In this document: in pieces, positions 1 to 64,000 of the stretch
How positions within the stretch are numbered: position 1 is the first letter of the stretch
How the letters are laid out: the number at the start of each line of letters is the position of its first letter
From: an uncultured Bacillota bacterium
GTDB taxonomy: Bacteria > Bacillota_I > Bacilli_A > RF39 > UBA660
DNA: 64,000 nt
Assembly: GCA_905205665.1 (NCBI GenBank)
Contig: CAJLEF010000005.1
Location: 25,266 to 89,265, forward strand
Direction of reading: 5' to 3'
Made by a program: the position numbers and the translations under genes
The notes under the pieces: model-generated
The model's input: only the letters and a program-made list of their open reading frames with translations
What the model was told of the DNA's origin: nothing
Databases searched by the model: none

Positions 1-561
1 GATGACCGGGTAGATGATTTAGCTAAAGAAGTTTTAGAAAAATTTTATGAAGAACTTTCTAGTCATAAATGTTATCGTGATGCTCATCCTACTTTATCCG
101 TTCTTACCATAACATCTAATGTGGTATATGGTTCTAAAACAGGTGCCACTCCAGATGGACGTAAAAAAGGGGTTGCTTTTGCACCAGGGGCTAATCCTAT
201 GCATCAACGTGATGAAAATGGAGCGATAGCAAGTTTAAATTCGGTTGCTAAGATTCCATATCAAGGATGTTGTGAAGATGGTATTTCAAATACCTTTAGT
301 ATTGTGCCAACAAGCCTTGGACATTCTTTAGACGAACAAGTAAATAATCTTGTTTCATTATTAGAAGGCTATTTTAGTCAAGGAGCTCATCACTTAAATG
401 TTAATGTTTTAAATCGTGATATGCTTATTGATGCCATGAATAATCCTTTAAAGTATCCTCTTTTAACTATTAGAGTTTCTGGGTATGCGGTTCGTTTTAA
501 TCGTTTAACTAGAAAACAACAAGAAGAAGTTATTTCAAGAACTTTCCATGAGAAGTTATAA
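1..561 (+). CDS. pflB: Formate C-acetyltransferase (pyruvate formate-lyase), C-terminal fragment. The reading frame is open from position 1, so the gene starts upstream of the window.
   Basis: Frame 1 translates from nt 1 as [44 protein letters not shown]... The glycine-radical motif RVSGYAVRF sits near the C-terminus, and pflA follows immediately. Confidence 0.85.
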
Positions 562-1283
562 TGAATGGATATATTGATTCAATCGAGTCTTTTGGACTTC
601 TTGATGGCCCAGGAATCAGGACAGTTGTCTTTTTAAAAGGATGTCAATTAAGATGTTTATATTGTCACAATCCTGAAATGTGGATGATGAAAGGTAGTAC
701 CATTAGCTCAGATGAACTTGTCAGTAAAATAAAAAGAAATAAACCTTATTTTAAAAGAAATCATGGTGGAGTCACTTTTTCAGGAGGGGAACCTCTCTTA
801 CAAAAAGATTTTTTAATAGAAGTTATGACCAAATTAAAACAAGAAAATATTCATATTGCTCTTGATACGGCTGGTGTTGGTATAGGTGATTATGACAAAA
901 TTTTATCTTTAGTAGATTTAGTTTTATTTGATGTTAAATACGCGGATAAAGATGGTTATCAAAAATTAACAGGATATCCTATTGATGAGTCTGAAAAATT
1001 TATTAAAGCCCTAAATAAAAGCGGCAAACCTGTTTGGATAAGACAAGTAATTGTTCCTACTATGATGGACAATGATGATTATTTACAAAGATTAGCTTTA
1101 TATTTAAATAAAATAGATAATATTGAGAAAATTGAATTTTTACCTTTTCATCATTTAGGTTTTAGTAAATATGAAAAACTACATTTAAAAAATCCTTTAA
1201 TTAATACTCCGGAAATGGATAAAGAAGAATGTCAAAAACTATTCCTAAAATGGCAAGAAAAAAAAGAAAACAAGGCGATTTAG
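561..1283 (+). CDS. pflA: Pyruvate formate-lyase activating enzyme (radical SAM).
   Basis: CqlrClyC radical-SAM cysteine triad (CQLRCLYCHNPE). The start overlaps the pflB stop (TAATG). Confidence 0.85.
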   Translation: MNGYIDSIESFGLLDGPGIRTVVFLKGCQLRCLYCHNPEMWMMKGSTISSDELVSKIKRNKPYFKRNHGGVTFSGGEPLLQKDFLIEVMTKLKQENIHIALDTAGVGIGDYDKILSLVDLVLFDVKYADKDGYQKLTGYPIDESEKFIKALNKSGKPVWIRQVIVPTMMDNDDYLQRLALYLNKIDNIEKIEFLPFHHLGFSKYEKLHLKNPLINTPEMDKEECQKLFLKWQEKKENKAI

Positions 1284-1367
1284 CTTTGTTTTTTTCTAAA
1301 ACAAAACAATTGTATTCCTTATAAAACTATGTTAAAATATAACTTGCAAAAAAAGAGGGGGACTATT

Positions 1368-1814
1368 ATGTTCGATGAAAATAAATTGAGATTTCAGATA
1401 ATACCCGGCGATAAGGAAATCGTGACCTCTTTGGAAAGATTAAAATATGCTTCTTTTGATGCTTTAAATGATGAAATAACGGTGTCTTTAGGAGAATTTT
1501 TAGAAAGAAATATGACAGGATTAATGGCACTTTATGAAAATGAAATAGTAGCTGGATGTTTTGCGTGTAATCATGCACCTATTCTTTACATTTCCAGTTT
1601 ATTTGTAAAAAAAGAATATCAACGTTGCGGTTATCATTTAGGAAAAAGAATTCTTTTAAAGACGTTACAGCAAAAAGCTGAATTTGAAAAACATTATAAA
1701 GAACATTTTGAAATAGCTAAAATGTATGCTATGAATGAAAAATTAAAAAATCTTTATTTATCTTGGGGCTTTGAAGCTCCTTATGATTCATTATTAGTTC
1801 GAAAATATTTATGA
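1368..1814 (+). CDS. GNAT-family N-acetyltransferase-like protein.
   Basis: A QRCGYHLG motif-A-like segment. An AAGAGGGGG ribosome-binding site lies before the ATG at 1368, and the longer reading frame from 1329 has no such site. Confidence 0.45.
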   Translation: MFDENKLRFQIIPGDKEIVTSLERLKYASFDALNDEITVSLGEFLERNMTGLMALYENEIVAGCFACNHAPILYISSLFVKKEYQRCGYHLGKRILLKTLQQKAEFEKHYKEHFEIAKMYAMNEKLKNLYLSWGFEAPYDSLLVRKYL

Positions 1815-1825
1815 GGAGGGATAGG

Positions 1826-2404
1826 ATGTATTTTGCAAAAAATGAAATTATTTTAGAACCTTATGAGGATATAGCTATTAAAAAGGAAAATGATAGTCAA
1901 TATACTAAAATGGCGACAAGCTATAAAGGAGAAAACTTATATATCAATGAAGAACCCGTTTTTTTACTACGTAAAAGTTACAAGGAACCTGATATGCCTG
2001 AGTTTGCTAATATTGAAACCAGAAAAGTTTCTGTTCAGGAAGAACTCAATCCTGTGCTTATAAAATTAGAACAGTTACTTTTAAAACAAAAATTATACAG
2101 TCTTTCAAGATTTTATCAACAATTTTCAATATTGAAAACCCATATTTATGGCTATTCTTGCGATAAAGCGGTAAAATGTGGTCATGAAGATGGTTATCTT
2201 CATTTAGTACTAGCAAATGATGAAGACCCTAAAACCGTTTATCATTATTATCAAAATCAAGGTTTAATTCTTCATGAGAATAGATTTTTTCCAGCAGATC
2301 CAGGAATTTTAATTAATGAAGAAGATGTTAAAAATTTTCCTTTAATGAAAAAACATGCTAAAAATGAAATTCTTTTACCAACAAATTTAAAAAAACGCTT
2401 TTAG
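1826..2404 (+). CDS. Hypothetical protein immediately upstream of obg.
   Basis: A GGAGGG ribosome-binding site precedes the ATG at 1826. No recognisable motifs. Confidence 0.4.
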   Translation: MYFAKNEIILEPYEDIAIKKENDSQYTKMATSYKGENLYINEEPVFLLRKSYKEPDMPEFANIETRKVSVQEELNPVLIKLEQLLLKQKLYSLSRFYQQFSILKTHIYGYSCDKAVKCGHEDGYLHLVLANDEDPKTVYHYYQNQGLILHENRFFPADPGILINEEDVKNFPLMKKHAKNEILLPTNLKKRF

Positions 2405-2418
2405 AAAGGAGTATTACT

Positions 2419-3693
2419 ATGTTTGTGGATATTGTAAAAATGAAATTAATTGCTGGCAAAGGAGGAGATGGATGTACCTCTTTTCGAAGAGAAAAATATA
2501 TTCCTATGGGAGGACCGGATGGCGGTTCTGGTGGCAAGGGAGGCGACATCGTCTTTGTATGTGATGAAAGCCTAAAAACTCTAGTTGATTTAAAATATCA
2601 TAAAATCGTGAAAGCAACTAAGGGTGAAAATGGTAAAGGCAAAAATAGACGTGGTGCTAATGCGGAAGATATTATTATTAAAGTACCCGTTGGCACGACT
2701 ATTTTTGATGATGATACAGGTTTAGTAATTGCTGATTTATTAGAAGATAAAGAAGAAGTTATTGTTGCCCATGGAGGCCGTGGGGGAAGAGGAAATACCG
2801 CTTTTGCTACTCATGAAAAACCTGCTCCAGAATTTTCAGAATTAGGAGAACCTGGTGAAATCCGTTATATTAAGTGTGAATTAAAACTTTTGGCAGATGT
2901 CGGACTTGTTGGTATGCCAAGTGTTGGTAAAAGCACTATTTTAAATGCCGTTACAAGTGCGAATCCTAAGATTGCTAGCTATCACTTTACAACATTAAGT
3001 CCTAACTTAGGTGTGGTTACTTTAAAAGACAAATCTTCTTTTGTTTTAGCTGATCTACCAGGTATGATTGAAGGAGCTAGTAAAGGAGTAGGACTTGGAC
3101 TTGACTTTCTAAGACATGCTTCTCGTTGCCTTATTTTAGCTCATGTGATTGATATGGGAAGTGAAGAAGGTAGAAATCCTATTTCGGATTATGAAATTAT
3201 TCGTAAGGAAATCGTGAGTTATAGCGATGCTTTAGCCAATAAAAAAGAAATTATTTTAGCTAACAAAAAAGATTTACCCACTTATGAGGAAAATCTAAAG
3301 AAATTTAAAGCAAAATATCCTGATAAAGACATCTTTGAAATAAGTGGCCTTACTCATGAAGGTTTAGATGAATTAATGCTTTATTTAAAAAAGACAATTG
3401 ATACTTTACCTAAAAGCGAAGTTTATAAAAATGATGATTTTGAATCTACCGTGATTTATCGTTTTAAAAATGAAAAACCATACACCATTACTAAAGAAGA
3501 TGGCATATGGGTTATTCGAGGCGAAGAAATTGCTAAATTATTCCAAATGACTCGTTTTGAAGAAAAAGAAGCTGTTTTACGGTTTGGACGTAAATTAAAA
3601 GGCATGGGGATTGATGATGAATTAGAACGTCTAGGAGCCAAAAGAGGCGACGAAGTTCAAATCATGGATTATATTTTTGAATTTAAGGAATAA
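2419..3693 (+). CDS. obg: GTPase Obg (CgtA).
   Basis: N-terminal MFVDIVK...GGDGG glycine-rich Obg fold, with G motifs GMPSVGKST, DLPG and NKKD. Confidence 0.9.
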   Translation: MFVDIVKMKLIAGKGGDGCTSFRREKYIPMGGPDGGSGGKGGDIVFVCDESLKTLVDLKYHKIVKATKGENGKGKNRRGANAEDIIIKVPVGTTIFDDDTGLVIADLLEDKEEVIVAHGGRGGRGNTAFATHEKPAPEFSELGEPGEIRYIKCELKLLADVGLVGMPSVGKSTILNAVTSANPKIASYHFTTLSPNLGVVTLKDKSSFVLADLPGMIEGASKGVGLGLDFLRHASRCLILAHVIDMGSEEGRNPISDYEIIRKEIVSYSDALANKKEIILANKKDLPTYEENLKKFKAKYPDKDIFEISGLTHEGLDELMLYLKKTIDTLPKSEVYKNDDFESTVIYRFKNEKPYTITKEDGIWVIRGEEIAKLFQMTRFEEKEAVLRFGRKLKGMGIDDELERLGAKRGDEVQIMDYIFEFKE

Positions 3694-4009
3694 ATTTTAA
3701 AACAGAACCAATATATAATTTTTGACTAGTATTTTTAGGTAATTCTAAGATACTAGTTTTTTTAGGCTCATCACTGACTTTAACAATTTTATTTTTAGGA
3801 ACATCACGGTAAATATAAATGACTTGATTATTTTCATTTAGTCCAATAACGTCAATGTTTTCTTTCATAAAAAAAGTATGGATGGCATTACATTCTGGAA
3901 ATAAAATTCCATAGTTAATATTGGTTTTGCCCATAAGCCCTAAAAGTCGATCCTTAAAGTGAGTAGCCTTTTTGATTTCTATTTCTTGATTATTTAATTT
4001 TAATTTCAT
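3683..4009 (-). CDS. DUF192/COG1430-like small protein.
   Basis: 108-aa open frame convergent with obg and overlapping it by 11 nt. Family assignment is from general resemblance only. Confidence 0.4.
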   Translation of the reverse strand: MKLKLNNQEIEIKKATHFKDRLLGLMGKTNINYGILFPECNAIHTFFMKENIDVIGLNENNQVIYIYRDVPKNKIVKVSDEPKKTSILELPKNTSQKLYIGSVLKFIP

Positions 4010-4140
4010 CTAGATCACCTAATCCAATTTATGCTGTATATTTTTTTATATGTCAGATTTATTATATAATTTTTTAAGGCTAAAAGTATAGAGATATCGT
4101 TACAATAAATTCATTTTTAATATCAAGCATAAATATTTAT

Positions 4141-4167
4141 TTAGCACTCATATATTGACAGTGCTAA
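4141..4167. promoter_or_regulatory. CIRCE inverted repeat (HrcA operator) upstream of htpG.
   Basis: TTAGCACTC-N9-CAGTGCTAA matches the consensus TTAGCACTC-N9-GAGTGCTAA at 17 of 18 positions. It overlaps a TTGACA(4155)-17-TATAAC(4178) promoter. Confidence 0.7.
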
Positions 4168-4209
4168 ATAAATGTGTTATAACTTTAAGTGTTGAAAGAA
4201 GGAATGAAT

Positions 4210-6090
4210 ATGGCTAAAAAGCAATTTAAAGCGGAATCAAAAAAATTAATGGATTTAATGATAAATTCAATTTATACAAATAAAGAAATATTTTTAAGAG
4301 AAATCATTTCCAATGCAAGTGATGCGATTGACAAACTTCATTATGAATCTCTTACCAATAAAGATATAAAAGTTAATGCGAAAGATTTTGAAATCTTTGT
4401 AAAACCTGATAAAGAAAAACATACTTTAACTATCACAGATAATGGTTGTGGTATGACAAAAGAAGAACTAGAAAATAATTTAGGTACGATTGCTAAAAGT
4501 GGTTCTCTTGCGTTTAAAGAAGAAAAAGACCCTCAAAAAGATATTGATATCATTGGTCAATTTGGGGTTGGTTTTTACAGTGCCTTTATGGTAGCTTCTA
4601 AAATAGAAGTCATTTCTAAAGCTTATGGCAGTGAAGAAGCTTATAAATGGGTAAGTGAAGGAATTGATGGTTATACCATTGAAAAAGCAAGTAAAGATAC
4701 TTATGGAACCGACATTATCTTAACCTTGAAAGAAGATACCGAGGATGAAAAATATTCGGAATACTTAGAAGAATATCGTTTAAGAGGACTTATCAAAAAA
4801 TACTCTGACTATATTACTTATCCTATTAAAATGGAAGTTACTCATAGTCATTTAAAAGAAGGAACTGAAAATGAATATGAAAGTCATACCGAAATTGAAA
4901 CCTTAAATGATATGGTTCCTTTATGGAAAAGAGATAAGAAAAAAATTAAAGAAGAAGATTATGATACCTTCTATAGTGATAAATTTATGGACTATGAAAA
5001 GCCTTTAAAAGTAATTCATACGAGTGCTGAAGGTTTAGTAAGTTTTAATAGTTTACTATTTATCCCAAGTCATGCGCCTTATGATTTTTATACGAAAACA
5101 TATGAAAAAGGCTTACAACTTTACTCTAACGGGGTTTTAATCATGGAAAACTGTGCTGATTTACTTCCTGATTACTTTAGTTTTGTCAAAGGCGTTGTTG
5201 ATTCTCCAGACTTATCTTTAAATATTTCTCGGGAAATGTTGCAACAAGATAAAAATTTAAAATTAATTGCTAAAAATATCGAAACCAAAATTATTAAAGA
5301 ATTAACAAGCATGATGAAAGAAGATAAAGAAAATTATGAGAAATTCTTTAAAACTTTTGGAGCTACGATTAAATATGGTATTTATGAAAACTTTGGTATG
5401 CATAAAGATAAATTACAAGATTTAATCATTTTTGCTTCTTCTTATGAAGATAAAATGACTTCTTTAAAAGATTACGTTTCTAGAATGAAAGAAAACCAAG
5501 ATGCTATTTATTATGCTTGTGGGGAAACAACAGATAAGATTAAACTTATGCCTCAAGTAGAACAAGTTACGGATAAAGGTTATGAAATATTATATTGTAC
5601 CGAGTATGTTGATGAATTTACTTTCCAAAGTTTAAGAGAATATGAAAGTAAGAAATTTGTAAACATCTGCAAAGAAGATTTAAATTTGGATACACCAGAA
5701 GAAAAAGAGGAATTACAAAAATTAAATGAAGATAGTAAAGATTTACTGGCTACTATGAAAGAATCTTTAAAAGATATTTCTGGTGTTAAATTTACAAACC
5801 GTCTAAAAAATCATCCTGTTTGCTTAGTATCTGAAGGGGATATTTCTATAGAAATGGAAAAAGTTATCAATGCCATGCCAACAGATGAAAAAATAAATGC
5901 AAATAAAGTATTAGAGATTAATGCTAATCACAAAATCGCTGAAAAATTAAAAACATTATATGAAACCGATAAAGAAGCTTTAAAAGACTACACTAAGATT
6001 TTATATGCGGAAGCAAGACTCATTGAAGGTCTTCCTATTGAAAATCCAACGGAACTTGCTAGCCTTATCTGTGACAAATTAGCAAATTAG
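4210..6090 (+). CDS. htpG: Chaperone HtpG (Hsp90 family).
   Basis: HATPase motifs NASDAIDKL and GQFGVGFYSAFMVA. A GAAGGA ribosome-binding site precedes the ATG at 4210. Confidence 0.9.
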   Translation: MAKKQFKAESKKLMDLMINSIYTNKEIFLREIISNASDAIDKLHYESLTNKDIKVNAKDFEIFVKPDKEKHTLTITDNGCGMTKEELENNLGTIAKSGSLAFKEEKDPQKDIDIIGQFGVGFYSAFMVASKIEVISKAYGSEEAYKWVSEGIDGYTIEKASKDTYGTDIILTLKEDTEDEKYSEYLEEYRLRGLIKKYSDYITYPIKMEVTHSHLKEGTENEYESHTEIETLNDMVPLWKRDKKKIKEEDYDTFYSDKFMDYEKPLKVIHTSAEGLVSFNSLLFIPSHAPYDFYTKTYEKGLQLYSNGVLIMENCADLLPDYFSFVKGVVDSPDLSLNISREMLQQDKNLKLIAKNIETKIIKELTSMMKEDKENYEKFFKTFGATIKYGIYENFGMHKDKLQDLIIFASSYEDKMTSLKDYVSRMKENQDAIYYACGETTDKIKLMPQVEQVTDKGYEILYCTEYVDEFTFQSLREYESKKFVNICKEDLNLDTPEEKEELQKLNEDSKDLLATMKESLKDISGVKFTNRLKNHPVCLVSEGDISIEMEKVINAMPTDEKINANKVLEINANHKIAEKLKTLYETDKEALKDYTKILYAEARLIEGLPIENPTELASLICDKLAN

Positions 6091-6093
6091 TGA

Positions 6094-6123
6094 AAATCAA
6101 GGGTCATTCCTTGATTTTTCTTT
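6094..6123 (+). terminator. Intrinsic terminator after htpG.
   Basis: AAATCAAGG/CCTTGATTT 9-bp stem followed by a T-run. Confidence 0.55.
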
Positions 6124-6172
6124 AACAAAATGTGTATTATTATGTTATAATCTTTAGTACGGGTGGTAGAGA

Positions 6173-8707
6173 ATGAAACGTAGTGAAGTAAATTATGAAG
6201 AATTAAGTCCTATGATGAAACAATATATGGACACGAAAAAAGAGTATGAAGAAGAACTCCTTTTTTATCGTATTGGGGACTTTTATGAGCTTTTCTTTGA
6301 AGACGGGATTACAGCATCTAGAGAATTAGAACTTACTTTAACCGGTAAAAATGCCGGGCTTAAAGAAAGAGTTCCTATGTGTGGAGTACCTTTTCATTCT
6401 GTAAAGCCATATATTGAAAAACTAGTTAACAAAGGCTATAAAGTAGCTATATGCGAACAACTAGAAGATCCCAAAGACGCAAAAGGTATGGTAAAACGAG
6501 GCGTTACTCAGGTTATTAGTAAAGGAACCGTCGTTGATTTAGAATTATTAAATGAACACAACAACCATTATATTGCCAGTATCCTAGACTTTTCTTATAT
6601 ATATACTCTTTGCTATGCCGATATATCAACGGGTAGTATTTACGTTTCTATTCTACCTCATCAAAAAGATAAACTATTAAGTACTATTTTAAATCTAAAT
6701 ATTTTAGAGGTTGTTATTAAAAGAGATTTAGATTACGAGCTTCAAGCAAGCTTAAAAGGAAATTATGGTATTGAAATGTCTTTTGATGATGAACTTTTAG
6801 AAAATGCTTATGAATCTGTTTATGAAAATGTTGAAGAACCACATTATATAGAAGCTATTAAACACTTAATGCATTATTTAGTTGTTAAAGAATTAAAAGA
6901 CTTATCTCACTTTAAACCCGTCGAAGTCGTTATTCCAGATGATTATTTAATGATGGATGTTCACACGGTTCGTAACTTAGAGCTTGTTGAAACCCTTCGT
7001 CTTAAAGAAAGAACCTATTCCTTAATTTGGCTTTTAGATAAAACTAAAACCAGTATGGGTTCTAGAAAACTAAAATTTTGGTTGATGAATCCTTTAAAAA
7101 ACCAAGCTCTTATTGAAGAACGTTATAATAAAATTGAAATATTAAATCAAGAATTCATTTTAAAAGATGAACTTCGTAATTCTTTATACAATATTTATGA
7201 TATTGAAAGATTATGTGGTAAAGTTTCATGTGGTTCTTTAAATGCTCGTGATTTATTGCAACTAAAACAAAGTTTAAAAGAACTACCTAAAATTAAAGAA
7301 ATCGTTTGTAATTTACATTTTGATATGGAAATTGATACTCACGAAGATTTATATAACTTATTAGAAGAAGCCATTTATGAAGACCCTCCTGTCACGATTA
7401 AAGAGGGATATCTTATTAAAGAAGGGTATAATCAGGAATTAGATGAATTAAAGAAAATTAGAAGTGGTGGCAAAGAATTTATTGCAAGTATTGAAAACAA
7501 CTTAAAAGAAGAAACGGGAATTAAAAATTTAAAAGTTGGCTTTAATAAAGTGTTTGGATACTACATTGAAATTACCAAAGGACAAATTAACAATGTCCCT
7601 GAAAGCCTTCATTGGGAAAGAAGACAAACTCTTACGGGATGTGAAAGATATATTAGTCCTGAATTGAAAGAAAAGGAAGCCCTTATTTTAAATGCTGAAG
7701 AAAAAATTATTGATTTAGAATATCGTCTATTCTGTGAAATTAAAGAAACTATCAAAAAGCAAATTTTGAAATTAACAGATACAGCTAACTTAGTAGCAGA
7801 ATTAGATGCTATCACAGCCTTATCTGTAGATGCTGAAGAACTTCATTTAGTAAGACCTACTTTAAATACGAATCATAAAATTGAAATAAAAAATGGTCGT
7901 CATCCGGTTATCGAGAAAGTAAGCAACAAAGAATATGTTTCTAATGATTGTATCATGGATGAATCCATTAATACTCTTTTAATTACAGGTCCTAATATGA
8001 GTGGTAAATCTACTTATATGAGACAATTAGCTATCATTTTAATCATGGCACAGATGGGTTCTTTTGTACCCGCCACATCCGCTAATTTACCAATTGTCGA
8101 TAAGATTTTTACTCGTATTGGTGCTAGTGATGACTTAGTAAGTGGGGAATCTACTTTTATGGTTGAAATGAAAGAAGCTAAAAATGCGATTTGTAATGCG
8201 ACAGAAGACAGCTTAATCTTATTTGATGAATTAGGAAGAGGAACCGCGACTTATGATGGTATGAGTTTAGCTGAAAGTATTCTTTCTTATGTGGCAACAC
8301 ATATTCGTTGTAAAACGCTTTTTTCAACACATTATCACGAATTAACAGCCCTAGAAACTAGAATTCCTTCTATAAAAAACGTTCATGTAAGTGCGGTAGA
8401 AGAAAATGGCAATTTGATTTTCTTACATAAAATTAAAAATGGTGCCGTAGATAAAAGTTATGGTATTCATGTTGCTAAATTAGCTGGACTTCCCGAACAA
8501 ATTATTAGTGATGCCAATGACATCTTAGCTCAACATGAAAAACAAACAAAAAAGAAGAAAAACGAAGAACAAATTCAATTTGTGATGGAATTTCCTGAAG
8601 AAAAAGAAGATCCTATTAAAGAAAAGCTAAAAAATGCCGATATTTTACACATGACGCCTTTAGAAGCTATCAATTTTATTTATGAATTAAAAGAAGAATT
8701 AAAATAA
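6173..8707 (+). CDS. mutS: DNA mismatch repair protein MutS.
   Basis: Walker A GPNMSGKST and FDELGRGT motifs, with an N-terminal mismatch-binding domain. Confidence 0.9.
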   Translation: MKRSEVNYEELSPMMKQYMDTKKEYEEELLFYRIGDFYELFFEDGITASRELELTLTGKNAGLKERVPMCGVPFHSVKPYIEKLVNKGYKVAICEQLEDPKDAKGMVKRGVTQVISKGTVVDLELLNEHNNHYIASILDFSYIYTLCYADISTGSIYVSILPHQKDKLLSTILNLNILEVVIKRDLDYELQASLKGNYGIEMSFDDELLENAYESVYENVEEPHYIEAIKHLMHYLVVKELKDLSHFKPVEVVIPDDYLMMDVHTVRNLELVETLRLKERTYSLIWLLDKTKTSMGSRKLKFWLMNPLKNQALIEERYNKIEILNQEFILKDELRNSLYNIYDIERLCGKVSCGSLNARDLLQLKQSLKELPKIKEIVCNLHFDMEIDTHEDLYNLLEEAIYEDPPVTIKEGYLIKEGYNQELDELKKIRSGGKEFIASIENNLKEETGIKNLKVGFNKVFGYYIEITKGQINNVPESLHWERRQTLTGCERYISPELKEKEALILNAEEKIIDLEYRLFCEIKETIKKQILKLTDTANLVAELDAITALSVDAEELHLVRPTLNTNHKIEIKNGRHPVIEKVSNKEYVSNDCIMDESINTLLITGPNMSGKSTYMRQLAIILIMAQMGSFVPATSANLPIVDKIFTRIGASDDLVSGESTFMVEMKEAKNAICNATEDSLILFDELGRGTATYDGMSLAESILSYVATHIRCKTLFSTHYHELTALETRIPSIKNVHVSAVEENGNLIFLHKIKNGAVDKSYGIHVAKLAGLPEQIISDANDILAQHEKQTKKKKNEEQIQFVMEFPEEKEDPIKEKLKNADILHMTPLEAINFIYELKEELK

Positions 8708-8741
8708 GTGTGATATAATATAATTTAGAAAGGTGATTATT

Positions 8742-9341
8742 ATGGAAGACAATGTTAAAACTTATTATATTAACCGCTTTGGTTTACCAGATGAGTATGG
8801 TGAGTTAAAAAACGGTCTAGAAGTAAAACAAATTATTTTGAAAATCTTATATGCAAGCGATTATACTAATGCTTTAAATTCATTTATTGAATTATATTAT
8901 GCTTGCCATAAAAGCATGAAAAGATTAAATCAAATACTTGATATACCTATGAGAAATTGCAAAATCAAAGATATGCCTATTATTCAAAAATTATTACGCG
9001 ATTTCAATCCTAATAATATTATGAAAATAGATGCTGTGGTTGGTATGGCAGACGTAGGAAGCTCATTAAGAGAAAGAGCAATTTATAAAGCAGATATCTT
9101 TTACATATCTTGTGAAGGTAAAACCGATGGAGAAATTCTAGCTATTTATAAAGACCGAAGAGAAATTTATCGTCAAATTAATCAAGCTATTTTAAATCAA
9201 GATAAAGCCTTTTTAAAAGAAAATATTGATTTAATTTTATCAATGCCATGTTATAGATGGAGCCTTTCTTACTTTTCTTTAACGAATAGTGAATTAGAAC
9301 CAAACACTTCTATTCTTTCCAGAAAAAAAGAAAGTAAGTAA
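8742..9341 (+). CDS. Hypothetical protein where mutL would be expected.
   Basis: An AAAGGTGA ribosome-binding site precedes the ATG at 8742. No recognisable motifs. Confidence 0.4.
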   Translation: MEDNVKTYYINRFGLPDEYGELKNGLEVKQIILKILYASDYTNALNSFIELYYACHKSMKRLNQILDIPMRNCKIKDMPIIQKLLRDFNPNNIMKIDAVVGMADVGSSLRERAIYKADIFYISCEGKTDGEILAIYKDRREIYRQINQAILNQDKAFLKENIDLILSMPCYRWSLSYFSLTNSELEPNTSILSRKKESK

Positions 9342-9353
9342 TATATTGAAAAA

Positions 9354-9376
9354 AACTTAGTAAGCGTTTTACTAAG
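9354..9376. terminator. Bidirectional hairpin between convergent genes.
   Basis: CTTAGTAA/TTACTAAG stem flanked by A-runs and T-runs. Confidence 0.45.
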
Positions 9377-9382
9377 TTTTTT

Positions 9383-10204
9383 TCAGGATAAATGTTTATT
9401 GATTTTTTCTAAGGTTAATGTTTCATTTAAAAAATCATCAATTAAAAACTCTGGAATTTTACTTCCAACTAATTCATAAAGATCAACATCATCAGGATTA
9501 TCCAAAAAGCTATCAATATATTCCCGAGATAATAATTCAATAACTAAAACACTTAAAGAAAAGTCAGTTAATCTTTGATAATTTTCGTTTGGCTTGGCAG
9601 AATAAATGGCTGAATGTCCATCAATATCAATAATTTCTGGATGAAAATTTCGGGTAAGTAAAATATTGGTGTTTTTACTTTCTTTAGTAGGATGTTGACA
9701 CAAATCAATATGATAAACATTATGATCAGTTAATTCTTTTACTTCTTTTAAGATTTCTTTCACAATTTTAAGACGCCATTTATAAATAGGAATATTCATC
9801 ACATCATAAATATTTATAGCAGGTTTATGATAATGCAACGAACATCCTCTTATTTTGCCATCTAAATAGATAGGTTTTTGAGGAAGTCTAGTTAAATGGA
9901 TATCTTTTTGAAGTTCAATAGCTTTAATAATAGATTCTTCTCTAGCTAAACGAACACCTTCTGCATCAAAATATTGTATAGCTCGCTCTTTTACACCAGT
10001 ATTTGTAACATTTTTGACAGGAGTTATATTGACACCATCTTCATCCACGATGATATTTCGAATATTTACTTGCATATAATCAGAACTGCTATGATAAATT
10101 TTAAGTAACTCATCATTACTATATTGATAAATTGTTCCTTCGGTGCCTTTACCAATTATTTTAAGTTTTTCTAAATCGTTCTTTGTAATTTCAATTTTAT
10201 CCAT
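9383..10204 (-). CDS. Protein-kinase-like (aminoglycoside phosphotransferase/CotS-like fold) protein.
   Basis: Gly-rich loop IIGKGTEGTIY followed by a Lys, an HIDLCQH catalytic-loop-like segment and an IIDIDGH DFG/IDWE-like segment. Monocistronic. Confidence 0.35.
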   Translation of the reverse strand: MDKIEITKNDLEKLKIIGKGTEGTIYQYSNDELLKIYHSSSDYMQVNIRNIIVDEDGVNITPVKNVTNTGVKERAIQYFDAEGVRLAREESIIKAIELQKDIHLTRLPQKPIYLDGKIRGCSLHYHKPAINIYDVMNIPIYKWRLKIVKEILKEVKELTDHNVYHIDLCQHPTKESKNTNILLTRNFHPEIIDIDGHSAIYSAKPNENYQRLTDFSLSVLVIELLSREYIDSFLDNPDDVDLYELVGSKIPEFLIDDFLNETLTLEKINKHLS

Positions 10205-10268
10205 AATTTCCTCTTTCAGGAATTTATTATACCTTTAAATAAACTTTAAAAAAATAAAATATAATATA

Positions 10269-10297
10269 TTGACACTTAATTTACACAAAAATATAGT
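10269..10297 (+). promoter_or_regulatory. Sigma-A-type promoter for the nusB operon.
   Basis: TTGACA-17 nt-TATAGT. Confidence 0.5.
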
Positions 10298-10391
10298 CTT
10301 ATTGTTTTAGGAAATGCTATCAAAAAGGTTGATTTAGCCTAGTAACTTGTTACATTTTCTGATAAAATAGTTAGGAATGAAGGTGATTTAG

Positions 10392-10787
10392 ATGCTTAAT
10401 AGAAGTGAAGCACGTAAAGTTTGTATGACATGTTTGTATCAAATTGATATTTTAAGACAAAACAAACTTCCTATTAATGTTGATGAAATTTTAAAAGATA
10501 ATTTAGAAATTGAAAATGATTTTGTATCAGAAATTGTTAATGGTGTCACTGACCACCTAGACGAGATTGACAAATTATGTAATTCTTATTTGAGCAATTG
10601 GAAAATAAATCGTTTAGATAAAGCTGGCGCTAATATTTTAAGAATGGCTTTTTACGAACTTAAATATATGGATACTCCTGCTATTGTCGTTATAAATGAA
10701 GCGGTGGAACTTGCTAAGACTTATACCGATAAAGAACTTGCTGATATGATTAATGCTTCTTTAGATAAATTTGTTAAGGAGTCCTAA
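10392..10787 (+). CDS. nusB: Transcription antitermination factor NusB.
   Basis: 131-aa NusB-like sequence, positioned upstream of xseAB as in Bacillus. Confidence 0.75.
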   Translation: MLNRSEARKVCMTCLYQIDILRQNKLPINVDEILKDNLEIENDFVSEIVNGVTDHLDEIDKLCNSYLSNWKINRLDKAGANILRMAFYELKYMDTPAIVVINEAVELAKTYTDKELADMINASLDKFVKES

Positions 10788-11782
10788 TGGAAGTTGATAA
10801 TGGAATTGTAAGTCTTAAAAGTATAGTTCCAAATTGGCAAAAAGCTATTAAAAATAACACAGTTATTCCAAATGATCTATGTGGCAGTTATTATACAGGT
10901 TATTGGTTAAATGATATTGAAGGAGAAAATTATTTTTTAAAAATTTCTAAAAAAACAGGTATTTCCAAAGAAATATTTATTCAAATTATTGGAGAAGAAT
11001 TAGCAAGAATGGTTGGTATTGAAACGGTTCATTCTAAAATTGTTGATGTTGGCTCAAATACTTATGGTTTGATGTCGTCAAACTACATTAAATATGACGA
11101 CAACATTTTATCAGGCAAAGAAATTGTTATTGATTACTTACAACACTTATATTCTAATGATCTATTACATTTGTGGTTAGATATGCCATTAACCATGGAA
11201 GAAAAAGAGGATTTTCATGATGGCTACTTAGAAGGAATGATGGAAGCATTTAATTGTCGCCATGTAAATTGTAATTCTTTAAATTTTATTTGGGATGCCT
11301 TAAGTTTTCAATTCAGAAATAAAGAAAATGGCCAAATTATTACTGAAAGAATTGTCAAAGATTTAACGAAACGTTATTTGTTTTCATTTATGATAATGAA
11401 TAAAGATTTCCATCTTAAAAATTGGGAAATAATAGATATTTACGGTAATTATACTTTGTCTCCTTTGTATGATATTGATCTTAGTTTTGATCGTAATTTC
11501 ACAAATTTAGATAAAAATAATTCTATGAAATCTTATGAAAATAATATCGAAAATATTTATGAAGACTTTGAACAATATTTTTCTTCATCATCGGATGATT
11601 TTAAAAAAGAATTTTATCGTCAACAGAATATTTTAACACCTGAAAATGTTCAAGAAGCGATGGAACGTATTATAAACATTTATCAAAATGATAACTTAAA
11701 AAAATACGCTGAACAAATTTTAAAAGTTTACATTCCTCATTATGAGCAAATGTGTAGTTTAGCAAAGGATCGTGAGTTATGA
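10787..11782 (+). CDS. HipA-like Ser/Thr kinase family protein.
   Basis: MNKDFHLKN fits the HipA catalytic pattern N-x-D-x-H-x-K-N. LSPLYDIDLS resembles the HipA (L)APAYDL segment. The start overlaps the nusB stop (TAATG) with an internal AAGGAG ribosome-binding site, and the stop overlaps the xseA start (ATGA). Confidence 0.5.
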   Translation: MEVDNGIVSLKSIVPNWQKAIKNNTVIPNDLCGSYYTGYWLNDIEGENYFLKISKKTGISKEIFIQIIGEELARMVGIETVHSKIVDVGSNTYGLMSSNYIKYDDNILSGKEIVIDYLQHLYSNDLLHLWLDMPLTMEEKEDFHDGYLEGMMEAFNCRHVNCNSLNFIWDALSFQFRNKENGQIITERIVKDLTKRYLFSFMIMNKDFHLKNWEIIDIYGNYTLSPLYDIDLSFDRNFTNLDKNNSMKSYENNIENIYEDFEQYFSSSSDDFKKEFYRQQNILTPENVQEAMERIINIYQNDNLKKYAEQILKVYIPHYEQMCSLAKDREL

Positions 11783-13125
11783 TTCCAAAATATTTAAGTG
11801 TTGCTGAGGTTAATAATTATATTAAAAATATTTTTGATACAAATACTTTTCTAAAGAAGGTTTATTTAAAAGGAGAAATTAGTAATTTTAAACATCATTC
11901 TTCTGGGCATCTTTATTTAACGCTTAAAGATGACGAATCAAGAATCAGTGCTATTATGTTTAAAAGTGCGGCTTCTACTTTAAATTTTAAACCAGAAGAT
12001 GGTATGAATGTTTTAGTGACAGGTCGTATTTCTGTCTATCCTATGGGTGGAAACTACCAAATATATATTGAAAAAATGGAAATGGATGGCTTAGGAAATC
12101 TATATATAGAATTTGAAAAGTTAAAAAAGAAACTAGCCAGTGAAGGCTTATTTGACCCAAAATATAAAAAGCCAATTCCGAAATATCCTACTAAGATAGG
12201 TATTATTACCGCTCCAACAGGTGCAGCTATTAAAGATATTTTAAGTACTTTAAAAAGAAGATTTCCATATGCTAAAACACTTCTTTTTCCAAGTTTAGTT
12301 CAAGGAGTTTCAGCCGCCGAAGATGTAGCTAAAAATATTGCCTTAGCCAATCATTACAATTTAGATGTTTTAATCGTTGGCCGTGGTGGAGGTTCCATTG
12401 AAGATTTATGGGCTTTTAACGAAGAAATTGTTGCAAGAGCTATTTTTGCTTCTAAAATACCTATTATTAGTGCCGTTGGTCACGAGATTGATTTTACAAT
12501 TGCAGATTATGTGGCTGATAGAAGAGCTCCGACTCCAACAGGAGCTGCCGAAATGGCCGTGCCAACCAAAGAAGAAGTTATGACAATATTGACGCAAAAG
12601 AAAGAAGAAATTAATCACTTATTCTTATCTAAACTTCAAACGGCTAAACATCAGCTTAGTATTTTAAGTAACCATTATGTATTAAAAAATCCGCATGTTT
12701 TATATGAAGTAAAAATGCAGAAATTAGATAATTTGACAGATAATTTAAATAAAAGTTATATCTATTACTTAAATTCATTACAAGTAAAATTAGATAAGTA
12801 TAAAGATAATTATATTTTGAACAATCCTAAGGTTCTTTATCAAAAATCTTTAGAAAGATATTCAGATATCAAAGAGTCTTTACAAAAAGAAATTATTAAA
12901 TACATGAATGATAAGAAGCAATTACTTTATTATACGATTCAAAGTTTAAAATTACTTAATCCATTAAATATCTTAGAACAAGGATATTCTATTGTCAAAA
13001 AAGATAACGAAATTGTTAAAAATACTAATAAAATTAATATAAACGATAAATTAGATGTTACCTTAGCAAAAGGAACATTAAAAGTGAAAGTAGAGGAGAT
13101 AAATTATGAAAGAAATGACGTTTGA
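11779..13125 (+). CDS. xseA: Exodeoxyribonuclease VII large subunit.
   Basis: N-terminal OB fold, a catalytic domain with GRGGGS, and a C-terminal coiled region. Confidence 0.85.
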   Translation: MIPKYLSVAEVNNYIKNIFDTNTFLKKVYLKGEISNFKHHSSGHLYLTLKDDESRISAIMFKSAASTLNFKPEDGMNVLVTGRISVYPMGGNYQIYIEKMEMDGLGNLYIEFEKLKKKLASEGLFDPKYKKPIPKYPTKIGIITAPTGAAIKDILSTLKRRFPYAKTLLFPSLVQGVSAAEDVAKNIALANHYNLDVLIVGRGGGSIEDLWAFNEEIVARAIFASKIPIISAVGHEIDFTIADYVADRRAPTPTGAAEMAVPTKEEVMTILTQKKEEINHLFLSKLQTAKHQLSILSNHYVLKNPHVLYEVKMQKLDNLTDNLNKSYIYYLNSLQVKLDKYKDNYILNNPKVLYQKSLERYSDIKESLQKEIIKYMNDKKQLLYYTIQSLKLLNPLNILEQGYSIVKKDNEIVKNTNKININDKLDVTLAKGTLKVKVEEINYERNDV

Positions 13126-13360
13126 GACCGCTTTAAATAATTTAGATGGCATCATTAAAGATTTAGAAAATGGCAACATTCCTTTAGAAGATGCCATCAG
13201 TAAATATACAGACGCTATGAATTTAGTTAAAATATGTCAAGAAAAATTGGATAATGCCACCGAGCAGGTGAATAAAATCATCGGAACAGACGGTGAAGTG
13301 AAAGACTTTTTAATGAAAGAAGATGAGACAAATGAGCAAACTAGTAACGAAAATAACTGA
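13106..13360 (+). CDS. xseB: Exodeoxyribonuclease VII small subunit.
   Basis: 84-aa XseB-like sequence overlapping the end of xseA. Confidence 0.75.
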   Translation: MKEMTFETALNNLDGIIKDLENGNIPLEDAISKYTDAMNLVKICQEKLDNATEQVNKIIGTDGEVKDFLMKEDETNEQTSNENN

Positions 13361-14750
13361 TCGAGATACTGATTTTTCCACATGGTATACAGATGTTTTA
13401 AAACAAGCGGATTTAGTAAGTTATTCTAGTGTCAAAGGAAGTATGATTATTCGTCCTTATGGCTACGCGATTTGGGAAAACATGCAAAGAATATTAGATA
13501 AAGAATTTAAAAAATTAGGTCATCAAAATGTCCAAATGCCCATGTTTATTCCTGAATCTTTATTAAATGTAGAGAAAGAACATGTTAAAGGTTTTGCTCC
13601 TGAAGTAGCCTGGGTAACTTATGGTGGAGAAAATAAATTAGATGAAAGAATGTGTGTCAGACCTACGAGTGAAGTTTTATTTTGTGAACACTTCAAAAAT
13701 ATTGTAAAGTCCTATCGTGATTTGCCACTTTTATATAATCAGTGGTGTACGATTGTTCGTTGGGAAAAAACAACAAGACCTTTTTTAAGAAGTAGAGAAA
13801 TACTATGGCAAGAAGGTCATACTCTTCATAGAACTCGTGAAGAAGCTAGAAATGAAACACTTAGAATGTTTAAAGTTTATGAAGATTTTCAAAGAAATAT
13901 CCTTGCTTTACCCGTTATTACAGGACGTAAAACAGAAAAAGAAAAATTTGCTGGAGCAGAAGAAACCTATACAATTGAAGCCATGATGTATGATGGAGTA
14001 GCACTTCAAAATGGGACGAGTCATTATTTTGGACAACATTTTGCTAAAGCTTTTGGTATTCAATTTCTAGATACTGATAATACTTTAAAAACACCTTATC
14101 AAACAAGCTGGGGTGTGACTACAAGAATGATTGGTGCCATTATCATGACTCATGGTGATAATCATGGACTTGTTTTACCTCCTAATATTGCTCCTACTAA
14201 AATTGTGTTTATTCCTATTGGTAAAGAGGATGAAGTTTTAAATACCGTAAAAGAATTAGCAAATACTCTTCCTGAAGAAATCACTTATCAAATTGATGAT
14301 TCTGAAAAATCACCAGGATTTAAATTTGCAGATGCAGAAGTAAAAGGTATTCCTATTCGCGTGGAAATAGGTAAAAGAGATTTAGAAAATAACGAAATTA
14401 CTTTAGTAAGAAGAGATACTTTAGAAAAAGAAACGATTTCTATTCCTGCTTTTAAAGAAAGAGTAGAAAAGCTATTAGTTGAAATTCAAAATAATATGTA
14501 TGATAGAGCTTTAAAAAGACGTGACAGCATGATTTATGAAGCAAAAACGAAAGAAGAATTTCAAGATATTGCTCAAAATAAACCAGGTTTCATTTTAATT
14601 CCTTGGTGTGGAAATACTTCTTGTGAAGATAAAATTAAAGAAGAAACAGGTTTAAAAAGTCGTTGTATTAAAGAAGAAATTAGTGATGGCGTTTGTACAT
14701 ACTGTGGTGAAAAAGCTAAATATAAAATCTATTTTGGTAAACAATACTAA
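13323..14750 (+). CDS. proS: Prolyl-tRNA synthetase (class II, archaeal/eukaryotic-like type with a C-terminal Cys cluster).
   Basis: Class II motifs plus a C-terminal CGNTSCEDK...CTYCGEKA cluster. The start may instead be the MSKLV methionine at 13335. Confidence 0.85.
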   Translation: MRQMSKLVTKITDRDTDFSTWYTDVLKQADLVSYSSVKGSMIIRPYGYAIWENMQRILDKEFKKLGHQNVQMPMFIPESLLNVEKEHVKGFAPEVAWVTYGGENKLDERMCVRPTSEVLFCEHFKNIVKSYRDLPLLYNQWCTIVRWEKTTRPFLRSREILWQEGHTLHRTREEARNETLRMFKVYEDFQRNILALPVITGRKTEKEKFAGAEETYTIEAMMYDGVALQNGTSHYFGQHFAKAFGIQFLDTDNTLKTPYQTSWGVTTRMIGAIIMTHGDNHGLVLPPNIAPTKIVFIPIGKEDEVLNTVKELANTLPEEITYQIDDSEKSPGFKFADAEVKGIPIRVEIGKRDLENNEITLVRRDTLEKETISIPAFKERVEKLLVEIQNNMYDRALKRRDSMIYEAKTKEEFQDIAQNKPGFILIPWCGNTSCEDKIKEETGLKSRCIKEEISDGVCTYCGEKAKYKIYFGKQY

Positions 14751-14758
14751 CAAATTAA

Positions 14759-14790
14759 AAATCAAAGGTTGTTATTTTCCTTTGATTTTT
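14759..14790. terminator. Bidirectional intrinsic terminator between proS and the spoIVB-like gene.
   Basis: AATCAAAGG/CCTTTGATT stem with T-runs on both strands. Confidence 0.55.
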
Positions 14791-14795
14791 TCTTT

Positions 14796-15782
14796 CTAAT
14801 TTTTTAAGAGATTATCTCCTGTTTCTAGCATCGTTGTAATAAATATTCCATAACCAGTAATAGGATTATCTGTAATAACATGGGTTACAGCTCCAATAAT
14901 TTTCCCATTTTGAACAATAGGAGAACCACTCATTCCTTGAACAATTCCACCAGCGGTATTAATAAGGTTATCGTCTGTCACGGTAAAAGAAATATTTTTA
15001 ACATCATTATATTCTTGCAAAGAGGTAATATCAATTTTATAACTTTTTTTCTCTTGACCGTTTAAAACAGTGTAGATTTCGGCTTCACCAATTTTAATTT
15101 CTTCGTTTTTAGCTACAGGCATAAAATTAGTAGGGATGGTATCTTCATAAATCCCGTATATTCCGTGTCTAGTATTATTATTTAAAGAGCCATATACTTT
15201 ATTAAAGTGAAATTCGGCATTTTTTTCCCCAGCATTACCTCTTGTGCTTTTACGAATACTTGTCACGGGACTTTCAAAAATATGACCTGTTTTCACTTCT
15301 ACTAATTGTAGACTGTTACTTTCTAAGATTTCGTGACCTAAAGCACCATATATTTTACTGTCAGGATCAATATAAGTTAATGTGCCAAGTCCTGTAATAC
15401 TTTCTTTGACATAAAGACCTGTCTTGTAAATACCATCAACATTTTGAAGAGGCATTGTAATATTCATGATTTGTTCATTTCTTTTTAAAGTTAATTTTAC
15501 TTGATCATCTTTAACATTTTGTAAAATAGCTTCACTTAAAGAATTAACAGAGGAAATCACGGTATCACCAACTTTTAAAATATAGTCGCCAATTTTAATT
15601 TCTGGCGTTCCCTTTAAATAAGAACCATTTACTTTATAAAACCCAACTACTAATACACCTGGTGTTTTTATTTGAATGCCTATATTTTCACCACCAAGTA
15701 CTACTTTATCAGAATAGGCGAGTGTTACACTTGGAAAAAGAAAATAAAGAAATAAGAACATGCTTAAATAAAACTTTTTCAA
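14796..15782 (-). CDS. SpoIVB-like S55 serine peptidase (PDZ plus peptidase domains).
   Basis: N-terminal signal/TM segment, and the catalytic serine motif GMSGSPIV near the C-terminus. Confidence 0.6.
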   Translation of the reverse strand: MKKFYLSMFLFLYFLFPSVTLAYSDKVVLGGENIGIQIKTPGVLVVGFYKVNGSYLKGTPEIKIGDYILKVGDTVISSVNSLSEAILQNVKDDQVKLTLKRNEQIMNITMPLQNVDGIYKTGLYVKESITGLGTLTYIDPDSKIYGALGHEILESNSLQLVEVKTGHIFESPVTSIRKSTRGNAGEKNAEFHFNKVYGSLNNNTRHGIYGIYEDTIPTNFMPVAKNEEIKIGEAEIYTVLNGQEKKSYKIDITSLQEYNDVKNISFTVTDDNLINTAGGIVQGMSGSPIVQNGKIIGAVTHVITDNPITGYGIFITTMLETGDNLLKN

Positions 15783-15828
15783 ATTATCACCTCACTTATA
15801 TTATGGTGGTTTACTAACATAAAAAAAT

Positions 15829-15851
15829 GGTAATAACTGGATTACCATTTT
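15829..15851. terminator. Bidirectional hairpin.
   Basis: AATGGTAAT/ATTACCATT stem flanked by an A-run and a T-run. Confidence 0.5.
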
Positions 15852-15873
15852 TAAAGTATCTATATTTTAATAA

Positions 15874-15969
15874 TTATGAAATAGCATAGGCAATAATACT
15901 ACCGGCAATACCTAATACCATAATAATTAAAGTAATCCAAGTAACAATTTGTCTTGTCTTTTTACTCAT
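15874..15969 (-). CDS. Candidate 31-aa hydrophobic small protein (MSKKTRQIVTWITLIIMVLGIAGSIIAYAIS).
   Basis: A GGAG ribosome-binding site lies 9 nt before the ATG at 15969. It has a single TM-like segment and its own downstream terminator (15829-15851). It is below the size cut-off of the ORF track. Confidence 0.3.
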   Translation of the reverse strand: MSKKTRQIVTWITLIIMVLGIAGSIIAYAIS

Positions 15970-16073
15970 TCTTATCGTCTCCTTCTAAATAAAATTCATT
16001 ATAACTTTATCATAAACTACTTAAAAAGTACATAAAAACTTACTTTAGAGCATACAATCAGATAGGTGATAAG

Positions 16074-16655
16074 ATGACGATTTTAAAAAAATTTTTAAGT
16101 CGTAAGAAATATCTTTTTTTATTTATGGGCATTCTCACTTTAATAGGTACTTTGGTTGGATTATACCTAAGTTTTAAAAATATAAATATTTTAAAAGATA
16201 ATGTTTACTATTATATAAATAATCGCCAAAACTTACAGTTTAACTACATATATATTCATTTTTTCTTTTTAGTTATTAGTTTTATAGGTTCATTTTTTAT
16301 CATAGGTCTTCCTTTACTTTGTACTCTTATCTTTTACCAAGGCTTATCTTTAGGTTTTCTTTTAGGCATTTTTAGTCTAACGTTATCAATAAAAGGATTT
16401 GTATATGCTATTATATTTTTTACTGTTACCCAATTATTTTATTTAATCATTTTGTATTTCTTTTTTATTAAGTGTTTTAATATTACTAGAAAGACAATTG
16501 GCAAAATAATTTATAAAACCAATCCTACAAACTATCTTGTTTCTATGACAAAGAGTTGTGGCTTACTTATTTTACTACAAACTTTATACGATTTTTTCTT
16601 ACTTTTATTTAATAAGCCAATTTTAAACGTTTTTGCTTTTCTTCTGGAAATATGA
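16074..16655 (+). CDS. Polytopic membrane protein, possibly SpoIIM/DUF95-like.
   Basis: 4-5 hydrophobic segments in 193 aa. The family assignment is tentative. Confidence 0.3.
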   Translation: MTILKKFLSRKKYLFLFMGILTLIGTLVGLYLSFKNINILKDNVYYYINNRQNLQFNYIYIHFFFLVISFIGSFFIIGLPLLCTLIFYQGLSLGFLLGIFSLTLSIKGFVYAIIFFTVTQLFYLIILYFFFIKCFNITRKTIGKIIYKTNPTNYLVSMTKSCGLLILLQTLYDFFLLLFNKPILNVFAFLLEI

Positions 16656-16688
16656 TAAAATAGGCTAATGAAAAAGAGGTCTGGTATT

Positions 16689-17804
16689 ATGGCAAAAAAA
16701 GTGATTGTCGGTATGAGTGGGGGAGTAGACTCTGCAGTAAGTGCTTATTTATTAAAACAACAAGGCTATGAAGTAGAGGGCTTATTTATGCGCAATTGGG
16801 ATGCAGGACTTAATAATGATATTTTAGGAAACCCTACTTTAAACAATAATATTTGCCCTCAGGAACAAGACTATAATGATGCTTTAAAAACATGTGAAAT
16901 TATTGGTATTCCTTTACACCGTGTGGATTTTATCAAAGAATATTGGGATAACGTTTTTACTTATTTTTTAAACGAATTAAAAAAAGGGAGAACACCTAAT
17001 CCCGATTTACTTTGCAATAAATATATTAAATTTGATGTCTTTAAAAAAGAGGCCAAACGTCTAGGAGCTGACTTTATGGCTACTGGTCATTATGCTAGAC
17101 TTAAAGATGGTAAACTTTTAAAAGGCGTTGATGAAAATAAAGATCAAACTTATTTTTTAGCTCAACTAAGTAAAGAACAACTAGAAGATGTTTTATTTCC
17201 AGTAGGAGATCTTCATAAAGAACAAGTAAGAGAAATTGCTTTAAAGTGTGGTCTAAATGTAGCTAAAAAGAAAGATTCCACGGGTATTTGTTTTATTGGC
17301 GAAAGAAACTATCAAGAATTTATTCGTAATTACTTAAAACCAAATCCAGGTAATATTATTGATGTAGAAACTAAAAAGGTAATTGGTACTCACACGGGTC
17401 TTATGAACTATACAATTGGTCAAAGACGTAATGTGGGTCTTTCTGGATTCCAAGAAAGACATTATGTATGTGGTAAAAACGTAGCTAAAAACGAATTATA
17501 TGTTGCTTTTGGTGATGATTCAAAATATTTAATTAGTGATAGTTGTCTTTTAGAAGATGTAAATATTACCATTGATAACCCACCATCAAAATGTCAAGCC
17601 AAGTTTCGTTATCGTGGAGAAGAGTACCCTATCGAATTAGAATTATTAAATGGTAATATGGCACATGTTACTTATAAAGAAGGTGTGAAAGCCGTAACGC
17701 CAGGACAATTTTGTGTTTTCTATGATGGAGATGTTTGCTTCGGTAGTGGTATTATTAAAGAAATCTATAAAAATAACGATAAAATATGGTATTTAAATAA
17801 TTAA
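16689..17804 (+). CDS. mnmA: tRNA 2-thiouridylase MnmA.
   Basis: PP-loop VGMSGGVDS. The reading frame starts at 16668 but the ATG at 16689 (MAKKVIVG) is the likely start. Confidence 0.9.
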   Translation: MAKKVIVGMSGGVDSAVSAYLLKQQGYEVEGLFMRNWDAGLNNDILGNPTLNNNICPQEQDYNDALKTCEIIGIPLHRVDFIKEYWDNVFTYFLNELKKGRTPNPDLLCNKYIKFDVFKKEAKRLGADFMATGHYARLKDGKLLKGVDENKDQTYFLAQLSKEQLEDVLFPVGDLHKEQVREIALKCGLNVAKKKDSTGICFIGERNYQEFIRNYLKPNPGNIIDVETKKVIGTHTGLMNYTIGQRRNVGLSGFQERHYVCGKNVAKNELYVAFGDDSKYLISDSCLLEDVNITIDNPPSKCQAKFRYRGEEYPIELELLNGNMAHVTYKEGVKAVTPGQFCVFYDGDVCFGSGIIKEIYKNNDKIWYLNN

Positions 17805-17855
17805 AAAGTACCATATTTTTTTGCGTGAAGATTTATTTTCATTGTTTACTTTTAC

Positions 17856-17885
17856 TTGACACAAAAGTGTCTAGTGCCTTATAAT
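17856..17885 (+). promoter_or_regulatory. Sigma-A-type promoter upstream of the XRE regulator gene.
   Basis: TTGACA-18 nt-TATAAT. Confidence 0.5.
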
Positions 17886-17923
17886 TAGAATGTAAATTAA
17901 ATAAAAGAGAGTAGGCAAATGAA

Positions 17924-18718
17924 ATGAACAGATTAAATGAATTATTACAAGAATTAGGAATTTCTAAAGTTAGACTTGCGAAGTATTTAGGGGTATCAAG
18001 ACAAATGGTTTATAATTATCTTGAACTTGATGATATTAATAAATGGCCTAAAGAAAAAAAGATTTTGTTATATCGTTTATTAGATATTAATGATGAAAAT
18101 AATCAAACAATCGATTCTATCAAAGTAACAACAGATTATCTTATGAGTGTTGAAAATCGTCTTAATACTAGCGTTAAAGGTACTACCAATATTTCTAATT
18201 ATTTTGATTTAAAAAATCTTAATAAAGATTCTCAAATATTAATTACAAATATCTTAAATTTGTTGCGTGAAAGACTAGGGGACGAGAAGAAAAAACAAGA
18301 AAATTATTATGCCTTTTTATATTTATATCATATGTTACAATCTATGGATAATGTTCCTGAAATAAAATACATTTTTGGATATATGTCAAAGGCAACTGGC
18401 TTTACCAATCCAGAAGAATTCAAATTTAATGAAGATAGACAATTCATTTTTGAAGGAATTTTGTACTCTGCCCTAACGCTTTATAATAATGGGGGAGCCT
18501 CACGTAGCAAGCTTGCCCTATCGCATAAACGCTTTGTTCAAGAAATTGAAAAACAAAAAGAAGAAAAGTTAAGTCGTACTCAACAATTATTCACTTTAAG
18601 AACACAGGCTTTAAAAGAACTTGGTTATTCTGAAATGAATGAATCCAATGCTTCAGAGATTATTGAAAAAATTGCAGAAATTGAATCACGTGGATCTATT
18701 ATGAATACAGATGAATAA
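17924..18718 (+). CDS. XRE-family HTH transcriptional regulator with a roughly 200-aa C-terminal domain of unknown function.
   Basis: HTH segment VRLAKYLGVSRQMVYNYL within the first 30 residues. Confidence 0.55.
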   Translation: MNRLNELLQELGISKVRLAKYLGVSRQMVYNYLELDDINKWPKEKKILLYRLLDINDENNQTIDSIKVTTDYLMSVENRLNTSVKGTTNISNYFDLKNLNKDSQILITNILNLLRERLGDEKKKQENYYAFLYLYHMLQSMDNVPEIKYIFGYMSKATGFTNPEEFKFNEDRQFIFEGILYSALTLYNNGGASRSKLALSHKRFVQEIEKQKEEKLSRTQQLFTLRTQALKELGYSEMNESNASEIIEKIAEIESRGSIMNTDE

Positions 18719-19076
18719 ATATCTAAATAAATAGATATTTTTTCTTTGCTAAAATTTGCAACGAGATGGGTAATTATCCATTTTAAATATTTTCGTTGCA
18801 AATTAGAAAAGGCTCTAAATTGATATATTTATATATTTTTAATCTAATTATTAATAAAACATTAAGATAATTAATTATTGTTAATAATTTAAAAATAAGT
18901 TCAATAAATCAATTATATTAAAATAATATTTTAGATATAGTAACCATCATAATACCATAATAAAGAAATGCTAACTAAATTGAAATAAAATAATTATTAA
19001 GATTTAATTTTAAAGTTTTATTTTATGTCTTCATGAAAGTTTCATAATATATATTATGTTAACCGTGATATTTATT

Positions 19077-19829
19077 TCATAATAAAAAATGATTTATCAA
19101 TAACATTATAATACCTATTATGCCTCCAAAAATTAAATATTTTTCTTGATGATAAGATATAGCTTTTGGTAATAATTCTTCAATAGCTAAGGTAATCATA
19201 ATGCCACCCACAAATAATAAAATAAACCCAATTAATTCTGATGAAATATAATTTCTTAAAAATGTACACGCTAATAAGGCACCTAATGGTTCCGCTATTC
19301 CTGATAGAAAGGTCATTTTAATAGCTTTCTTTTTGCTTCCTGTCGCGTAATAAATTGGAACTGCAATACTAATACCTTCTGGAATATTATGAAGCATAAT
19401 TGCTATGCTAATATGAAGCCCTAAGGTAATGTTTTGATAACTACTTAAAAACGTAAGGATTCCCTCTGGTAAATTATGAAGCATTAAAGTAATCATACTT
19501 AAAACGCCTAAACGATATAAAGGAACATCTCCTCTTCCCTTCTCTATTTTTTGATTTATAAAACGAATAACTAAAATAGAAAAAGCAAAGATTAATAAAG
19601 AAAGAAAAATTCCTTTAAAAAGTTTAAATTTAGTTAAGATAATAAAACTGGCTTCGGGTATTAATTCTAAAACAGATATACCAATCATTATCACTAATGA
19701 AAGACTTAAACAAAAAGTTATAAATTTATTAATGTTTTCTCTTTGCCATTTAAAAAAAATCACAAAAGTACCTAATACAGTCGATAATCCTGCTAATGAT
19801 GATAACAGAAAAGGAATAAAAAAAGACAT
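19077..19829 (-). CDS. zupT: ZIP-family metal transporter (ZupT-like).
   Basis: Eight TM helices with paired motifs LHNLPEG and LHNIPEG. Confidence 0.8.
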   Translation of the reverse strand: MSFFIPFLLSSLAGLSTVLGTFVIFFKWQRENINKFITFCLSLSLVIMIGISVLELIPEASFIILTKFKLFKGIFLSLLIFAFSILVIRFINQKIEKGRGDVPLYRLGVLSMITLMLHNLPEGILTFLSSYQNITLGLHISIAIMLHNIPEGISIAVPIYYATGSKKKAIKMTFLSGIAEPLGALLACTFLRNYISSELIGFILLFVGGIMITLAIEELLPKAISYHQEKYLIFGGIIGIIMLLINHFLL

Positions 19830-19854
19830 AGTATCACCTAATAAAGTGTATGTC

Positions 19855-20895
19855 TTAAATCAAATTCTTAGAATTTTTCTTTTTAATTTTTAAATATTGT
19901 TCATTGCTATAAAAACCTATTCTAAGTAAATCTTCTGGACTTGAATCATAAATATCATTAGCGTCCATTTGCTCCATGACAGCTTCTAAACCATTTTCTT
20001 TGCTGTTTGAAACACTATAATAAACTCTTTCTAAATTTGGATTATCAAATGGTTGCAATTTAATTTGTTTTATTTGTGATAATTTTTCAAAAGTTATAAA
20101 ATCTGCACTTTCTTTAGGACTCATTAACTTAGCATGCAAAGCATTTTCTTTAAAATCTCTTCGAGCATCATTAATAGTCATTATTCCCTCAGAATCTCTA
20201 AAACCAAAAATAGTTCTGGGATAATAATAATTTATTCTTCTTTTAATCTTATTTTTATCAAACGGCGTTTTATTTAAATAACTTAAATATTCTAAAGTTA
20301 ACCCTCTTAGTTTTTTATATGACTGTAATTCGGTTAATATACTATCTTCTTTAAATTCCTTATAATCAATAAGTTGCTTTAGTATTTGAGGATCTAAGCA
20401 AGCACATGTTTCAAAATTAAAATGTGTTGTAAAAGCATTTGAATTACTAGTAATATTTCGAATGATTACTCTAGCATAATTTTTAAAATCTGCATCTTTC
20501 TTTAAAGAAATAGTTCTTGATTTTGGATTCTTTACTTTAGAAAGCCTTTCCAGAGCTCCTCTTTTCAAGCCTAAATAAAGTTTATTTTTTAAAGAAGTTA
20601 GTCTTTCTGATAATGGATAATCAAAAATCAATTCATATGTATGCAAGTTTATTAAATTTTCTGTACTATTAGCAATTCTTAAAACAAATAAATCGGTATC
20701 ATTATTAAGAGAAATACCTTCATTATATAATGAAATGGATTTTATAAATTCTTCTTTAGATTGATCCATAGATACTAAATCAAGCATAGAAATATCTTTA
20801 AAAAAACCTTTTCCCTCTGTCGCGATACTAGGTACTTTTACAACTTTGCCAATAGCCCCATTTGCCGCGATTAAATAATATTTACTATTTTTCAT
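19855..20895 (-). CDS. Hypothetical 346-aa protein, probably co-transcribed with the ZIP transporter (25-nt gap).
   Basis: Long open frame with no recognisable motifs. Confidence 0.4.
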   Translation of the reverse strand: MKNSKYYLIAANGAIGKVVKVPSIATEGKGFFKDISMLDLVSMDQSKEEFIKSISLYNEGISLNNDTDLFVLRIANSTENLINLHTYELIFDYPLSERLTSLKNKLYLGLKRGALERLSKVKNPKSRTISLKKDADFKNYARVIIRNITSNSNAFTTHFNFETCACLDPQILKQLIDYKEFKEDSILTELQSYKKLRGLTLEYLSYLNKTPFDKNKIKRRINYYYPRTIFGFRDSEGIMTINDARRDFKENALHAKLMSPKESADFITFEKLSQIKQIKLQPFDNPNLERVYYSVSNSKENGLEAVMEQMDANDIYDSSPEDLLRIGFYSNEQYLKIKKKNSKNLI

Positions 20896-21140
20896 AAGCT
20901 TCCTCCCCTTCTTCTATATTCTACCTAAAACCATAAAAATACTCAAGTCTCTTTTTTACCAATATTTGTTATTTAATTTACGTATCTTTTTTAAATCTTT
21001 ATCCATAATACTACTGGGAGGTAAAATAAAATATGAAAAAAAATCAAAAAAACAATTCTAGAAAACAAGAACGTAAAAATCAAAACCAAAATCAAAAACG
21101 TGAATCTAGAAATCAAGAAAAATCTTGTGACTAATTTAAT

Positions 21141-21175
21141 AAGGAAGAATGATACAAATTCTTCCTTATTTTTTG
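21141..21175. terminator. Hairpin with a plus-strand T-run that abuts the xer stop codon.
   Basis: AAGGAAGAAT/ATTCTTCCTT 10-bp stem followed by ATTTTTTGG. Confidence 0.45.
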
Positions 21176-22074
21176 GCATGAGGGTGAAAAGAGTCATATT
21201 CCTCTTTATTTTTAACCGATGTAAAATGCGTATATATCTCCGTAGTAGTAATACTACTGTGGCCTAAAAATGTCTGGATAACACGTAAATTGGCCCCATT
21301 TAAAAGAAGATGGGTAGCAAAAGAATGACGTAACATATGAGGATTTACTTGTCTTTCAATTGTTTTTAAAGAGATTTCTCCTAATAATTTATTCATTCCT
21401 TGTCTTGTGATAGGAGTTCCACGGTTATTTAAAAATAATTCGTCGTAATTTTTATCTTTCTTTTTAAGTTTAGAACGATAGTTATCTAAATATAATTTTA
21501 AGTAATAAAGCGAAGTTTCATTTAAGGGAACAATTCTTTCTTTTTGCCCTTTTCCTTCAATACGTAGCCATTCATTTTGAAAATCAATATTTTTATCTTT
21601 TAAAGAAACAAGTTCACTAATACGAAGTCCTGTAGCGTATAAAACTTCTAACATAGCTTTTGTTCGGTAGTCATATACAGTTTTTAAAGGAAAATTTAGT
21701 AATTTATCTACCTCTTCATATGTTAAATAATTAGGAGACTTTTCATTTACTTTAGGAAAAGGTATTTGTTTGCATGGATTATGTTCGGTATCTTTATCTT
21801 CATTTAAAAAAGTGTAAAATCCTTTTAAAGTAGAAAGATAATGAGAATGGGTTCGAACATTATTTCCTTTTGTTTTTAGAAAGTTAATAATATCTTTTTC
21901 TTCTAATTTTAAAGAGGAAGAACAAGGACCAAAAAATTTTAAAAATTCTTCTAAGTCATTAGCATAAGATTTTAATGTGTTATCGCTTAACTTTTTTTCG
22001 TATTTTAAATAATCCAAATAATTTGTAATTTCGTGTTCCATATTTATCACAAGATAAGTATAAAGTCTTTTCAA
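21166..22074 (-). CDS. Tyrosine recombinase XerC/XerD family.
   Basis: C-terminal HSFATHLL...LGHSSITTTEIYTH catalytic R-H-R-Y region. Confidence 0.8.
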   Translation of the reverse strand: MKRLYTYLVINMEHEITNYLDYLKYEKKLSDNTLKSYANDLEEFLKFFGPCSSSLKLEEKDIINFLKTKGNNVRTHSHYLSTLKGFYTFLNEDKDTEHNPCKQIPFPKVNEKSPNYLTYEEVDKLLNFPLKTVYDYRTKAMLEVLYATGLRISELVSLKDKNIDFQNEWLRIEGKGQKERIVPLNETSLYYLKLYLDNYRSKLKKKDKNYDELFLNNRGTPITRQGMNKLLGEISLKTIERQVNPHMLRHSFATHLLLNGANLRVIQTFLGHSSITTTEIYTHFTSVKNKEEYDSFHPHAKK

Positions 22075-22114
22075 AAGGTTGTCAAACTGATATACTTAAC
22101 AAAGGTGATATATA

Positions 22115-23310
22115 TGGAAATATTAGCAAATCAGATGCGGCCAACAACTTTAAAAGAAGTCATTGGTCAAACACATCTTGTCGGAGAAAATAAGATTATA
22201 ACCAATTTAGTAAAAAATAAACATTTATGTTCGATGATTTTATATGGCCGTCCTGGTATTGGCAAAACCTCAATTGCTAATGCCATTGTTCATGATTTAA
22301 AAATGCCTTATAGATTTTTAAATGCAACTATGAATAATAAAAGTGATTTTGATATAGCTATTGAAGAAGCCAAAATGCATGGTAATTTAATTTTAATTGT
22401 TGATGAAATACATCGTATGAACAAAGATAAACAAGATATTTTATTACCCCATATTGAATCTGGCTTAATTACTTTAATTGGTCTTACTACTTCGAATCCT
22501 TACCATAAAATTAATCCGGCTATTAGAAGTCGTGTGCAAATTTTTGAACTTCATGATTTAACAAAAGAAGATATTATAGTAGGCCTTAAAAGAGCCGTGA
22601 CTAAATTAGAAGGTTGCCAAATTGAAGATGACGCCCTTTCCTATATTGCTACCTACTCAAGTGGCGATGTAAGAAGTGCTCTAAATTTATTAGAAACAGC
22701 TTATTATGCTTCTAGTGATCATCATTTAACGCTTGAATTATTAAAGAATATTCAAAGTAAGCCAGTCTTTTTTCATGATAAAAACGAAGATGGTCATTAT
22801 GACGTGCTATCAGCCTTTCAAAAATCGATCAGGGGAAGCGATGTGGATGCTGCCTTACACTATCTTGCTCGTTTAATTGAGGCAGGTGACTTAGATAGTA
22901 TTTATAGACGTATGAGTGTAATTGCTTATGAAGATATTGGCCTTGCTAATCCTTCCATTGGTCCTAAAGTAATGGCAGCTATTTCCGCCGCAGAATTAGT
23001 TGGCCTTCCCGAAGCACGTATTCCTTTAGGCACGGTTATTACAGAGATGGCTTTGTCTCCTAAATCAAATTCGGCTCATGTTGCTTTAGATGAAGCCTTA
23101 AATGACATTAGAAGAGGTTCTACTGGAAATGTTCCGGATCATATTAAAACAAATAGTACAACTTATTTATATCCTCATAATTATAAAAATTCTTATGTAA
23201 AACAAGAGTACTTACCTGCAAATTTAAAAGGAAAAAAATATTATCATCCACGTGATAATAAATATGAAAACAATTTAAATAAACTTTGGCATGAAATGAA
23301 GGGAGAATAA
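22115..23310 (+). CDS. rarA: Recombination factor RarA/MgsA AAA+ ATPase.
   Basis: Walker A GRPGIGKTS and Walker B LIVDEIHR. An AAAGGTGA ribosome-binding site precedes the ATG at 22115. Confidence 0.85.
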
Positions 23311-23311
23311 A

Positions 23312-24196
23312 ATGAATAAGATCTTACTTGTTGGCGATGGGGCTTTTTCTAAAGCACTGTACAAAGTTTTAACAGAAAATGAAGAAAATGAACTCACTAT
23401 GTGGAGTCCTAACACCCATTTTAAAAAGAAAAAATTAAATATGACATATGCTTTAGATGATGCTATCCAAAATAATGATTTTATCTTCATTTTAGTAAGT
23501 ACACCTTATTTAGAAAAGATATTAGAGCAAGTATTAAAAAATGATTTAACAAACAAAATTTTGCTTGTTGGAACAAAAGGTCTTCTACCTAAAAAGCCTT
23601 ATTTTATAAGTGAATATTTAGATAATAAAAAAATTGCTTATTCTATTTTTGGTGGTCCTAATTTAGCTAAAGAGTTAGAAAAAATGTCCCCTACTTCGAT
23701 CACTTTTTCAACGAATAGTTTGGTAAGAAAAAGTGAAATATCATCTTTATGGCCATCATTTATCAAACCTATCTTTATAACAAAAGCAATTTCTTTGGAA
23801 ATATGTAATAATTTAAAAAATATCTATGCGATAGGAGCAGGGATGATAAACTCTTTATATCCTTTTCAAAATACTCATTTTACCTATTTAAATGAAGTGA
23901 TTAAAGAACTTCAAAGTTTGCTAGGTGAAGATATTTATCCTTTCTTAGGTGATTTACTTCTTACTTGTTCTATGAATGACTCTAGAAATTTCACTTATGG
24001 AACCTTAATGAATGAGGAAAATAAAAGAAAAAAATACCTTCTTAAAAATACAGTGGAAGGTTTAGCTAATTTGGAAACAATTAATTTTATTTTAAAAAAT
24101 AAAAAGATAACATTACCTATTTTTGAAGGAATCTATGAAAGTTTATCTTTAAATAAAGTTTCAGACAAATTAAAAGAAGCTATTTTTCATAATTGA
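23312..24196 (+). CDS. GpsA-like NAD(P)-binding Rossmann protein with a degenerate dinucleotide motif.
   Basis: The N-terminus ILLVGDGAFSKALYKVL...LTMWS parallels the GpsA pattern I-VLGAGSWGTALA...VTLW, but the GxGxxG motif is degraded. Confidence 0.3.
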   Translation: MNKILLVGDGAFSKALYKVLTENEENELTMWSPNTHFKKKKLNMTYALDDAIQNNDFIFILVSTPYLEKILEQVLKNDLTNKILLVGTKGLLPKKPYFISEYLDNKKIAYSIFGGPNLAKELEKMSPTSITFSTNSLVRKSEISSLWPSFIKPIFITKAISLEICNNLKNIYAIGAGMINSLYPFQNTHFTYLNEVIKELQSLLGEDIYPFLGDLLLTCSMNDSRNFTYGTLMNEENKRKKYLLKNTVEGLANLETINFILKNKKITLPIFEGIYESLSLNKVSDKLKEAIFHN

Positions 24197-24869
24197 TAGC
24201 TTCTTTTTTAATATCATTAATAACGTAACTAGACATCATCGCTCCCGCAGCCATAGGTACGGCACAAATAGTACCTAAAAGAGCTTGATGTTTAGGAACT
24301 TCTAAACTGCAGACACACATAGATTTCATAGCTTTAGGATTTTTACTTAGTTTATTACGAATTTTTTTAGCTAAAGGGTCACTTTGCGTGTTTTTAAGAG
24401 GGACAATTTGTAACATTTCAGGATGAGTTTTATTAGCTGTCCCCATACAAGTAATAAGTTTTATTTTTTCCCTACTACATACTTCAATGAGTTTTATTTT
24501 TACGGGTACACAGTCACAAGCATCTAAAACATAGTCATAATTAGTCAAAAATTCTTTATTAATATCTTCTTCCGTTAATTCTTTTTTTATCTTTGTGACA
24601 AGTGTATTTGAAGGAATTAAAGTGGCTCTTTTAAAGGCTGCTTCGACTTTATTTGTACCGATCGTTTCTGTTGTCGCATAAATCTGACGATTTAAATTAG
24701 TAATATCAAAAACATCTTTGTCTACGACTGTTATTTCTTTAAAACCAGTTCTAAGAAGAGATTCAAAAGTATATCCGCCCACTCCACCTAAACCAATTAA
24801 TAAAACTTTTGTATCTTTTATTTTATTTATAACATTTTCTTCTAATAGTCTTTCAATTCTTTCAAACAT
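24180..24869 (-). CDS. tcdA: ThiF/MoeB-family protein, tRNA threonylcarbamoyladenosine dehydratase (TcdA/CsdL)-like.
   Basis: LIGLGGVGGY nucleotide-binding motif in a TcdA-sized (229-aa) protein. Confidence 0.6.
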   Translation of the reverse strand: MFERIERLLEENVINKIKDTKVLLIGLGGVGGYTFESLLRTGFKEITVVDKDVFDITNLNRQIYATTETIGTNKVEAAFKRATLIPSNTLVTKIKKELTEEDINKEFLTNYDYVLDACDCVPVKIKLIEVCSREKIKLITCMGTANKTHPEMLQIVPLKNTQSDPLAKKIRNKLSKNPKAMKSMCVCSLEVPKHQALLGTICAVPMAAGAMMSSYVINDIKKEAINYEK

Positions 24870-24891
24870 AACATCACAACCTTTATTTCAT

Positions 24892-25063
24892 AAAAAAACC
24901 AAATGTAAGTCAGCGTGATAAAATCCCCGCTTTCTCGCAGGTGGGCATCTCTCTTACATTTTAGGATCCTAATACACTTAATGGATTAGTTTTCTACACC
25001 ATGTAAGGTTCTGATTCCCGTATATCACCATAGTCGGTTTTATGTAACTATCTTACACTTGGT
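24892..25063 (-). ncRNA. Putative roughly 170-nt structured leader/attenuator RNA ending in an intrinsic terminator 23 nt before the tcdA start.
   Basis: A consensus promoter lies upstream (see the next feature). The terminator has a 9-bp stem AAATGTAAG(24901-09)/CTTACATTT(24953-61) followed by a U-run on the minus strand (24892-98). Heptamer copies at 25000-08 and 25052-58 can form alternative helices. GC content is higher than in the flanking intergenic DNA. Confidence 0.45.
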
Positions 25064-25069
25064 AATTAA

Positions 25070-25098
25070 ATTATACAATAAAATGCATATACACGCAA
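25070..25098 (-). promoter_or_regulatory. Consensus sigma-A-type promoter driving the minus-strand leader.
   Basis: On the minus strand: TTGCGT (25098-25093), a 17-nt spacer, then TATAAT (25075-25070). Confidence 0.55.
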
Positions 25099-25250
25099 TG
25101 ATATTTACAAAATATTTACATTGCACTCTTTCTTTTTAATATCATTCTCTTCATCAAAAATTTAGAAGGCTATTCATAAGATATAACTGAATGGTAATAA
25201 ATCCAAGATAACTATTTGGTTATATGAAAAAATGGTATTGGGTGATATAG

Positions 25251-25484
25251 TTGAATATAGATAGATTAAAAGAAATTAGACAAGATCGTGATTTACAACA
25301 AATTGATATTGCTAAAGTTTTGAAAACAAGTCAAGTGCAATATTCAAGATATGAACGCGGTATCAGAGTCATGCCGGTTGATAAAATTGCCAAACTTGCT
25401 AAATTCTATGATGTCAGTATTGATTATTTATTAGGACTTACTGATATCCGCAAACCTTATCCTAAATCAAAAATTAATTCTTAA
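25251..25484 (+). CDS. Small XRE-family HTH protein (77 aa).
   Basis: HTH segment DIAKVLKTSQVQYSRYERG. TTG start with a GGGTGA ribosome-binding site. Confidence 0.65.
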   Translation: MNIDRLKEIRQDRDLQQIDIAKVLKTSQVQYSRYERGIRVMPVDKIAKLAKFYDVSIDYLLGLTDIRKPYPKSKINS

Positions 25485-25510
25485 AAGATTTAGGATTATT
25501 AGCATAACAA

Positions 25511-25542
25511 AAATAGATAGACGTTATTGTCTATCTATTTTT
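25511..25542 (+). terminator. Intrinsic terminator after the XRE gene.
   Basis: AAATAGATAGAC/GTCTATCTATTT 12-bp stem with a 6-nt loop, followed by TT. Confidence 0.6.
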
Positions 25543-25675
25543 CCGTAAACCCTATCCTAAGTAAAAACTAAGGACTTAATAGCCGAGGCTATAGATGAGA
25601 TCCCTCTCATCTATAAACATTATATCACACTTTTTTAGAAAATACTAACGGTGCACCGTTATTTTTTTAATTTTT

Positions 25676-27133
25676 TTATCTTTTAGCAAGTTCTGTTGTT
25701 AAAATTTCTTTTGTTAAAACAGGATTGGCTTTTCCTCTCGTCTCTTTCATAACTTGACCAACGAAATAATCGAATAAATTTGTTTTTCCTGCTTTATAAG
25801 CTTCAATTTGAGTTTGATTTTTATCAAGAATATTTACAATAATTGAAGTAAGTTCAGTGGTATCTGAAATTTGGCCATTTTCTTTACTAATAAAGTTTTT
25901 CGGTTCTTTTTTCTCTTCAAGAGCTTTATAAAAAACTTCTTTGGCTTGTTTGGAAGATAAAATCCCATCTTTGATACCATCAATAATTTGTTTTAAATAA
26001 ACAGGAGTAATAAAAAAGTCACTAATATCTATATTTTCTTTATTAAGTTCACCCACAATAGTAACAGTTATCCAATTAGACGCTGTTTTAGGATCTATAG
26101 AAAGTCTTAAACATTCTTCAAAATAATCAGAAATAGCTTTATCTTTCACTAAGACATTAGCGTCATAAGAAGATAAACCATAAGTTTTCATATAATCTTC
26201 TTTACGTTCATGAGCAAGTTTTGGAATAGACGCTCTTATTTCTTCTAACCAAGAAGGACTAATTTTAAATTTAGGAATATTAGGTTCTACAAAATATTTG
26301 TAATCAACTGCATCGGCTTTACTACGCATGTAAATAGTGCTAAAAGTATCCTCATCCCATCTTCTTGTTTGTTGAGGCATTTCATCATAAGTTCCATTTT
26401 CTTTAAGTTCTGTTTGTCTTTCGATCTCATAGTTAATGGCATCTCTGACACCACCGAAAGAGTTAACATTTTTAATTTCTATTTTAGTACCCCAGTTTGT
26501 TGGATCTTCTTCATCAAGACTACTATCCATAATAGATACGTTTACATCACATCTAATTTGCCCTTTTTTAGTATCGGCATCTGAAATACCAGCATATTGA
26601 TAAGTACGACGCATATGTTCTAGGAAAGCCACTGCCTCATTGGCTGAATGAAAATCTGGCTCGGTAACAAGTTCTAGTAAAGGGACTCCTGCTCTATTAT
26701 AATCAATTGTCGATGTCGTTTCATAGTGATCAAGACTAGCCGCATCTTCTTCTAAGTGAATATTATTAACGCGAACACGTTTCATTTCCCCGTCACATTC
26801 ATAATCTACATAGCCATAAATACCAACAGGAATTGGTTTTGTTTCTTGTGTTAATTGAAAACCTTTCGGTAAATCAGGATAATAATAGTTTTTTCTTTCA
26901 AAATACATATATTCTGGTTGAGAACAATGCATAATCATGGAAGCCATTAAAGAAAGTCTTACCGCTTCTTTATTAACAACTGGTAAAGTTCCTGGAAAAG
27001 CCATATCTAAAGGTCTTACAGAAGAGTTTGGTTCATCTGAATAAGTATTTCGAGCACTTGAGAATACCTTACTTTTTGTTTTTGATATCTCACAGTGCAT
27101 TTCTAGACCGATTTTAGCAATATATTTACTCAT
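25676..27133 (-). CDS. gatB: Asp-tRNA(Asn)/Glu-tRNA(Gln) amidotransferase subunit B.
   Basis: GatB/GatE catalytic domain plus a C-terminal GatB_Yqey domain. Confidence 0.9.
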   Translation of the reverse strand: MSKYIAKIGLEMHCEISKTKSKVFSSARNTYSDEPNSSVRPLDMAFPGTLPVVNKEAVRLSLMASMIMHCSQPEYMYFERKNYYYPDLPKGFQLTQETKPIPVGIYGYVDYECDGEMKRVRVNNIHLEEDAASLDHYETTSTIDYNRAGVPLLELVTEPDFHSANEAVAFLEHMRRTYQYAGISDADTKKGQIRCDVNVSIMDSSLDEEDPTNWGTKIEIKNVNSFGGVRDAINYEIERQTELKENGTYDEMPQQTRRWDEDTFSTIYMRSKADAVDYKYFVEPNIPKFKISPSWLEEIRASIPKLAHERKEDYMKTYGLSSYDANVLVKDKAISDYFEECLRLSIDPKTASNWITVTIVGELNKENIDISDFFITPVYLKQIIDGIKDGILSSKQAKEVFYKALEEKKEPKNFISKENGQISDTTELTSIIVNILDKNQTQIEAYKAGKTNLFDYFVGQVMKETRGKANPVLTKEILTTELAKR

Positions 27134-28584
27134 TATTCTACCTCCTTGGCAATTTGTCCTTTATAGTTCATTTGGCTTTCTAGTAAAGAAGCTAATTTTA
27201 AAACTTTTTCATCTTCATAGCAATTACCTGTAATATTAACACCTACTGGTAAACCATTTACAAAGCCATCAGGAATGGTTATAGATGGGAAACCACCAAA
27301 GTTACCAATTTGTAAATGTTCTTCTAGAACTTGGGTATTTTCATCTAAAATATTTTTAGCTTCACTAAGTTTTTTAGCAGGTCCTGATCCCACTGGTAAA
27401 ATAACCGCATCATATTCTTTAAATAAATTTTTGTAAGTATCTACAATTAAACGACGAACACGTTGGGCATTATGGAAATATCGGTCTTGATTTTCTTTTT
27501 GTAAAACATAAGAACCGATTACAAAACGGCGTTTAATTAAACTTGAGAATCCTTTAGTACGGGCATCTTTCATCATATCAATGTAATTATCGCCTTCACC
27601 TCTTGGGCCAAAAATGATACCAGTTAAATTAGACATATTGCTACTTGCTTCAGCACAAGAAATAATAACATAGACACTCGCCACAGCCTTTAAAAGTTTT
27701 TCGTCAACAGATACTTCTTCTACTTCAATACCTAAATCTTTAAAATGTTTTAAAGTATTATGGAAGTTTTCTAAATGGCTTTTTAATTCATCACTAGCAT
27801 TAGGGTACCGATTCATATCACATATTTCTTTAATATAACAAACTTTTTTTAAAGGTATCTCTTTTTGAAGAGCGTCTTTTAAATGAATGTCTTTACTATC
27901 AAAACTAGTCATATCATTTTTGTCGATACCTTTCATAGCATCCACAGCAATTGCAGCATCTAAAACACTTCTTGTTAAAACACCACAGTGATCTAAACTA
28001 GAGGCAAAAGGAAATAATCCATAACGGCTAATCATACCATAAGTAGGTTTGTAACCAACAATACCACAATAAGCAGCAGGCTTACGAATAGAGTCTCCTG
28101 TGTCACTTCCTAGAGCATAAGGATAAACACCAGCCGCGACAGCAGCCGCAGAACCAGCAGATGATCCTGCTGTCATTCTCGTGTGATCCCAAGGGTTTGT
28201 AACGATTCCTGTATGGCAAGTTGTTCCAGTTCCCCCCATCCCAAATTCATCTAAAGCTGTTTTATTAACCATAATAGCACCAGCTTTTTTTAAGTTTTTA
28301 ACAGCAGTTGCATCAAAAAATGGTACATAATTTTTTAAGATGTTAGAAGAACCTGTTGATAAAACACCAGCTGTAGAATAATTATCTTTAACACCATAAG
28401 GAATACCAGATAATAAGTTATCTGTTACTTCAGTGCCTTTTGCACCATCTAAAATGGTAACAAAGGCATTACATGAAGCTTGGACTTCACGTGATTTTTC
28501 TAAAGCCTCTTTAACAAGTTCATCACTTGTCACTTCCTTATTAATTAATTTTTCATGTAAGAAACTAATACTTTTATCCATCAT
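27133..28584 (-). CDS. gatA: Glutamyl-tRNA(Gln) amidotransferase subunit A.
   Basis: Amidase signature with GS-rich SSAGSAAAVAAG and the Ser-cisSer-Lys region. Confidence 0.9.
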   Translation of the reverse strand: MMDKSISFLHEKLINKEVTSDELVKEALEKSREVQASCNAFVTILDGAKGTEVTDNLLSGIPYGVKDNYSTAGVLSTGSSNILKNYVPFFDATAVKNLKKAGAIMVNKTALDEFGMGGTGTTCHTGIVTNPWDHTRMTAGSSAGSAAAVAAGVYPYALGSDTGDSIRKPAAYCGIVGYKPTYGMISRYGLFPFASSLDHCGVLTRSVLDAAIAVDAMKGIDKNDMTSFDSKDIHLKDALQKEIPLKKVCYIKEICDMNRYPNASDELKSHLENFHNTLKHFKDLGIEVEEVSVDEKLLKAVASVYVIISCAEASSNMSNLTGIIFGPRGEGDNYIDMMKDARTKGFSSLIKRRFVIGSYVLQKENQDRYFHNAQRVRRLIVDTYKNLFKEYDAVILPVGSGPAKKLSEAKNILDENTQVLEEHLQIGNFGGFPSITIPDGFVNGLPVGVNITGNCYEDEKVLKLASLLESQMNYKGQIAKEVE

Positions 28585-28881
28585 TTATCCCACCACCTTT
28601 GGCACGACGATGTAGGCACCGTCTTCATCGCCACTATTTCTTAATAAATCATCAATTGGAACCGATTGTTCTGGTTCATCTTCTCTTAATTCATAAACAA
28701 AATCATCTAAAGTATGCGTCATAGGTTCTACTTCACTTAGATTAGGTATTTCTAGAACTGATTGGATACTCTTATCAATGCTATCAAATTCAAGAGTTAT
28801 CATATCTTTTTCTTCATCCGTTAAGCCAATAAGTAATTTATCCGCATAACTATCAATCATTTCTTTCGTAAATTTATTCAT
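28585..28881 (-). CDS. gatC: Amidotransferase subunit C.
   Basis: 98-aa protein immediately upstream of gatA. It overlaps the aspS stop. Confidence 0.8.
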   Translation of the reverse strand: MNKFTKEMIDSYADKLLIGLTDEEKDMITLEFDSIDKSIQSVLEIPNLSEVEPMTHTLDDFVYELREDEPEQSVPIDDLLRNSGDEDGAYIVVPKVVG

Positions 28882-30643
28882 TTTTCTTCTCCTCTCTTAC
28901 TCTGATACCGAGTTCTTTTAATTGTGTTTCAGTAAGACTACTTGGGGAACCCATTAAGTTATCCATACCAGTCGTACTTGTTGGAAATGCTTGGACTTCT
29001 CTTAAGTTTGGTTCATCTAAAAGAAGCATTAGTATTCGGTCAATTCCCGGAGCCATTCCTCCATGAGGAGGACAACCATATTGGAAAGCCGTATAAATAG
29101 AATTAAATTTTTCTTTGACTTCTTCTTTAGTATAACCAACAATTTCAAAGCCTTTAACTAAACTATCTAAATCGTGGTTTCTTATTGCCCCAGAAGCCAT
29201 TTCAAAACCATTACAAACAAAATCATATTGATAAGCTAAGATATCTAAAACATCTTTCTGTTCATAATCTTTAATACCATGATGAGGAAGACTAAATGGA
29301 TTATGACAAAAATCAATTTTTTTCTTTTCCTCGTCATATTCAAACATTGGAAAATCTTTAACAATACAAAGTTCTAATTTATTTTTATCAATTAAATTAC
29401 ATTTTTCACCAAGATAAATTCGAATTAAACTAGCGTATTTTAAAGCTAATTTAAGGTTTCGATTGGCAATGAAAAATAACACAGAATTAGGTTTCATTTG
29501 ACACTCAGAAATCAAATTTTTTCGTTCTTCTTCACTTAAAAATTTGTCAATTGGACCTTTTAAGGTATTATCATTCGTTAAAGTAAGATAACCAATACCA
29601 GGCATACCAATAGAGCTTGCATAATCTACAATTTCATTAAACCAACTATTTGATTTATCCCCAATATCAGAAACTAAAATAACCTTAATATAACTTTTTT
29701 GAAAAGGTTTAAAAGTCGTATCTTTTAAAATATTGGTAATATCTTTAATAAGTAAAGGATTTCTTAAATCAGGTTTATCTGTTCCATAATTATCCATAGC
29801 TTCTTTATAAGTTAGGCGTCTAAAAGGTTTAGGACTTACTTCTTTTTCGGAAAACTTTGTAAAGACATCATAGAAAACATCTTCTCCTAAAGAAAGAACA
29901 TCTTCTTCGGTAACATAACTCATTTCCATATCCAGTTGATAAAATTCTAGCGTTCGATCACGTCTTGCATCTTCATCTCGAAAACAAGGCGCAATTTGAA
30001 AATATTTGGAAATGCCACCAACCATTAAAAGTTCTTTATATATCTGAGGGGCTTGAGGTAAGGCATAAAATTTACCTTTAAAGTTTCTTGATGGAACTAC
30101 AAAGTCTCTAGCTCCTTCTGGACTAGAAGCCGTTAAAATAGGAGTTTGAACTTCCGTAAAACCTAAATCATACATTTTGTTACGTAGAAAATGTAAGACA
30201 TCACTACGTAATTTAAAATTCTTTTGCACTTCTTTGTTACGTAAATCTAAGTAACGATATTTTAATCTCGTATCTTCACTTACTTTTTTACTTGTTCTAA
30301 TATCAAATGGTAAAACACTTAAAGAACGACTTAAAACTTCTAAAGAAGAAACAAGAAGTTCTATTTCCCCAGTTTTTAGTTTAGGGTTATAAGTTTCTTC
30401 ACTACGATGGCGAATAACACCGCTTACTTTAATAACACTTTCTTTGCTTAGATGAGCAAACTTCGCATCATCATTAGAAACAATTTGTAATGTATCTGTG
30501 GTATCACGAAGATCTAAGAATAAAACACCGCCATGATCACGAATATTTTCAATCCAACCACTAACGGTAATTGTCTTACCAATATCTTCTTTAGTTAGAT
30601 CTTTGATTTCCCAATCACGATAAATATTTTCTTTCATAAACAT
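28874..30643 (-). CDS. aspS: Aspartyl-tRNA synthetase.
   Basis: Class II motifs FRDEDARRDR and GGMAPGIDR, with an N-terminal OB anticodon-binding domain. Confidence 0.9.
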   Translation of the reverse strand: MFMKENIYRDWEIKDLTKEDIGKTITVSGWIENIRDHGGVLFLDLRDTTDTLQIVSNDDAKFAHLSKESVIKVSGVIRHRSEETYNPKLKTGEIELLVSSLEVLSRSLSVLPFDIRTSKKVSEDTRLKYRYLDLRNKEVQKNFKLRSDVLHFLRNKMYDLGFTEVQTPILTASSPEGARDFVVPSRNFKGKFYALPQAPQIYKELLMVGGISKYFQIAPCFRDEDARRDRTLEFYQLDMEMSYVTEEDVLSLGEDVFYDVFTKFSEKEVSPKPFRRLTYKEAMDNYGTDKPDLRNPLLIKDITNILKDTTFKPFQKSYIKVILVSDIGDKSNSWFNEIVDYASSIGMPGIGYLTLTNDNTLKGPIDKFLSEEERKNLISECQMKPNSVLFFIANRNLKLALKYASLIRIYLGEKCNLIDKNKLELCIVKDFPMFEYDEEKKKIDFCHNPFSLPHHGIKDYEQKDVLDILAYQYDFVCNGFEMASGAIRNHDLDSLVKGFEIVGYTKEEVKEKFNSIYTAFQYGCPPHGGMAPGIDRILMLLLDEPNLREVQAFPTSTTGMDNLMGSPSSLTETQLKELGIRVREEKKNE

Positions 30644-30648
30644 CCTTT

Positions 30649-32013
30649 CTAGAATTCACAAGAACCTGGAACTCTTGGGTAAGCGATAACATCACGAATA
30701 TTATCAACCCCTGTTAGATAAATTAAAAGTCTTTCAAAGCCCATACCAAAACCAGAATGAACTACTGTACCGTATTTACGTAAATCGGTGTACCATTTTA
30801 ACTCTTCTGTATTCATATGAAGTTCTTCCATACGTTTTAAGAGTTTGTCATAATCTTCTTCTCTTTGGCTACCCCCCATAAGTTCACCGGATAAAGGAAC
30901 TTCTAAATCTACAGCACGAACGGTTTTACCATCTTCATTTTGTTTCATATAAAAGGCTTTAATATCTTTAGGCCAATCGGTGATGAAAACAGGACCATGG
31001 AAATATTCGGTAATAAAGGTTTCATGTTCTTTATGAATATCTTCCCCATATTCTGGCTCAAATTCCCATTTTTGATGAGCATTTTTTAAAATAGTAATAA
31101 CCTCTTCATGAGTAACACGGGTAAAAGTACTTTTAGTTAATGTTTCTAGTTTGTTAATTAAGCCATTAGAAACGAATTTATCTAAGAAAGCTAATTCATC
31201 TTTGCCATGCTCTAAAACATATGAAACAACATGTTTTAACATATCTTCTTCAATGTCCATTAACTCATCTAAATCGCAGAAAGCAATTTCTGGTTCTATC
31301 ATCCAAAATTCTGCCGCATGCGTTTTAGTATTAGAGTTTTCTGCTCTAAAAGTAGGGCCAAAGGTGTAAACCTTGGAAAAAGCAGTGGCAAAAGTTTCAG
31401 CTTCTAGTTGGCCTGATACTGTTAAAGAAGTTTGCTTACCAAAGAAATCTTTTTTATAATCTACTTCGCCTTTTATTTTATCTAAAGGTATTGTTGTTAC
31501 TTGAAACATTTCACCAGCTCCTTCACAGTCTGAAGCTGTAATTAAAGGGGCATTAAAGTAAATATAACCTCTTGTCTGAAAGTATTCATGAATGGCAAAG
31601 GCTGCTAAAGAACGAATACGAAAGACTGCTTGGAATAAATTCGCTCTTGGTCTTAAATGAGCAATACTTCTTAAAAATTCTTTACTATGTTTTTTAGGCT
31701 GTAAAGGATAATCTTTCGCACATTCTCCAAGTAAAGTGATTTTAGTAGCTTTTAATTCAATACTTTGGGTTCCTTCTCCTTTTTTTAAGATACCTTCTAC
31801 TTCAATAGAAGAACCAAAGTTAATCGTATCTACTTCTTTAAAATTTGGTAAAGTCGTATCATAGACAACTTGAAGTTTTTTAATAGAAGTGCCATCTGCT
31901 AAATCAATAAAGCCAAAATTAGAGCCATGACGATGATTACGAATCCAACCACTCACCTTTATTTCTTTATCCATTAATTTCTCTTCATCTTTATAAATAT
32001 CCATTAAATACAT
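30649..32013 (-). CDS. asnS: Asparaginyl-tRNA synthetase.
   Basis: FRAENSNTKTHAAEFWMIEPEIAF and GFGMGFERL motifs. The 454-aa length is typical of AsnS. Confidence 0.85.
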   Translation of the reverse strand: MYLMDIYKDEEKLMDKEIKVSGWIRNHRHGSNFGFIDLADGTSIKKLQVVYDTTLPNFKEVDTINFGSSIEVEGILKKGEGTQSIELKATKITLLGECAKDYPLQPKKHSKEFLRSIAHLRPRANLFQAVFRIRSLAAFAIHEYFQTRGYIYFNAPLITASDCEGAGEMFQVTTIPLDKIKGEVDYKKDFFGKQTSLTVSGQLEAETFATAFSKVYTFGPTFRAENSNTKTHAAEFWMIEPEIAFCDLDELMDIEEDMLKHVVSYVLEHGKDELAFLDKFVSNGLINKLETLTKSTFTRVTHEEVITILKNAHQKWEFEPEYGEDIHKEHETFITEYFHGPVFITDWPKDIKAFYMKQNEDGKTVRAVDLEVPLSGELMGGSQREEDYDKLLKRMEELHMNTEELKWYTDLRKYGTVVHSGFGMGFERLLIYLTGVDNIRDVIAYPRVPGSCEF

Positions 32014-32037
32014 TTTTATTCATCCCTTTCTTTTAAC

Positions 32038-32260
32038 AAAAAAACCTAAGTAATTTTATAAGGACGACTTAAAAAGCCGCGGTGCCACCTTATTTTACCT
32101 AGGTACTCTCAAAAATAGTTTTATCGGTTCAACCGTTTTAAGGATATAAAGAGTCGTTTTTCAAAAAGCATTATAAAAGCATTTACACCCACTAGCTCTC
32201 TCTTTGTTATAAATATACTTTTCTACTCGTCTCTTTCTTAAAAGACCTCTTTTATTTTAA
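32038..32260 (-). promoter_or_regulatory. T-box riboswitch leader upstream of asnS.
   Basis: The minus strand carries AAUAAGGUGGCACCGCGG, matching the T-box consensus AAUUAGGGUGGUACCGCGG. The terminator helix is CCUAGGUAA...UUACUUAGG (32045-32103) followed by a U-run (32038-44). AGAGA and GGUGUAA elements are present. A promoter TTGACG(32283-78)-18 nt-TAAAAT(32259-54) lies on the minus strand. Confidence 0.65.
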
Positions 32261-32412
32261 CCCCTTTTATAAGAAATCGTCAACATTTTTTACACCAATC
32301 ATCTAAAGAAGCACGTTTAATAGTTAATTATATTGCTTTTTTAGAATATATTAGAAATACACTAAACAACCTGCCGGATTATTTTATATTGAAATAGACT
32401 CTCAAAAAGACC

Positions 32413-33294
32413 TCATTTTCGCATCATTTTATTACGATATTCTTCTTGTAAATAAGAATTAGAAAGATGAGTGTATATTTCTGTTGTTCCCAAGTTTTCA
32501 TGTCCTAATAATTCCTGAACTGTCTTAATATCGGCTCCATTGGCAAGTAGATGAGTTGCAAAAGTATGCCTTAAAGTATGAGGCGATAAATGATGGTTGA
32601 TTCCGGAAGAAAGAGCTTTTTTTTCAATCATTTTAAAAATACTACTACGACTTAGTTTTCCTCCTCTTTGATTAACTAATAAATAATCATGGTTTTCTTT
32701 TTTTAGTAATGATGGTCGTATCGAAAGATATTTATCTAAAGCATCCTGAGCAAATTCACCATAATAAACAGTCCTGCCTTTTTGACCTTTACCTGTAACG
32801 GTGATTCTTCTATCTGATTTATATATATCTCCTATTTTAATATCTGATAATTCACTTACCCGAAGTCCTGTAGAATAAAGAAGTTCTAAAACAAGATGGC
32901 ACTCTATATCCCATGATGTGTCAAGTTTATCAAAATGCAAAAGTTTTTCTGTTTCCTCATAATTTAAAGTGTTAGGTAAAGGTTTATTTAATTTAGGATT
33001 ATGAATTTTCTCAAAAACATTATTTTCTACTACACCTTTTTGTTCTAAATAACGATAAAAACTACGAAGAGCACTTAAGTGTCTAGCAATACTTTTGTTT
33101 TTGAATTTTTCTTGATCTAACAATTTTAAATATGTTCGTACATCTTCTTTTGTTAAAGATAAATATGACAAGTTATGTTCCTTTAAAAATAAGGCAAATT
33201 CATCTAAATCTGTTTGATAAGCTAACACCGTATTAGAAGAAACCATCTTCACATCTGTCAAGTATTGTAAAAATTCTTCGACTTTATTTTTCAT
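32413..33294 (-). CDS. Tyrosine recombinase XerC/XerD family (second copy).
   Basis: C-terminal HTLRHTFATHLL...LGHENLGTTEIYTH catalytic region. Confidence 0.8.
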   Translation of the reverse strand: MKNKVEEFLQYLTDVKMVSSNTVLAYQTDLDEFALFLKEHNLSYLSLTKEDVRTYLKLLDQEKFKNKSIARHLSALRSFYRYLEQKGVVENNVFEKIHNPKLNKPLPNTLNYEETEKLLHFDKLDTSWDIECHLVLELLYSTGLRVSELSDIKIGDIYKSDRRITVTGKGQKGRTVYYGEFAQDALDKYLSIRPSLLKKENHDYLLVNQRGGKLSRSSIFKMIEKKALSSGINHHLSPHTLRHTFATHLLANGADIKTVQELLGHENLGTTEIYTHLSNSYLQEEYRNKMMRK

Positions 33295-33372
33295 TTATAT
33301 CACGTTTTAATTCTAGCATCTTTATTGTCAAATGGAAAGGTATTTGCTATAATTTTCTTAGGTGATGAAAAG

Positions 33373-34716
33373 ATGATGACAACTTTACAAATAATAGTTA
33401 ACAAAACATTGACGTTCGTTTGTAAATTATTTCATAAAAATGGCAGTCAATTTCCGGGAGCTATTAGTTACAATATGAATCAACATGTCCTAGAAAAGAT
33501 TAAATATCCTAAATATGTGATTGGTGTAACAGGTTCTAGTGGTAAGGGGACTACAACCCAAATGATTTATCATATTTTAACAGATGCTGGTTTAGATGTT
33601 AGTTATAACGCTTCTGGAAGTAACGGTATTCGGGGAATTACTACCTTAGTTTTAAATAACTGTACCCTAACTGGTAAGTTTAAACATGATGTTTTACTTT
33701 TAGAACTTGATGAAAGACACTTGCATTTAGCTTTTGGTAAAAATAAAATGACCCATCTTGTAGTAACTAATATTACTCGTGATCAACCCGCTAGAAACGG
33801 TTCTCCAGATCTTATTTATGATGCTATTTTTAATGCCATAGATGAACAAACAACGCTTATTTTAAACGCAGATGACCCAGGTCTTATGAAAGAAAAAATT
33901 AATTTTAAGGGGAAAATAGTTACTTATGGTATTAATAAGACAAAAGATTCTTATTCTAAAAAAGAAAACTTTTCAGTAGATAATGCTTACTGTCCAAAAT
34001 GTCATAAAAAACTTGTGTATTATTATTATCATTATGGTCATATTGGTTCTTATTATTGCCAAAACTGTGACTTTAAAAGAGGAAATCCTGATTATACAGC
34101 AACTAAAGTTGATTTAAAAAATAAAACAATGTTAATTAACAATAATGAGGTTTGCTTAAATAAAAATTTCTTTTTTACAGCCTATGCTACCTTAGCGGCC
34201 TATGCTCTTACAAATACTATAGGTATTAAAGAAAAACAAATTTTATATGCTTTAAATGACGACATGATTGAATCTAAAAGAGGCCATGAATATATGATTG
34301 ATAACCGACATGTTTTAATGCTTGAAAGTAAAAACGAAAATGCTTTGAGTTATTATCAGTCTTTACGATATATTGTGAATGAAGATGGTCAAAAAAGTGT
34401 TATTTTAGGTTTTGATAATGTTTCAAGAAGATATAAATTTAATGATTTAAGTTGGCTTTGGGATGTTGATTTTGAACTTCTAAATGACGATAGTATTGAA
34501 AAAATATTTTTAATTGGCCGATTTAAATGGGATGTTTTAGTAAGGCTTAAATATGCGAAGATTAAGGCTAAAAAAATCGTTCTTATTGATGATTTAAACA
34601 ATTTAATTGATACAGTAAAAAAAGAATCAATTGGTGATATTTATACAATGGTATGCTTTGATATGACAGAAATCATCAAAAAGAAAATAAAGGAGTACAA
34701 TAATGGAAACAATTAA
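33373..34716 (+). CDS. murT: Lipid II isoglutaminyl synthase subunit MurT (Mur ligase family with a C-terminal DUF1727 zinc ribbon).
   Basis: Mur ligase P-loop GVTGSSGKGTT and a Cys4 cluster CPKCHKK...CQNCDF. The reading frame starts at 33325 but the ATG at 33373 has an AGGTGA ribosome-binding site. Confidence 0.8.
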   Translation: MMTTLQIIVNKTLTFVCKLFHKNGSQFPGAISYNMNQHVLEKIKYPKYVIGVTGSSGKGTTTQMIYHILTDAGLDVSYNASGSNGIRGITTLVLNNCTLTGKFKHDVLLLELDERHLHLAFGKNKMTHLVVTNITRDQPARNGSPDLIYDAIFNAIDEQTTLILNADDPGLMKEKINFKGKIVTYGINKTKDSYSKKENFSVDNAYCPKCHKKLVYYYYHYGHIGSYYCQNCDFKRGNPDYTATKVDLKNKTMLINNNEVCLNKNFFFTAYATLAAYALTNTIGIKEKQILYALNDDMIESKRGHEYMIDNRHVLMLESKNENALSYYQSLRYIVNEDGQKSVILGFDNVSRRYKFNDLSWLWDVDFELLNDDSIEKIFLIGRFKWDVLVRLKYAKIKAKKIVLIDDLNNLIDTVKKESIGDIYTMVCFDMTEIIKKKIKEYNNGNN

Positions 34717-35434
34717 AATAGCGCATTTATATTATGATCTTATGAATTTATATGGTGAACATGGCAATGTAAGATGTTTAACTCATCATTTGGAAAGCCA
34801 TGATGTCCGTGTCATTGTTCACAATTTAAGTATTGATGATAAAATCAAATTTGATGATTATGATATTTTTTATATAGGAAGTGGTTCTAAAGAATCTTTT
34901 CTTCTTTCTTTAAATGATTTAATGAAAAGAAAAGAAGATATAATTAAGGCTTATAATAAAAATAAATTTTTCTTTGTGACCGGTAATGCCTTAGATTTCT
35001 TTGGTGAAAGTTTCACAACCGTAGATGATGTCAAATATGAAACATTAGGCTTATTTAAATATCAAAGTTATGAAACAGATTTCCGTATTGTTGGTGAACA
35101 AGTATTTGAAATGAAAGATTTAAAAGATGAGGTTATTGGTTTTGAAAATAGAAATTCTGTTTTAAAAAATGTGCATGAAAAAAATTTATTTACGATTAAA
35201 TCTGGAACAGGTTATGCTCCTAATGAAACAAAAGATGGTATTTTAAAGAAACATTTTTATGGCACTTATCTTCTAGGTCCTTTATTTATTCGTAATCCTT
35301 ATTTTACAGAAAAAATAATTAAGGAAATATTAAAGCAAAGAAAATTAGAATACAAACCTTTTGAAGATGAAATTGAAATTACTGCTTACCATGAATATCA
35401 AAAAAATTTATTAAACGAAAAAGAAGACGAATAA
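34703..35434 (+). CDS. gatD: Glutamine amidotransferase GatD (the MurT partner, CobB/CobQ-like GATase).
   Basis: 243-aa protein overlapping the murT stop. Class-I GATase-like. Confidence 0.7.
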   Translation: METIKIAHLYYDLMNLYGEHGNVRCLTHHLESHDVRVIVHNLSIDDKIKFDDYDIFYIGSGSKESFLLSLNDLMKRKEDIIKAYNKNKFFFVTGNALDFFGESFTTVDDVKYETLGLFKYQSYETDFRIVGEQVFEMKDLKDEVIGFENRNSVLKNVHEKNLFTIKSGTGYAPNETKDGILKKHFYGTYLLGPLFIRNPYFTEKIIKEILKQRKLEYKPFEDEIEITAYHEYQKNLLNEKEDE

Positions 35435-35593
35435 GTCTTCTTTTCTACTACTTAAGAGAACGTAAAACACGAATACGATAAACTGCCATAGCCTTTAAAA
35501 TAAAGGTTATAAACAGCCTCAAGGAGAATAATTTTCTCCTCAAGAAAGATACTATCATAATAAAATATATCTGTCAAAGGCAATGTCTAATTT

Positions 35594-35974
35594 TTATTTT
35601 GAATCTAAAGAATCAACTGAACAAGTAAATTCACTATTTTGATAAGTGATTTCAACATATGTTTTAGAAGAAATCTTCTCGTGTTTTCTAGGGTCTATTA
35701 AATCGTCATCACTAATAAGACCTTGTTCTAATAAGACTGTTACAGCCACATCACATTTGCCCCTAGTAATACACGTACTTCGAAGTGTTTTGCCGGCATT
35801 TAAATGAATATAACTACAAGCAGCCTTCGAAAGAGTTGCTTTAAAAAGATCATATTGTTTATCTTGTTCCTTATTTAAAATACCACTCATATTGGAGACA
35901 ATAACCATACCCAAGACACCTAAAAGAGCAATAGTAATAACTAGTTCCACCAATGTAAATCCTTTTTTATTCAT
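35594..35974 (-). CDS. Prepilin-type N-terminal cleavage/methylation domain protein (pseudopilin or ComGC-like pilin).
   Basis: MNKKG|FTLVELVITIALLGVLG has the class III signal: Gly at -1, Phe at +1 and Glu at +5. The start overlaps the psd stop (ATGA). Confidence 0.7.
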   Translation of the reverse strand: MNKKGFTLVELVITIALLGVLGMVIVSNMSGILNKEQDKQYDLFKATLSKAACSYIHLNAGKTLRSTCITRGKCDVAVTVLLEQGLISDDDLIDPRKHEKISSKTYVEITYQNSEFTCSVDSLDSK

Positions 35975-36843
35975 CTAAGTTCACCTATTTTCTGTCCACA
36001 TTTTACCACAGCCTCTTCACCATTTAAAGATTTTTCTAGTAACTTTACAGGTTCCTTTAAAGTGTCTTTCATAAAACATAGAATCACCGTAGAACCACCA
36101 AAGAAAAACATCCCCTTTTCTTCTCCTCTTTTAAACTCTTTTTGATAATGATTAACAATTTTTCCTACACCTAAAGCACCAACCTCGATATATAACACAT
36201 CTTTAAAATTTTTAGTTTCAAGAAAAGAATATTCTCTTGTATTTTCTAAATAAACATGCGTTTTCTTTAAAGCAACATCTCGAACAGTATGAAATGCGCC
36301 TTTTATTTTTTTGGCAAATAAAAGTTTGCCGTCATCAAAATAATGATATCGATGATAATGTGTTGGGATAAGGCGAAAAACATATAATAAACCATCATTA
36401 TATTCTTTAGCTAAACCATGATTTAAAATTAAATCTTCTAAAGAATAAGTTAGCCCTTTGATGTTAAATTTACTTTGAAAATTTATACGATAGGCACTTA
36501 AATAGGCGTCACACGGTGAACAAAAATCACCTGAATGATTAGAAAAAACTATTTTCTTTTTTTCTCTCGTAAAAAAATCATTAAAACTCGTATACTCTTT
36601 TTTCTTATAAGGCTTCATATCCATTTGGTTTTTTTTTATAAAACCTGGAATTATTTTTTTAGATAGTTTAGAATCATAAAACTTTCCCATTAAAGTAGTT
36701 AAACCTTTTGAAGTAATTAATGGTAGCAATTTTTGACCTAAATTATTTTCATAAAGAAAAGATAAAAATTGGTTGTTCTGATATTCTTTTACATACAAAA
36801 GTGTATCAGAGCTCCAAGAAGAACTATCCCGTAAATCACGCAT
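35971..36843 (-). CDS. psd: Phosphatidylserine decarboxylase proenzyme.
   Basis: FFGGSTVI self-cleavage (GST) motif. 290 aa. Confidence 0.8.
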   Translation of the reverse strand: MRDLRDSSSWSSDTLLYVKEYQNNQFLSFLYENNLGQKLLPLITSKGLTTLMGKFYDSKLSKKIIPGFIKKNQMDMKPYKKKEYTSFNDFFTREKKKIVFSNHSGDFCSPCDAYLSAYRINFQSKFNIKGLTYSLEDLILNHGLAKEYNDGLLYVFRLIPTHYHRYHYFDDGKLLFAKKIKGAFHTVRDVALKKTHVYLENTREYSFLETKNFKDVLYIEVGALGVGKIVNHYQKEFKRGEEKGMFFFGGSTVILCFMKDTLKEPVKLLEKSLNGEEAVVKCGQKIGELR

Positions 36844-37409
36844 ATGATTTCACCCTTTCCTTTTAAATGAGGAACTTTAAGTTTTGATATTTGCATTATG
36901 GCAACAATAATCATACTTGCTATATAAATATAAGCAAAAACGTCTGTGAAATTATGAAAAAGTAAATAAACAGTAGGAAAAATAAGCGCGGCAGGTGTCA
37001 CAGGAAGACCAGTATAATACTTTCTTGCCGTTGTTTCTTTTGTTCTTCTAATTTCTTCATCAACATTAAACCAGGCAAGACGAGAAATGGCGGTTAAAAG
37101 ATAAATTAAGCATAAAACTTGAAGCCACATGTTATCTTTAGCAATCGCAAGGCCAATAAATAAAGGCGCCGCCCCAAAGCAAATAACATCTGATAAAGAG
37201 TCTAATTGAACACCATATCTTTTAGCAAAATCAGAACGATTCTTTTTAGTCCTTGCAATCGTGCCATCTAAAGAATCGAAAAGTCCAGAGGCCATCAAGC
37301 ATAATAAACTATATAAAAGAGAACCGGACATAGAAAAATATATACTTAATATGCCACATAAAGTTCCTAAAAACGTAAATAACGTTGTATAATCAAAAAT
37401 TCCTATCAT
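36789..37409 (-). CDS. pssA: CDP-alcohol phosphatidyltransferase, probably phosphatidylserine synthase.
   Basis: D-x2-DG-x2-AR signature (DSLDGTIAR). Assigned as pssA from its position upstream of psd. Confidence 0.7.
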   Translation of the reverse strand: MIGIFDYTTLFTFLGTLCGILSIYFSMSGSLLYSLLCLMASGLFDSLDGTIARTKKNRSDFAKRYGVQLDSLSDVICFGAAPLFIGLAIAKDNMWLQVLCLIYLLTAISRLAWFNVDEEIRRTKETTARKYYTGLPVTPAALIFPTVYLLFHNFTDVFAYIYIASMIIVAIMQISKLKVPHLKGKGEIICVIYGIVLLGALIHFCM

Positions 37410-38452
37410 AAATCTACTACTCTCTTTCTTTTAATGGAATGAAATATTAAATAAACTATTGCACAAAAAATAACAAATAAATAAAAGCTTAATGTTCTCA
37501 GTAAAATCATCGCGGAAGTGGCAAGTAACGGTCCATAAACGGCTTCATTAACGGCTAATAAAAGATTTTCACTAACGACAACTCCCCCAGGGAAAGGAAC
37601 AAAATCACTGGCAAGCGTAATTCCTATTTGAACGGTAATTAAGTAAAAGATACTATAATCATGAAGTCCAAATGCTAAATAAATAATGTAACTAACACCA
37701 AGCAAAGAAAGTCTTTGAAGAATCATATAAAATAAACCTTCTAATAAAATAAGTGGTTTCTTTTTGGTAAGTTCAGCACATGCCTTATAGTCTTTCAAAG
37801 CTTTCTGAAATTCTTCTTTTTTCTTTTTTTCGTCTTTAACTAAATGAAGCTTACTTCCTAAATGAATTAATCTTAACATAAATTTAGGAAAAATTTTATG
37901 ACTATATACCATAAGTAAGAAAAGAAAAATAACCAAAATGGTCGTTACCAATCCTAATATTACTAAAATCGTAAAGACTTTATTAATTGAAAACAAAGAA
38001 TGAAAGTAAAAAGGAAACAAAATGAAAGCTAATAATATTAAGGCAATTTTATAAAGGATAGTATTAAGAAGAATGATAATACTATTAATTCGATAAGGAA
38101 TATTATCTTTATTCATTTCATACATTTCAACAGGTTGTCCTCCCATACTACTAGGAGTTATGGCTGAGAAATAGTTTTCTGTACAAACATAACCTAAAGA
38201 AGCTGATAAAGTTGTTTTTTTACCAAAATGAAACAACATTCTTTTTAAGAAAAAAGCCCCCCAAAAAGCATAAAAAAACATCAAGATAACGCCCCATAAT
38301 AAAGTGGATACATGGCAATTTTGTAAAGAAAATTTTAAAGCTTCTAAAGAATAATCTTTTAAAATAAAATAATAAGTGGCAAAAATAAGCAAGAAGAAAA
38401 ACAATATAAATAAAATATATCTCTTTTTAGACTTCACTTTTATCACCATCAT
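37406..38452 (-). CDS. MprF-like flippase-domain (UPF0104) polytopic membrane protein with no aminoacyl-PG synthase domain.
   Basis: About 8 TM segments in 348 aa. First gene of the lipid operon. Confidence 0.45.
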   Translation of the reverse strand: MMVIKVKSKKRYILFILFFFLLIFATYYFILKDYSLEALKFSLQNCHVSTLLWGVILMFFYAFWGAFFLKRMLFHFGKKTTLSASLGYVCTENYFSAITPSSMGGQPVEMYEMNKDNIPYRINSIIILLNTILYKIALILLAFILFPFYFHSLFSINKVFTILVILGLVTTILVIFLFLLMVYSHKIFPKFMLRLIHLGSKLHLVKDEKKKKEEFQKALKDYKACAELTKKKPLILLEGLFYMILQRLSLLGVSYIIYLAFGLHDYSIFYLITVQIGITLASDFVPFPGGVVVSENLLLAVNEAVYGPLLATSAMILLRTLSFYLFVIFCAIVYLIFHSIKRKRVVDL

Positions 38453-38503
38453 AATAGTAGCATAGAAAAGAAGAAAAAGCCAGATTTTAACCTGACTTTC
38501 TTT

Positions 38504-41056
38504 TTATTTCTCTAATAAACTTAATTTTAGTTTCTCAGCCTCTAATTTTTCTTGTTCTTCTTTAACAAGTTTTTCTGGAGCTTTTTTAACAAAGTTTTCA
38601 TTGGCTAATAATTTTTCTCTTTTTTCAATACTAGCTTTTAAGAAAGATATTTCTTTTTCTTTTTTTTCAATATCTTCTTTGCTTTCTTCTTTTTCATCAC
38701 ATAAGGTCATATTATAGTTTTTATAGACAACTTCATATTTATTTTCACTTTGGCTTTCAGAGGCTATATGATCTGTTATTTTTAACATTTGCATAATAAA
38801 GGTATAATCTTCTTTATTATTTAATAAAACGTGATATTCTTTACCAATATTATGTTCTGCTTTCATATTTCTAAATAAACGAATGAATTCCATTTCATCT
38901 TCAACTTCTAAAGAAACATCTTTAAACACTTCTTTTTTGTCATATTTTGGATAATCACTTAACATGATTGTATCTTTTGTTTCTAAAACTTTTTGATAAA
39001 TTTCTTCTGTTACAAAAGGCATGAATGGATGAAGCATTTTTAAAATACCTACTAAAACTTTACGTAAAACAAGTTTTGTTGTGTTTTCGCTCATATGAAA
39101 TTTGGCCATTTCTATATATTTATCACAGAAATCTTCCCAAATAAAACGATATAAAATAGTACCAACGTTTTGGAATTCAAATTTATCCATATATTTTGTT
39201 ACAGCTTTCACGGTTTCATTATATTTTGTTAAAATCCATTTATCTTCTTTATTTAAAGTAAGTTCTTCCGTTTCATCTAAACCATCTAAATTCATCATGA
39301 CAAAACGAGAAGCATTCCAGATTTTATTAATGAAATTCCAAGTACTTTTTACTTTTTCTTCATCATATCTTAAATCAGTTCCCCCAGCTGTAGAAGTAGT
39401 TAAATAGTATCTTAAAGCATCAGCCCCATAAGAATCTATTACATCCATAGGATCTACCCCGTTGCCAAGACTTTTACTCATTTTTCTACCTTGTTTATCC
39501 CTAATTAAACCATGAATATAACAATATTCAAAAGGACGAGTATTTGTAAAATGAAGGCCTTGGAAAGTCATTCTATTAACCCAGAAAGGAATAATGTCAT
39601 AACCAGTTACTAAAACATTCGTTGGATAATACTTAGAAAGTAAATCTGTATTTAAAGGCCAACCAAGGGTTGAAAAAGGCCATAAAGCACTGGAAAACCA
39701 AGTGTCTAAAACATCTTCATCTTGAACCCAGCCTTCTTCTTTAGGAGCTTCCATACCAACGTAAACATTGCCATCTTTATACCATGCTGGTATTTGATGT
39801 CCCCACCAAAGTTGTCTTGAAATACACCAGTCATACGTAATTTCCATCCAGTGATTCATTATTTTTTCATAACGTGCTGGTAAAAATTTAACTTTCGTTT
39901 CTTTATTTTTTTGATTTTCCAAAACGGCATCCGCAAGAGGTCTCATCTTAACAAACCATTGTTTAGAAACAATAGGCTCAACCATAGCATCGGTTCTTTC
40001 AGAATGCCCAACACTATGAACGATAGGTTCCACTTTAAGTAAGTAACCTTTTTCTTTTAATTCTTCTAATAATTTTTCTCGACATACAAAACGGTCCATG
40101 CCAGCATAAGAAAGGCAATTTTCGTTCATGGTACCGTCTAAGTTTAAAATATCAATGCCTTCTAAGTTATGTCTTTTACCTACTTCGTAGTCATTTGGAT
40201 CACTTTTAGGGGTTATTTTAACACAACCCGTACCTTTTTCCATATCAGCGTGTTCATCGGCAATAATAGGTATTTCTCTATTAACAAGTGGTAAAATAAC
40301 GGTTTTGCCAATGTATTTTTGATATCTTTTATCGTCTTTGTTAACCGCGACTGCCATATCCCCAAACATTGTTTCAGGACGAGTTGTTGCCACGTCTAAA
40401 TATTCATCTGTTCCTTTAATAGGGTATTTTAAATGATAAAAATTACCTGGTACATCTTTATAAATAACTTCTTCATTTGATAAAGCCGTTTTAGCAACAG
40501 GATCCCAATTAATCATTCTTTCCCCACGATATATAAGACCTTCGTTATATAAATCAACAAATACTTTACGAACTGCTTTAGATAGGCCGTCATCTAAGGT
40601 AAATCTTTCTTTCGAATAATCCACACTTAAACCAAGTTTAGCCCATTGACGATGGATATTAGAAGCATACTCATCTTTCCATTTCCAAGCTTCTTTTAAC
40701 CAATCTTCCCTTTTCATGCTACGAGGATCAATTCCTTCTTCACGAAGTTTTTTATCAACTTTTGCTTGCGTAGCAATACCAGCATGATCCATTCCAGGAA
40801 CCCATAGAGCATCAAAGCCTTGCATTCTTTTATAACGAATCATAATATCTTGAATAGATGTATTCCAAGCATGACCAAGATGTAATTTTCCTGTTACATT
40901 TGGAGGTGGAATAACAATGCAAAATGGTTTGCCGTCATTTTTACCACTTTCAAAATAGCCTTGTTCTTTCCAAAAATTATATTTTCCTTCTTCTATTTCT
41001 AAGTGATTATATTTTTTATCGATTAAGTCCACGATTTTGCTCCTTGATTTCATCAT
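38504..41056 (-). CDS. valS: Valyl-tRNA synthetase.
   Basis: HIGH (PNVTGKLHLGHA) and KMSKS motifs, with a C-terminal coiled coil. Confidence 0.9.
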   Translation of the reverse strand: MMKSRSKIVDLIDKKYNHLEIEEGKYNFWKEQGYFESGKNDGKPFCIVIPPPNVTGKLHLGHAWNTSIQDIMIRYKRMQGFDALWVPGMDHAGIATQAKVDKKLREEGIDPRSMKREDWLKEAWKWKDEYASNIHRQWAKLGLSVDYSKERFTLDDGLSKAVRKVFVDLYNEGLIYRGERMINWDPVAKTALSNEEVIYKDVPGNFYHLKYPIKGTDEYLDVATTRPETMFGDMAVAVNKDDKRYQKYIGKTVILPLVNREIPIIADEHADMEKGTGCVKITPKSDPNDYEVGKRHNLEGIDILNLDGTMNENCLSYAGMDRFVCREKLLEELKEKGYLLKVEPIVHSVGHSERTDAMVEPIVSKQWFVKMRPLADAVLENQKNKETKVKFLPARYEKIMNHWMEITYDWCISRQLWWGHQIPAWYKDGNVYVGMEAPKEEGWVQDEDVLDTWFSSALWPFSTLGWPLNTDLLSKYYPTNVLVTGYDIIPFWVNRMTFQGLHFTNTRPFEYCYIHGLIRDKQGRKMSKSLGNGVDPMDVIDSYGADALRYYLTTSTAGGTDLRYDEEKVKSTWNFINKIWNASRFVMMNLDGLDETEELTLNKEDKWILTKYNETVKAVTKYMDKFEFQNVGTILYRFIWEDFCDKYIEMAKFHMSENTTKLVLRKVLVGILKMLHPFMPFVTEEIYQKVLETKDTIMLSDYPKYDKKEVFKDVSLEVEDEMEFIRLFRNMKAEHNIGKEYHVLLNNKEDYTFIMQMLKITDHIASESQSENKYEVVYKNYNMTLCDEKEESKEDIEKKEKEISFLKASIEKREKLLANENFVKKAPEKLVKEEQEKLEAEKLKLSLLEK

Positions 41057-41426
41057 ATGTTTTTAAAAGATTTGCTGTATCAATATTCTTCCAAACTTTT
41101 TTTGACGCATCATATTTAATCAAACGAAATCTTTTAAAAGCTTCTTCTTCCATTATATTTTCAACAAAATAAATAACTTGATGAGTACTGATATGTTCCG
41201 GAAAAAGAGCTACTAAATCATTAATACCATCCATAATAGTTAACATCTGATAATCCTTAGCGGCGCTTTTAGCGTTATCCAATATAGAGTCATTTTTCAC
41301 TTTATAATTGGCATCTACTTCTTGTTTTAATGTTTCAGCAATTAATTCATCATTCCATTTATTTACATCTTCTGTAGCATTTGTTAATACCATACCTGTT
41401 CGACTAATTAATAAAATTTCTTTCAT
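41016..41426 (-). CDS. Hypothetical protein upstream of valS and overlapping it.
   Basis: An AGAGGAAAG ribosome-binding site precedes the MKEILL ATG at 41426. Confidence 0.4.
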   Translation of the reverse strand: MKEILLISRTGMVLTNATEDVNKWNDELIAETLKQEVDANYKVKNDSILDNAKSAAKDYQMLTIMDGINDLVALFPEHISTHQVIYFVENIMEEEAFKRFRLIKYDASKKVWKNIDTANLLKTYDEIKEQNRGLNR

Positions 41427-41993
41427 AAATAATTTCTTTCCTCTCTTCAACTTCTCAGTCCTTAAAAGGCAAAAATCAAGATTAAAATAAATGAATTAAA
41501 CTTTTTTATTATAATGATTAACTGCAAAATACATACATAAATCAATGAAGAAAATTTCCCAAATTATTTTTTTCTAAATATATTCTAAATCTGAAAACAT
41601 GTTTTTTTATTTGATGTAATGGTACTTTAGATGACAATTGATTATTATTTCAAAAATGATGATTTTAATATTCTCATGGATGACTAACTTAAATCTTTAA
41701 ATGTTAATTTTACCCTCATTTTGAATATTCAAATTTAATTATTTATTTTCAACTATTAACGCCTTTCTAACAAAAAAGAATGATCCATCCAAAGGAGTCA
41801 AAGTTTGACGGTACCATCCTTATTTTTTCTCTTTCTTGATAAAGGAGACATCTCCTACATGCATTTGTTAACAACCTTCTAAAATAAATTTTGTTTATTT
41901 ACACCAACCATAAACTCTCTTTAAAAAATTTATTTTATACTCCTTTAACTTCTTCGCATTTCTTAAATATCATACCAGTATATTTTCTAAAAA

Positions 41994-42965
41994 TCAAGAT
42001 AGTTTAATCGTTTGCCTTAAACTATTACCAATATATACTTTTAGATTGGTTTCTTCTAAAATTGTTTTACCTTCATTACCAGCCAAAGAAAAGGTATCAC
42101 TAATTATTTTATTATTCATTAAATCGTAAACATAGAAGGTATCTTCATTTGTCGTACAATTTAAATATTTACCTGTAAAAGATAATTTTTTAAAATGACC
42201 ATCTAATTTTTCATTATTATTATAATCAATCAAAACATTATCATTATTAAGTGTTTCAATGATAATAACATCCCCATTAAAAGCCACGATTGGTTCAGTA
42301 ATATTTGCTGTTAAAGTTGCGTCATTAGTATCAATAATATTCCAAGTCCCATCTTTTAAAGCAATGTAATAATCCGAATTTAAAAGTTCTGTACTTTCTT
42401 CATAAGAAAGACCAATGAATTTATAATTATCAGTAAAAGGAATAAGCATATGGGGCATATTTAGAAAACTCATTACGCCATAATTACCATCCATATCTGC
42501 TAAAATAACATTATCATTAGTGAGTCCCTGTCCATAATCTTTAACTTCTTTATAAGTTGTAGTTTTATAGGCTGATTTTGTTTTTATATCATATAAGAAA
42601 GTTATTCCATCATCTGTAATAAAAGCATATCTATCTTGAATAACTTTAACGTAAGCAGAAGAATCGATAAAAGTCTTTTTATATGTACCATCAGTCACGG
42701 TATTTTTAGCAATATCACAATCATCAGAAGTACATTCATAATTACCAATCAACTCGCCATCTTCCGTATAAAACCATAATTTATTATCAAAAAACTTTTC
42801 TTTATTCGTGTTTGGCTTCTCATTATTAATGATAATCTGTTTTTTAGAGTGGTGTAAAAACATGCCATATCCCCCTAAAAAGGAAGAAAGGACGAGTAAA
42901 ATAACAATCGTTATCCCCGCACTTTTAGTTATTTTCTTGTCCATCTGTCGTCTCTTCTTTCTCAC
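41994..42965 (-). CDS. Membrane-anchored extracellular protein with KYG (WG-like) repeats, paralogous to the next gene.
   Basis: N-terminal TM segment ITIVILLVLSSFLGGYGMF. Repeats such as NYGVMSFLN and RYAFITDDGITFLYD. A G-x-YEC...C cysteine pair. Confidence 0.45.
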   Translation of the reverse strand: MRKKRRQMDKKITKSAGITIVILLVLSSFLGGYGMFLHHSKKQIIINNEKPNTNKEKFFDNKLWFYTEDGELIGNYECTSDDCDIAKNTVTDGTYKKTFIDSSAYVKVIQDRYAFITDDGITFLYDIKTKSAYKTTTYKEVKDYGQGLTNDNVILADMDGNYGVMSFLNMPHMLIPFTDNYKFIGLSYEESTELLNSDYYIALKDGTWNIIDTNDATLTANITEPIVAFNGDVIIIETLNNDNVLIDYNNNEKLDGHFKKLSFTGKYLNCTTNEDTFYVYDLMNNKIISDTFSLAGNEGKTILEETNLKVYIGNSLRQTIKLS

Positions 42966-45189
42966 TTACATAACTGCCATCTAATAAGAATTTTAAAGGA
43001 GCATTATAAGTATTATTGGTATTACCAATTTCGACATAAATATACTTACTATCAAAGGTAATTCTAAAGGAGTTGACATTGCTACCATAATAACGATCTG
43101 TTAAAAGTTTAAGGCCATTTTCACCTTTTTCATCCCCATTTACTTCATAAATGTATTCTTTATTTGGTTCATCGTAACGATACAAATGAACACGATGATT
43201 AATAACTGCAGCATAAAAATCGTCATAAAGTTCTACATAATTATATGCTGTACTACTTATTTCTTTATCAAATGAATGAACAAAGAACATGTTATCTTTA
43301 AAAGTTTTCAAATAATTTTTGTAATAGTCAACAATTGGAGAAGCTTTATCTTCAGTTTGTTTAGAACCATTTCTATCATATAAAGAATATTTATTATTTT
43401 CTGTCACCACAAAGTAATCACCTAAGCGTTTAATCTCGGATTTATTAAATTGAATAACAGAACTTACGCCATCACTCGTTATTTTATTAACGCCGTATTT
43501 ACCGCTAGCTTTTGAAACAGCAATAAAGTATAAATTAGAAGGAGTAATAAAAGTTACATCTTCACCACCTGTATAAGAAGAAGTGTCCACACTAGAAAAT
43601 TCACTAATAGGTTTCGTTGTATTACTTAAATCAACTAAATAAATGCTAGAGCCATCTTTAATAAAGGCATATTTTTTACCGATAATTGGAATGTAACCTT
43701 CTTTGACATCTCCCGTTTCTTTCACATTACCATTTGTTTCTCTGTAGACAGAATCACTAGCTATAGTACAATTGCTAAGTTTTTGGGTATTATTTTCAAT
43801 GGTATTTTGATTGTTGCAACGGTAAGAACCTAGAAGTTCTTTTTTACTACTGTCACCATAAATATATAAAGAACCATCAAAATAATTTAAGAACGCTAAA
43901 TTTTTAGATAATCTTCCCTCTTTTAAATTAACATTATAATTTGTTTTCTCATCATTATCATAAACATTAACAAGAAGAATATCGTCTGTTAATTCATAAT
44001 CAAATGATTTTTTAGTATTTACAAGTTTTAAATCATCATTATAAACTTCTGTTTTATTATAAACATCACTTTTTAATTCGATGTCTTTCATGCTGTATGA
44101 ATTGTCTTCATAATCTAAAACATATAACTTGTTTTGACGAACAGAAATCATGATATCTTTTAATAAAACAATATAGTCTTGATCATCATTTTTGCTTACT
44201 TCTTTAGCATTATAATCATAAACATGATATTTATTTTGACTATTTTTCGTTACCACGTATTTATCATTAGCATTTACAATGGTTTCATTGAAAGCCTTGG
44301 TTAAAGGTTTATTTTCCAAGTTGGATACATAAGAATTGTTATCTTTACGAACAGAAACAAGTTTTACTTCCTCTTGATTAGGAATAATGTGTAATTCATC
44401 ATAAGTAGCCGGAATAACCGTTTTAGCTTCCTCATCAGTTAATTCTATTAAACCGTATTTGCTTTCCTCATTTTTTACAATGATATCATTCGTATATTGA
44501 TAGCTTGTTAAGACATCATAGACAGTACTTACTGTTTTTTCATCTTTAAGATCATATAAAATATAACTTTTAACACTTTCATCTTTTGTATCTCGAATGA
44601 AAACAAAACGATCGTGATAAATAGAGGAACGAAGTTGTAAAGCTTCTTCTTTTTCATTTTCAAGTCTTGTGGTATCCATCACCGTATCTTGATTTAAGAA
44701 AGCCACTTCACATTGTTTTTCATCTTTATTAACACATTCATATTTACCAAGTTCTTTACCATCTTTATCAAGCAAAATAAGTGTTCCATTCTCGTAACGA
44801 TAATTATCTTTTTCTAAAATAACATCAGGATTGCTTAAGGAAGAAGAATTGTCTTTTTTTAAAACAAAGAAAACAATAACTCCTACAATTAATAAGACGA
44901 CTAAAACAGCAACAATAGAAAAGATGATTTTCTTTTTTTTATCAAGAGACTTCCACCAATCCTTTAACTTATCTAAAGGTTTCTTTTTCTTAGGTGGTTC
45001 TTCTTTTTTCATTTCCTCTTTTGTTTCCACTTCTGTTTTAAAAATCAAATCCGAATCTTTCATATGTTCATCAAATTCACTTTGATATTCATTGGCAATA
45101 TTTTCTAATGATTCTAAGGCTAAATCACTTAAGGTATTAAGTTCTTTAGTATCTTCTTTTTTAGTTAAATTATCCGTTTCATTATTCAT
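42925..45189 (-). CDS. Large (754-aa) membrane-anchored KYG/WG-like repeat protein.
   Basis: Acidic N-terminal region, then a TM segment IIFSIVAVLVVLLIVGVIVFFVL. Multiple repeats KYG(L/V)...IP..YD and repeated GxY(E/R)C...C modules. Confidence 0.45.
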   Translation of the reverse strand: MNNETDNLTKKEDTKELNTLSDLALESLENIANEYQSEFDEHMKDSDLIFKTEVETKEEMKKEEPPKKKKPLDKLKDWWKSLDKKKKIIFSIVAVLVVLLIVGVIVFFVLKKDNSSSLSNPDVILEKDNYRYENGTLILLDKDGKELGKYECVNKDEKQCEVAFLNQDTVMDTTRLENEKEEALQLRSSIYHDRFVFIRDTKDESVKSYILYDLKDEKTVSTVYDVLTSYQYTNDIIVKNEESKYGLIELTDEEAKTVIPATYDELHIIPNQEEVKLVSVRKDNNSYVSNLENKPLTKAFNETIVNANDKYVVTKNSQNKYHVYDYNAKEVSKNDDQDYIVLLKDIMISVRQNKLYVLDYEDNSYSMKDIELKSDVYNKTEVYNDDLKLVNTKKSFDYELTDDILLVNVYDNDEKTNYNVNLKEGRLSKNLAFLNYFDGSLYIYGDSSKKELLGSYRCNNQNTIENNTQKLSNCTIASDSVYRETNGNVKETGDVKEGYIPIIGKKYAFIKDGSSIYLVDLSNTTKPISEFSSVDTSSYTGGEDVTFITPSNLYFIAVSKASGKYGVNKITSDGVSSVIQFNKSEIKRLGDYFVVTENNKYSLYDRNGSKQTEDKASPIVDYYKNYLKTFKDNMFFVHSFDKEISSTAYNYVELYDDFYAAVINHRVHLYRYDEPNKEYIYEVNGDEKGENGLKLLTDRYYGSNVNSFRITFDSKYIYVEIGNTNNTYNAPLKFLLDGSYVSEKEETTDGQENN

Positions 45190-45371
45190 ATTTTGAACCT
45201 CTTTCTATTTTTAACTTTTTAAGAGTGTTGTTTATGTTGTTTTTGTTTGTAATCATCTACTACTCTTACTCTCTTCTACTATAAAAGAATATCACATTTT
45301 TTTTCGAAAGTATAGATTAAAAAAAATGAAGATATTTATAGGAGGTTATTTTAAAGTATTAAAAAAAACTG

Positions 45372-45965
45372 TCATTGAAAAATTTCTTTGACAGCATAAA
45401 AATTAGAATTCTTATCTTTTAATTTTTCTTGATCATCTTTTGATACAATAAATATATTATTATTTTTAGAAAGTTCACTTTGAATAAATTCACATATAAG
45501 AGAATACATCTCCAAATTAGCTAATTCAGGAGAAGATACCACTGGTTTTTTAGATACTTGACTCCAAAATAAATAATTTTCAAATGAGTGTAGATGATCG
45601 GTACTTATTTGAACAAAATCTGAATATGGTCAAGATAGCGTCTCTCGTTAAGTTTGGTATACCAATTTGGTGGGGCATCTACCGTACTCTTTACTCGATC
45701 ATCATATACACTAATTCCGCCAATATTAGCAGGAGTAGCACATCGAATAAATATCGTTTCGTAATTATCACAAAATTTTTTTAGTTAGTCTACTTGGTTA
45801 ACCCATGGATGAGAATCACAAATTAAAAGAGGTACATTGCCAAGCAAATAAAATGTTAGGATGTCTTCCTCAGTCAAGTTGCCTTCATTGGGAGTTCTTA
45901 AATTTTTCTCCAGTTCTTCTTCAAATAACCATTTTTTTTAATTACCCTTCTTTCTTCTTTTTCAT
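45372..45965 (-). pseudogene. Decayed gene of unknown family, with an in-frame TAA and at least one frameshift.
   Basis: Minus-strand segments read ...GNVPLLICDSHPWVNQVD*LKKFCDNYETIFIRCATPANIGGISVYDDRV...LDHIQILFK*, then shift frame to ...SPELANLEMYSLICEFIQSELSKNNNIFIVSKDDQEKLKDK...EIFQ*. The in-frame stop is at 45785-87 and the final stop at 45372-74. Confidence 0.5.
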
Positions 45966-46014
45966 TTCAAATTGGCTGTACTCTAACACAAAATCTAGGT
46001 AATTACAACTTTAT

Positions 46015-46788
46015 TTAAAATCTAACTTGAAATAAAAAGTCTAAAAACCATGAGAATTTATCATAGAAAAAGAAAACTAAACACAAAGCACTAATTAAAA
46101 ATGGGCCATATGGAAGTTCTTTAGTATGAGAAGAATATAAAGTAAACGTGGCATACGGTAAAGCCAAAAAAGTAGATAAAATAAGAGCCATTAAACCGTG
46201 AGGAAGACCTAAAATAAGTCCGAATAGAAATGAAAGTTTGATATCTCCTCCTCCTAAAGCTTCTCTTTTAAATAAAAATTTACCTAAAAGTCCGATAAAA
46301 AACATAAAGAAAAATAAAATAACGCCAGCAAGGATTCTTGAAAGAGCAAAAGAAAGACCATAAAAGAACCATTGTAATAGAAAAATACCAAGCGCACTAA
46401 CAATTAAAGGAGAATCTAAAATTATCATATATTTAATATCGGTCAAAAAGATCAAATCAAATAAAGAAAAGAGAAAAAGAGATATTAAAAAATAATAAGA
46501 AAAGCCATAATAAAAGTAAGATAAAGAAAAAGATAGTCCTAGAAATATTTCAGTAATTAGCATTGTTTTAGGAAGTTTATGATGACAAGAAGAACATTTT
46601 CCTTTTAAAAATAAATAAGAAAAAATTGGCACTAACTCATAAAAAGCTAAAGGATGATTACAATAGTCACAATGACTTCTTGGTTTAACAATGGATTTAC
46701 CAAGGGGTAGTCTTTCTGCCATCACTCCATAAAAGGAAGCTAAAACGCTTCCTAAAATAAAACACATTATACCATTAAATACATTCAT
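46015..46788 (-). CDS. pilD: Prepilin peptidase (A24 family, PilD/ComC).
   Basis: N-terminal tetracysteine CDYCNHPL...CSSCHHKL and a GGGDIKL motif. Start is assigned at the MNVFNG ATG at 46788. Confidence 0.8.
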   Translation of the reverse strand: MNVFNGIMCFILGSVLASFYGVMAERLPLGKSIVKPRSHCDYCNHPLAFYELVPIFSYLFLKGKCSSCHHKLPKTMLITEIFLGLSFSLSYFYYGFSYYFLISLFLFSLFDLIFLTDIKYMIILDSPLIVSALGIFLLQWFFYGLSFALSRILAGVILFFFMFFIGLLGKFLFKREALGGGDIKLSFLFGLILGLPHGLMALILSTFLALPYATFTLYSSHTKELPYGPFLISALCLVFFFYDKFSWFLDFLFQVRF

Positions 46789-46796
46789 AACATCAC

Positions 46797-48398
46797 CTAT
46801 TCTAGTTGTCCATATAAATCGAACATTGGCACCATAACAGCCATTAAAATCACACCAACAATTACAGCTAATAAACAAATAGTAATCGGTTCGATAAATG
46901 ATTTCAAGCTATTAACCATAGAACGATGCATTTCTTGATAGTAACTACTTACTTTGCTCATCATCTCAGCTAACTGACCTGTTGATTCACCTGTTTCAAT
47001 CATAAAGTAAGCAACATCTGGTACCGCCCAATGATCTTTAAAAGCTAAACTTATTTTATCACCTTTGACAATATTGTCGATGGTATTATACATAATTTCT
47101 TTATAAATCTCATTATTTGTTATTTTACTTAAAATATCAATACTATCCGTAATAAAAACATTATTTTTTAAAAGAGAAGCAAACGTTTTAGAAAAGATAG
47201 TCATTTCATTATAAATAATAACTTTGCCAATGATTGGTATTTTCATAGCAAAAGTCTGCAATGATTTACGAAAAGCCTTAATTTTTTGATAAAGTAAAAC
47301 TAAAATAAGTATAATAACTGAAATCATTAAAATGAGAGTTAAAGCATTAGCTTGTAAAAAATTACTAATATTTAAAATAAGAACGGTAAAGCCATTTAAA
47401 GTAGCTCCTGCTTCCTCATAAATATTAACAAACTGAGGAACTACCCATACCATAATAAAAGTAATAACTGCTAAAGCAAAAATCATAATAATAGTTGGAT
47501 AAGTCAAAGCAGACACCATTTGTTTTCTAGTTTTTTCTATTTCTTCATAGTAATTAGCCATATCATCCAAGGTTTCTTCAAGTTCGCCAGTTGCTTCAGC
47601 GGCTTTTATCATATTAATTAAAAGAGCTGGAAACATATTTCCTTGTTTTTCTAGAGCACTTGAAAAAGATTCTCCCATGGTTAGCTCGTAAATGATAGAT
47701 TGAAAAGCTCTTTTATAAGTAGCATTTTTATTCATTTGACGATTCAATATTCTAATAGAATCTGTTAGTGGAATACCACTTTTTAAATAAGTAGAAAGCT
47801 GTGTGAGCCAAAATAATAAATCTTTATTTTTTAAACGAACCGAAAAAAGACTTGATTTACCATAAATTAAATTAATAAGATCACTTGTTTCGATTTTATA
47901 AACATCATAACCATCTTGTACTAAGAAGGTATTAACATCTAGCTTAGAAAAACTGTTCATAATACCCGTTTCAATTTTACCTTCTCTATTTTTGGCAGTA
48001 AAACGGTATACTTGAGCTTCTTTACTTCTTATTTTACCTGTCGTTTCTAATTCATTTAAAAGTTTTAGTTTTTCTTTCTCGAGGCCCTCGATTTTCTTTT
48101 TCATAAAAGATGTGTTTTTTAATAGATCATTAATATCCATGTTTAAAACACTTTTTGGCTTTTCTTCTTTTTTTGCCTTTGTATTTGCATTAGAACTTGC
48201 ACTTTTATTTACAGGAGCAACGGCTTCTGATACTTTTACACTGGCATGCTGCCATAAAAAGGTTGGCAAATCTTTAAAAACATAAACAATACCACGCCAT
48301 AGACACTCAAAAATATAAATAATAACTTCCATCACAGATTTAAAAGACATAAATAAACCAATGCTCGGATATTTTAAAGGATTCGAATTCTCTTGCAT
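46797..48398 (-). CDS. pilC: Type II secretion/type IV pilus platform protein (GspF/PilC/ComGB family) with an N-terminal extension.
   Basis: Two GspF-domain repeats. The ATG at 48398 has a GAGGG ribosome-binding site 6 nt upstream. An alternative ATG at 48140 has none. Confidence 0.7.
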   Translation of the reverse strand: MQENSNPLKYPSIGLFMSFKSVMEVIIYIFECLWRGIVYVFKDLPTFLWQHASVKVSEAVAPVNKSASSNANTKAKKEEKPKSVLNMDINDLLKNTSFMKKKIEGLEKEKLKLLNELETTGKIRSKEAQVYRFTAKNREGKIETGIMNSFSKLDVNTFLVQDGYDVYKIETSDLINLIYGKSSLFSVRLKNKDLLFWLTQLSTYLKSGIPLTDSIRILNRQMNKNATYKRAFQSIIYELTMGESFSSALEKQGNMFPALLINMIKAAEATGELEETLDDMANYYEEIEKTRKQMVSALTYPTIIMIFALAVITFIMVWVVPQFVNIYEEAGATLNGFTVLILNISNFLQANALTLILMISVIILILVLLYQKIKAFRKSLQTFAMKIPIIGKVIIYNEMTIFSKTFASLLKNNVFITDSIDILSKITNNEIYKEIMYNTIDNIVKGDKISLAFKDHWAVPDVAYFMIETGESTGQLAEMMSKVSSYYQEMHRSMVNSLKSFIEPITICLLAVIVGVILMAVMVPMFDLYGQLE

Positions 48399-48524
48399 AC
48401 TATTCCCTCTATTCTCTTTTTAAGTATATCATATTTCTTCATAAGCAAACAACTTAATTTTTAAAAGAAAAGATTTTCACAATGAAAAAAAACCACTAAA
48501 AAATTGGCTCTTCAAACATATGGT

Positions 48525-49688
48525 TTAAGAGTTTGTCATCATTTTAATTTGTCTTTTTTCTTCGTTAATTTTATTTTCAATAGCAATTCTTTGAAGCACA
48601 AAACACAATAAAATAATATTCATATTATAACTTCCTCCATAACTTAAAAATGGAAGTGGTACTCCAGTTAAAGGAATTAAAGCGAGTGACCCAGCTAAAT
48701 TTATGGCTAAATGAAGTAAGATATAAATAAAAGTTCCATAACAAATAATAAAATTACGGGTATTATCACAAGTTTTAGCGATTTTTAAAATGCGATATAA
48801 AATTAAAATATAACCAATTAAAACTAAAATGCCTACTAAAAGTCCTAATTCTTCTACTAGTATAGGAAAAATAAAATCAGTATGAGCTTCCGGCAAATAT
48901 AAGTATTTTTGACTAGAATTGCCAAGTCCAACACCTAAAAGGCCACCATTATGATATGCAATAAGGCCATTGCAAACTTGATAACCCGTATCGTCCATAT
49001 AACGGCTACATGGAGCCGCAAATTTAAGACGTGATAACTGAGAAGAATTAAAAATATCAGAACCACTGTAAAGAAGGATAATAGCAAATAAAATAGTCCC
49101 TATTCCTATATATTTTATAATATTTACTTTCTTTTTTTCAGGAAACGGTACTTTCAAAAAAGTGAAAAAGACAATTCCAGCAATAATTGCCGCTCCACCA
49201 AAATCTGGTTGTTTCGCTACTAAAATAAAAATAAAAAGAGCAATAACAATAGGAATAAAATTATACAAAAATGTTTTTTTTCTTTTTAAACTTTTTTCAT
49301 AAAAAACCCCCATATATAAAATTAAAGCAGTTTTAGCAAACTCGGTTGGTTGTAAATTAAAAAAACCAAAATCAATCCAGCTTTGAGCTCCACCAGCTAT
49401 CGCACCATAACCAAAAACATAAAGCAGTAAGGCAACGACTATAATTAAATAAAGCGGTGCAAACCATTTATAATTACGTGTAGGATATTTTAAAACGAAT
49501 AAAAATCCTAAAAAACAAGAAAACAAGACAAATATTACTTGTCGGATAAAAAAATAATAAGAGGAAACTTGATATCTTAATACTGCCGACACTGATGAGG
49601 CACTTAAAATCATCACAATTCCCAAAATCATATAAACTAACATTAGAAAAAAAAGAGGTCTATCTATTTTTTTCATTAAGGACTTCAT
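48525..49688 (-). CDS. ftsW: SEDS-family peptidoglycan glycosyltransferase (FtsW/RodA/SpoVE).
   Basis: About 10 TM segments and a conserved C-terminal region PLPFLSYGGS. Confidence 0.8.
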   Translation of the reverse strand: MKSLMKKIDRPLFFLMLVYMILGIVMILSASSVSAVLRYQVSSYYFFIRQVIFVLFSCFLGFLFVLKYPTRNYKWFAPLYLIIVVALLLYVFGYGAIAGGAQSWIDFGFFNLQPTEFAKTALILYMGVFYEKSLKRKKTFLYNFIPIVIALFIFILVAKQPDFGGAAIIAGIVFFTFLKVPFPEKKKVNIIKYIGIGTILFAIILLYSGSDIFNSSQLSRLKFAAPCSRYMDDTGYQVCNGLIAYHNGGLLGVGLGNSSQKYLYLPEAHTDFIFPILVEELGLLVGILVLIGYILILYRILKIAKTCDNTRNFIICYGTFIYILLHLAINLAGSLALIPLTGVPLPFLSYGGSYNMNIILLCFVLQRIAIENKINEEKRQIKMMTNS

Positions 49689-49842
49689 AGTATCACCTTA
49701 TCATAATCGTATCACAAAAATAAATAGATACAAAGTTATTTTAAAAAATAGTTGACATTTATTAAACAAAAAATAATATACATTTTATATCACTTTTTAA
49801 AAAGATGTATAAAATATAGTAGATAGATTAGGAGGTAATACT

Positions 49843-50031
49843 ATGTATTATTATGGTAATAATGGTTACTATGGTGGTATGGGTGGCGGATATTCTCCAT
49901 GTTATAACACAGGATATGCCGGATACACTTCTGGTTATGGTGCAGGCGCCGCTATTTGGATCGTTTTATTCATCTTACTTGTTATCATCATAGGAGCTGG
50001 CTGGAATTGGAATAACAATTCTAACAACTAA
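49843..50031 (+). CDS. YjcZ-family sporulation-like small Gly/Tyr-rich membrane protein.
   Basis: GGAGG ribosome-binding site. Sequence MYYYGNNGYYGGMGGGY...AIWIVLFILLVIIIGAGW resembles YjcZ-type proteins. Confidence 0.5.
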   Translation: MYYYGNNGYYGGMGGGYSPCYNTGYAGYTSGYGAGAAIWIVLFILLVIIIGAGWNWNNNSNN

Positions 50032-50060
50032 AGATAGATAAAAAGGTGACTCGTTTTGAG

Positions 50061-50972
50061 TTACCTTTTTTGATTCATTGCTAAATTAGCAATTTTTATA
50101 GCTCCATCTAAAGTATCACAAGAAGCAATAAAAAGATTTTTATGGCAAAAACGGAAGCCTAACACTCCTGTTAGTTTTTCTAATTCTTCTTGTTCTTTGC
50201 CTCCCCACTCTTCTTTTAAAGGACACCGAAGTTCAAAACTATTTTTTTCTTTGGGAATCGTATGAATAACGTATCCACCTCGGTTAGAAGGAAAAATAGC
50301 AAACCAAATATCTTCTGCTTTTTTGCTTTTACTATCTAAAACAGCTTTGCTATATGGAAGATACTCATTTAATAAAAGAAGATGGTTACCACTCTTTTCG
50401 ATTTTCTCTTCCACCATATCTTTAGCTTTTAAATAATCTAAAGTTCTTTTTTCAATTCTATCAAAAATCACTTTAAAGATTTGATAAGCTTCATAAAAAG
50501 CTTCATTATAACTTTTTTCTTCACACCATGTAGGATTTAAATATTCCACTACTTCTGATAAAGAAGATACTTTATAATCATTAGGATTTGAAAGAAACAT
50601 CCCATTATCATAAGCGTCAATTTGCATTACAAAATCATGTAAAAAAAGATCATAAGCATAATCAATATCTTTAACATTAAGACTTTTTAAATAATCTTTA
50701 CCATATTTTTCAAATAATTTTCCAAAAGAACAATATTTCACCTTATTTTCTCTTACTTTAGAGTCAGCCTGATGATGATCAAACTCACCAAAACCAATAT
50801 CATAAATTATTTTATCTGGATAAAGACTAGCATTGATTTCTTTTGCACGATACAAAGTAATATTTTTAAATACTTTTTCTAAAAAGATGGTGGAAAAAAC
50901 ATCATCAGCATGAAATTTGCTATCATGCGTTACAAACTTAGCGTCTTTTAAATTATCACAAATTGTTAACAT
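50061..50972 (-). CDS. MYG1/UPF0160-family metal-dependent hydrolase.
   Basis: N-terminal THDSKFHADDV motif. Confidence 0.65.
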   Translation of the reverse strand: MLTICDNLKDAKFVTHDSKFHADDVFSTIFLEKVFKNITLYRAKEINASLYPDKIIYDIGFGEFDHHQADSKVRENKVKYCSFGKLFEKYGKDYLKSLNVKDIDYAYDLFLHDFVMQIDAYDNGMFLSNPNDYKVSSLSEVVEYLNPTWCEEKSYNEAFYEAYQIFKVIFDRIEKRTLDYLKAKDMVEEKIEKSGNHLLLLNEYLPYSKAVLDSKSKKAEDIWFAIFPSNRGGYVIHTIPKEKNSFELRCPLKEEWGGKEQEELEKLTGVLGFRFCHKNLFIASCDTLDGAIKIANLAMNQKR

Positions 50973-51093
50973 AAAAACCTCTTTTCTATATTTATATACT
51001 TTGCTTATTATAACATAGCAAAAGGCTGCTGACGAAATTTTCTTTTATTTTTAGTTTTTTGTGGTACAATATTAATGTTTTGGGGTGTTGTAT

Positions 51094-51645
51094 ATGAATT
51101 TACCAAAGATACATATTTTAGAAGAATATGATAAAAAATTAAGAATGACAAGTAAGGAAGTTACCTTTCCTTTATCAAAAGAAGACAAAGATATGATTAA
51201 TGATATGATAACTTATCTTACTATGAGTCAAATTAAAGAATATGAAGAAAAATATAATTTAAGACCTGGGATGGGCCTTTCAGCTGTTCAAGTTGGCTTA
51301 TTAAAACGAATTTTTGTTATTGTTGAAGAAAAAGATGATCATACTTTCAAAAACTACATTGTTATTAATCCAAAAGTTCTTGCTCACAGTGAAGAAGAAA
51401 TATTTGTTGGCGAAGGTGAAGGATGTTTATCTGTTAATCGTCCCGTAGAAGGAATCGTACCAAGATTTGCTAGACTCACTGTGGAAGCCTATGACGTAGA
51501 AGGAAACAAATTTCAAATTCGCGTTCGGGAAGACATTGCTATTGCTTTTCAACATGAAATTGATCATTTAAATGGCATTTTATTTATAGATAAAATTGAT
51601 CCTAAAAACCCTTTTAAAAATCGTGATAAAATGCGTGAAATTTAA
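51094..51645 (+). CDS. def: Peptide deformylase.
   Basis: GLSAVQVG, EGCLS and HEIDHLNG motifs. Confidence 0.85.
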   Translation: MNLPKIHILEEYDKKLRMTSKEVTFPLSKEDKDMINDMITYLTMSQIKEYEEKYNLRPGMGLSAVQVGLLKRIFVIVEEKDDHTFKNYIVINPKVLAHSEEEIFVGEGEGCLSVNRPVEGIVPRFARLTVEAYDVEGNKFQIRVREDIAIAFQHEIDHLNGILFIDKIDPKNPFKNRDKMREI

Positions 51646-51683
51646 AAAACTGAATATCTTTAAAAGACGTTCAGTTTTTTATT

Positions 51684-54632
51684 TTACATATCCTTATTCT
51701 CTAAAGTAACACTTACAATTTTAGAAACACCTTGTTCTTGCATCGTAATACCGTATAAAGTACCAGCATATTCCATTGTTCTTTTCTTATGGGTAATCAG
51801 TAAGAATTCACTTTTATCCTTTTGTTCTTGTAAGTATTTACCAAAAGTGTCAACATTTGCTTCATCTAAAGCTGCTTCTACCTCATCTAAAATACAAAAT
51901 GGTACAGGATAGACATTTAATATTGCAAATAAAAGAGAAATAGCTGTTAATGTTTTTTCGCCACCAGATAAAAGTTGAATACTATTTAATTTCTTTCCAG
52001 GAGGTTCTGCTACAATTTCAATACCAGTTTCTAAAATGTTTTCAGGTTCGGTAAGTCTTAATTCACCACGGCCACCTTTAAACATTTTTTTAAATACTAT
52101 AGAAAACTCTTCTGCTATTTTTTGGAAAGCTTCTTTTAGGCGAGTTTCCATAACGCCATCCATCTCATCAATGATTTTATAAAGATCTTCGCATGATTTT
52201 TCTAGATCTTCTTTCTGGGTCATTAAAAATTCATAACGTTCATTTACTCTTTCATATTCACTTATACTACCGACATTTACGTCTCCTAAAGCTCGTATTT
52301 CATTTTTGAGACTCTTTACTTTTAGTCTCGCAATATCTTCTTTAATATCAAGTTCATAGTCCATTTTAGCTTTTTCGTAAGTAATGTGATAATCTTCACT
52401 TAAAATATTGAGTAAATAATCCATTTTAGTATCTAACTTACCAATTTCAATTTCATGCTTATTAATTTCATTTTCAATTTTATGAAAATTACTGTTTTTC
52501 TCACGATATTTATTTTCTAATTCTGAAATTGAAGAGGAAAGTTCACTCTTCTCTTTTTGTAAGTCTGTCAAATCACGGGTTATTTTTTCTTTTTCAATTT
52601 CAACATTCTTTTTCTTATCTAAAATAGTAACAATAGAAGAAGCTACTGTGCCATTTTTTAACATACTTGCAGAAGACATATCTTCTTTTAAAAATGTTAA
52701 TTTGCTTTCAAATTCTTCCTTATCTTTGTTTTTATTTTTAAGTAGTTCTACTTGATAAAAAATATTTTTTTCTAATTTAGAAATCTTTTCTTTTCTTTCT
52801 TCACTTTCTTGCTGTAGTTCTGTCTTTTTACTTAAAATATTTTTTAATGTAATTTCATTTTCTTTTAAAGCATTTTGAACATTTACTAAATCTTTCTTTT
52901 CGGTTAAAGATGAGGTTTGTTTTTTGATAGAACCACCGGTTAAAGAACCACCACTATGCATGATCTCACCATCTAAAGTAACTACTCGATAACGATAATT
53001 CAAAGATGAAGCAAGTTGATTCATAGCGTCAAAATCACGAACGACTAAAACATTGCCTAATTGGTTAGTTATAATATTATTATATATTTCATCATAAGAA
53101 ACTAAGTCACTGGCAACGCCCAAAAAACCTATAGTTTTTTTAGCTATTTCTAAATCTTCACCACTTATCTTTCGTCCTTTAATGACATTTAAAGGAAAGA
53201 AAGTAGCACGCCCTAAATGATTATTTTTTAAATAATTAATAGCTTCTTTCGCACAAGCTTCATTGTCACAAATGATAAAGTTAGAAGAAGCTCCTAAAGC
53301 AATATCAATAGCTGTTGTTAATTCTTCTTTAACATTTAAATTTTTACCAATTGTTTTATGAATTCCTCTTAAACGAGGATGATTAATAACGTTTTTCACT
53401 GCAACAGGTAAAGACATATCTTGTTCAATATTAGCTTCTAATAAATTTATTTTATTTTTCAAAATTAAATTATTACGAGAACATTCCTCATACTCATTAT
53501 TTAAGTGTCTTTCACTTAAAGTTTGTAAAGAATCTTTTTCTTCTAAGTCACTTAAATCTCTTCGAGAGTGGTTCAAGTTTGTCTCTAATTTAGTAATATC
53601 TTCTTGTAAAAGAGATAGTTCTTTAGAAAGACGGACTTCTTCTTCTTTCAAAGCTAATAAATTTTCATTAACTTTTTCTTCACTCACTTCGTACTTTTGT
53701 CTTTCTAAAAGTAATGTGTATTCTGAATTTATCTTTGCTAAATTTTCATTAATAGAAATAAGTTCTTTGTTCTTTTTGTCGATATCTTCTTCTAAATGCA
53801 AAAGTTTTAATTTTAAACTTTCTGTTTCGTTGTTATCTTTGGTACTCGTTACTTCAAGTTTTTCTTTTTTGCTTTGTAACTCTTCCATTTCTTTAGCTAA
53901 AACATTATAAACTTCATGAATTTGATTAATATCATAAGTTGCTAAACTAATTTCTAAGCCTTCTAAATCTTTTTTGAGTTCTAAATATTTCTTAGCTTTA
54001 ATACTTTGTTCTTTTAAAGGTTCTACTGATAAAGCCAGTTCATCAGTTACTAAGGTTACCTTTTCTAAATTATCTTTAGTTTTTTCTAATTTACGAACAC
54101 TTTCTGTTTTACGTGTTTTATATTTTAAAACACCTGCCGCCCCTTCTAAGATTACTCTTCTATCATACGGTTTAGAACTTACGATAGATTCAATACTACC
54201 TTGACTAATGATGTTAAAAGAATCGACACCAACACCACTATCTAAAAATAAGTTAGTGACATCTTTTAAACGAACTTTACTATTATTAATGTAATATTCA
54301 TTTTCACCTGTATGATAAAGGACTCTTTTTACTTCCACATCTTGTAAATCCGTATTCAAAAAATGATCTGTATTATCAAAGGTTAACGCCACCTCACATC
54401 TTTTTAAAGGACTTCTTGTTTCACTACCAGCAAAAATAACATCACTCATAGCACCCGCACCACGGAGACTTTTTACAGATTGTTCGCCAAGTACCCATCT
54501 AACCGCATCAACAATATTACTTTTGCCAGAGCCATTAGGTCCAACAATAGCTGTTATATTTGTTTTAAGTTCAATATCTATTTTATCTGCAAAGGATTTA
54601 AAACCAAATGCTCGAATACTTTTTAACTTCAT
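51684..54632 (-). CDS. smc: Chromosome partition protein SMC.
   Basis: Walker A GPNGSGKSN, signature LSGGEKTLTA, Walker B ILDEVEAALD, long coiled coils and a hinge. Confidence 0.9.
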   Translation of the reverse strand: MKLKSIRAFGFKSFADKIDIELKTNITAIVGPNGSGKSNIVDAVRWVLGEQSVKSLRGAGAMSDVIFAGSETRSPLKRCEVALTFDNTDHFLNTDLQDVEVKRVLYHTGENEYYINNSKVRLKDVTNLFLDSGVGVDSFNIISQGSIESIVSSKPYDRRVILEGAAGVLKYKTRKTESVRKLEKTKDNLEKVTLVTDELALSVEPLKEQSIKAKKYLELKKDLEGLEISLATYDINQIHEVYNVLAKEMEELQSKKEKLEVTSTKDNNETESLKLKLLHLEEDIDKKNKELISINENLAKINSEYTLLLERQKYEVSEEKVNENLLALKEEEVRLSKELSLLQEDITKLETNLNHSRRDLSDLEEKDSLQTLSERHLNNEYEECSRNNLILKNKINLLEANIEQDMSLPVAVKNVINHPRLRGIHKTIGKNLNVKEELTTAIDIALGASSNFIICDNEACAKEAINYLKNNHLGRATFFPLNVIKGRKISGEDLEIAKKTIGFLGVASDLVSYDEIYNNIITNQLGNVLVVRDFDAMNQLASSLNYRYRVVTLDGEIMHSGGSLTGGSIKKQTSSLTEKKDLVNVQNALKENEITLKNILSKKTELQQESEERKEKISKLEKNIFYQVELLKNKNKDKEEFESKLTFLKEDMSSASMLKNGTVASSIVTILDKKKNVEIEKEKITRDLTDLQKEKSELSSSISELENKYREKNSNFHKIENEINKHEIEIGKLDTKMDYLLNILSEDYHITYEKAKMDYELDIKEDIARLKVKSLKNEIRALGDVNVGSISEYERVNERYEFLMTQKEDLEKSCEDLYKIIDEMDGVMETRLKEAFQKIAEEFSIVFKKMFKGGRGELRLTEPENILETGIEIVAEPPGKKLNSIQLLSGGEKTLTAISLLFAILNVYPVPFCILDEVEAALDEANVDTFGKYLQEQKDKSEFLLITHKKRTMEYAGTLYGITMQEQGVSKIVSVTLENKDM

Positions 54633-54634
54633 CT

Positions 54635-55297
54635 TTATCTAGCCCTTTTCCGGTAAGCATCACAAGCTGCTTTTTGTTCGGCTTCTTTTTTGCTTTTGCC
54701 AATGCCTGTTCCAAAAACAATACCATCAATAACAACATTTACTTCAAAAGTCTTATCATGAGCCGGGCCTTCTTCTCTTACAATTTCATAACTTAAACTT
54801 TCCTTATCCGTTTGAACCATTTCTTGTAAGGCTGATTTATAATCTGATAAAAATATTTCTTTTCTTTCAATATAAGGCACAATGATATTTAAAGCATATT
54901 CTTTAGCAACTGTAAAACCACAATCTAAATAAATAGCCCCCAAAACACTTTCAAAAACATCTGCGATAATGGTATCATTTACATTATCTAATTGCCCATT
55001 ACCAACTCTAATATATTTATTTAAACCTATTTCTTTGGCATAAGTAGCTAAAGCATGTTCACAAACATAACTTGCTCTTGTTTTAGTCATATCGCCTTCT
55101 CTTAAATCAGTGTTTAAATAAAAATATTCACTTGTAATAAGTTCTAAGACTGCATCTCCTAAAAATTCCAAACGTTCATAAGATTCTAAATGGTGTTCGT
55201 TAGCATAAGACGTATGTGTAAACGCAGTTTGCATTTGTTCCAAATTTTTTATTTGAATATGATATTTTTCAAAAAATTCTTCAAAGTTCATTTTCAT
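54635..55297 (-). CDS. rnc: Ribonuclease III.
   Basis: ERLEFLGDAVLE signature plus a C-terminal dsRBD. Confidence 0.9.
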   Translation of the reverse strand: MKMNFEEFFEKYHIQIKNLEQMQTAFTHTSYANEHHLESYERLEFLGDAVLELITSEYFYLNTDLREGDMTKTRASYVCEHALATYAKEIGLNKYIRVGNGQLDNVNDTIIADVFESVLGAIYLDCGFTVAKEYALNIIVPYIERKEIFLSDYKSALQEMVQTDKESLSYEIVREEGPAHDKTFEVNVVIDGIVFGTGIGKSKKEAEQKAACDAYRKRAR

Positions 55298-55370
55298 AAC
55301 CTCCTTTCAAAATTATACACACAGAAAAGTTATTTTACAAGTAAGTTTTTTTGTAGTAAAATGATTTTAG

Positions 55371-55586
55371 GTGATAGCTACGCAAAAGTTACTTATTTCT
55401 TTAATTAATTTTTATCAAAATTTACCTTTATCGTCCCACAGTTATTGTCGGTGTATTCCTACTTGTAGTGAATATACTAAACAAGCTATTTTGAAGTATG
55501 GTTCTTTTAAAGGAATGAAATTAGGACTTAAAAGAATTTTAAAATGTCGTCCTCATGGCATTTATGGCTATCAACCACTTGAATAA
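55371..55586 (+). CDS. yidD: Membrane protein insertion efficiency factor YidD.
   Basis: FYQN...CRCIPTCSEY conserved cysteine motif. GTG start. Confidence 0.7.
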   Translation: MIATQKLLISLINFYQNLPLSSHSYCRCIPTCSEYTKQAILKYGSFKGMKLGLKRILKCRPHGIYGYQPLE

Positions 55587-55599
55587 AAGGAGGTGGAAA

Positions 55600-56460
55600 A
55601 TGAAAAAGTTTTTTTATAGTATCATTTTAGGGTCTTTACTACTTTTAGCGAGTGGTTGTAATAATCTTGAAAATGCCAGTATTTATACTACAACTTATCC
55701 TATTGAGTATTTAGCCACCACGCTTTATAGTGATCACTCCACATCATCTTCTATTTATCCAGATGGGGCTATCGTAGATGATTACACTTTAACAGAAAAA
55801 CAAATTGACAATTTTAGTAAAGGAACACTTTTTATCTATAATGGTACAACAAGTGAAAAACAAATTGCTAATACTTTAGTAAAAAAGAATAAAAATCTTA
55901 AAATTATTGATGCGGCCTACGCTTTAAAATATGATTATGGTGTGGAAGAATTATGGCTTAGCCCAAGTAATTATTTAATGTTAGCAGCTAATATTAAAGA
56001 TAGCTTACAAGAACAAATTGATTCTAAATATATTAATGAAGAAATTGAAAATAAATATAAAACATTAGAAGAAACTTTATCTATTATGGATGCAGAAATT
56101 AGATCAATAGCTAAAAATGCAAAAAGTAGTAATAATCATATTTTAATAGCTGATTCTAATACTTTCAAATATTTAGAAAATTATGGTTTTAAAGTAATTT
56201 CTTTAGAAGATTACAGTTTAAATAGTTCTCCATTAGCTTCTTTAAAAAGTAATTTCAAAGCAGGTACCTATAAGTATGTCTTAACTAAAAAAGGCGTAGA
56301 AGAATCTGATGTTTTAAAGGATATTAAAAAAGATACTTCTGCAGTATCTATGCCTGTTGATTTTATGAATACTCTTTCTGAAGATAGTCGTAAAGCTAAT
56401 GAAACATACTTAACTATTATGAAGCAATATATTGCTAATTTAAAAACGATAACAAATTAA
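55600..56460 (+). CDS. Lipoprotein with TroA/ZnuA-like substrate-binding-protein architecture.
   Basis: Lipobox LLASGC and an AAAAGGAGG ribosome-binding site. IYTTTYPIEY...FIYNG...LWLSPSNY parallels ZnuA segments. The usual His metal-ligand positions appear substituted. Confidence 0.4.
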   Translation: MKKFFYSIILGSLLLLASGCNNLENASIYTTTYPIEYLATTLYSDHSTSSSIYPDGAIVDDYTLTEKQIDNFSKGTLFIYNGTTSEKQIANTLVKKNKNLKIIDAAYALKYDYGVEELWLSPSNYLMLAANIKDSLQEQIDSKYINEEIENKYKTLEETLSIMDAEIRSIAKNAKSSNNHILIADSNTFKYLENYGFKVISLEDYSLNSSPLASLKSNFKAGTYKYVLTKKGVEESDVLKDIKKDTSAVSMPVDFMNTLSEDSRKANETYLTIMKQYIANLKTITN

Positions 56461-56607
56461 AATTTACAAGCTGCTTTAAAGGCAGTTTTTTATTTTGCCT
56501 TTTGCCATAAAACCTTATTCACTAATAGAGAAAATATTAGGAAATGCTTTAATTTAGACTTTATTTTTTAAAAATATATGATATAATTTTAATTGTTAGT
56601 GATAAAT

Positions 56608-56683
56608 GTCTCCATAGCTCAGTTGGTAGAGCAACTGACTCTTAATCAGTGGGTCCACGGTTCGAGCCCGTGTGGGGACACCA
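56608..56683 (+). tRNA. tRNA-Lys (anticodon CUU).
   Basis: Manual cloverleaf. Acceptor GTCTCCA/TGGGGAC, D arm GCTC-AGTTGGTA-GAGC, anticodon stem ACTGA/TCAGT with loop CTCTTAA, T arm CACGG-TTCGAGC-CCGTG, encoded CCA. Confidence 0.8.
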
Positions 56684-56727
56684 TTATTGTGTATTATAAA
56701 AGCCTTTAAAGAGGCTTTTTAAATTAT

Positions 56728-56803
56728 TACCCTGTCGCCAAGTGGTAAGGCAATGGGCTCTGACCCCATCATTTCGCCGGTTCGAATCCAGCCAGGGTAG
56801 CCA
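56728..56803 (+). tRNA. tRNA-Gln (anticodon CUG).
   Basis: Manual cloverleaf. U1:A72 acceptor TACCCTG/CAGGGTA, typical of bacterial tRNA-Gln. Anticodon stem ATGGG/CCCAT with loop CTCTGAC. T loop TTCGAAT with one C-A mismatch in the T stem. Encoded CCA. Confidence 0.7.
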
Positions 56804-56814
56804 ATAAAAAAATA

Positions 56815-56841
56815 AGTCTTGCGAGTTTGCAAGACTTTTTC
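56815..56841 (+). terminator. Intrinsic terminator after the tRNA pair.
   Basis: AGTCTTGC/GCAAGACT stem followed by TTTTT. Confidence 0.55.
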
Positions 56842-57680
56842 TAATATCTATTTTTAGGTAAGTTTTCTAAAATATGAACATAAGACTGATAACGGCTTGG
56901 TAAAATGTCACCATTTTCCACAGCTTCTTTCACCCTACAATTTCGTTCTTTTAAATGAAAACAATCTTTAAACTCACAAGAGTATTTTTGAAATTCTAAG
57001 AATGCATTTTTAACATCTTCTTTTGAAGAGTCTAAAATATCTAAGGCTGAAAAGCCTGGAGTATCACAAAAAGAAATCGAATCAACAGTAAAAATTTCTG
57101 TATGTCTGGTGGTGTGTTTGCCACGGTTTAAAGCTTGAGATATCTCCCCTGTCTTAAGACTTAAATTTCTATCTAACTTATTTAATAAAGTGCTTTTACC
57201 AGCTCCGGTTTGACCTGTTAAAACTACTAAAGAATTCGCTAAATAATTTTTTAAAGCTTCTAAATCGTTATTATGGAAGCAAGGAATACCAATACTTTCA
57301 TAGTATTTTTTAACCGTTTCATATAAAGAAATATCTTCTAATAAGTCTAATTTAGTGAAACAGATAACTGGTTTAATATTAGCTAAAATAATAGAAGTAA
57401 TTTCTTTATCTAATAAAAGAAAATTAAAATCAGGTTGCTTCATAGATGTCACAATAAGACCATAATTAACATTACAAACACTTGGTCTTGAAAGTTCATT
57501 TAAACGTGGTAATAACTCTAGAATGTAGTTATTTTCTTCATCAATTTCACAATAGTCTCCGACTAAAGGAGTCTTTTTTTGAGCTCTAAATTTTCCTCTT
57601 GGTACACATTCATAAGAACCATTATCTGTTTTCACAAGATAATGGTTACTTATGTTTTTGATGATTTGTCCTTTTAACAT
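56841..57680 (-). CDS. rsgA: Ribosome small-subunit biogenesis GTPase RsgA (YloQ).
   Basis: GQTGAGKSTLLN P-loop and a C-terminal Zn cluster CEFKDCFHLKERNC. Start is assigned at the MLKGQII methionine. Confidence 0.8.
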   Translation of the reverse strand: MLKGQIIKNISNHYLVKTDNGSYECVPRGKFRAQKKTPLVGDYCEIDEENNYILELLPRLNELSRPSVCNVNYGLIVTSMKQPDFNFLLLDKEITSIILANIKPVICFTKLDLLEDISLYETVKKYYESIGIPCFHNNDLEALKNYLANSLVVLTGQTGAGKSTLLNKLDRNLSLKTGEISQALNRGKHTTRHTEIFTVDSISFCDTPGFSALDILDSSKEDVKNAFLEFQKYSCEFKDCFHLKERNCRVKEAVENGDILPSRYQSYVHILENLPKNRY

Positions 57681-59482
57681 GTTGCTCCTTCTGTACCACA
57701 AACACGTCCTTCGCTATCGGTTTGTTCATAATCCTCTTTTGGAGTCGTAGTAGAAGAACCTTTTTTAGTAACTGTGATGGTTATACTTGTATTTTCCACA
57801 ATACGACTACCCTTTTCTCTACTTTGGCCAATGACAATGCCCGCTTCACGAGAGTTATCTTCTTTTTCAATTTTATTAACGGTGACATTATATTTCTTTA
57901 AATAATCTACGACATCATTATAAGTATAACTACCCGTTGTAAAATCAGGATATTTATCTACGTTTGGAATATAAAGGGTAACATAGTCTCCTTTACTTAC
58001 CTTTTCTCCAGCAGCTGGAGTTTGAGAAAGAATCGTGTTCTCTTCGGCTTTTTCATCGGTTGTACTTTTCTTTTCCACTAAAACTTGAATATCTAAGGCT
58101 TCTAATTTACCTTTAATTTCTAAATAGTTTTTACCAGTGTAATCTTCTAAGGTAATTTTAGAGTCGCCTTCACTTACCCATAAAGTAACTTCAGTGCCTT
58201 TTGTTCTTTTAGTATTGGCAAGAGGAGATGTTTTAACGACATTGCCATAAGGAATCGTATCAGAACTTGTCTTTTGTTGATCACTTGCCACTTTAAAGCC
58301 AGCATCTTGTAAAGTTTTTAGGGCATCTTCTACCGTATAACCAGATACATCAGGAATGGTAATTTCTTTATTCGTTGTTAAGGCAGGTATTAAAATCACT
58401 ATGGTTGTAATGGCTACAATTAAAAAAGTAAAGATAGAAGCCAAGACAATTAACAGTTTATTTTGTTTTTTTAAATCATTTTTTGTTATCTGTTTTGCCA
58501 AAATTTCACCTTCGTCATCTTCTTTTTTTTCATTTTTTATATTCTTTGGTTTTACAGGCTCATCATTTAAAATTTTCTTACTTTCTTTTTTCTTATCTTC
58601 TGTAAATTCAGGATAAGGTAATGTAATCTTAGGCTCGTGTAATCTTTCTTCATCTAAACACGTTAATAAATCCATATGCATTTCTCTAGCATCAGCATAA
58701 CGATTTTTAGGGTTTTTAGCGGTCGCTTTAATGATGATGTTTTCAACACTTGTAGGAATGTTTGGTAAAATTTCACGAATACTTGGTAAAGGTTCCTTTA
58801 AATGTTTTAAAGCAATTTCAACGGCATTGTCACCTCGATAAGGAAGAGTTCCGGTAAGAAGTTCATACATAACAATTCCCATCGAATAGATATCACTTTG
58901 TAAAATAGCTCCCTTACCATTAGCTTGTTCAGGTGGAATATAATGAACACTACCCATCACTGAGTTTGTTTGTGTAAGCTGCGTACTATTCATCGCCATG
59001 GCAATACCAAAGTCCATGATTTTAACCATACCATTTTCTAAAATCATAATATTTTGAGGTTTAATATCCCGATGAATAATATAAGAATCATGTGCTACAC
59101 TCATACCATCGGTAATCTGAAGCATGATATCGATAACTTCACTTAAAGTAAGTTTTCCTCTTTTTTTAATTAAATCTTTTAAATTTTTTCCCTCTACATA
59201 TTCCATCACAATGTAGTATTGGCCAGCGTCTTCCCCGACATCATAAACTTCTACGATATTAGGATGCGATAGACTACTTGCCGAAAGTGCTTCTCGTTGA
59301 AATCTTCTTACAAATTTTTCATCATTAGCAAGATCTCCCCTTAATACTTTCACGGCGACATTACGGTCTAAAATTGTATCATAAGCAAGATAAACGTTTG
59401 CCATACCTCCTTCACCAATTGCCTTGATGATTTGGTAACGGTCACTGATTTTTTGCCCTTTCATTATCATTTTAACACCCAC
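57674..59482 (-). CDS. prkC: Ser/Thr protein kinase PrkC with three PASTA domains.
   Basis: HRDIKPQN and DFGIA motifs, a TM segment, and three extracellular PASTA repeats. Confidence 0.85.
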   Translation of the reverse strand: MGVKMIMKGQKISDRYQIIKAIGEGGMANVYLAYDTILDRNVAVKVLRGDLANDEKFVRRFQREALSASSLSHPNIVEVYDVGEDAGQYYIVMEYVEGKNLKDLIKKRGKLTLSEVIDIMLQITDGMSVAHDSYIIHRDIKPQNIMILENGMVKIMDFGIAMAMNSTQLTQTNSVMGSVHYIPPEQANGKGAILQSDIYSMGIVMYELLTGTLPYRGDNAVEIALKHLKEPLPSIREILPNIPTSVENIIIKATAKNPKNRYADAREMHMDLLTCLDEERLHEPKITLPYPEFTEDKKKESKKILNDEPVKPKNIKNEKKEDDEGEILAKQITKNDLKKQNKLLIVLASIFTFLIVAITTIVILIPALTTNKEITIPDVSGYTVEDALKTLQDAGFKVASDQQKTSSDTIPYGNVVKTSPLANTKRTKGTEVTLWVSEGDSKITLEDYTGKNYLEIKGKLEALDIQVLVEKKSTTDEKAEENTILSQTPAAGEKVSKGDYVTLYIPNVDKYPDFTTGSYTYNDVVDYLKKYNVTVNKIEKEDNSREAGIVIGQSREKGSRIVENTSITITVTKKGSSTTTPKEDYEQTDSEGRVCGTEGATC

Positions 59483-59483
59483 T

Positions 59484-60209
59484 TTATATTTCTAAATAGG
59501 CAACCGAGATATTATCAATTCCACCTCGGGCATTACTTTTTTTAATTAATTTTTTCACTTTATCTTCCACAGATAATTCTTCATCTAGCACTTTTTCAAT
59601 TTGCTCGACAGTTAACATATTGGTAAGACCATCACTACAAAGGAAAATCCCATCGACATCAGTTTCTACTTCAAAAATATCCATGTCAATATTTTCGCCA
59701 ACACCTAAAGCTTTCATCAAAATATTTTTCTTAGGATGTGTTTTTGCTTCTTCTTCAGTAATATCTCCCGCTTCTACTAATAAGTTTACTAAAGTATGAT
59801 CTTTAGTGACTTTATGAAGACGATTATTTTTTAAAACAAAACCAGAAGAATCTCCAATATTACCAAAAATCAAAAAGTTATTGGTTCGTAAAGCTAAAAC
59901 TATTGTTGTGCCTAAGCCAGTAGAATCAAAGTGAGTTTTGGCATAATCTAAAATTTCTTCATTAATCTCGCTGATATTGTCATTAAGCCAATTTACTGCA
60001 TCTAATTTTGAACCCACACTACTGAGTTTTTGAAATCTTTTGCCAAAATGGGTAACAGCCAAAGAAGAAGCCACTTCGCCAGCGCGGTGTCCGCCCATGC
60101 CATCACAAACAAGCATTAAAGTTTCTCCACTGCCATTTTGAATAATTAAAACACTATCTTCATTATGACTTCTGACTTTCCCCACATCTGTTAAATAATA
60201 TGATTTCAT
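59484..60209 (-). CDS. prpC: PP2C-family Ser/Thr phosphatase (Stp/PrpC).
   Basis: CDGMGGH metal-binding motif. Immediately upstream of prkC. Confidence 0.8.
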   Translation of the reverse strand: MKSYYLTDVGKVRSHNEDSVLIIQNGSGETLMLVCDGMGGHRAGEVASSLAVTHFGKRFQKLSSVGSKLDAVNWLNDNISEINEEILDYAKTHFDSTGLGTTIVLALRTNNFLIFGNIGDSSGFVLKNNRLHKVTKDHTLVNLLVEAGDITEEEAKTHPKKNILMKALGVGENIDMDIFEVETDVDGIFLCSDGLTNMLTVEQIEKVLDEELSVEDKVKKLIKKSNARGGIDNISVAYLEI

Positions 60210-60323
60210 AATTCACCTCGTTATCATACTAAGCATATCAAATATTTTTAAAGACGTCTATAAAATTACGAATAAGTCTTTTCATTTCTAAAAGGCATTT
60301 GACATGTAATTGACAGCTATTTT

Positions 60324-60761
60324 TTATTCTTTTTCTAGCCAAATAGTCGTTGGCCCAACATTGGTGAAGCTTATTTTCATATCTGCTCCAAAAACACCTG
60401 CTTCAACGTGAATTTGTTTAGACAGTTCTTCTTTAAATTTATCATATAGTTTAATAGCTTCTTCGCCATTTAAAGCTTTGATATAACTTGGGCGATTACC
60501 ATTTTTAGTCTCAGCATAAAGTGTAAATTGACTGACAAGTAAAATTGCCCCGTTGACATCTAAGACGCTTTTATTCATCACTCCATTATCATCAGGAAAA
60601 ATGCGTAAATTTAAGACTTTTCTTGTCATATAAGCAATATGTTCTTCGGTATCACTTTTTGTAAAACCAACCAAAAGCATTAATCCATTTTGACAAGTGC
60701 CTGTCAATTTACCATTGGCCGTAACACTTGCATTTTCACATCTTTGAACTAAAACTCTCAC
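60324..60761 (-). CDS. dtd: D-aminoacyl-tRNA deacylase.
   Basis: SQFTL motif. 145 aa. Confidence 0.85.
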   Translation of the reverse strand: MRVLVQRCENASVTANGKLTGTCQNGLMLLVGFTKSDTEEHIAYMTRKVLNLRIFPDDNGVMNKSVLDVNGAILLVSQFTLYAETKNGNRPSYIKALNGEEAIKLYDKFKEELSKQIHVEAGVFGADMKISFTNVGPTTIWLEKE

Positions 60762-62899
60762 TTACGAGTCACCTCTTTTACAAAACGGAAGGTCATCAAG
60801 CTATTCATGAATCCTTCTAAAGATTCTTTACCACTAGTCTTAACGGTAAGTTCATAAAGAGTTTCTGTTAAATTAGCTTTTGTTTTTACCGCATCGACAT
60901 AAACGTTTTTACTCGTTGCTTTGCCGATAATATCTAATAAATAATTTTTACCAGTTTCACAGGTTACTAAAATTTTAGCAAAATAAGAAGATTCTTTAAG
61001 ACTATTCCAACTGACATCAATAAGTCGTTCGGGTTCATTTTTAACATTTTGGCAATTTTTTCTGTGAACGGTAACGCCTTCGCCTTTTGTAATAAAACCA
61101 ACGATTTCATCGCCAAAAATAGGATGACAACATTTGGCAAGATTAGTCATAATACCATCTTCACCGTTAACTAAAACCATGCCCCGTTCTTTTTTATGAT
61201 TGGTATTTTTACCATCATTATTTAAAACTTTTTCTATTAAAACATCTCTAACATCCTTTTTCTCTTCAGTAGCTAAAGAAATAATATAACTCGCCGTGAA
61301 ACGTAAGGATCCAATAGAAAAATAAATATCCTCGACATTTTCTAATTTTAAATCGGCACATATTTTTTTTACATTCTCATTAGATAAAACCGTATCAAAA
61401 GAAAGATGTCTTTTTCTAAGTTCATTATTTAAAATTGTTTTACCTTTTTCGGTATATATATCTTTTTCTTGCTTACTAAAATAAGCTTTTATCTTATTAC
61501 GGGCATGACTTGTTTTGACAAAATTTAACCATTCTTTATTAGGAACACCAGTTGAACTTGTTTTAATTTTTACAATGTCGTTGGTTTGAAGTTCATAATT
61601 TAAAGGTACAATGGCATCATTTACGATAGCACCAACCGTTTTATCGCCAACCCCAGTGTGAATACGGTAAGCAAAATCAAGAGGCGTAGAACCTTGAGGA
61701 AGTTCTAGAACATCTCCTTTTGGCGTAAAAACATAAATACTATCATTTAATAAATCACTTTTGATTTCACTCGCAAACTGGGCGTCTGATAAATTTTCAC
61801 TGGATTCAATTAAATTTCTAAAAATTTCTAATTTTTGCTCCATAATGCTTTTAACATAATGTTTTTCTTTGTAAGCAAAGTGAGAAGCAACACCTTTTTC
61901 GGCAAATTCATCCATTTCTTCGGTTCTAATTTGAACCTCATAACGATGACCATCACTACCAAAAACACCGGTATGTAAGCTTTGATACATATTAGCTTTA
62001 GGCATTGCAATATAGTCTTTAAAACGTCCTGGAATAGGTCTATATTTAGCGTGAATAAGACCAACTGCTAAGTAGCACTCACTTACCTTTTCAACAATGA
62101 CTCTTAAAGCTAAAATGTCATAAATTTTTTCCCAAGTTTTCCCATTATTTAATTTGTTATAAATGCTATAAACACTTTTTACACGGCTTTTGATATGAAA
62201 AGGAATATTTTGCTCGGTTAACATTTCACTGATAGAATTTTCCATATCTTTTAAACTTTCTTTTAGTTCTTCTTGAGTAGCATTTAAACGTTCTAATATA
62301 TCATTATAAACATCTGGTTTACTATATTTTAAACATAAATCTTCCATTTCACCTTTAATTTTATACATACCAAGACGGTGAGCGATTGGAATTAAAACCG
62401 TCATAGTTTCATTCACTTTTCTTTTACGATCTTCTTCACTTAAAGCATCTGCAGTTCTTAAATTATGAAGACGATCAGCAAGTTTTAAAAATAAAACTCT
62501 AATATCTTCGCTCATCCCTACTAAAACTTTACGTAAGTTCATCGCAGAGTATTCAGAATCATCTTGAAGCTCTAAACGATTAATTTTAGAAATGGTCCAG
62601 ACAATATTAGCCACATCGGTCCCAAAAAGATTTTCAATTTCTTCTTTAGTAGCCCCCGCATGATTCATAGTTTCATGAATTAAAGAAGCCATGATAGTCT
62701 CCGCATCTACACACATATCTAAAAGAATTTCCATAACACCAAGTGGATGAGTCATATAAGGAAGACCATTTAATCTCATTTTGCCTGCATGTTTTTGCAA
62801 ACCAAATTGATAAGCTTCTGTTATTTTTCTAATTTCTTCAGAATTATAATATTCTTCACATTTTGTTAGTAATTTATTAAAAATTTCGTCTGTTTGCAT
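60758..62899 (-). CDS. relA: Bifunctional (p)ppGpp synthetase/hydrolase RelA/SpoT (Rsh).
   Basis: HD hydrolase, RelA/SpoT synthetase, TGS and ACT domains. 713 aa. Confidence 0.9.
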   Translation of the reverse strand: MQTDEIFNKLLTKCEEYYNSEEIRKITEAYQFGLQKHAGKMRLNGLPYMTHPLGVMEILLDMCVDAETIMASLIHETMNHAGATKEEIENLFGTDVANIVWTISKINRLELQDDSEYSAMNLRKVLVGMSEDIRVLFLKLADRLHNLRTADALSEEDRKRKVNETMTVLIPIAHRLGMYKIKGEMEDLCLKYSKPDVYNDILERLNATQEELKESLKDMENSISEMLTEQNIPFHIKSRVKSVYSIYNKLNNGKTWEKIYDILALRVIVEKVSECYLAVGLIHAKYRPIPGRFKDYIAMPKANMYQSLHTGVFGSDGHRYEVQIRTEEMDEFAEKGVASHFAYKEKHYVKSIMEQKLEIFRNLIESSENLSDAQFASEIKSDLLNDSIYVFTPKGDVLELPQGSTPLDFAYRIHTGVGDKTVGAIVNDAIVPLNYELQTNDIVKIKTSSTGVPNKEWLNFVKTSHARNKIKAYFSKQEKDIYTEKGKTILNNELRKRHLSFDTVLSNENVKKICADLKLENVEDIYFSIGSLRFTASYIISLATEEKKDVRDVLIEKVLNNDGKNTNHKKERGMVLVNGEDGIMTNLAKCCHPIFGDEIVGFITKGEGVTVHRKNCQNVKNEPERLIDVSWNSLKESSYFAKILVTCETGKNYLLDIIGKATSKNVYVDAVKTKANLTETLYELTVKTSGKESLEGFMNSLMTFRFVKEVTRK

Positions 62900-62913
62900 C
62901 GTAAACCTCTTTT

Positions 62914-63774
62914 CTACATTTTTACATATTTATTTATTATTTTTTTTGATGGCATGTCACTTTCTTTAATGGTTCGAAGCATTTTATCACGATCAAATAA
63001 AACATTTTTACGTGTAAAAGTAAAACCGTCATTTACTTCTTCAAGTACATAGTAGCAAGCCACATCTTCTTCTTTCTCGGCATAACCCATACTTAAACTT
63101 CTTAAAGTATAAAAAGTGGTGCCTTTATATGTTTGAGATGGCTTTTCAAAATGAACATGACCTTCAAAAATAGCATCATAAGAAAATAAAGACTGCCCAT
63201 GAAACAAAGGATGTTCTAAAGTATCTAAAATATTTTTAACATACACACTTTTTCCATATCTTTTTATTAAAGTTTTTAAATATTTTATTTGTTCTTTAGA
63301 ATTGGTATACGTAAATAACTCCGCGCCATTCTCCCCATTTTTTATTCTTTGTTGAAAATGGGCTTGCCCATGATTTAGCCAATCTGATCGAACATCTCCA
63401 GCAAAATGACATAACCCAATTTTTTTACCTCCTAAAGTTAAATCGACAAAACAAGGAGAATTCCTGAGCCAATTTTTGGATTCTAACGATAACTTACTGT
63501 TTGTCCAATCAATCATTTGCATTCTTTCTAAATCTAGATAAGACAAAAAAGGCGCCATACCAAGTGTTTCGTAATATTCTTGATTTCCTAAAATAAGGGT
63601 AACTTTATTTTTTCTTAATAAACTTAAAACTTCTTCCGGATTTGGTCCATCGCCGATGGCATCACCAAGACAGTAAATCGCGTCTGGTTTTTCAAGAGTA
63701 ATTTTTTCTATACATTTTTGAAGGGGTTCTAAAAGTCCATGAATATCTGTTATTAATACTACTTTCTTAGGCAT
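62914..63774 (-). CDS. Calcineurin-like metallophosphoesterase.
   Basis: DIHG, GDAIGDG and GNQEY motifs. Confidence 0.6.
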   Translation of the reverse strand: MPKKVVLITDIHGLLEPLQKCIEKITLEKPDAIYCLGDAIGDGPNPEEVLSLLRKNKVTLILGNQEYYETLGMAPFLSYLDLERMQMIDWTNSKLSLESKNWLRNSPCFVDLTLGGKKIGLCHFAGDVRSDWLNHGQAHFQQRIKNGENGAELFTYTNSKEQIKYLKTLIKRYGKSVYVKNILDTLEHPLFHGQSLFSYDAIFEGHVHFEKPSQTYKGTTFYTLRSLSMGYAEKEEDVACYYVLEEVNDGFTFTRKNVLFDRDKMLRTIKESDMPSKKIINKYVKM

Positions 63775-64000
63775 GATTTTTCTTATCCTTTTCTTCTTCT
63801 AGTAAAATCTCACAATGAATCGTGGAATCTAATTTTTTCTTAAATACTAAGGCGTCTTTAATAGAACCTGCCACATAACCATAATGGATAGGAATGGCAA
63901 GCTTTGGAGCAATATAATTCGTAAGAGTCGCTGCTTCTAAACAATCCATCGTGTACGTTCCCCCAACTGGGATAAATAGAACATCACACGCTACTTCTTT
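63767..64000 (-). CDS. MBL-fold metallo-hydrolase-like protein, C-terminal part only (the gene continues past the window end).
   Basis: The open frame runs to the window edge. Assignment rests on a C-terminal ...IPIHYGY... segment. Confidence 0.35.
   Translation of the reverse strand, partial: KEVACDVLFIPVGGTYTMDCLEAATLTNYIAPKLAIPIHYGYVAGSIKDALVFKKKLDSTIHCEILLEEEKDKKNHA

Follow-up and report, generated by a model that had tools for sequence, protein, structure and literature searches.

A putative orphan kinase of the HipA/CtkA fold encoded between nusB and xseA in uncultured Bacilli

Kinases with a HipA fold are known as toxins of persistence and toxin-antitoxin systems, as exemplified by HipA and HipT, or, in the case of CtkA, as a secreted effector. 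Gerdes et al. (2021; PMC8262856) used the toxin-antitoxin gene context to define the different Hip families. HipA phosphorylates GltX and has the HTH protein HipB as its neutralising partner; HipT is encoded together with its antitoxin HipS and with HipB upstream, carries autophosphorylated serines in its Gly-rich loop and targets TrpS (PMC8262856). Wherever the cellular target of a Hip toxin is known, it is an aminoacyl-tRNA synthetase that becomes phosphorylated (PMC8262856, Table 1). CtkA (JHP0940) of Helicobacter pylori is cargo of the integrative conjugative element tfs3, acts on host cells and possesses a disordered, positively charged C-terminal tail that is thought to represent a type IV secretion signal (PMC5536186).

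Here, we analyse a gene for a 331-aa protein located between nusB and xseA in the window, i.e. the whole 64,000-nt stretch of DNA under study. An initial annotation, made from the sequence, had described it as a HipA-like kinase gene. We consider it likely that the gene is co-transcribed and vertically inherited and encodes an orphan Ser/Thr kinase with a HipA/CtkA fold that acts on an endogenous target, rather than a component of a toxin-antitoxin module. Literature searches combining HipA with nusB and xseA, or CtkA with HipA, returned nothing describing a nusB-kinase-xseA arrangement.

Layout of the locus

The kinase gene had been proposed to be translationally coupled to its neighbours inside a nusB-xseA-xseB operon. 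Its reading frame, the AAGGAG sequence within nusB and the overlaps at both ends were found exactly as described (Table 1). The stop codon of nusB (TAA, 10785-10787) and the start codon of the kinase gene (ATG, 10787-10789) have one base in common, forming a TAATG junction, and the stop codon of the kinase gene (TGA, 11780-11782) overlaps the start codon of xseA (ATG, 11779-11781) to form ATGA. Pfam confirmed the identity of nusB, xseA and xseB. The proposed coupling was borne out. Moreover, since proS starts within xseB, the operon probably ends with this gene, which extends the unit beyond the limits first proposed.

Table 1. Features of the kinase locus, given as positions in the window
Feature	Position	Strand	Basis or remark
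Candidate sigma-70-type promoter, TTGACA-17-TATAGT	10269..10297	+	11/12 consensus matches; intergenic, upstream of nusB
nusB, 131 aa, operon gene 1	10392..10787	+	Pfam NusB, E=2.9e-31
AAGGAG ribosome-binding site of the kinase gene	10776..10781	+	Read from sequence; within the 3' end of nusB, 5 nt upstream of ATG
HipA/CtkA-fold kinase gene, 331 aa	10787..11782	+	Core kinase only, without HipA N-subdomain-1; Pfam, AlphaFold, Foldseek, dN/dS
Codon of K52, predicted ATP-binding lysine (YFLK)	10940..10942	+	80/80 family members; aligns with the CtkA YMVK lysine
Catalytic loop NKDFHLKN, residues 205-212	11399..11422	+	D207 aligns with CtkA D155 (DRHNGN) and HipT DMHLKN
Predicted Mg-binding segment LSPLYDIDLS, residues 224-233, counterpart of kinase DFG	11456..11485	+	D229 aligns with CtkA APIFD179 and HipT SPAYD
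xseA, exonuclease VII large subunit	11779..13125	+	Pfam Exonuc_VII_L, E=6.8e-101; start overlaps kinase stop
xseB, exonuclease VII small subunit	13106..13360	+	Pfam Exonuc_VII_S, E=2.3e-17; overlaps end of xseA
proS, prolyl-tRNA synthetase	13323..14750	+	ORF list; start inside xseB

Judged by its position, the sigma-70-type sequence upstream of nusB may serve as the promoter of this unit; it is a consensus match only, and the total count of promoter-like sites in the region does not exceed the expectation from shuffled sequence. No terminator-like sites were found between positions 8600 and 16200. Given the gene overlaps and the candidate promoter, nusB, the kinase gene, xseA, xseB and proS are probably transcribed together from a promoter upstream of nusB. 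Because the kinase gene is translationally coupled to both of its neighbours, its product is probably made whenever the housekeeping genes nusB and xseA are expressed. Rfam and tRNA scans detected nothing close to the kinase locus, and the flanks of the window also contain housekeeping genes (obg, htpG, mutS, proS, spoIVB and mnmA). In Bacillus subtilis, the slot between nusB and xseA is filled by folD. The locus tags of nusB and xseA are consecutive in S. aureus USA300 (PMC7829806).

Fold, relatives and catalytic residues

The 331-aa protein matches the Pfam family HipA_C (PF07804) with 38.5 bits, above the curated gathering cut-off of 30.5 (E=1.3e-9), and no non-kinase family was assigned to it; 47 of 80 family members match HipA_C as well. 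The match is limited to residues 188-295, leaving the N-lobe half of the profile unmatched, and neither HipA_N nor Couple_hipA was detected at E<=1. AlphaFold predicts a kinase fold with very high confidence (pLDDT 95.8, pTM 0.93), in which the first core beta-hairpin begins at around residues 26-36. When this model was compared with the PDB using Foldseek, the top seven matches were all CtkA chains (E=9e-9, TM 0.50-0.60), followed by Shewanella HipA and Legionella HipT at ~1e-6 and then by PI3K/mTOR kinase domains. The alignments to HipA structures (4PU5, E=1.4e-6; 3TPV, E=5.7e-5) span only ~40% of the HipA length (TMt 0.37-0.45). Likewise, a profile built from 80 family members retrieved CtkA as the best match, with both lobes aligned (E=2e-11), and E. 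coli HipA only just, at E=0.065. A single-sequence phmmer search of the PDB returned HipT as the best match (E=1e-4) and did not list CtkA at E<=10, and a fold search of BFVD gave only weak, large multidomain matches (PI3/4-kinase-like, CotH) with TM <=0.45. The HipA likeness proposed initially is thus supported at the level of the HipA_C family, but among characterised proteins it is the stand-alone kinase CtkA, rather than a HipA toxin, that comes closest by both profile and fold. An antibiotic phosphotransferase (APH or MPH) was rejected as an identity, with Foldseek TM scores of only ~0.25-0.28 to aminoglycoside and macrolide phosphotransferases.

Like CtkA (PDB 3AKJ, 3AKK, 3AKL), a stand-alone Ser/Thr kinase of similar size (325 vs 331 aa), the window kinase comprises only the core of the HipA-like fold, and the D-x-H-x-x-N-W and P-x-[YF]-D motifs align such that D155 and D179 of CtkA correspond to D207 and D229. 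However, its C-terminus is helical up to residue 326 in the confident model and ends with KDREL, without a disordered basic tail, and its gene, which appears to be vertically inherited, resides in a chromosomal housekeeping operon instead of on an integrative conjugative element such as tfs3. Moreover, it is only 9-12% identical to CtkA over the structural alignments, whereas the reported Enterococcus and Clostridium homologues share ~50% identity with CtkA. HipT (Legionella pneumophila Lpg2370, PDB 7VKB, 8EZR; also E. coli O127) is similarly short, with a core that lacks HipA N-subdomain-1, and has a nearly identical D-[FM]-H-L-K-N loop followed by SP-x-YD, but the window kinase has neither HipS nor HipB, its Gly-rich region is not conserved and its upstream gene is nusB. 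It shares family, fold, the catalytic Asp/Asn pair and the Mg-binding Asp with HipA of the type II hipBA modules (E. coli K-12, Shewanella oneidensis), yet HipA has ~440 aa and an N-terminal lid (subdomain-1, ~100 aa) that is missing here. HipH/YjjJ, finally, is also a monocistronic Hip kinase without a separate antitoxin gene, but it contains a ~100-aa N-terminal HTH domain, absent from the window kinase, and conserved serines near its Gly-rich loop; the NCBIfam YjjJ model scored only 13 bits against the window kinase (E=0.027, cut-off 401).

Among the 80 family sequences, which share ~20% identity, the only invariant columns are K52, D207, N212 and D229, the catalytic tetrad of kinases; these residues are also retained in further nusB-linked genes beyond this set. 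Both the D-x-H-x-x-N motif (D207-F-H209-L-K-N212) and the Mg2+-binding Asp (D229 in SPLYD, 80/80) used to recognise Hip kinases (PMC8262856) are present, whereas the Gly-rich loop with an adjacent autophosphorylation Ser/Thr, listed in the same study, does not appear, at the sequence level, to be conserved across the 80 family members. The initial annotation had emphasised the HipA pattern N-x-D-x-H-x-K-N and a downstream xPxYDI segment. The latter is indeed found, but conservation of the former is complete only for D207 and N212: H209 occurs in 54 of the 80 sequences and K211 in 9, position 205 is mostly Q, and the loop of the wider family reads DRHxxN, as in PI3/4-kinases. The segment aligned to GANGNK of CtkA (CGSYYTGYW, residues 32-40) is gapped and variable, with G33 in 15/80 and G38 in 17/80 members. 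Since the region of the Gly-rich loop varies across the family and the N-lobe is unmatched by HipA_C, the protein might bind nucleotides in an atypical manner. Comparisons with relatives show a conserved N-terminus starting at M1.

With its invariant tetrad, the protein is apparently an active kinase. The divergent Gly-rich loop and the non-universal H209 might instead be taken as signs of an inactive pseudokinase or decaying remnant, but we regard this as extremely improbable, given that all four catalytic residues are kept in 80/80 sequences, the reading frame is intact in all loci, dN/dS values against orthologues range from 0.06 to 0.24 and the kinase fold is predicted with such confidence.

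The matches to PI3K/mTOR kinase domains raise the question of the substrate class. To our knowledge, all HipA-fold enzymes characterised so far phosphorylate proteins on Ser/Thr, so that the substrate is presumably a protein. A small-molecule or lipid kinase with a PI3K/PI4K-like HipA fold, representing a metabolic enzyme in the slot of Bacillus folD, would be consistent with the additional Foldseek matches to PI4KII-alpha, PI3K and mTOR (E ~1e-4), the DRHxxN loop of the wider family, the apparent lack of a conserved Gly-rich loop and autophosphorylation site, and the fact that 3 family members match Pfam PI3_PI4_kinase. We nevertheless consider it improbable, because the best sequence and fold matches are the protein kinases CtkA, HipA and HipT, the similarity to aminoglycoside and macrolide phosphotransferases is low, and none of the contexts examined links the kinase to genes of a metabolic pathway.

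Gene context and inheritance

The family consists of unnamed proteins of ~300-330 aa from uncultured low-GC gut and rumen Bacilli. The order nusB-kinase-xseA recurs in ~20 loci (L001-L005, L013-L015, L019, L020-L026, L036-L038 and L040), along which kinase identity drops from 99% to ~23-28% while MutS remains 70-100% identical. The gene lies directly downstream of nusB in every nusB-linked locus and upstream of xseA in all those whose contig extends far enough. In a rough NJ tree, the nusB-linked genes are spread over four or more deep branches, and the nusB-xseA junction predominates among the loci of the family and is probably ancestral. The arrangement, previously called unusual, is not a one-off. 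The kinase gene resembles its neighbours in GC content (26.3%), GC3 (18.4%) and codon usage; these values, together with the deep synteny, led us to reject a recent horizontal insertion. Its vertical inheritance in the nusB-xseA slot forms part of the reading that we favour. No paralogue was found elsewhere in the 64,000-nt window. In a subset comparison, the kinases were 28-43% identical where MutS was 74-79% identical, and they thus evolve much faster than their neighbours. Genes with core housekeeping functions do not usually evolve this fast, and a role in conflict would be equally compatible with such a rate.

This bears on the view that the gene is a defence kinase or selfish element, for which the gap between co-transcribed housekeeping genes (nusB|xseA, ruvA|ruvB) offers a safe harbour for expression and retention. 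The protein resembles PDC-M03A, a candidate phage-defence protein in PADLOC, in length (280-305 positions) and in its catalytic region (E=3e-10), but the match covers the catalytic core only, the neighbours in this housekeeping operon include no partner protein, and orf202 and orf273, located upstream, have no PADLOC match. There is also a weak similarity to the phage protein family phrog_8728 (E=7e-7), but a tblastn search of phage and plasmid collections with the kinase found no match. Although family members occupy different slots, one (P0014) being flanked by ruvA and ruvB at distances of 9 and 4 nt and another adjoining RhuM beside a split-looking uvrB, the nusB-linked slot is unchanged even between hosts with MutS identities down to 70%. 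In view of the native composition and of dN/dS values well below 1, we judge a conflict-related gene very unlikely despite its rapid evolution relative to the neighbours.

No HTH, HipB or HipS partner genes were detected in the ~25 loci examined. At this and related loci, adjacent regulators of the HipBA or HipBST type (HipB HTH, HipS, HipR, HipN, HipP) and a cis HTH domain were equally absent, and when the kinase, orf202 and orf273 were searched with Pfam, NCBIfam and PADLOC, none of them showed a HipS-like or HTH domain. As both ends of the kinase gene overlap nusB and xseA, there is no space for another gene. The lack of a HipB-like antitoxin, first pointed out for this locus, therefore holds for every related locus examined. 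By contrast, we found no support for reading the domesticated kinase suggested at the same time as a domesticated toxin: since none of the examined ~300-aa family members has an antitoxin, it may be that no toxin stage ever existed in this family. The gene between mutS and nusB, orf202 (8733-9341), is conserved, recurs upstream of nusB in several loci and gave no match in Pfam, NCBIfam, PADLOC or a profile search of the PDB; it was rejected as an obligatory partner, as L004, L019 and L036 lack it while retaining nusB-kinase-xseA. The product of orf273 yielded a pLDDT of 31 in single-sequence AlphaFold modelling and a non-significant profile match to the PDB (E=0.23).

These data argue against a toxin of the HipA type that arrests growth, phosphorylates an aminoacyl-tRNA synthetase and is controlled by autophosphorylation, a distal antitoxin or orf202. 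Such a toxin would agree with the HipA_C homology, with the similarity of the DFHLKN loop to DMHLKN of HipT and with the synthetase gene proS at the end of the operon, considering the known targets of Hip toxins (PMC8262856), and monocistronic Hip kinases such as HipH/YjjJ do exist. However, apart from the lack of HTH, HipB and HipS partners, the absence of orf202 from three nusB-linked loci and the closer relationship to CtkA than to HipA, the HipA-type Gly-rich loop with its autophosphorylated serine is not conserved and the cis HTH domain of HipH is absent. Moreover, a gene coupled to nusB should be expressed in growing cells, which does not sit well with an unneutralised toxin, and the long vertical retention under purifying selection differs from the patchy distribution of toxin-antitoxin modules. 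We therefore consider this explanation unlikely.

Possible role and candidate targets

The favoured orphan kinase would be a core-only enzyme of 331 aa, with neither the N-terminal lid subdomain of HipA nor a conserved Gly-rich loop of the HipA type carrying an autophosphorylated serine. Like CtkA, it may work on its own, here on an endogenous target, and it would be non-toxic at the expression level of the operon. Its probable co-expression with housekeeping neighbours argues against a toxin-antitoxin module, and the preservation of the slot across the whole clade makes it look like a resident cellular kinase rather than a toxin. The family differs from known HipA-fold kinases in that no examined locus contains an antitoxin, translational coupling ties the gene to essential or housekeeping genes, it appears to be inherited vertically at one chromosomal junction, and the family recurs in a second DNA-repair operon, ruvA-ruvB. 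Together, these four traits point to a HipA-fold kinase serving normal cell physiology. Confirmation would widen the functional range of the HipA fold and call for caution against the automatic labelling of HipA_C matches as toxins. It would also provide a tractable entry, with a single gene and a clear tetrad for mutant controls, to phospho-signalling in uncultured gut Bacilli with reduced GC content.

A broader proposal, which we put forward only tentatively, is that these proteins represent an unrecognised family of antitoxin-free HipA/CtkA-fold kinases fixed in core operons (nusB-xseAB-proS, and ruvA-ruvB for a paralogue) across a clade of uncultured gut Bacilli, where they may act as housekeeping regulators that phosphorylate a component of DNA repair and recombination or of transcription and translation, such as ExoVII, RuvAB, NusB or ProRS. 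If so, this would be the first HipA-fold kinase whose physiological role is neither that of a toxin nor that of an effector. Because the family sits inside the xseAB and ruvAB operons, a DNA-repair or recombination protein is a candidate target; this link is based on few contexts and could be a coincidence. Alternatively, by analogy with HipA (GltX) and HipT (TrpS), the target could be an aminoacyl-tRNA synthetase, for instance the presumably co-transcribed ProRS, whose orthologue in locus L019 comprises the domains tRNA-synt_2b, HGTP_anticodon and ProRS-C_1.

Fold and active site of the kinase

The 331-residue product of the gene between nusB and xseA was initially annotated as a HipA-family kinase homolog, an interpretation that proved essentially right. 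Residues 188-295 match Pfam HipA_C above the gathering score (38.5 bits versus 30.5, E=1.3e-9), and the NCBIfam YjjJ model scores far below its threshold. Single-sequence comparison with the PDB retrieved Legionella HipT best (7VKB, 8EZR; E=1e-4), with E. coli HipA only marginal. A word-indexed search of 5.8 billion proteins returned only four relatives, whereas searching 1.84 billion cluster representatives exhaustively with HMMER yielded 293 (E<=1e-3), nearly all of them 280-350 aa long. The relatives are labeled 'hypothetical protein [Bacilli bacterium]' by NCBI, and the family has no name.

The family profile matches CtkA across both lobes (E=2e-11), followed by HipT (2e-7) and E. coli HipA (0.065). 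An AlphaFold2 model based on an 80-sequence family alignment (mean identity to the window kinase ~20%) is very confident (pLDDT 95.8, pTM 0.93), and its top seven Foldseek matches in the PDB are CtkA chains (E=9e-9 to 1e-7, TM 0.46-0.60), with Shewanella HipA and Legionella HipT (~1e-6) and then E. coli HipA behind them. Thus, Pfam, profile and model together identify a predicted core-only HipA/CtkA-fold kinase, which lacks HipA N-subdomain-1. The proposed relationship to HipA holds at the level of the HipA_C domain and fold, but the nearest characterized relative is CtkA rather than a HipA toxin.

Exactly four alignment columns are invariant, corresponding, in a protein-kinase-like active site, to the ATP-binding lysine (K52), the catalytic aspartate (D207), the catalytic-loop asparagine (N212) and the Mg-binding aspartate (D229). 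The two motifs quoted in the initial annotation, NKDFHLKN (residues 205-212) and LSPLYDIDLS (224-233), are both present. Across the family, however, the HipA pattern N-x-D-x-H-x-K-N is conserved only in part, since H209 occurs in 54 and K211 in 9 of the 80 sequences and position 205 is mostly Q instead of N. The family consensus (Q-x-D-R-H-x-x-N-W-E-I ... P-x-Y-D-N-E) looks closer to CtkA or PI3/4-kinases than to this pattern. The Gly-rich-loop counterpart, CGSYYTGYW (residues 32-40), is unconserved within the alignment. Judged by sequence and model, an intact kinase active site within the predicted HipA/CtkA fold is established, and a pseudokinase has a vanishingly small probability. As all characterized HipA-fold enzymes are protein Ser/Thr kinases, the window enzyme would, by analogy, be one as well. 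An enzyme acting on a small molecule or lipid, a reading to be set beside the lower-ranking Foldseek matches to the mTOR, PI3K and PI4K kinase domains, is quite improbable.

Operon structure and conservation of the locus

The gene indeed overlaps both the nusB stop and the xseA start and is preceded by a putative ribosome-binding site, as initially described (see table). A scan for consensus sequences detected a good promoter match upstream of nusB and no terminator-like site between 8600 and 16200. As proS starts inside xseB, it seems to be coupled to the ExoVII genes in translation and to have no leader of its own; an Rfam scan revealed no T-box or other Rfam element near proS. The xseB-proS order recurs in L019 and L026, two of the loci with kinase relatives (designated by L numbers).

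Features of the window and of loci with kinase relatives
Feature	Position	Strand	Remark
orf202	8733-9341	+	202 aa, between mutS and nusB
orf273	9383-10204	-	273 aa, divergent from nusB operon
Promoter match	10269-10297		TTGACA-17-TATAGT, 5' of nusB
nusB	directly 5' of kinase		Pfam NusB, E=2.9e-31
AAGGAG	10776-10781	+	5 nt before kinase ATG
nusB stop TAA	10785-10787	+	one-base overlap with kinase ATG (TAATG)
Kinase ORF	10787-11782	+	331 aa
Kinase TGA / xseA ATG	11780-11782 / from 11779	+	overlap ATGA
xseA	directly 3' of kinase		Pfam ExoVII large subunit, E=6.8e-101
xseB			Pfam ExoVII small subunit, E=2.3e-17
proS start	13323		inside xseB; overlap 13323-13360 (38 nt)
SpoIVB-type peptidase	14796-15782	-	Peptidase_S55 with PDZ domain, E=2e-68; adjoins operon
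ruvA	L041 946-1506
P0014 (family protein)	L041 1516-2511
ruvB	L041 2516-3526
P0157 + P0090 (family proteins)	L006 4001-5982; L009 2976-4957		tandem pair
Locus of P0160 (family protein)	e.g. L010 2078-7273		L010-L012

A synteny survey, as initially proposed, revealed a feature conserved across the whole clade. The nusB-kinase-xseA order is found in L001-L005, L013-L015 and L019 as well as in L020-L026, L036, L037, L038 and L040, with L019 containing the complete mutS-nusB-kinase-xseA-xseB-proS-spoIVB series; the nearest genomes are MAGs of uncultured Bacilli (Hadza gut), a rumen MAG of the Erysipelotrichaceae and one from roe-deer rumen. The arrangement is thus deeply conserved. Kinase identity across nusB-linked loci falls to ~23-28%, below that of MutS (70-79%), NusB (54-65%) and XseA (57-78%), so that the gene is retained in its slot while evolving faster than its neighbors. 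It is under purifying selection (dN/dS 0.06, 0.11 and 0.24 against close orthologs), and its composition is native to the host, with GC (26.3%), GC3 (18.4%) and codon usage similar to those of neighboring genes. In B. subtilis, the slot is presumably occupied by folD. In S. aureus USA300, nusB and xseA are adjacent (SAUSA300_1473, SAUSA300_1472; PMC7829806), so the kinase seems to have been inserted into a linkage that is old in Bacilli. A rough NJ tree without support values places nusB-linked genes on at least four deep branches and nests genes from other locations among them, suggesting that the family ancestrally resided at the nusB-xseA junction.

Among those other locations, P0014 (31% identical to the window kinase) represents a second case inside a DNA-repair operon: it separates ruvA from ruvB, leaving 9 nt to the former and 4 nt to the latter, and queA follows downstream. 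P0157 and P0090, a paralogous tandem pair flanked by a divergent sigma-70-type factor (264 aa) and a low-molecular-weight phosphatase (LMWPc), may form a kinase/phosphatase signaling locus. P0160 and the RhuM-family gene that precedes it stand directly upstream of full-length uvrB, with a separate 102-aa ResIII/DEAD fragment upstream of the pair, as if a cassette of two genes had been inserted close to the uvrB 5' end with target duplication. P0011 is solitary, with NUDIX and UDG genes nearby; P0016 lies upstream of mnmA-prfA-tilS-ftsH; and in the L027/L033 group the gene is monocistronic, with HD-domain, YhcG-nuclease or methyladenine-glycosylase genes close by.

Relation to Hip systems and possible targets

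None of these other family loci has an HTH, HipB or HipS-like neighbor. The absence of an antitoxin-like partner, initially noted as the lack of an adjacent HipB-like gene, is established for the window and the related loci examined. Every Hip family of Gerdes et al. (2021; PMC8262856) has a defining toxin-antitoxin context, whereas the window kinase has none; it shares two of the four Hip motifs (catalytic and Mg-binding) and fails the criterion of a conserved Gly-rich loop. It would work most like CtkA, likewise a stand-alone core kinase, although it is no close homolog and lacks the ICE context and secretion tail of CtkA (PMC5536186). We therefore regard it as a new variant in the HipA/CtkA superfamily, outside HipA, HipT, HipH and CtkA proper.

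Probably co-expressed with nusB and xseAB-proS, the kinase would hence not be a free-running growth-arrest toxin; a genuine toxin under unrecognized control is unlikely. PADLOC gave a weak match to the candidate-defense protein PDC-M03A (E=3e-10) and PHROGs a match to phrog_8728 (E=7e-7); phage and plasmid collections contained no homolog, and the window no second copy. A defense or selfish gene for which the inside of operons serves as a safe harbor is very unlikely. The embedding of the family in xseAB and ruvAB operons makes a component of DNA repair or recombination a candidate target. An aminoacyl-tRNA synthetase such as ProRS is the alternative candidate, in analogy to HipA and HipT, which target GltX and TrpS, respectively (PMC8262856). 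Overall, the case has good support and is somewhat unexpected among kinases of the HipA fold; our confidence in the function we infer is moderate.

Neighboring genes

The flanks are housekeeping in nature, with pfl and its activase, obg, htpG and mutS upstream and proS, spoIVB, mnmA, a XerC-like recombinase gene, mgsA, gpsA, gatAB, aspS and asnS downstream. Homologs of orf202 (23-45% identity) occupy the mutS-nusB gap of L003, L005, L023, L024 and L026 and are missing from L004, L019 and L036; comparison of orf202 with Pfam, NCBIfam, PADLOC and, as a profile, the PDB gave no match, and its consideration as a cryptic antitoxin found no support. Orf273 contains, in order, the protein-kinase-like motifs GKGTEGTIY...LKIYH, HIDLCQHPTKESKNTNILL and IIDIDG. 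Neither Pfam nor PADLOC nor PHROGs gave a match to it, and its single-sequence AlphaFold model reaches only pLDDT 31; in a three-ortholog profile, the motifs align with the Legionella Dot/Icm effector 6VVC, at only E=0.23. Orf273 is confined to the closest relatives (L001-L003, L020-L022) and is hence no obligate partner for the HipA-like kinase. The SpoIVB-type peptidase, whose L019 ortholog is encoded on the operon strand, suggests that the uncultured low-GC host sporulates or is derived from spore-formers.

Follow-up and report, generated by a model that had tools for sequence, protein, structure and literature searches.

Small 6S RNAs, present in almost every bacterium, imitate an open promoter and sequester RNA polymerase. 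In E. coli, the 6S gene ssrS and the open reading frame ygfA form a co-transcript. The two genes adjoin each other (PMC9130861). In the E. coli-type RNA the 3' bubble is unstructured, and a 9-bp release hairpin appears only once the P2 helix has come apart, while the 6S-1 subtype of Bacillus subtilis is defined by P2, a pre-formed 3' hairpin and a collapse helix (CBCH) (PMC8876501). The pRNA templated on B. subtilis 6S-1 is GUUCGGUCAAAACU (PMC12005410), and recovery with sigma-A from this bacterium included 6S-1 extended into the sequence of the yrvM gene (PMC11077062). In the Lactobacillales, the gene rarA adjoins 6S (PMC8414754).

The window analyzed here is a 64,000-nucleotide stretch from an uncultured gut Bacilli bacterium. 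The element upstream of its tcdA gene is very probably a 6S RNA gene (ssrS) of the B. subtilis 6S-1, or bsrA, type. It is an additional, divergent member of a family that has itself long been known, and the biological result is an ordinary one, a 6S RNA at the gene position of B. subtilis 6S-1. The original prediction had leaned toward an undescribed cis-regulatory RNA, which gives way to a known RNA now that Rfam identifies the element as RF00013; its fallback of an independent small RNA was correct.

The match to RF00013 (6S/SsrS) covers 24892-25068 of the minus strand and model positions 1-187, that is, the full length of the model. Its 39.0 bits lie under the gathering score of 46.4 bits, which is an operational cut-off and no biological property; the E-value is 1.7e-6 in a 501-nt search and 2e-4 in a search of 64 kb. 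Because the window copy scores below the gathering score, a default Rfam scan of the 64-kb window returned two tRNAs only, and the 6S RNA became visible once E-value reporting was used. Of the 40 loci with an orthologue that were scanned, 10 have one that reaches the gathering score at the matching position before tcdA (L005, L006, L008, L009, L021, L022, L023, L032, L035 and L049; 47.0-57.5 bits). These ten orthologues make the window RNA kin to threshold-passing sequences, being tied to it by nhmmer (E 1e-25 to 1e-3) and by R1, a covariance model built in the present analysis (81-184 bits).

The homologous element is widespread at tcdA loci of related uncultured gut Bacilli. With the window element as query, nhmmer found plus-strand matches in 61 of 79 tcdA loci, directly upstream of tcdA in all of them but one (L062), and R1 found the element in 63 of the 79 (75-202 bits). 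In the window R1 finds one copy, at 24889-25070, with 196.4 bits. A stricter E-value, with antisense matches kept out, gave the 60-sequence alignment (A4) used for the comparisons below. Linkage to tcdA is not universal: in 16 of the 79 loci there is no such element within 3 kb of tcdA, and neither Rfam at its gathering score nor R1 with filters off found a divergent 6S RNA there. The features of the locus are collected in Table 1.

Table 1. Coordinates of the 6S RNA gene, its parts and its neighbors in the window (position 1 is the first nucleotide of the window)
Feature	Position	Strand	Remarks
rarA/MgsA	22033-23310	+	1.6 kb from the 6S gene
tcdA/yrvM-like ThiF-family gene	24180-24869	−	ATG at 24869; outside the RNA
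tcdA ribosome-binding site AAAGG	24884-24880	−	
6S RNA gene (ssrS/bsrA-type)	24892-25063	−	about 172 nt; inferred start A25063 to end of U-run
U-run of putative intrinsic terminator	24892-24898	−	up to seven U, after arm D and GG
−35 box TTGCGT	25093-25098	−	TTG kept in homologues
−10 box TATAAT	25070-25075	−	consensus; 17-nt spacer to −35
Arm A GUGUAAG	25058-25052	−	
Arm B CUUACAU	25007-25001	−	
Arm C AAAUGUAAG	24961-24953	−	
Arm D CUUACAUUU	24909-24901	−	
Closing stem, 5' strand ACCAAGUGUAAG	25052-25063	−	contains arm A; helices 1-2, compensatory changes
Closing stem, 3' strand CUUACAUUUGGU	24898-24909	−	contains arm D
P2 helix, 5' strand AUAAAACC	25036-25043	−	part of predicted pRNA template; nearly invariant
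P2 helix, 3' strand GG(A)UUUUAU	24918-24926	−	
5' central bubble GACUAUGGUGAUAUAC	25020-25035	−	
Collapse helix (CBCH), 5' strand GUGAUA	25023-25028	−	pairs with UAUCAC
Collapse helix (CBCH), 3' strand UAUCAC	24915-24920	−	overlaps P2 3' strand
3' central-bubble hairpin CCUGC-GAGAAA-GCGGG	24926-24941	−	helix 11; 5 bp; 97.8% paired
Helix GGGAAUC (25019-25013) with GAUGCCC (24949-24943)	24943-25019	−	bounds bubble apically; helices 6-7, 99-100% paired
Internal (apical) arm	24953-25007	−	B:C stem CUUACAU (25007-25001) with AUGUAAG (24959-24953), apical stem-loop; helices 8-10

The putative promoter of the 6S gene had been called a perfect sigma-A promoter. Both boxes and the spacer are present as described and the −10 box is consensus, but the −35 box matches TTGACA at three of six positions, which makes "perfect" an overstatement. 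With so partial a −35 match, a generic promoter and terminator scan of the window did not list the 6S promoter; it did not list the long-loop terminator either, and picked up the small 3'-bubble hairpin alone. TTG-N17-19-TATAAT recurs in almost all of 59 homologous loci, at a matching distance from the 5' end of the RNA, with an extended −10 of TGNTATAAT in most homologues and TTGTATAAT in the clade of the window. We infer the exact 5' and 3' ends of the transcript from the sequence. At the 3' end, the closing stem and U-run would also be the intrinsic terminator, and the whole rod would act as the terminator hairpin, since the 3' strand of the closing stem abuts the U-run. A run of at least four T stands behind the closing stem in the listed homologues, as read by eye and not tallied by script. 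The predicted sigma-A-driven transcript of about 170 nt, with its stem and U-run 22-23 nt before tcdA, is thus borne out as far as promoter and terminator are kept in the homologues.

The window RNA has the 6S rod form, about 150-200 nt long, with its two ends paired in a closing stem and a loop-capped internal stem beyond a large central bubble. The minimum free energy (MFE) of a 181-nt RNA is −48.2 kcal/mol (z = −4.24), none of 200 shuffles was as good, and the MFE structure is a single nested rod in which A pairs with D and B with C. All 60 homologues have the terminal closing stem in their MFE folds (median for A:D, −11.9 kcal/mol). In the 60-sequence alignment, which was fitted to the model structure and favors it, 93.6% of the cells are paired, 40 of the 51 pairs show compensatory changes, and the covariation score is 0.437, compared with 0.04-0.065 in slid controls and with 500 shuffles of which none reached that value. 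Structure-blind alignment with MAFFT followed by RNAalifold recovered the internal stems, with compensatory changes in 11 of 22 pairs. On this plain alignment the closing stem was missed because indels misalign it, and realignment with the covariance model recovered it.

Some elements of the rod are held by sequence and others by covariation. P2 is 96.9% paired and shows no covariation since both of its strands are nearly invariant. A fold constrained to contain P2 leaves 16 nt in the 5' side of the bubble and a hairpin in its 3' side. For the free RNA, the ViennaRNA MFE is a "collapsed" form of −47.8 kcal/mol, compared with −43.8 for the open-bubble form with P2; the open-bubble form is therefore best called a proposed one, by analogy and from the conservation of P2. 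The collapse helix (helix 5) is 95% paired with compensatory changes in six of six pairs, occurring as GUGAUA:UAUCAC, GGAUA:UAUCC, UUGAUA:UAUCAA and ACGAU:AUCGU. The potential for alternative pairing between P2 and the collapse helix is thus itself conserved. The hairpin of the 3' bubble, noticed earlier as a 5-bp GC hairpin with a GAGAAA loop, keeps the base of its stem (CCUG/CGGG) among the homologues and varies in its interior. P2, the pre-formed 3' hairpin and the collapse helix, the defining features of the 6S-1 subtype (PMC8876501), are therefore all found in the homologues.

The most conserved sequences lie in and around the central bubble: the template region, the −10-like 3' bubble and the GGG/CCC at the border of the bubble. 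The template region AAAACCGACUA is invariant among the homologues, and AUAAAACCGACUA on the 5' side and CCCACCUG...CGGG(N)UUUUAUC on the 3' side are nearly so. In contrast to the variable stems, AAAACC(G)AC, GGGAAUC, GAUGCCCACCU and GGG-UUUAUC are invariant or nearly so in 54-60 homologues. Across the window, RTGTAAG heptamers are no more frequent than expected (14 matches, 15.7 expected); four of the 14 matches cluster within 156 nt because the arms are the strands of two helices that are similar in sequence.

The same four arms had been taken for an attenuator or riboswitch-like leader of tcdA, with mutually exclusive helices A:B, B:C and C:D in a 1:2, 2:3, 3:4 logic and a signal choosing between a C:D terminator and a B:C antiterminator. 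The arms and the U-run exist, the window sequence can form A:B (−7.4 kcal/mol) and C:D (−8.7), and the element ends 22 nt before tcdA with a short gap in 52 of 59 loci, so that tcdA transcription must run through it. The pairings A:B and C:D were tested explicitly, however, and did no better than shuffled controls: across the 60 homologues they are 59.2% paired (shuffles, 55.5%) with a covariation of 0.218 (shuffles, 0.187). Nested A:D and B:C are 88.8% paired with a covariation of 0.755. C:D is at or below −8 kcal/mol in 2 of the 60 homologues and A:B at or below −6 in 1, and a locus whose TcdA is 97% identical (L004) has already lost C:D (−2.5). Nor is C:D placed as a terminator stem would be, since a 2-nt gap separates it from the U-run, whereas A:D abuts it. 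As the original prediction itself had noted, there is no leader peptide or known aptamer: no small conserved open reading frame was found, and Rfam gave no aptamer or T-box family match at 24800-25300 with E up to 10. The unpaired stretches that are conserved correspond to the 6S bubble. Against the attenuator also stand an open reading frame between RNA and tcdA in L062 and L073, the 16 tcdA loci without the element, and orthologues that are Rfam-grade 6S RNAs. Covariation of the arms and an Rfam search were the checks proposed at the outset; the first found none above shuffles and the second a known RNA, which refutes the attenuator and leaves it with next to no probability. Very unlikely, too, is a rod-shaped sRNA of another kind or palindromic DNA, such as a repeat or MITE-like hairpin, whose likeness to 6S RNA would be superficial only. 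The window copy does fall under the Rfam gathering score, and long hairpins draw partial covariance-model scores on both strands (antisense, 26-51 bits with R1). However, the Rfam 6S alignment is full-length and ten orthologues exceed the gathering score, R1 gives 196 bits on the sense strand and 38 on the antisense, and a palindrome or other rod was rejected on the strand asymmetry and the threshold-passing orthologues. G:U pairs, promoter and U-run also fix one strand; such pairs are frequent in the 60-homologue alignment, which fits an RNA read from the minus strand of the window and not a DNA palindrome. The element is single-copy in the window and syntenic with B. subtilis 6S-1, and its most conserved part is a single-stranded bubble, which a DNA palindrome leaves unexplained.

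A genuine 6S RNA could still have a second function toward its neighbor. Among NCBIfam models the tcdA product matches TcdA best, with 128 bits, a score short of the equivalog cut-off. This gene directly follows the RNA, with rarA nearby, and upstream of the RNA is a divergent XRE-family gene. From the U-run to the tcdA start there are 22-23 nt, and the gap (22 nt, with the ribosome-binding site inside) holds no promoter-like site. A separate tcdA promoter would not fit there, so tcdA is probably transcribed by polymerase reading through the 6S terminator. It is an even bet whether the locus is dual in function, with the closing-stem terminator as a tuned leaky gate that links tcdA, and so ct6A tRNA modification, to the 6S promoter, or with the 6S RNA processed from a co-transcript. 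In 52 of 59 loci, 8-34 nt separate 6S from tcdA, the adjacency has been maintained from B. subtilis to reduced gut Bacilli, and ssrS–ygfA of E. coli offers a precedent for co-transcription of 6S RNA and an open reading frame. The B. subtilis 6S-1 species extended into yrvM and recovered with sigma-A (PMC11077062) points the same way. On the other side, three loci (L055, L057 and L060) have a TATAAT-like box in the interval from 6S to tcdA, which suggests that an independent tcdA promoter is possible, 16 tcdA loci exist without 6S, and the two genes may be neighbors simply by inheritance, without any bearing on regulation. Going further, the 6S gene might be the sole promoter-bearing unit before tcdA in this lineage, perhaps in Bacilli including B. 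subtilis bsrA–yrvM, with synthesis of the ct6A enzyme set by the 6S promoter and the leakiness of its terminator; this is a tentative proposal and rather unlikely. If true, it would couple modification of the tRNA anticodon loop to the growth-phase program of 6S RNA, by means of regulated read-through or of a 6S–tcdA co-transcript from which 6S is processed. The tight and widely kept spacing makes the dependence of tcdA on read-through a modest, testable question.

The 6S RNA itself would be expected to work as other members of its family do. The sigma-A promoter would give a transcript of about 172 nt folding into the canonical rod of closing stem, P2, large central bubble with its 3' hairpin, and internal stem with apical loop. 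As an open-promoter mimic, the rod would bind the sigma-A RNA polymerase holoenzyme and damp transcription, chiefly in stationary phase. When nutrients return, the polymerase would template a pRNA on the conserved AAAACCGAC(U) stretch. From the B. subtilis 6S-1 pRNA (PMC12005410) and the hallmarks of lactic acid bacterial pRNAs (PMC8414754), the start is predicted opposite C25033 or U25032, giving 5'-(A)GUCGGUUUUAUG. This pRNA would unzip P2, and the freed 3' strand, UAUCAC, would pair with GUGAUA of the 5' bubble to form the collapse helix; the 3' hairpin would be stabilized and the polymerase would let the 6S RNA go. Polymerase binding and pRNA synthesis are thus attributed to the window RNA by analogy with its family. 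The covariation of the collapse helix adds comparative support to the release mechanism of B. subtilis, which has hitherto drawn mainly on probing and mutagenesis.

The 6S copies of this small-genome clade of uncultured gut Bacilli often fall under the Rfam gathering score, and therefore standard annotation pipelines will overlook them. Alignment A4 and model R1 would recover 6S RNAs overlooked in this way.

Among described systems, the trp leader and T-box resemble the window RNA only in being promoter-proximal structured RNAs with a stem and U-run before an open reading frame and, for this one species, in the four mutually complementary arms. Unlike them, it has no conserved alternative terminator and antiterminator helices, no leader peptide and no aptamer, and its fold is a single nested rod. 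E. coli SsrS is a closer parallel, as the RF00013 alignment covers the full model, the order of the helices agrees, and each RNA is directly followed by a co-oriented protein gene (ygfA in E. coli). The difference is that the window RNA has the small pre-formed hairpin and the collapse helix of the Bacillus type. With the 6S RNAs of lactic acid bacteria it shares a canonical 6S-1-like structure and rarA as a conserved neighbor, although in the window rarA is 1.6 kb away with tcdA between, and uspA was not seen downstream. With U25032 as the start, GG would fall at positions 5/6 of the predicted pRNA and an A directly 3' of the template start, as in lactic acid bacteria. The predicted pRNA lacks their hallmark AA at positions 9/10.

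The closest counterpart is B. subtilis 6S-1, with which the window RNA was compared through Rfam and published descriptions. The sequence has diverged below the Rfam gathering score, and the RNA is shorter (about 172 nt compared with about 190 nt). Its pRNA is predicted to start at about nt 31-32 in place of nt 40, and to continue with U4 where that of B. subtilis has UCA4, so that the AA at positions 9/10 is absent. Upstream, bsrA has aspS as its neighbor and the window RNA the divergent XRE-family gene. In architecture the two agree, each a rod with closing stem, P2, central bubble, pre-formed 3' hairpin and apical arm, and in each the 3' strand of P2 can instead pair with the distal 5' bubble as a collapse helix (PMC8876501). 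Both have the template core ACCGA, and UCGGU is common to the predicted pRNA and GUUCGGUCAAAACU (PMC12005410). Like bsrA, the window 6S gene has a sigma-A-type promoter of its own and lies directly upstream of yrvM/tcdA in the same orientation, with rarA nearby.

The element upstream of tcdA in this uncultured gut Bacilli lineage is, with high confidence, a 6S RNA gene of the Bacillus subtilis 6S-1 type. A default Rfam scan of the window lists two tRNAs only and not this element. With E-value reporting, the 6S/SsrS RNA model RF00013 matches over its full length (positions 1-187) at 24892-25068 on the minus strand, bounds that agree with the extent of the originally predicted transcript. At 39.0 bits the match stays below the family's gathering score, 46.4 (E = 1.7e-6 in a local search, 2e-4 for both strands of the whole 64-kb window). 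The suggestion of an undescribed cis-regulatory RNA falls away, and the RNA is a further member of a family already known.

Reading the minus strand of 24700-25400 recovered the promoter, four complementary arms, U-run, GC hairpin and downstream ATG of the original prediction. Both promoter boxes and their spacing hold, but calling the sigma-A promoter perfect was an overstatement because its -35 box fits the consensus at only half of the positions. The heptamers are not enriched across the whole window (14 matches versus 15.7 expected). The 181-nt RNA is far more stable than its shuffles (-48.2 kcal/mol, z = -4.24), and its minimum free energy (MFE) structure is one nested rod with A:D and B:C paired.

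Features of the 6S RNA locus, in window coordinates
Feature	Position	Strand	Remark
-35 box TTGCGT	25098-25093	-	sequence read; matches consensus at 3/6 positions
-10 box TATAAT	25075-25070	-	sequence read; spacer to -35 = 17 nt
arm A GUGUAAG	25058-25052	-	
arm B CUUACAU	25007-25001	-	
arm C AAAUGUAAG	24961-24953	-	
hairpin CCUGC-GAGAAA-GCGGG	24941-24926	-	
arm D CUUACAUUU	24909-24901	-	
GG then U7, 3' of arm D	U7 at 24898-24892	-	
ThiF-family ORF (tcdA) ATG	24869	-	

The protein encoded downstream is of the ThiF family, with TcdA as its best NCBIfam match, under the equivalog cut-off. An alignment of its homologues led to 79 loci in species-representative genomes, each an uncultured gut 'Bacilli/Tenericutes' MAG (closest TcdA identities 97% and 93%). 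With the window element as query, nhmmer matched the plus strand in 61 of these loci, and in every case but one the match lay directly upstream of tcdA. R1, a covariance model made in this analysis, detects the element in 63 of the 79 loci, where it scores 75-202 bits; the window gives a single hit, at 196 bits. Ten orthologues at the same position pass the Rfam 6S gathering score (L005, L006, L008, L009, L021, L022, L023, L032, L035 and L049; 47.0-57.5 bits). Rfam-grade 6S RNAs and the window copy thus belong to one continuous set of orthologues, in which the window copy scores somewhat lower. Only 10 of the 40 orthologue-bearing loci scanned reach the Rfam cut-off, which is an annotation gap. 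In L008, a DUF3800-VIII RNA motif (RF03075, 59 bits, above gathering score) lies at 2583-2650 (-), about 160 nt upstream of the 6S gene on the opposite strand.

In homologues, 6-7 nt lie between the end of the promoter TTG-N17-(TG)NTATAAT and the ACC at which the closing stem begins, and a T-run follows that stem. The closing stem joins the 5' and 3' ends in the MFE structure of all 60 homologues even as its sequence differs widely. The internal stems also emerge from structure-blind MAFFT with RNAalifold, where 11 of 22 pairs show compensatory changes. In A4, the 60-sequence alignment made with R1, standard pairs make up 93.6% of 2984 cells and 40 of 51 pairs change on both sides; the covariation score of 0.437 compares with 0.04-0.065 when partners are slid and is reached by none of 500 shuffles, a margin that is large even though A4, being fitted to the model, favours the structure, and with which two structure-independent lines concur. 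The nested A:D and B:C pairings are 88.8% paired with covariation of 0.755, and the median A:D duplex energy is -11.9 kcal/mol.

The original prediction had instead read the arms as an attenuator or riboswitch-type leader switching among A:B, B:C and C:D, which is now barely tenable. On A4, A:B and C:D stay close to shuffle level (59.2% versus 55.5% paired; covariation 0.218 versus 0.187). A C:D duplex of -8 kcal/mol or better occurs in only 2 of 60 homologues, the window and L001, and is already lost in L004 (TcdA 97% identical); an A:B duplex of -6 kcal/mol or better occurs in the window only. This '1:2, 2:3, 3:4' potential is thus a species-specific coincidence, arising because the closing and internal stems happen to resemble each other here. 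The predicted terminator survives as stem and U-run, with a different stem: the closing stem takes this part, formed by ACCAAGUGUAAG (25063-25052) and CUUACAUUUGGU (24909-24898), and it abuts the U-run directly, whereas C:D would leave a 2-nt gap. The Rfam-grade orthologues at the same position also speak against a leader, as does an element not tied to tcdA in all loci. An unrelated rod-shaped sRNA or DNA palindrome is very improbable too, given the strand asymmetry (196 bits sense versus 38 antisense), the G:U pairs, a promoter and U-run on one strand, synteny, and orthologues that exceed the Rfam threshold.

The 22 nt from U-run to ATG contain the RBS AAAGG, and a promoter scan found no promoter-like site there, so tcdA transcripts probably arise when polymerase reads through the 6S terminator, as in E. 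coli ssrS-ygfA. In 52 of 59 loci this spacing falls between 8 and 34 nt, and the window clade has no TATAAT-like box in it. A dual role, as 6S RNA and as a gate for read-through into tcdA, would be compatible with the 6S assignment. The element is unlikely to be a tcdA-specific leader, since ORFs intervene in L062 (6S 1139-1326, ORF 1374-2996, 540 aa) and L073 (6S 2265-2454, ORF 2496-2999, 167 aa), so that adjacency can break without loss of the RNA; since L055, L057 and L060 carry a TATAAT-like box in a longer, 26-55 nt spacer after the 6S terminator (about 2945-3000), which suggests that tcdA has its own promoter in these more distant relatives; and since sixteen tcdA loci (L027, L028, L034, L037, L039, L040, L041, L044, L045, L051, L056, L067, L068, L076, L077 and L078; TcdA identity 39-46%) have no 6S detected within 3 kb by Rfam or by R1 with filters off. 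The 6S gene of these sixteen, if it exists, must sit elsewhere in the genome.

The same kind of misreading may have a precedent. Among its candidates, a 2015 structural-entropy riboswitch screen listed a 200-nt segment located 110 nt upstream of yrvM in B. subtilis, at 2813434-2813633 (reverse) (PMC4448311). Judged by its position, this is probably the bsrA/6S-1 gene, in which case a 6S RNA would likewise have been taken for something riboswitch-like. Elsewhere in the window, two RF00230 matches under the gathering score of 93, at 32057-32242 (-) (86.1 bits, E 3e-17) and 41790-41963 (-) (63.6 bits, E 2e-11), are probably genuine but divergent T-box leaders, missed by default annotation like the 6S RNA. 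The two tRNA genes of the default scan, at 56608-56680 (+) and 56728-56800 (+), have 48 nt between them.

The most conserved parts of the RNA are single-stranded stretches and their flanks: AUAAAACCGACUA on the 5' side, CCCACCUG-hairpin-CGGG(N)UUUUAUC on the 3' side, and the bubble-flanking GGGAAUC/GAUGCCC. Of two alternative local folds, the open form (-43.8 kcal/mol) has P2, AUAAAACC:GG(A)UUUUAU, closing a 16-nt 5' bubble that faces a 3' bubble with a small hairpin. The collapsed form is the MFE, at -47.8 kcal/mol; in it GUGAUA (25028-25023) forms a helix with UAUCAC (24920-24915), a segment that shares bases with the P2 3' strand. P2 itself, 96.9% paired, is almost invariant and therefore gives no covariation signal. 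The GUGAUA:UAUCAC helix is 95% paired in A4 with double changes in all six pairs (variants GGAUA:UAUCC, UUGAUA:UAUCAA, ACGAU:AUCGU and AAGAUA:UAUCUU). These folds fit the published B. subtilis 6S-1 model, in which P2 is unwound as the pRNA is made, the free RNA already carries the 3'-bubble hairpin, and the distal 5' bubble joins the 3' strand of P2 in a 'central bubble collapse helix' (PMC8876501). Comparative support for the collapse-helix mechanism is possibly useful, as is the potential dependence of tcdA on 6S read-through; apart from these points and the annotation gap, the locus is of low interest.

By analogy, the window 6S RNA would bind polymerase and template a pRNA. The B. subtilis pRNA is 5'-GUUCGGUCAAAACU (PMC12005410), and the equivalent template in the window RNA, ...AAAACCGACU, predicts 5'-(A)GUCGGUUUUAUG. 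This predicted pRNA lacks the AA at positions 9/10 of lactic acid bacteria and reference 6S RNAs (PMC8414754). If it starts opposite U25032, it shares their GG at positions 5/6 and A beside the start site (PMC8414754), and the UCGGU core of the B. subtilis pRNA.

The genome is tightly packed: the 3' ends of tcdA (-) and the convergent gpsA-like ORF 23312-24196 (+) overlap by 17 nt (24180-24196). A small XRE/RstR-like HTH regulator gene (77 aa, 25251-25484, +) diverges from the 6S promoter across an AT-rich spacer of about 150 nt (25099-25250). In B. subtilis, bsrA has aspS on its 5' side and yrvM, the orthologue of tcdA (PMC5389704), on its 3' side, and 6S-1 keeps its binding to sigma-A holoenzyme when it is extended into the aspS/yrvM mRNAs (PMC11077062). 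The 6S genes of lactic acid bacteria have rarA as a near-universal neighbour (PMC8414754). The window order of 6S, tcdA, gpsA-like gene and rarA/MgsA, all within 3 kb, matches these known Firmicutes 6S-1 loci.
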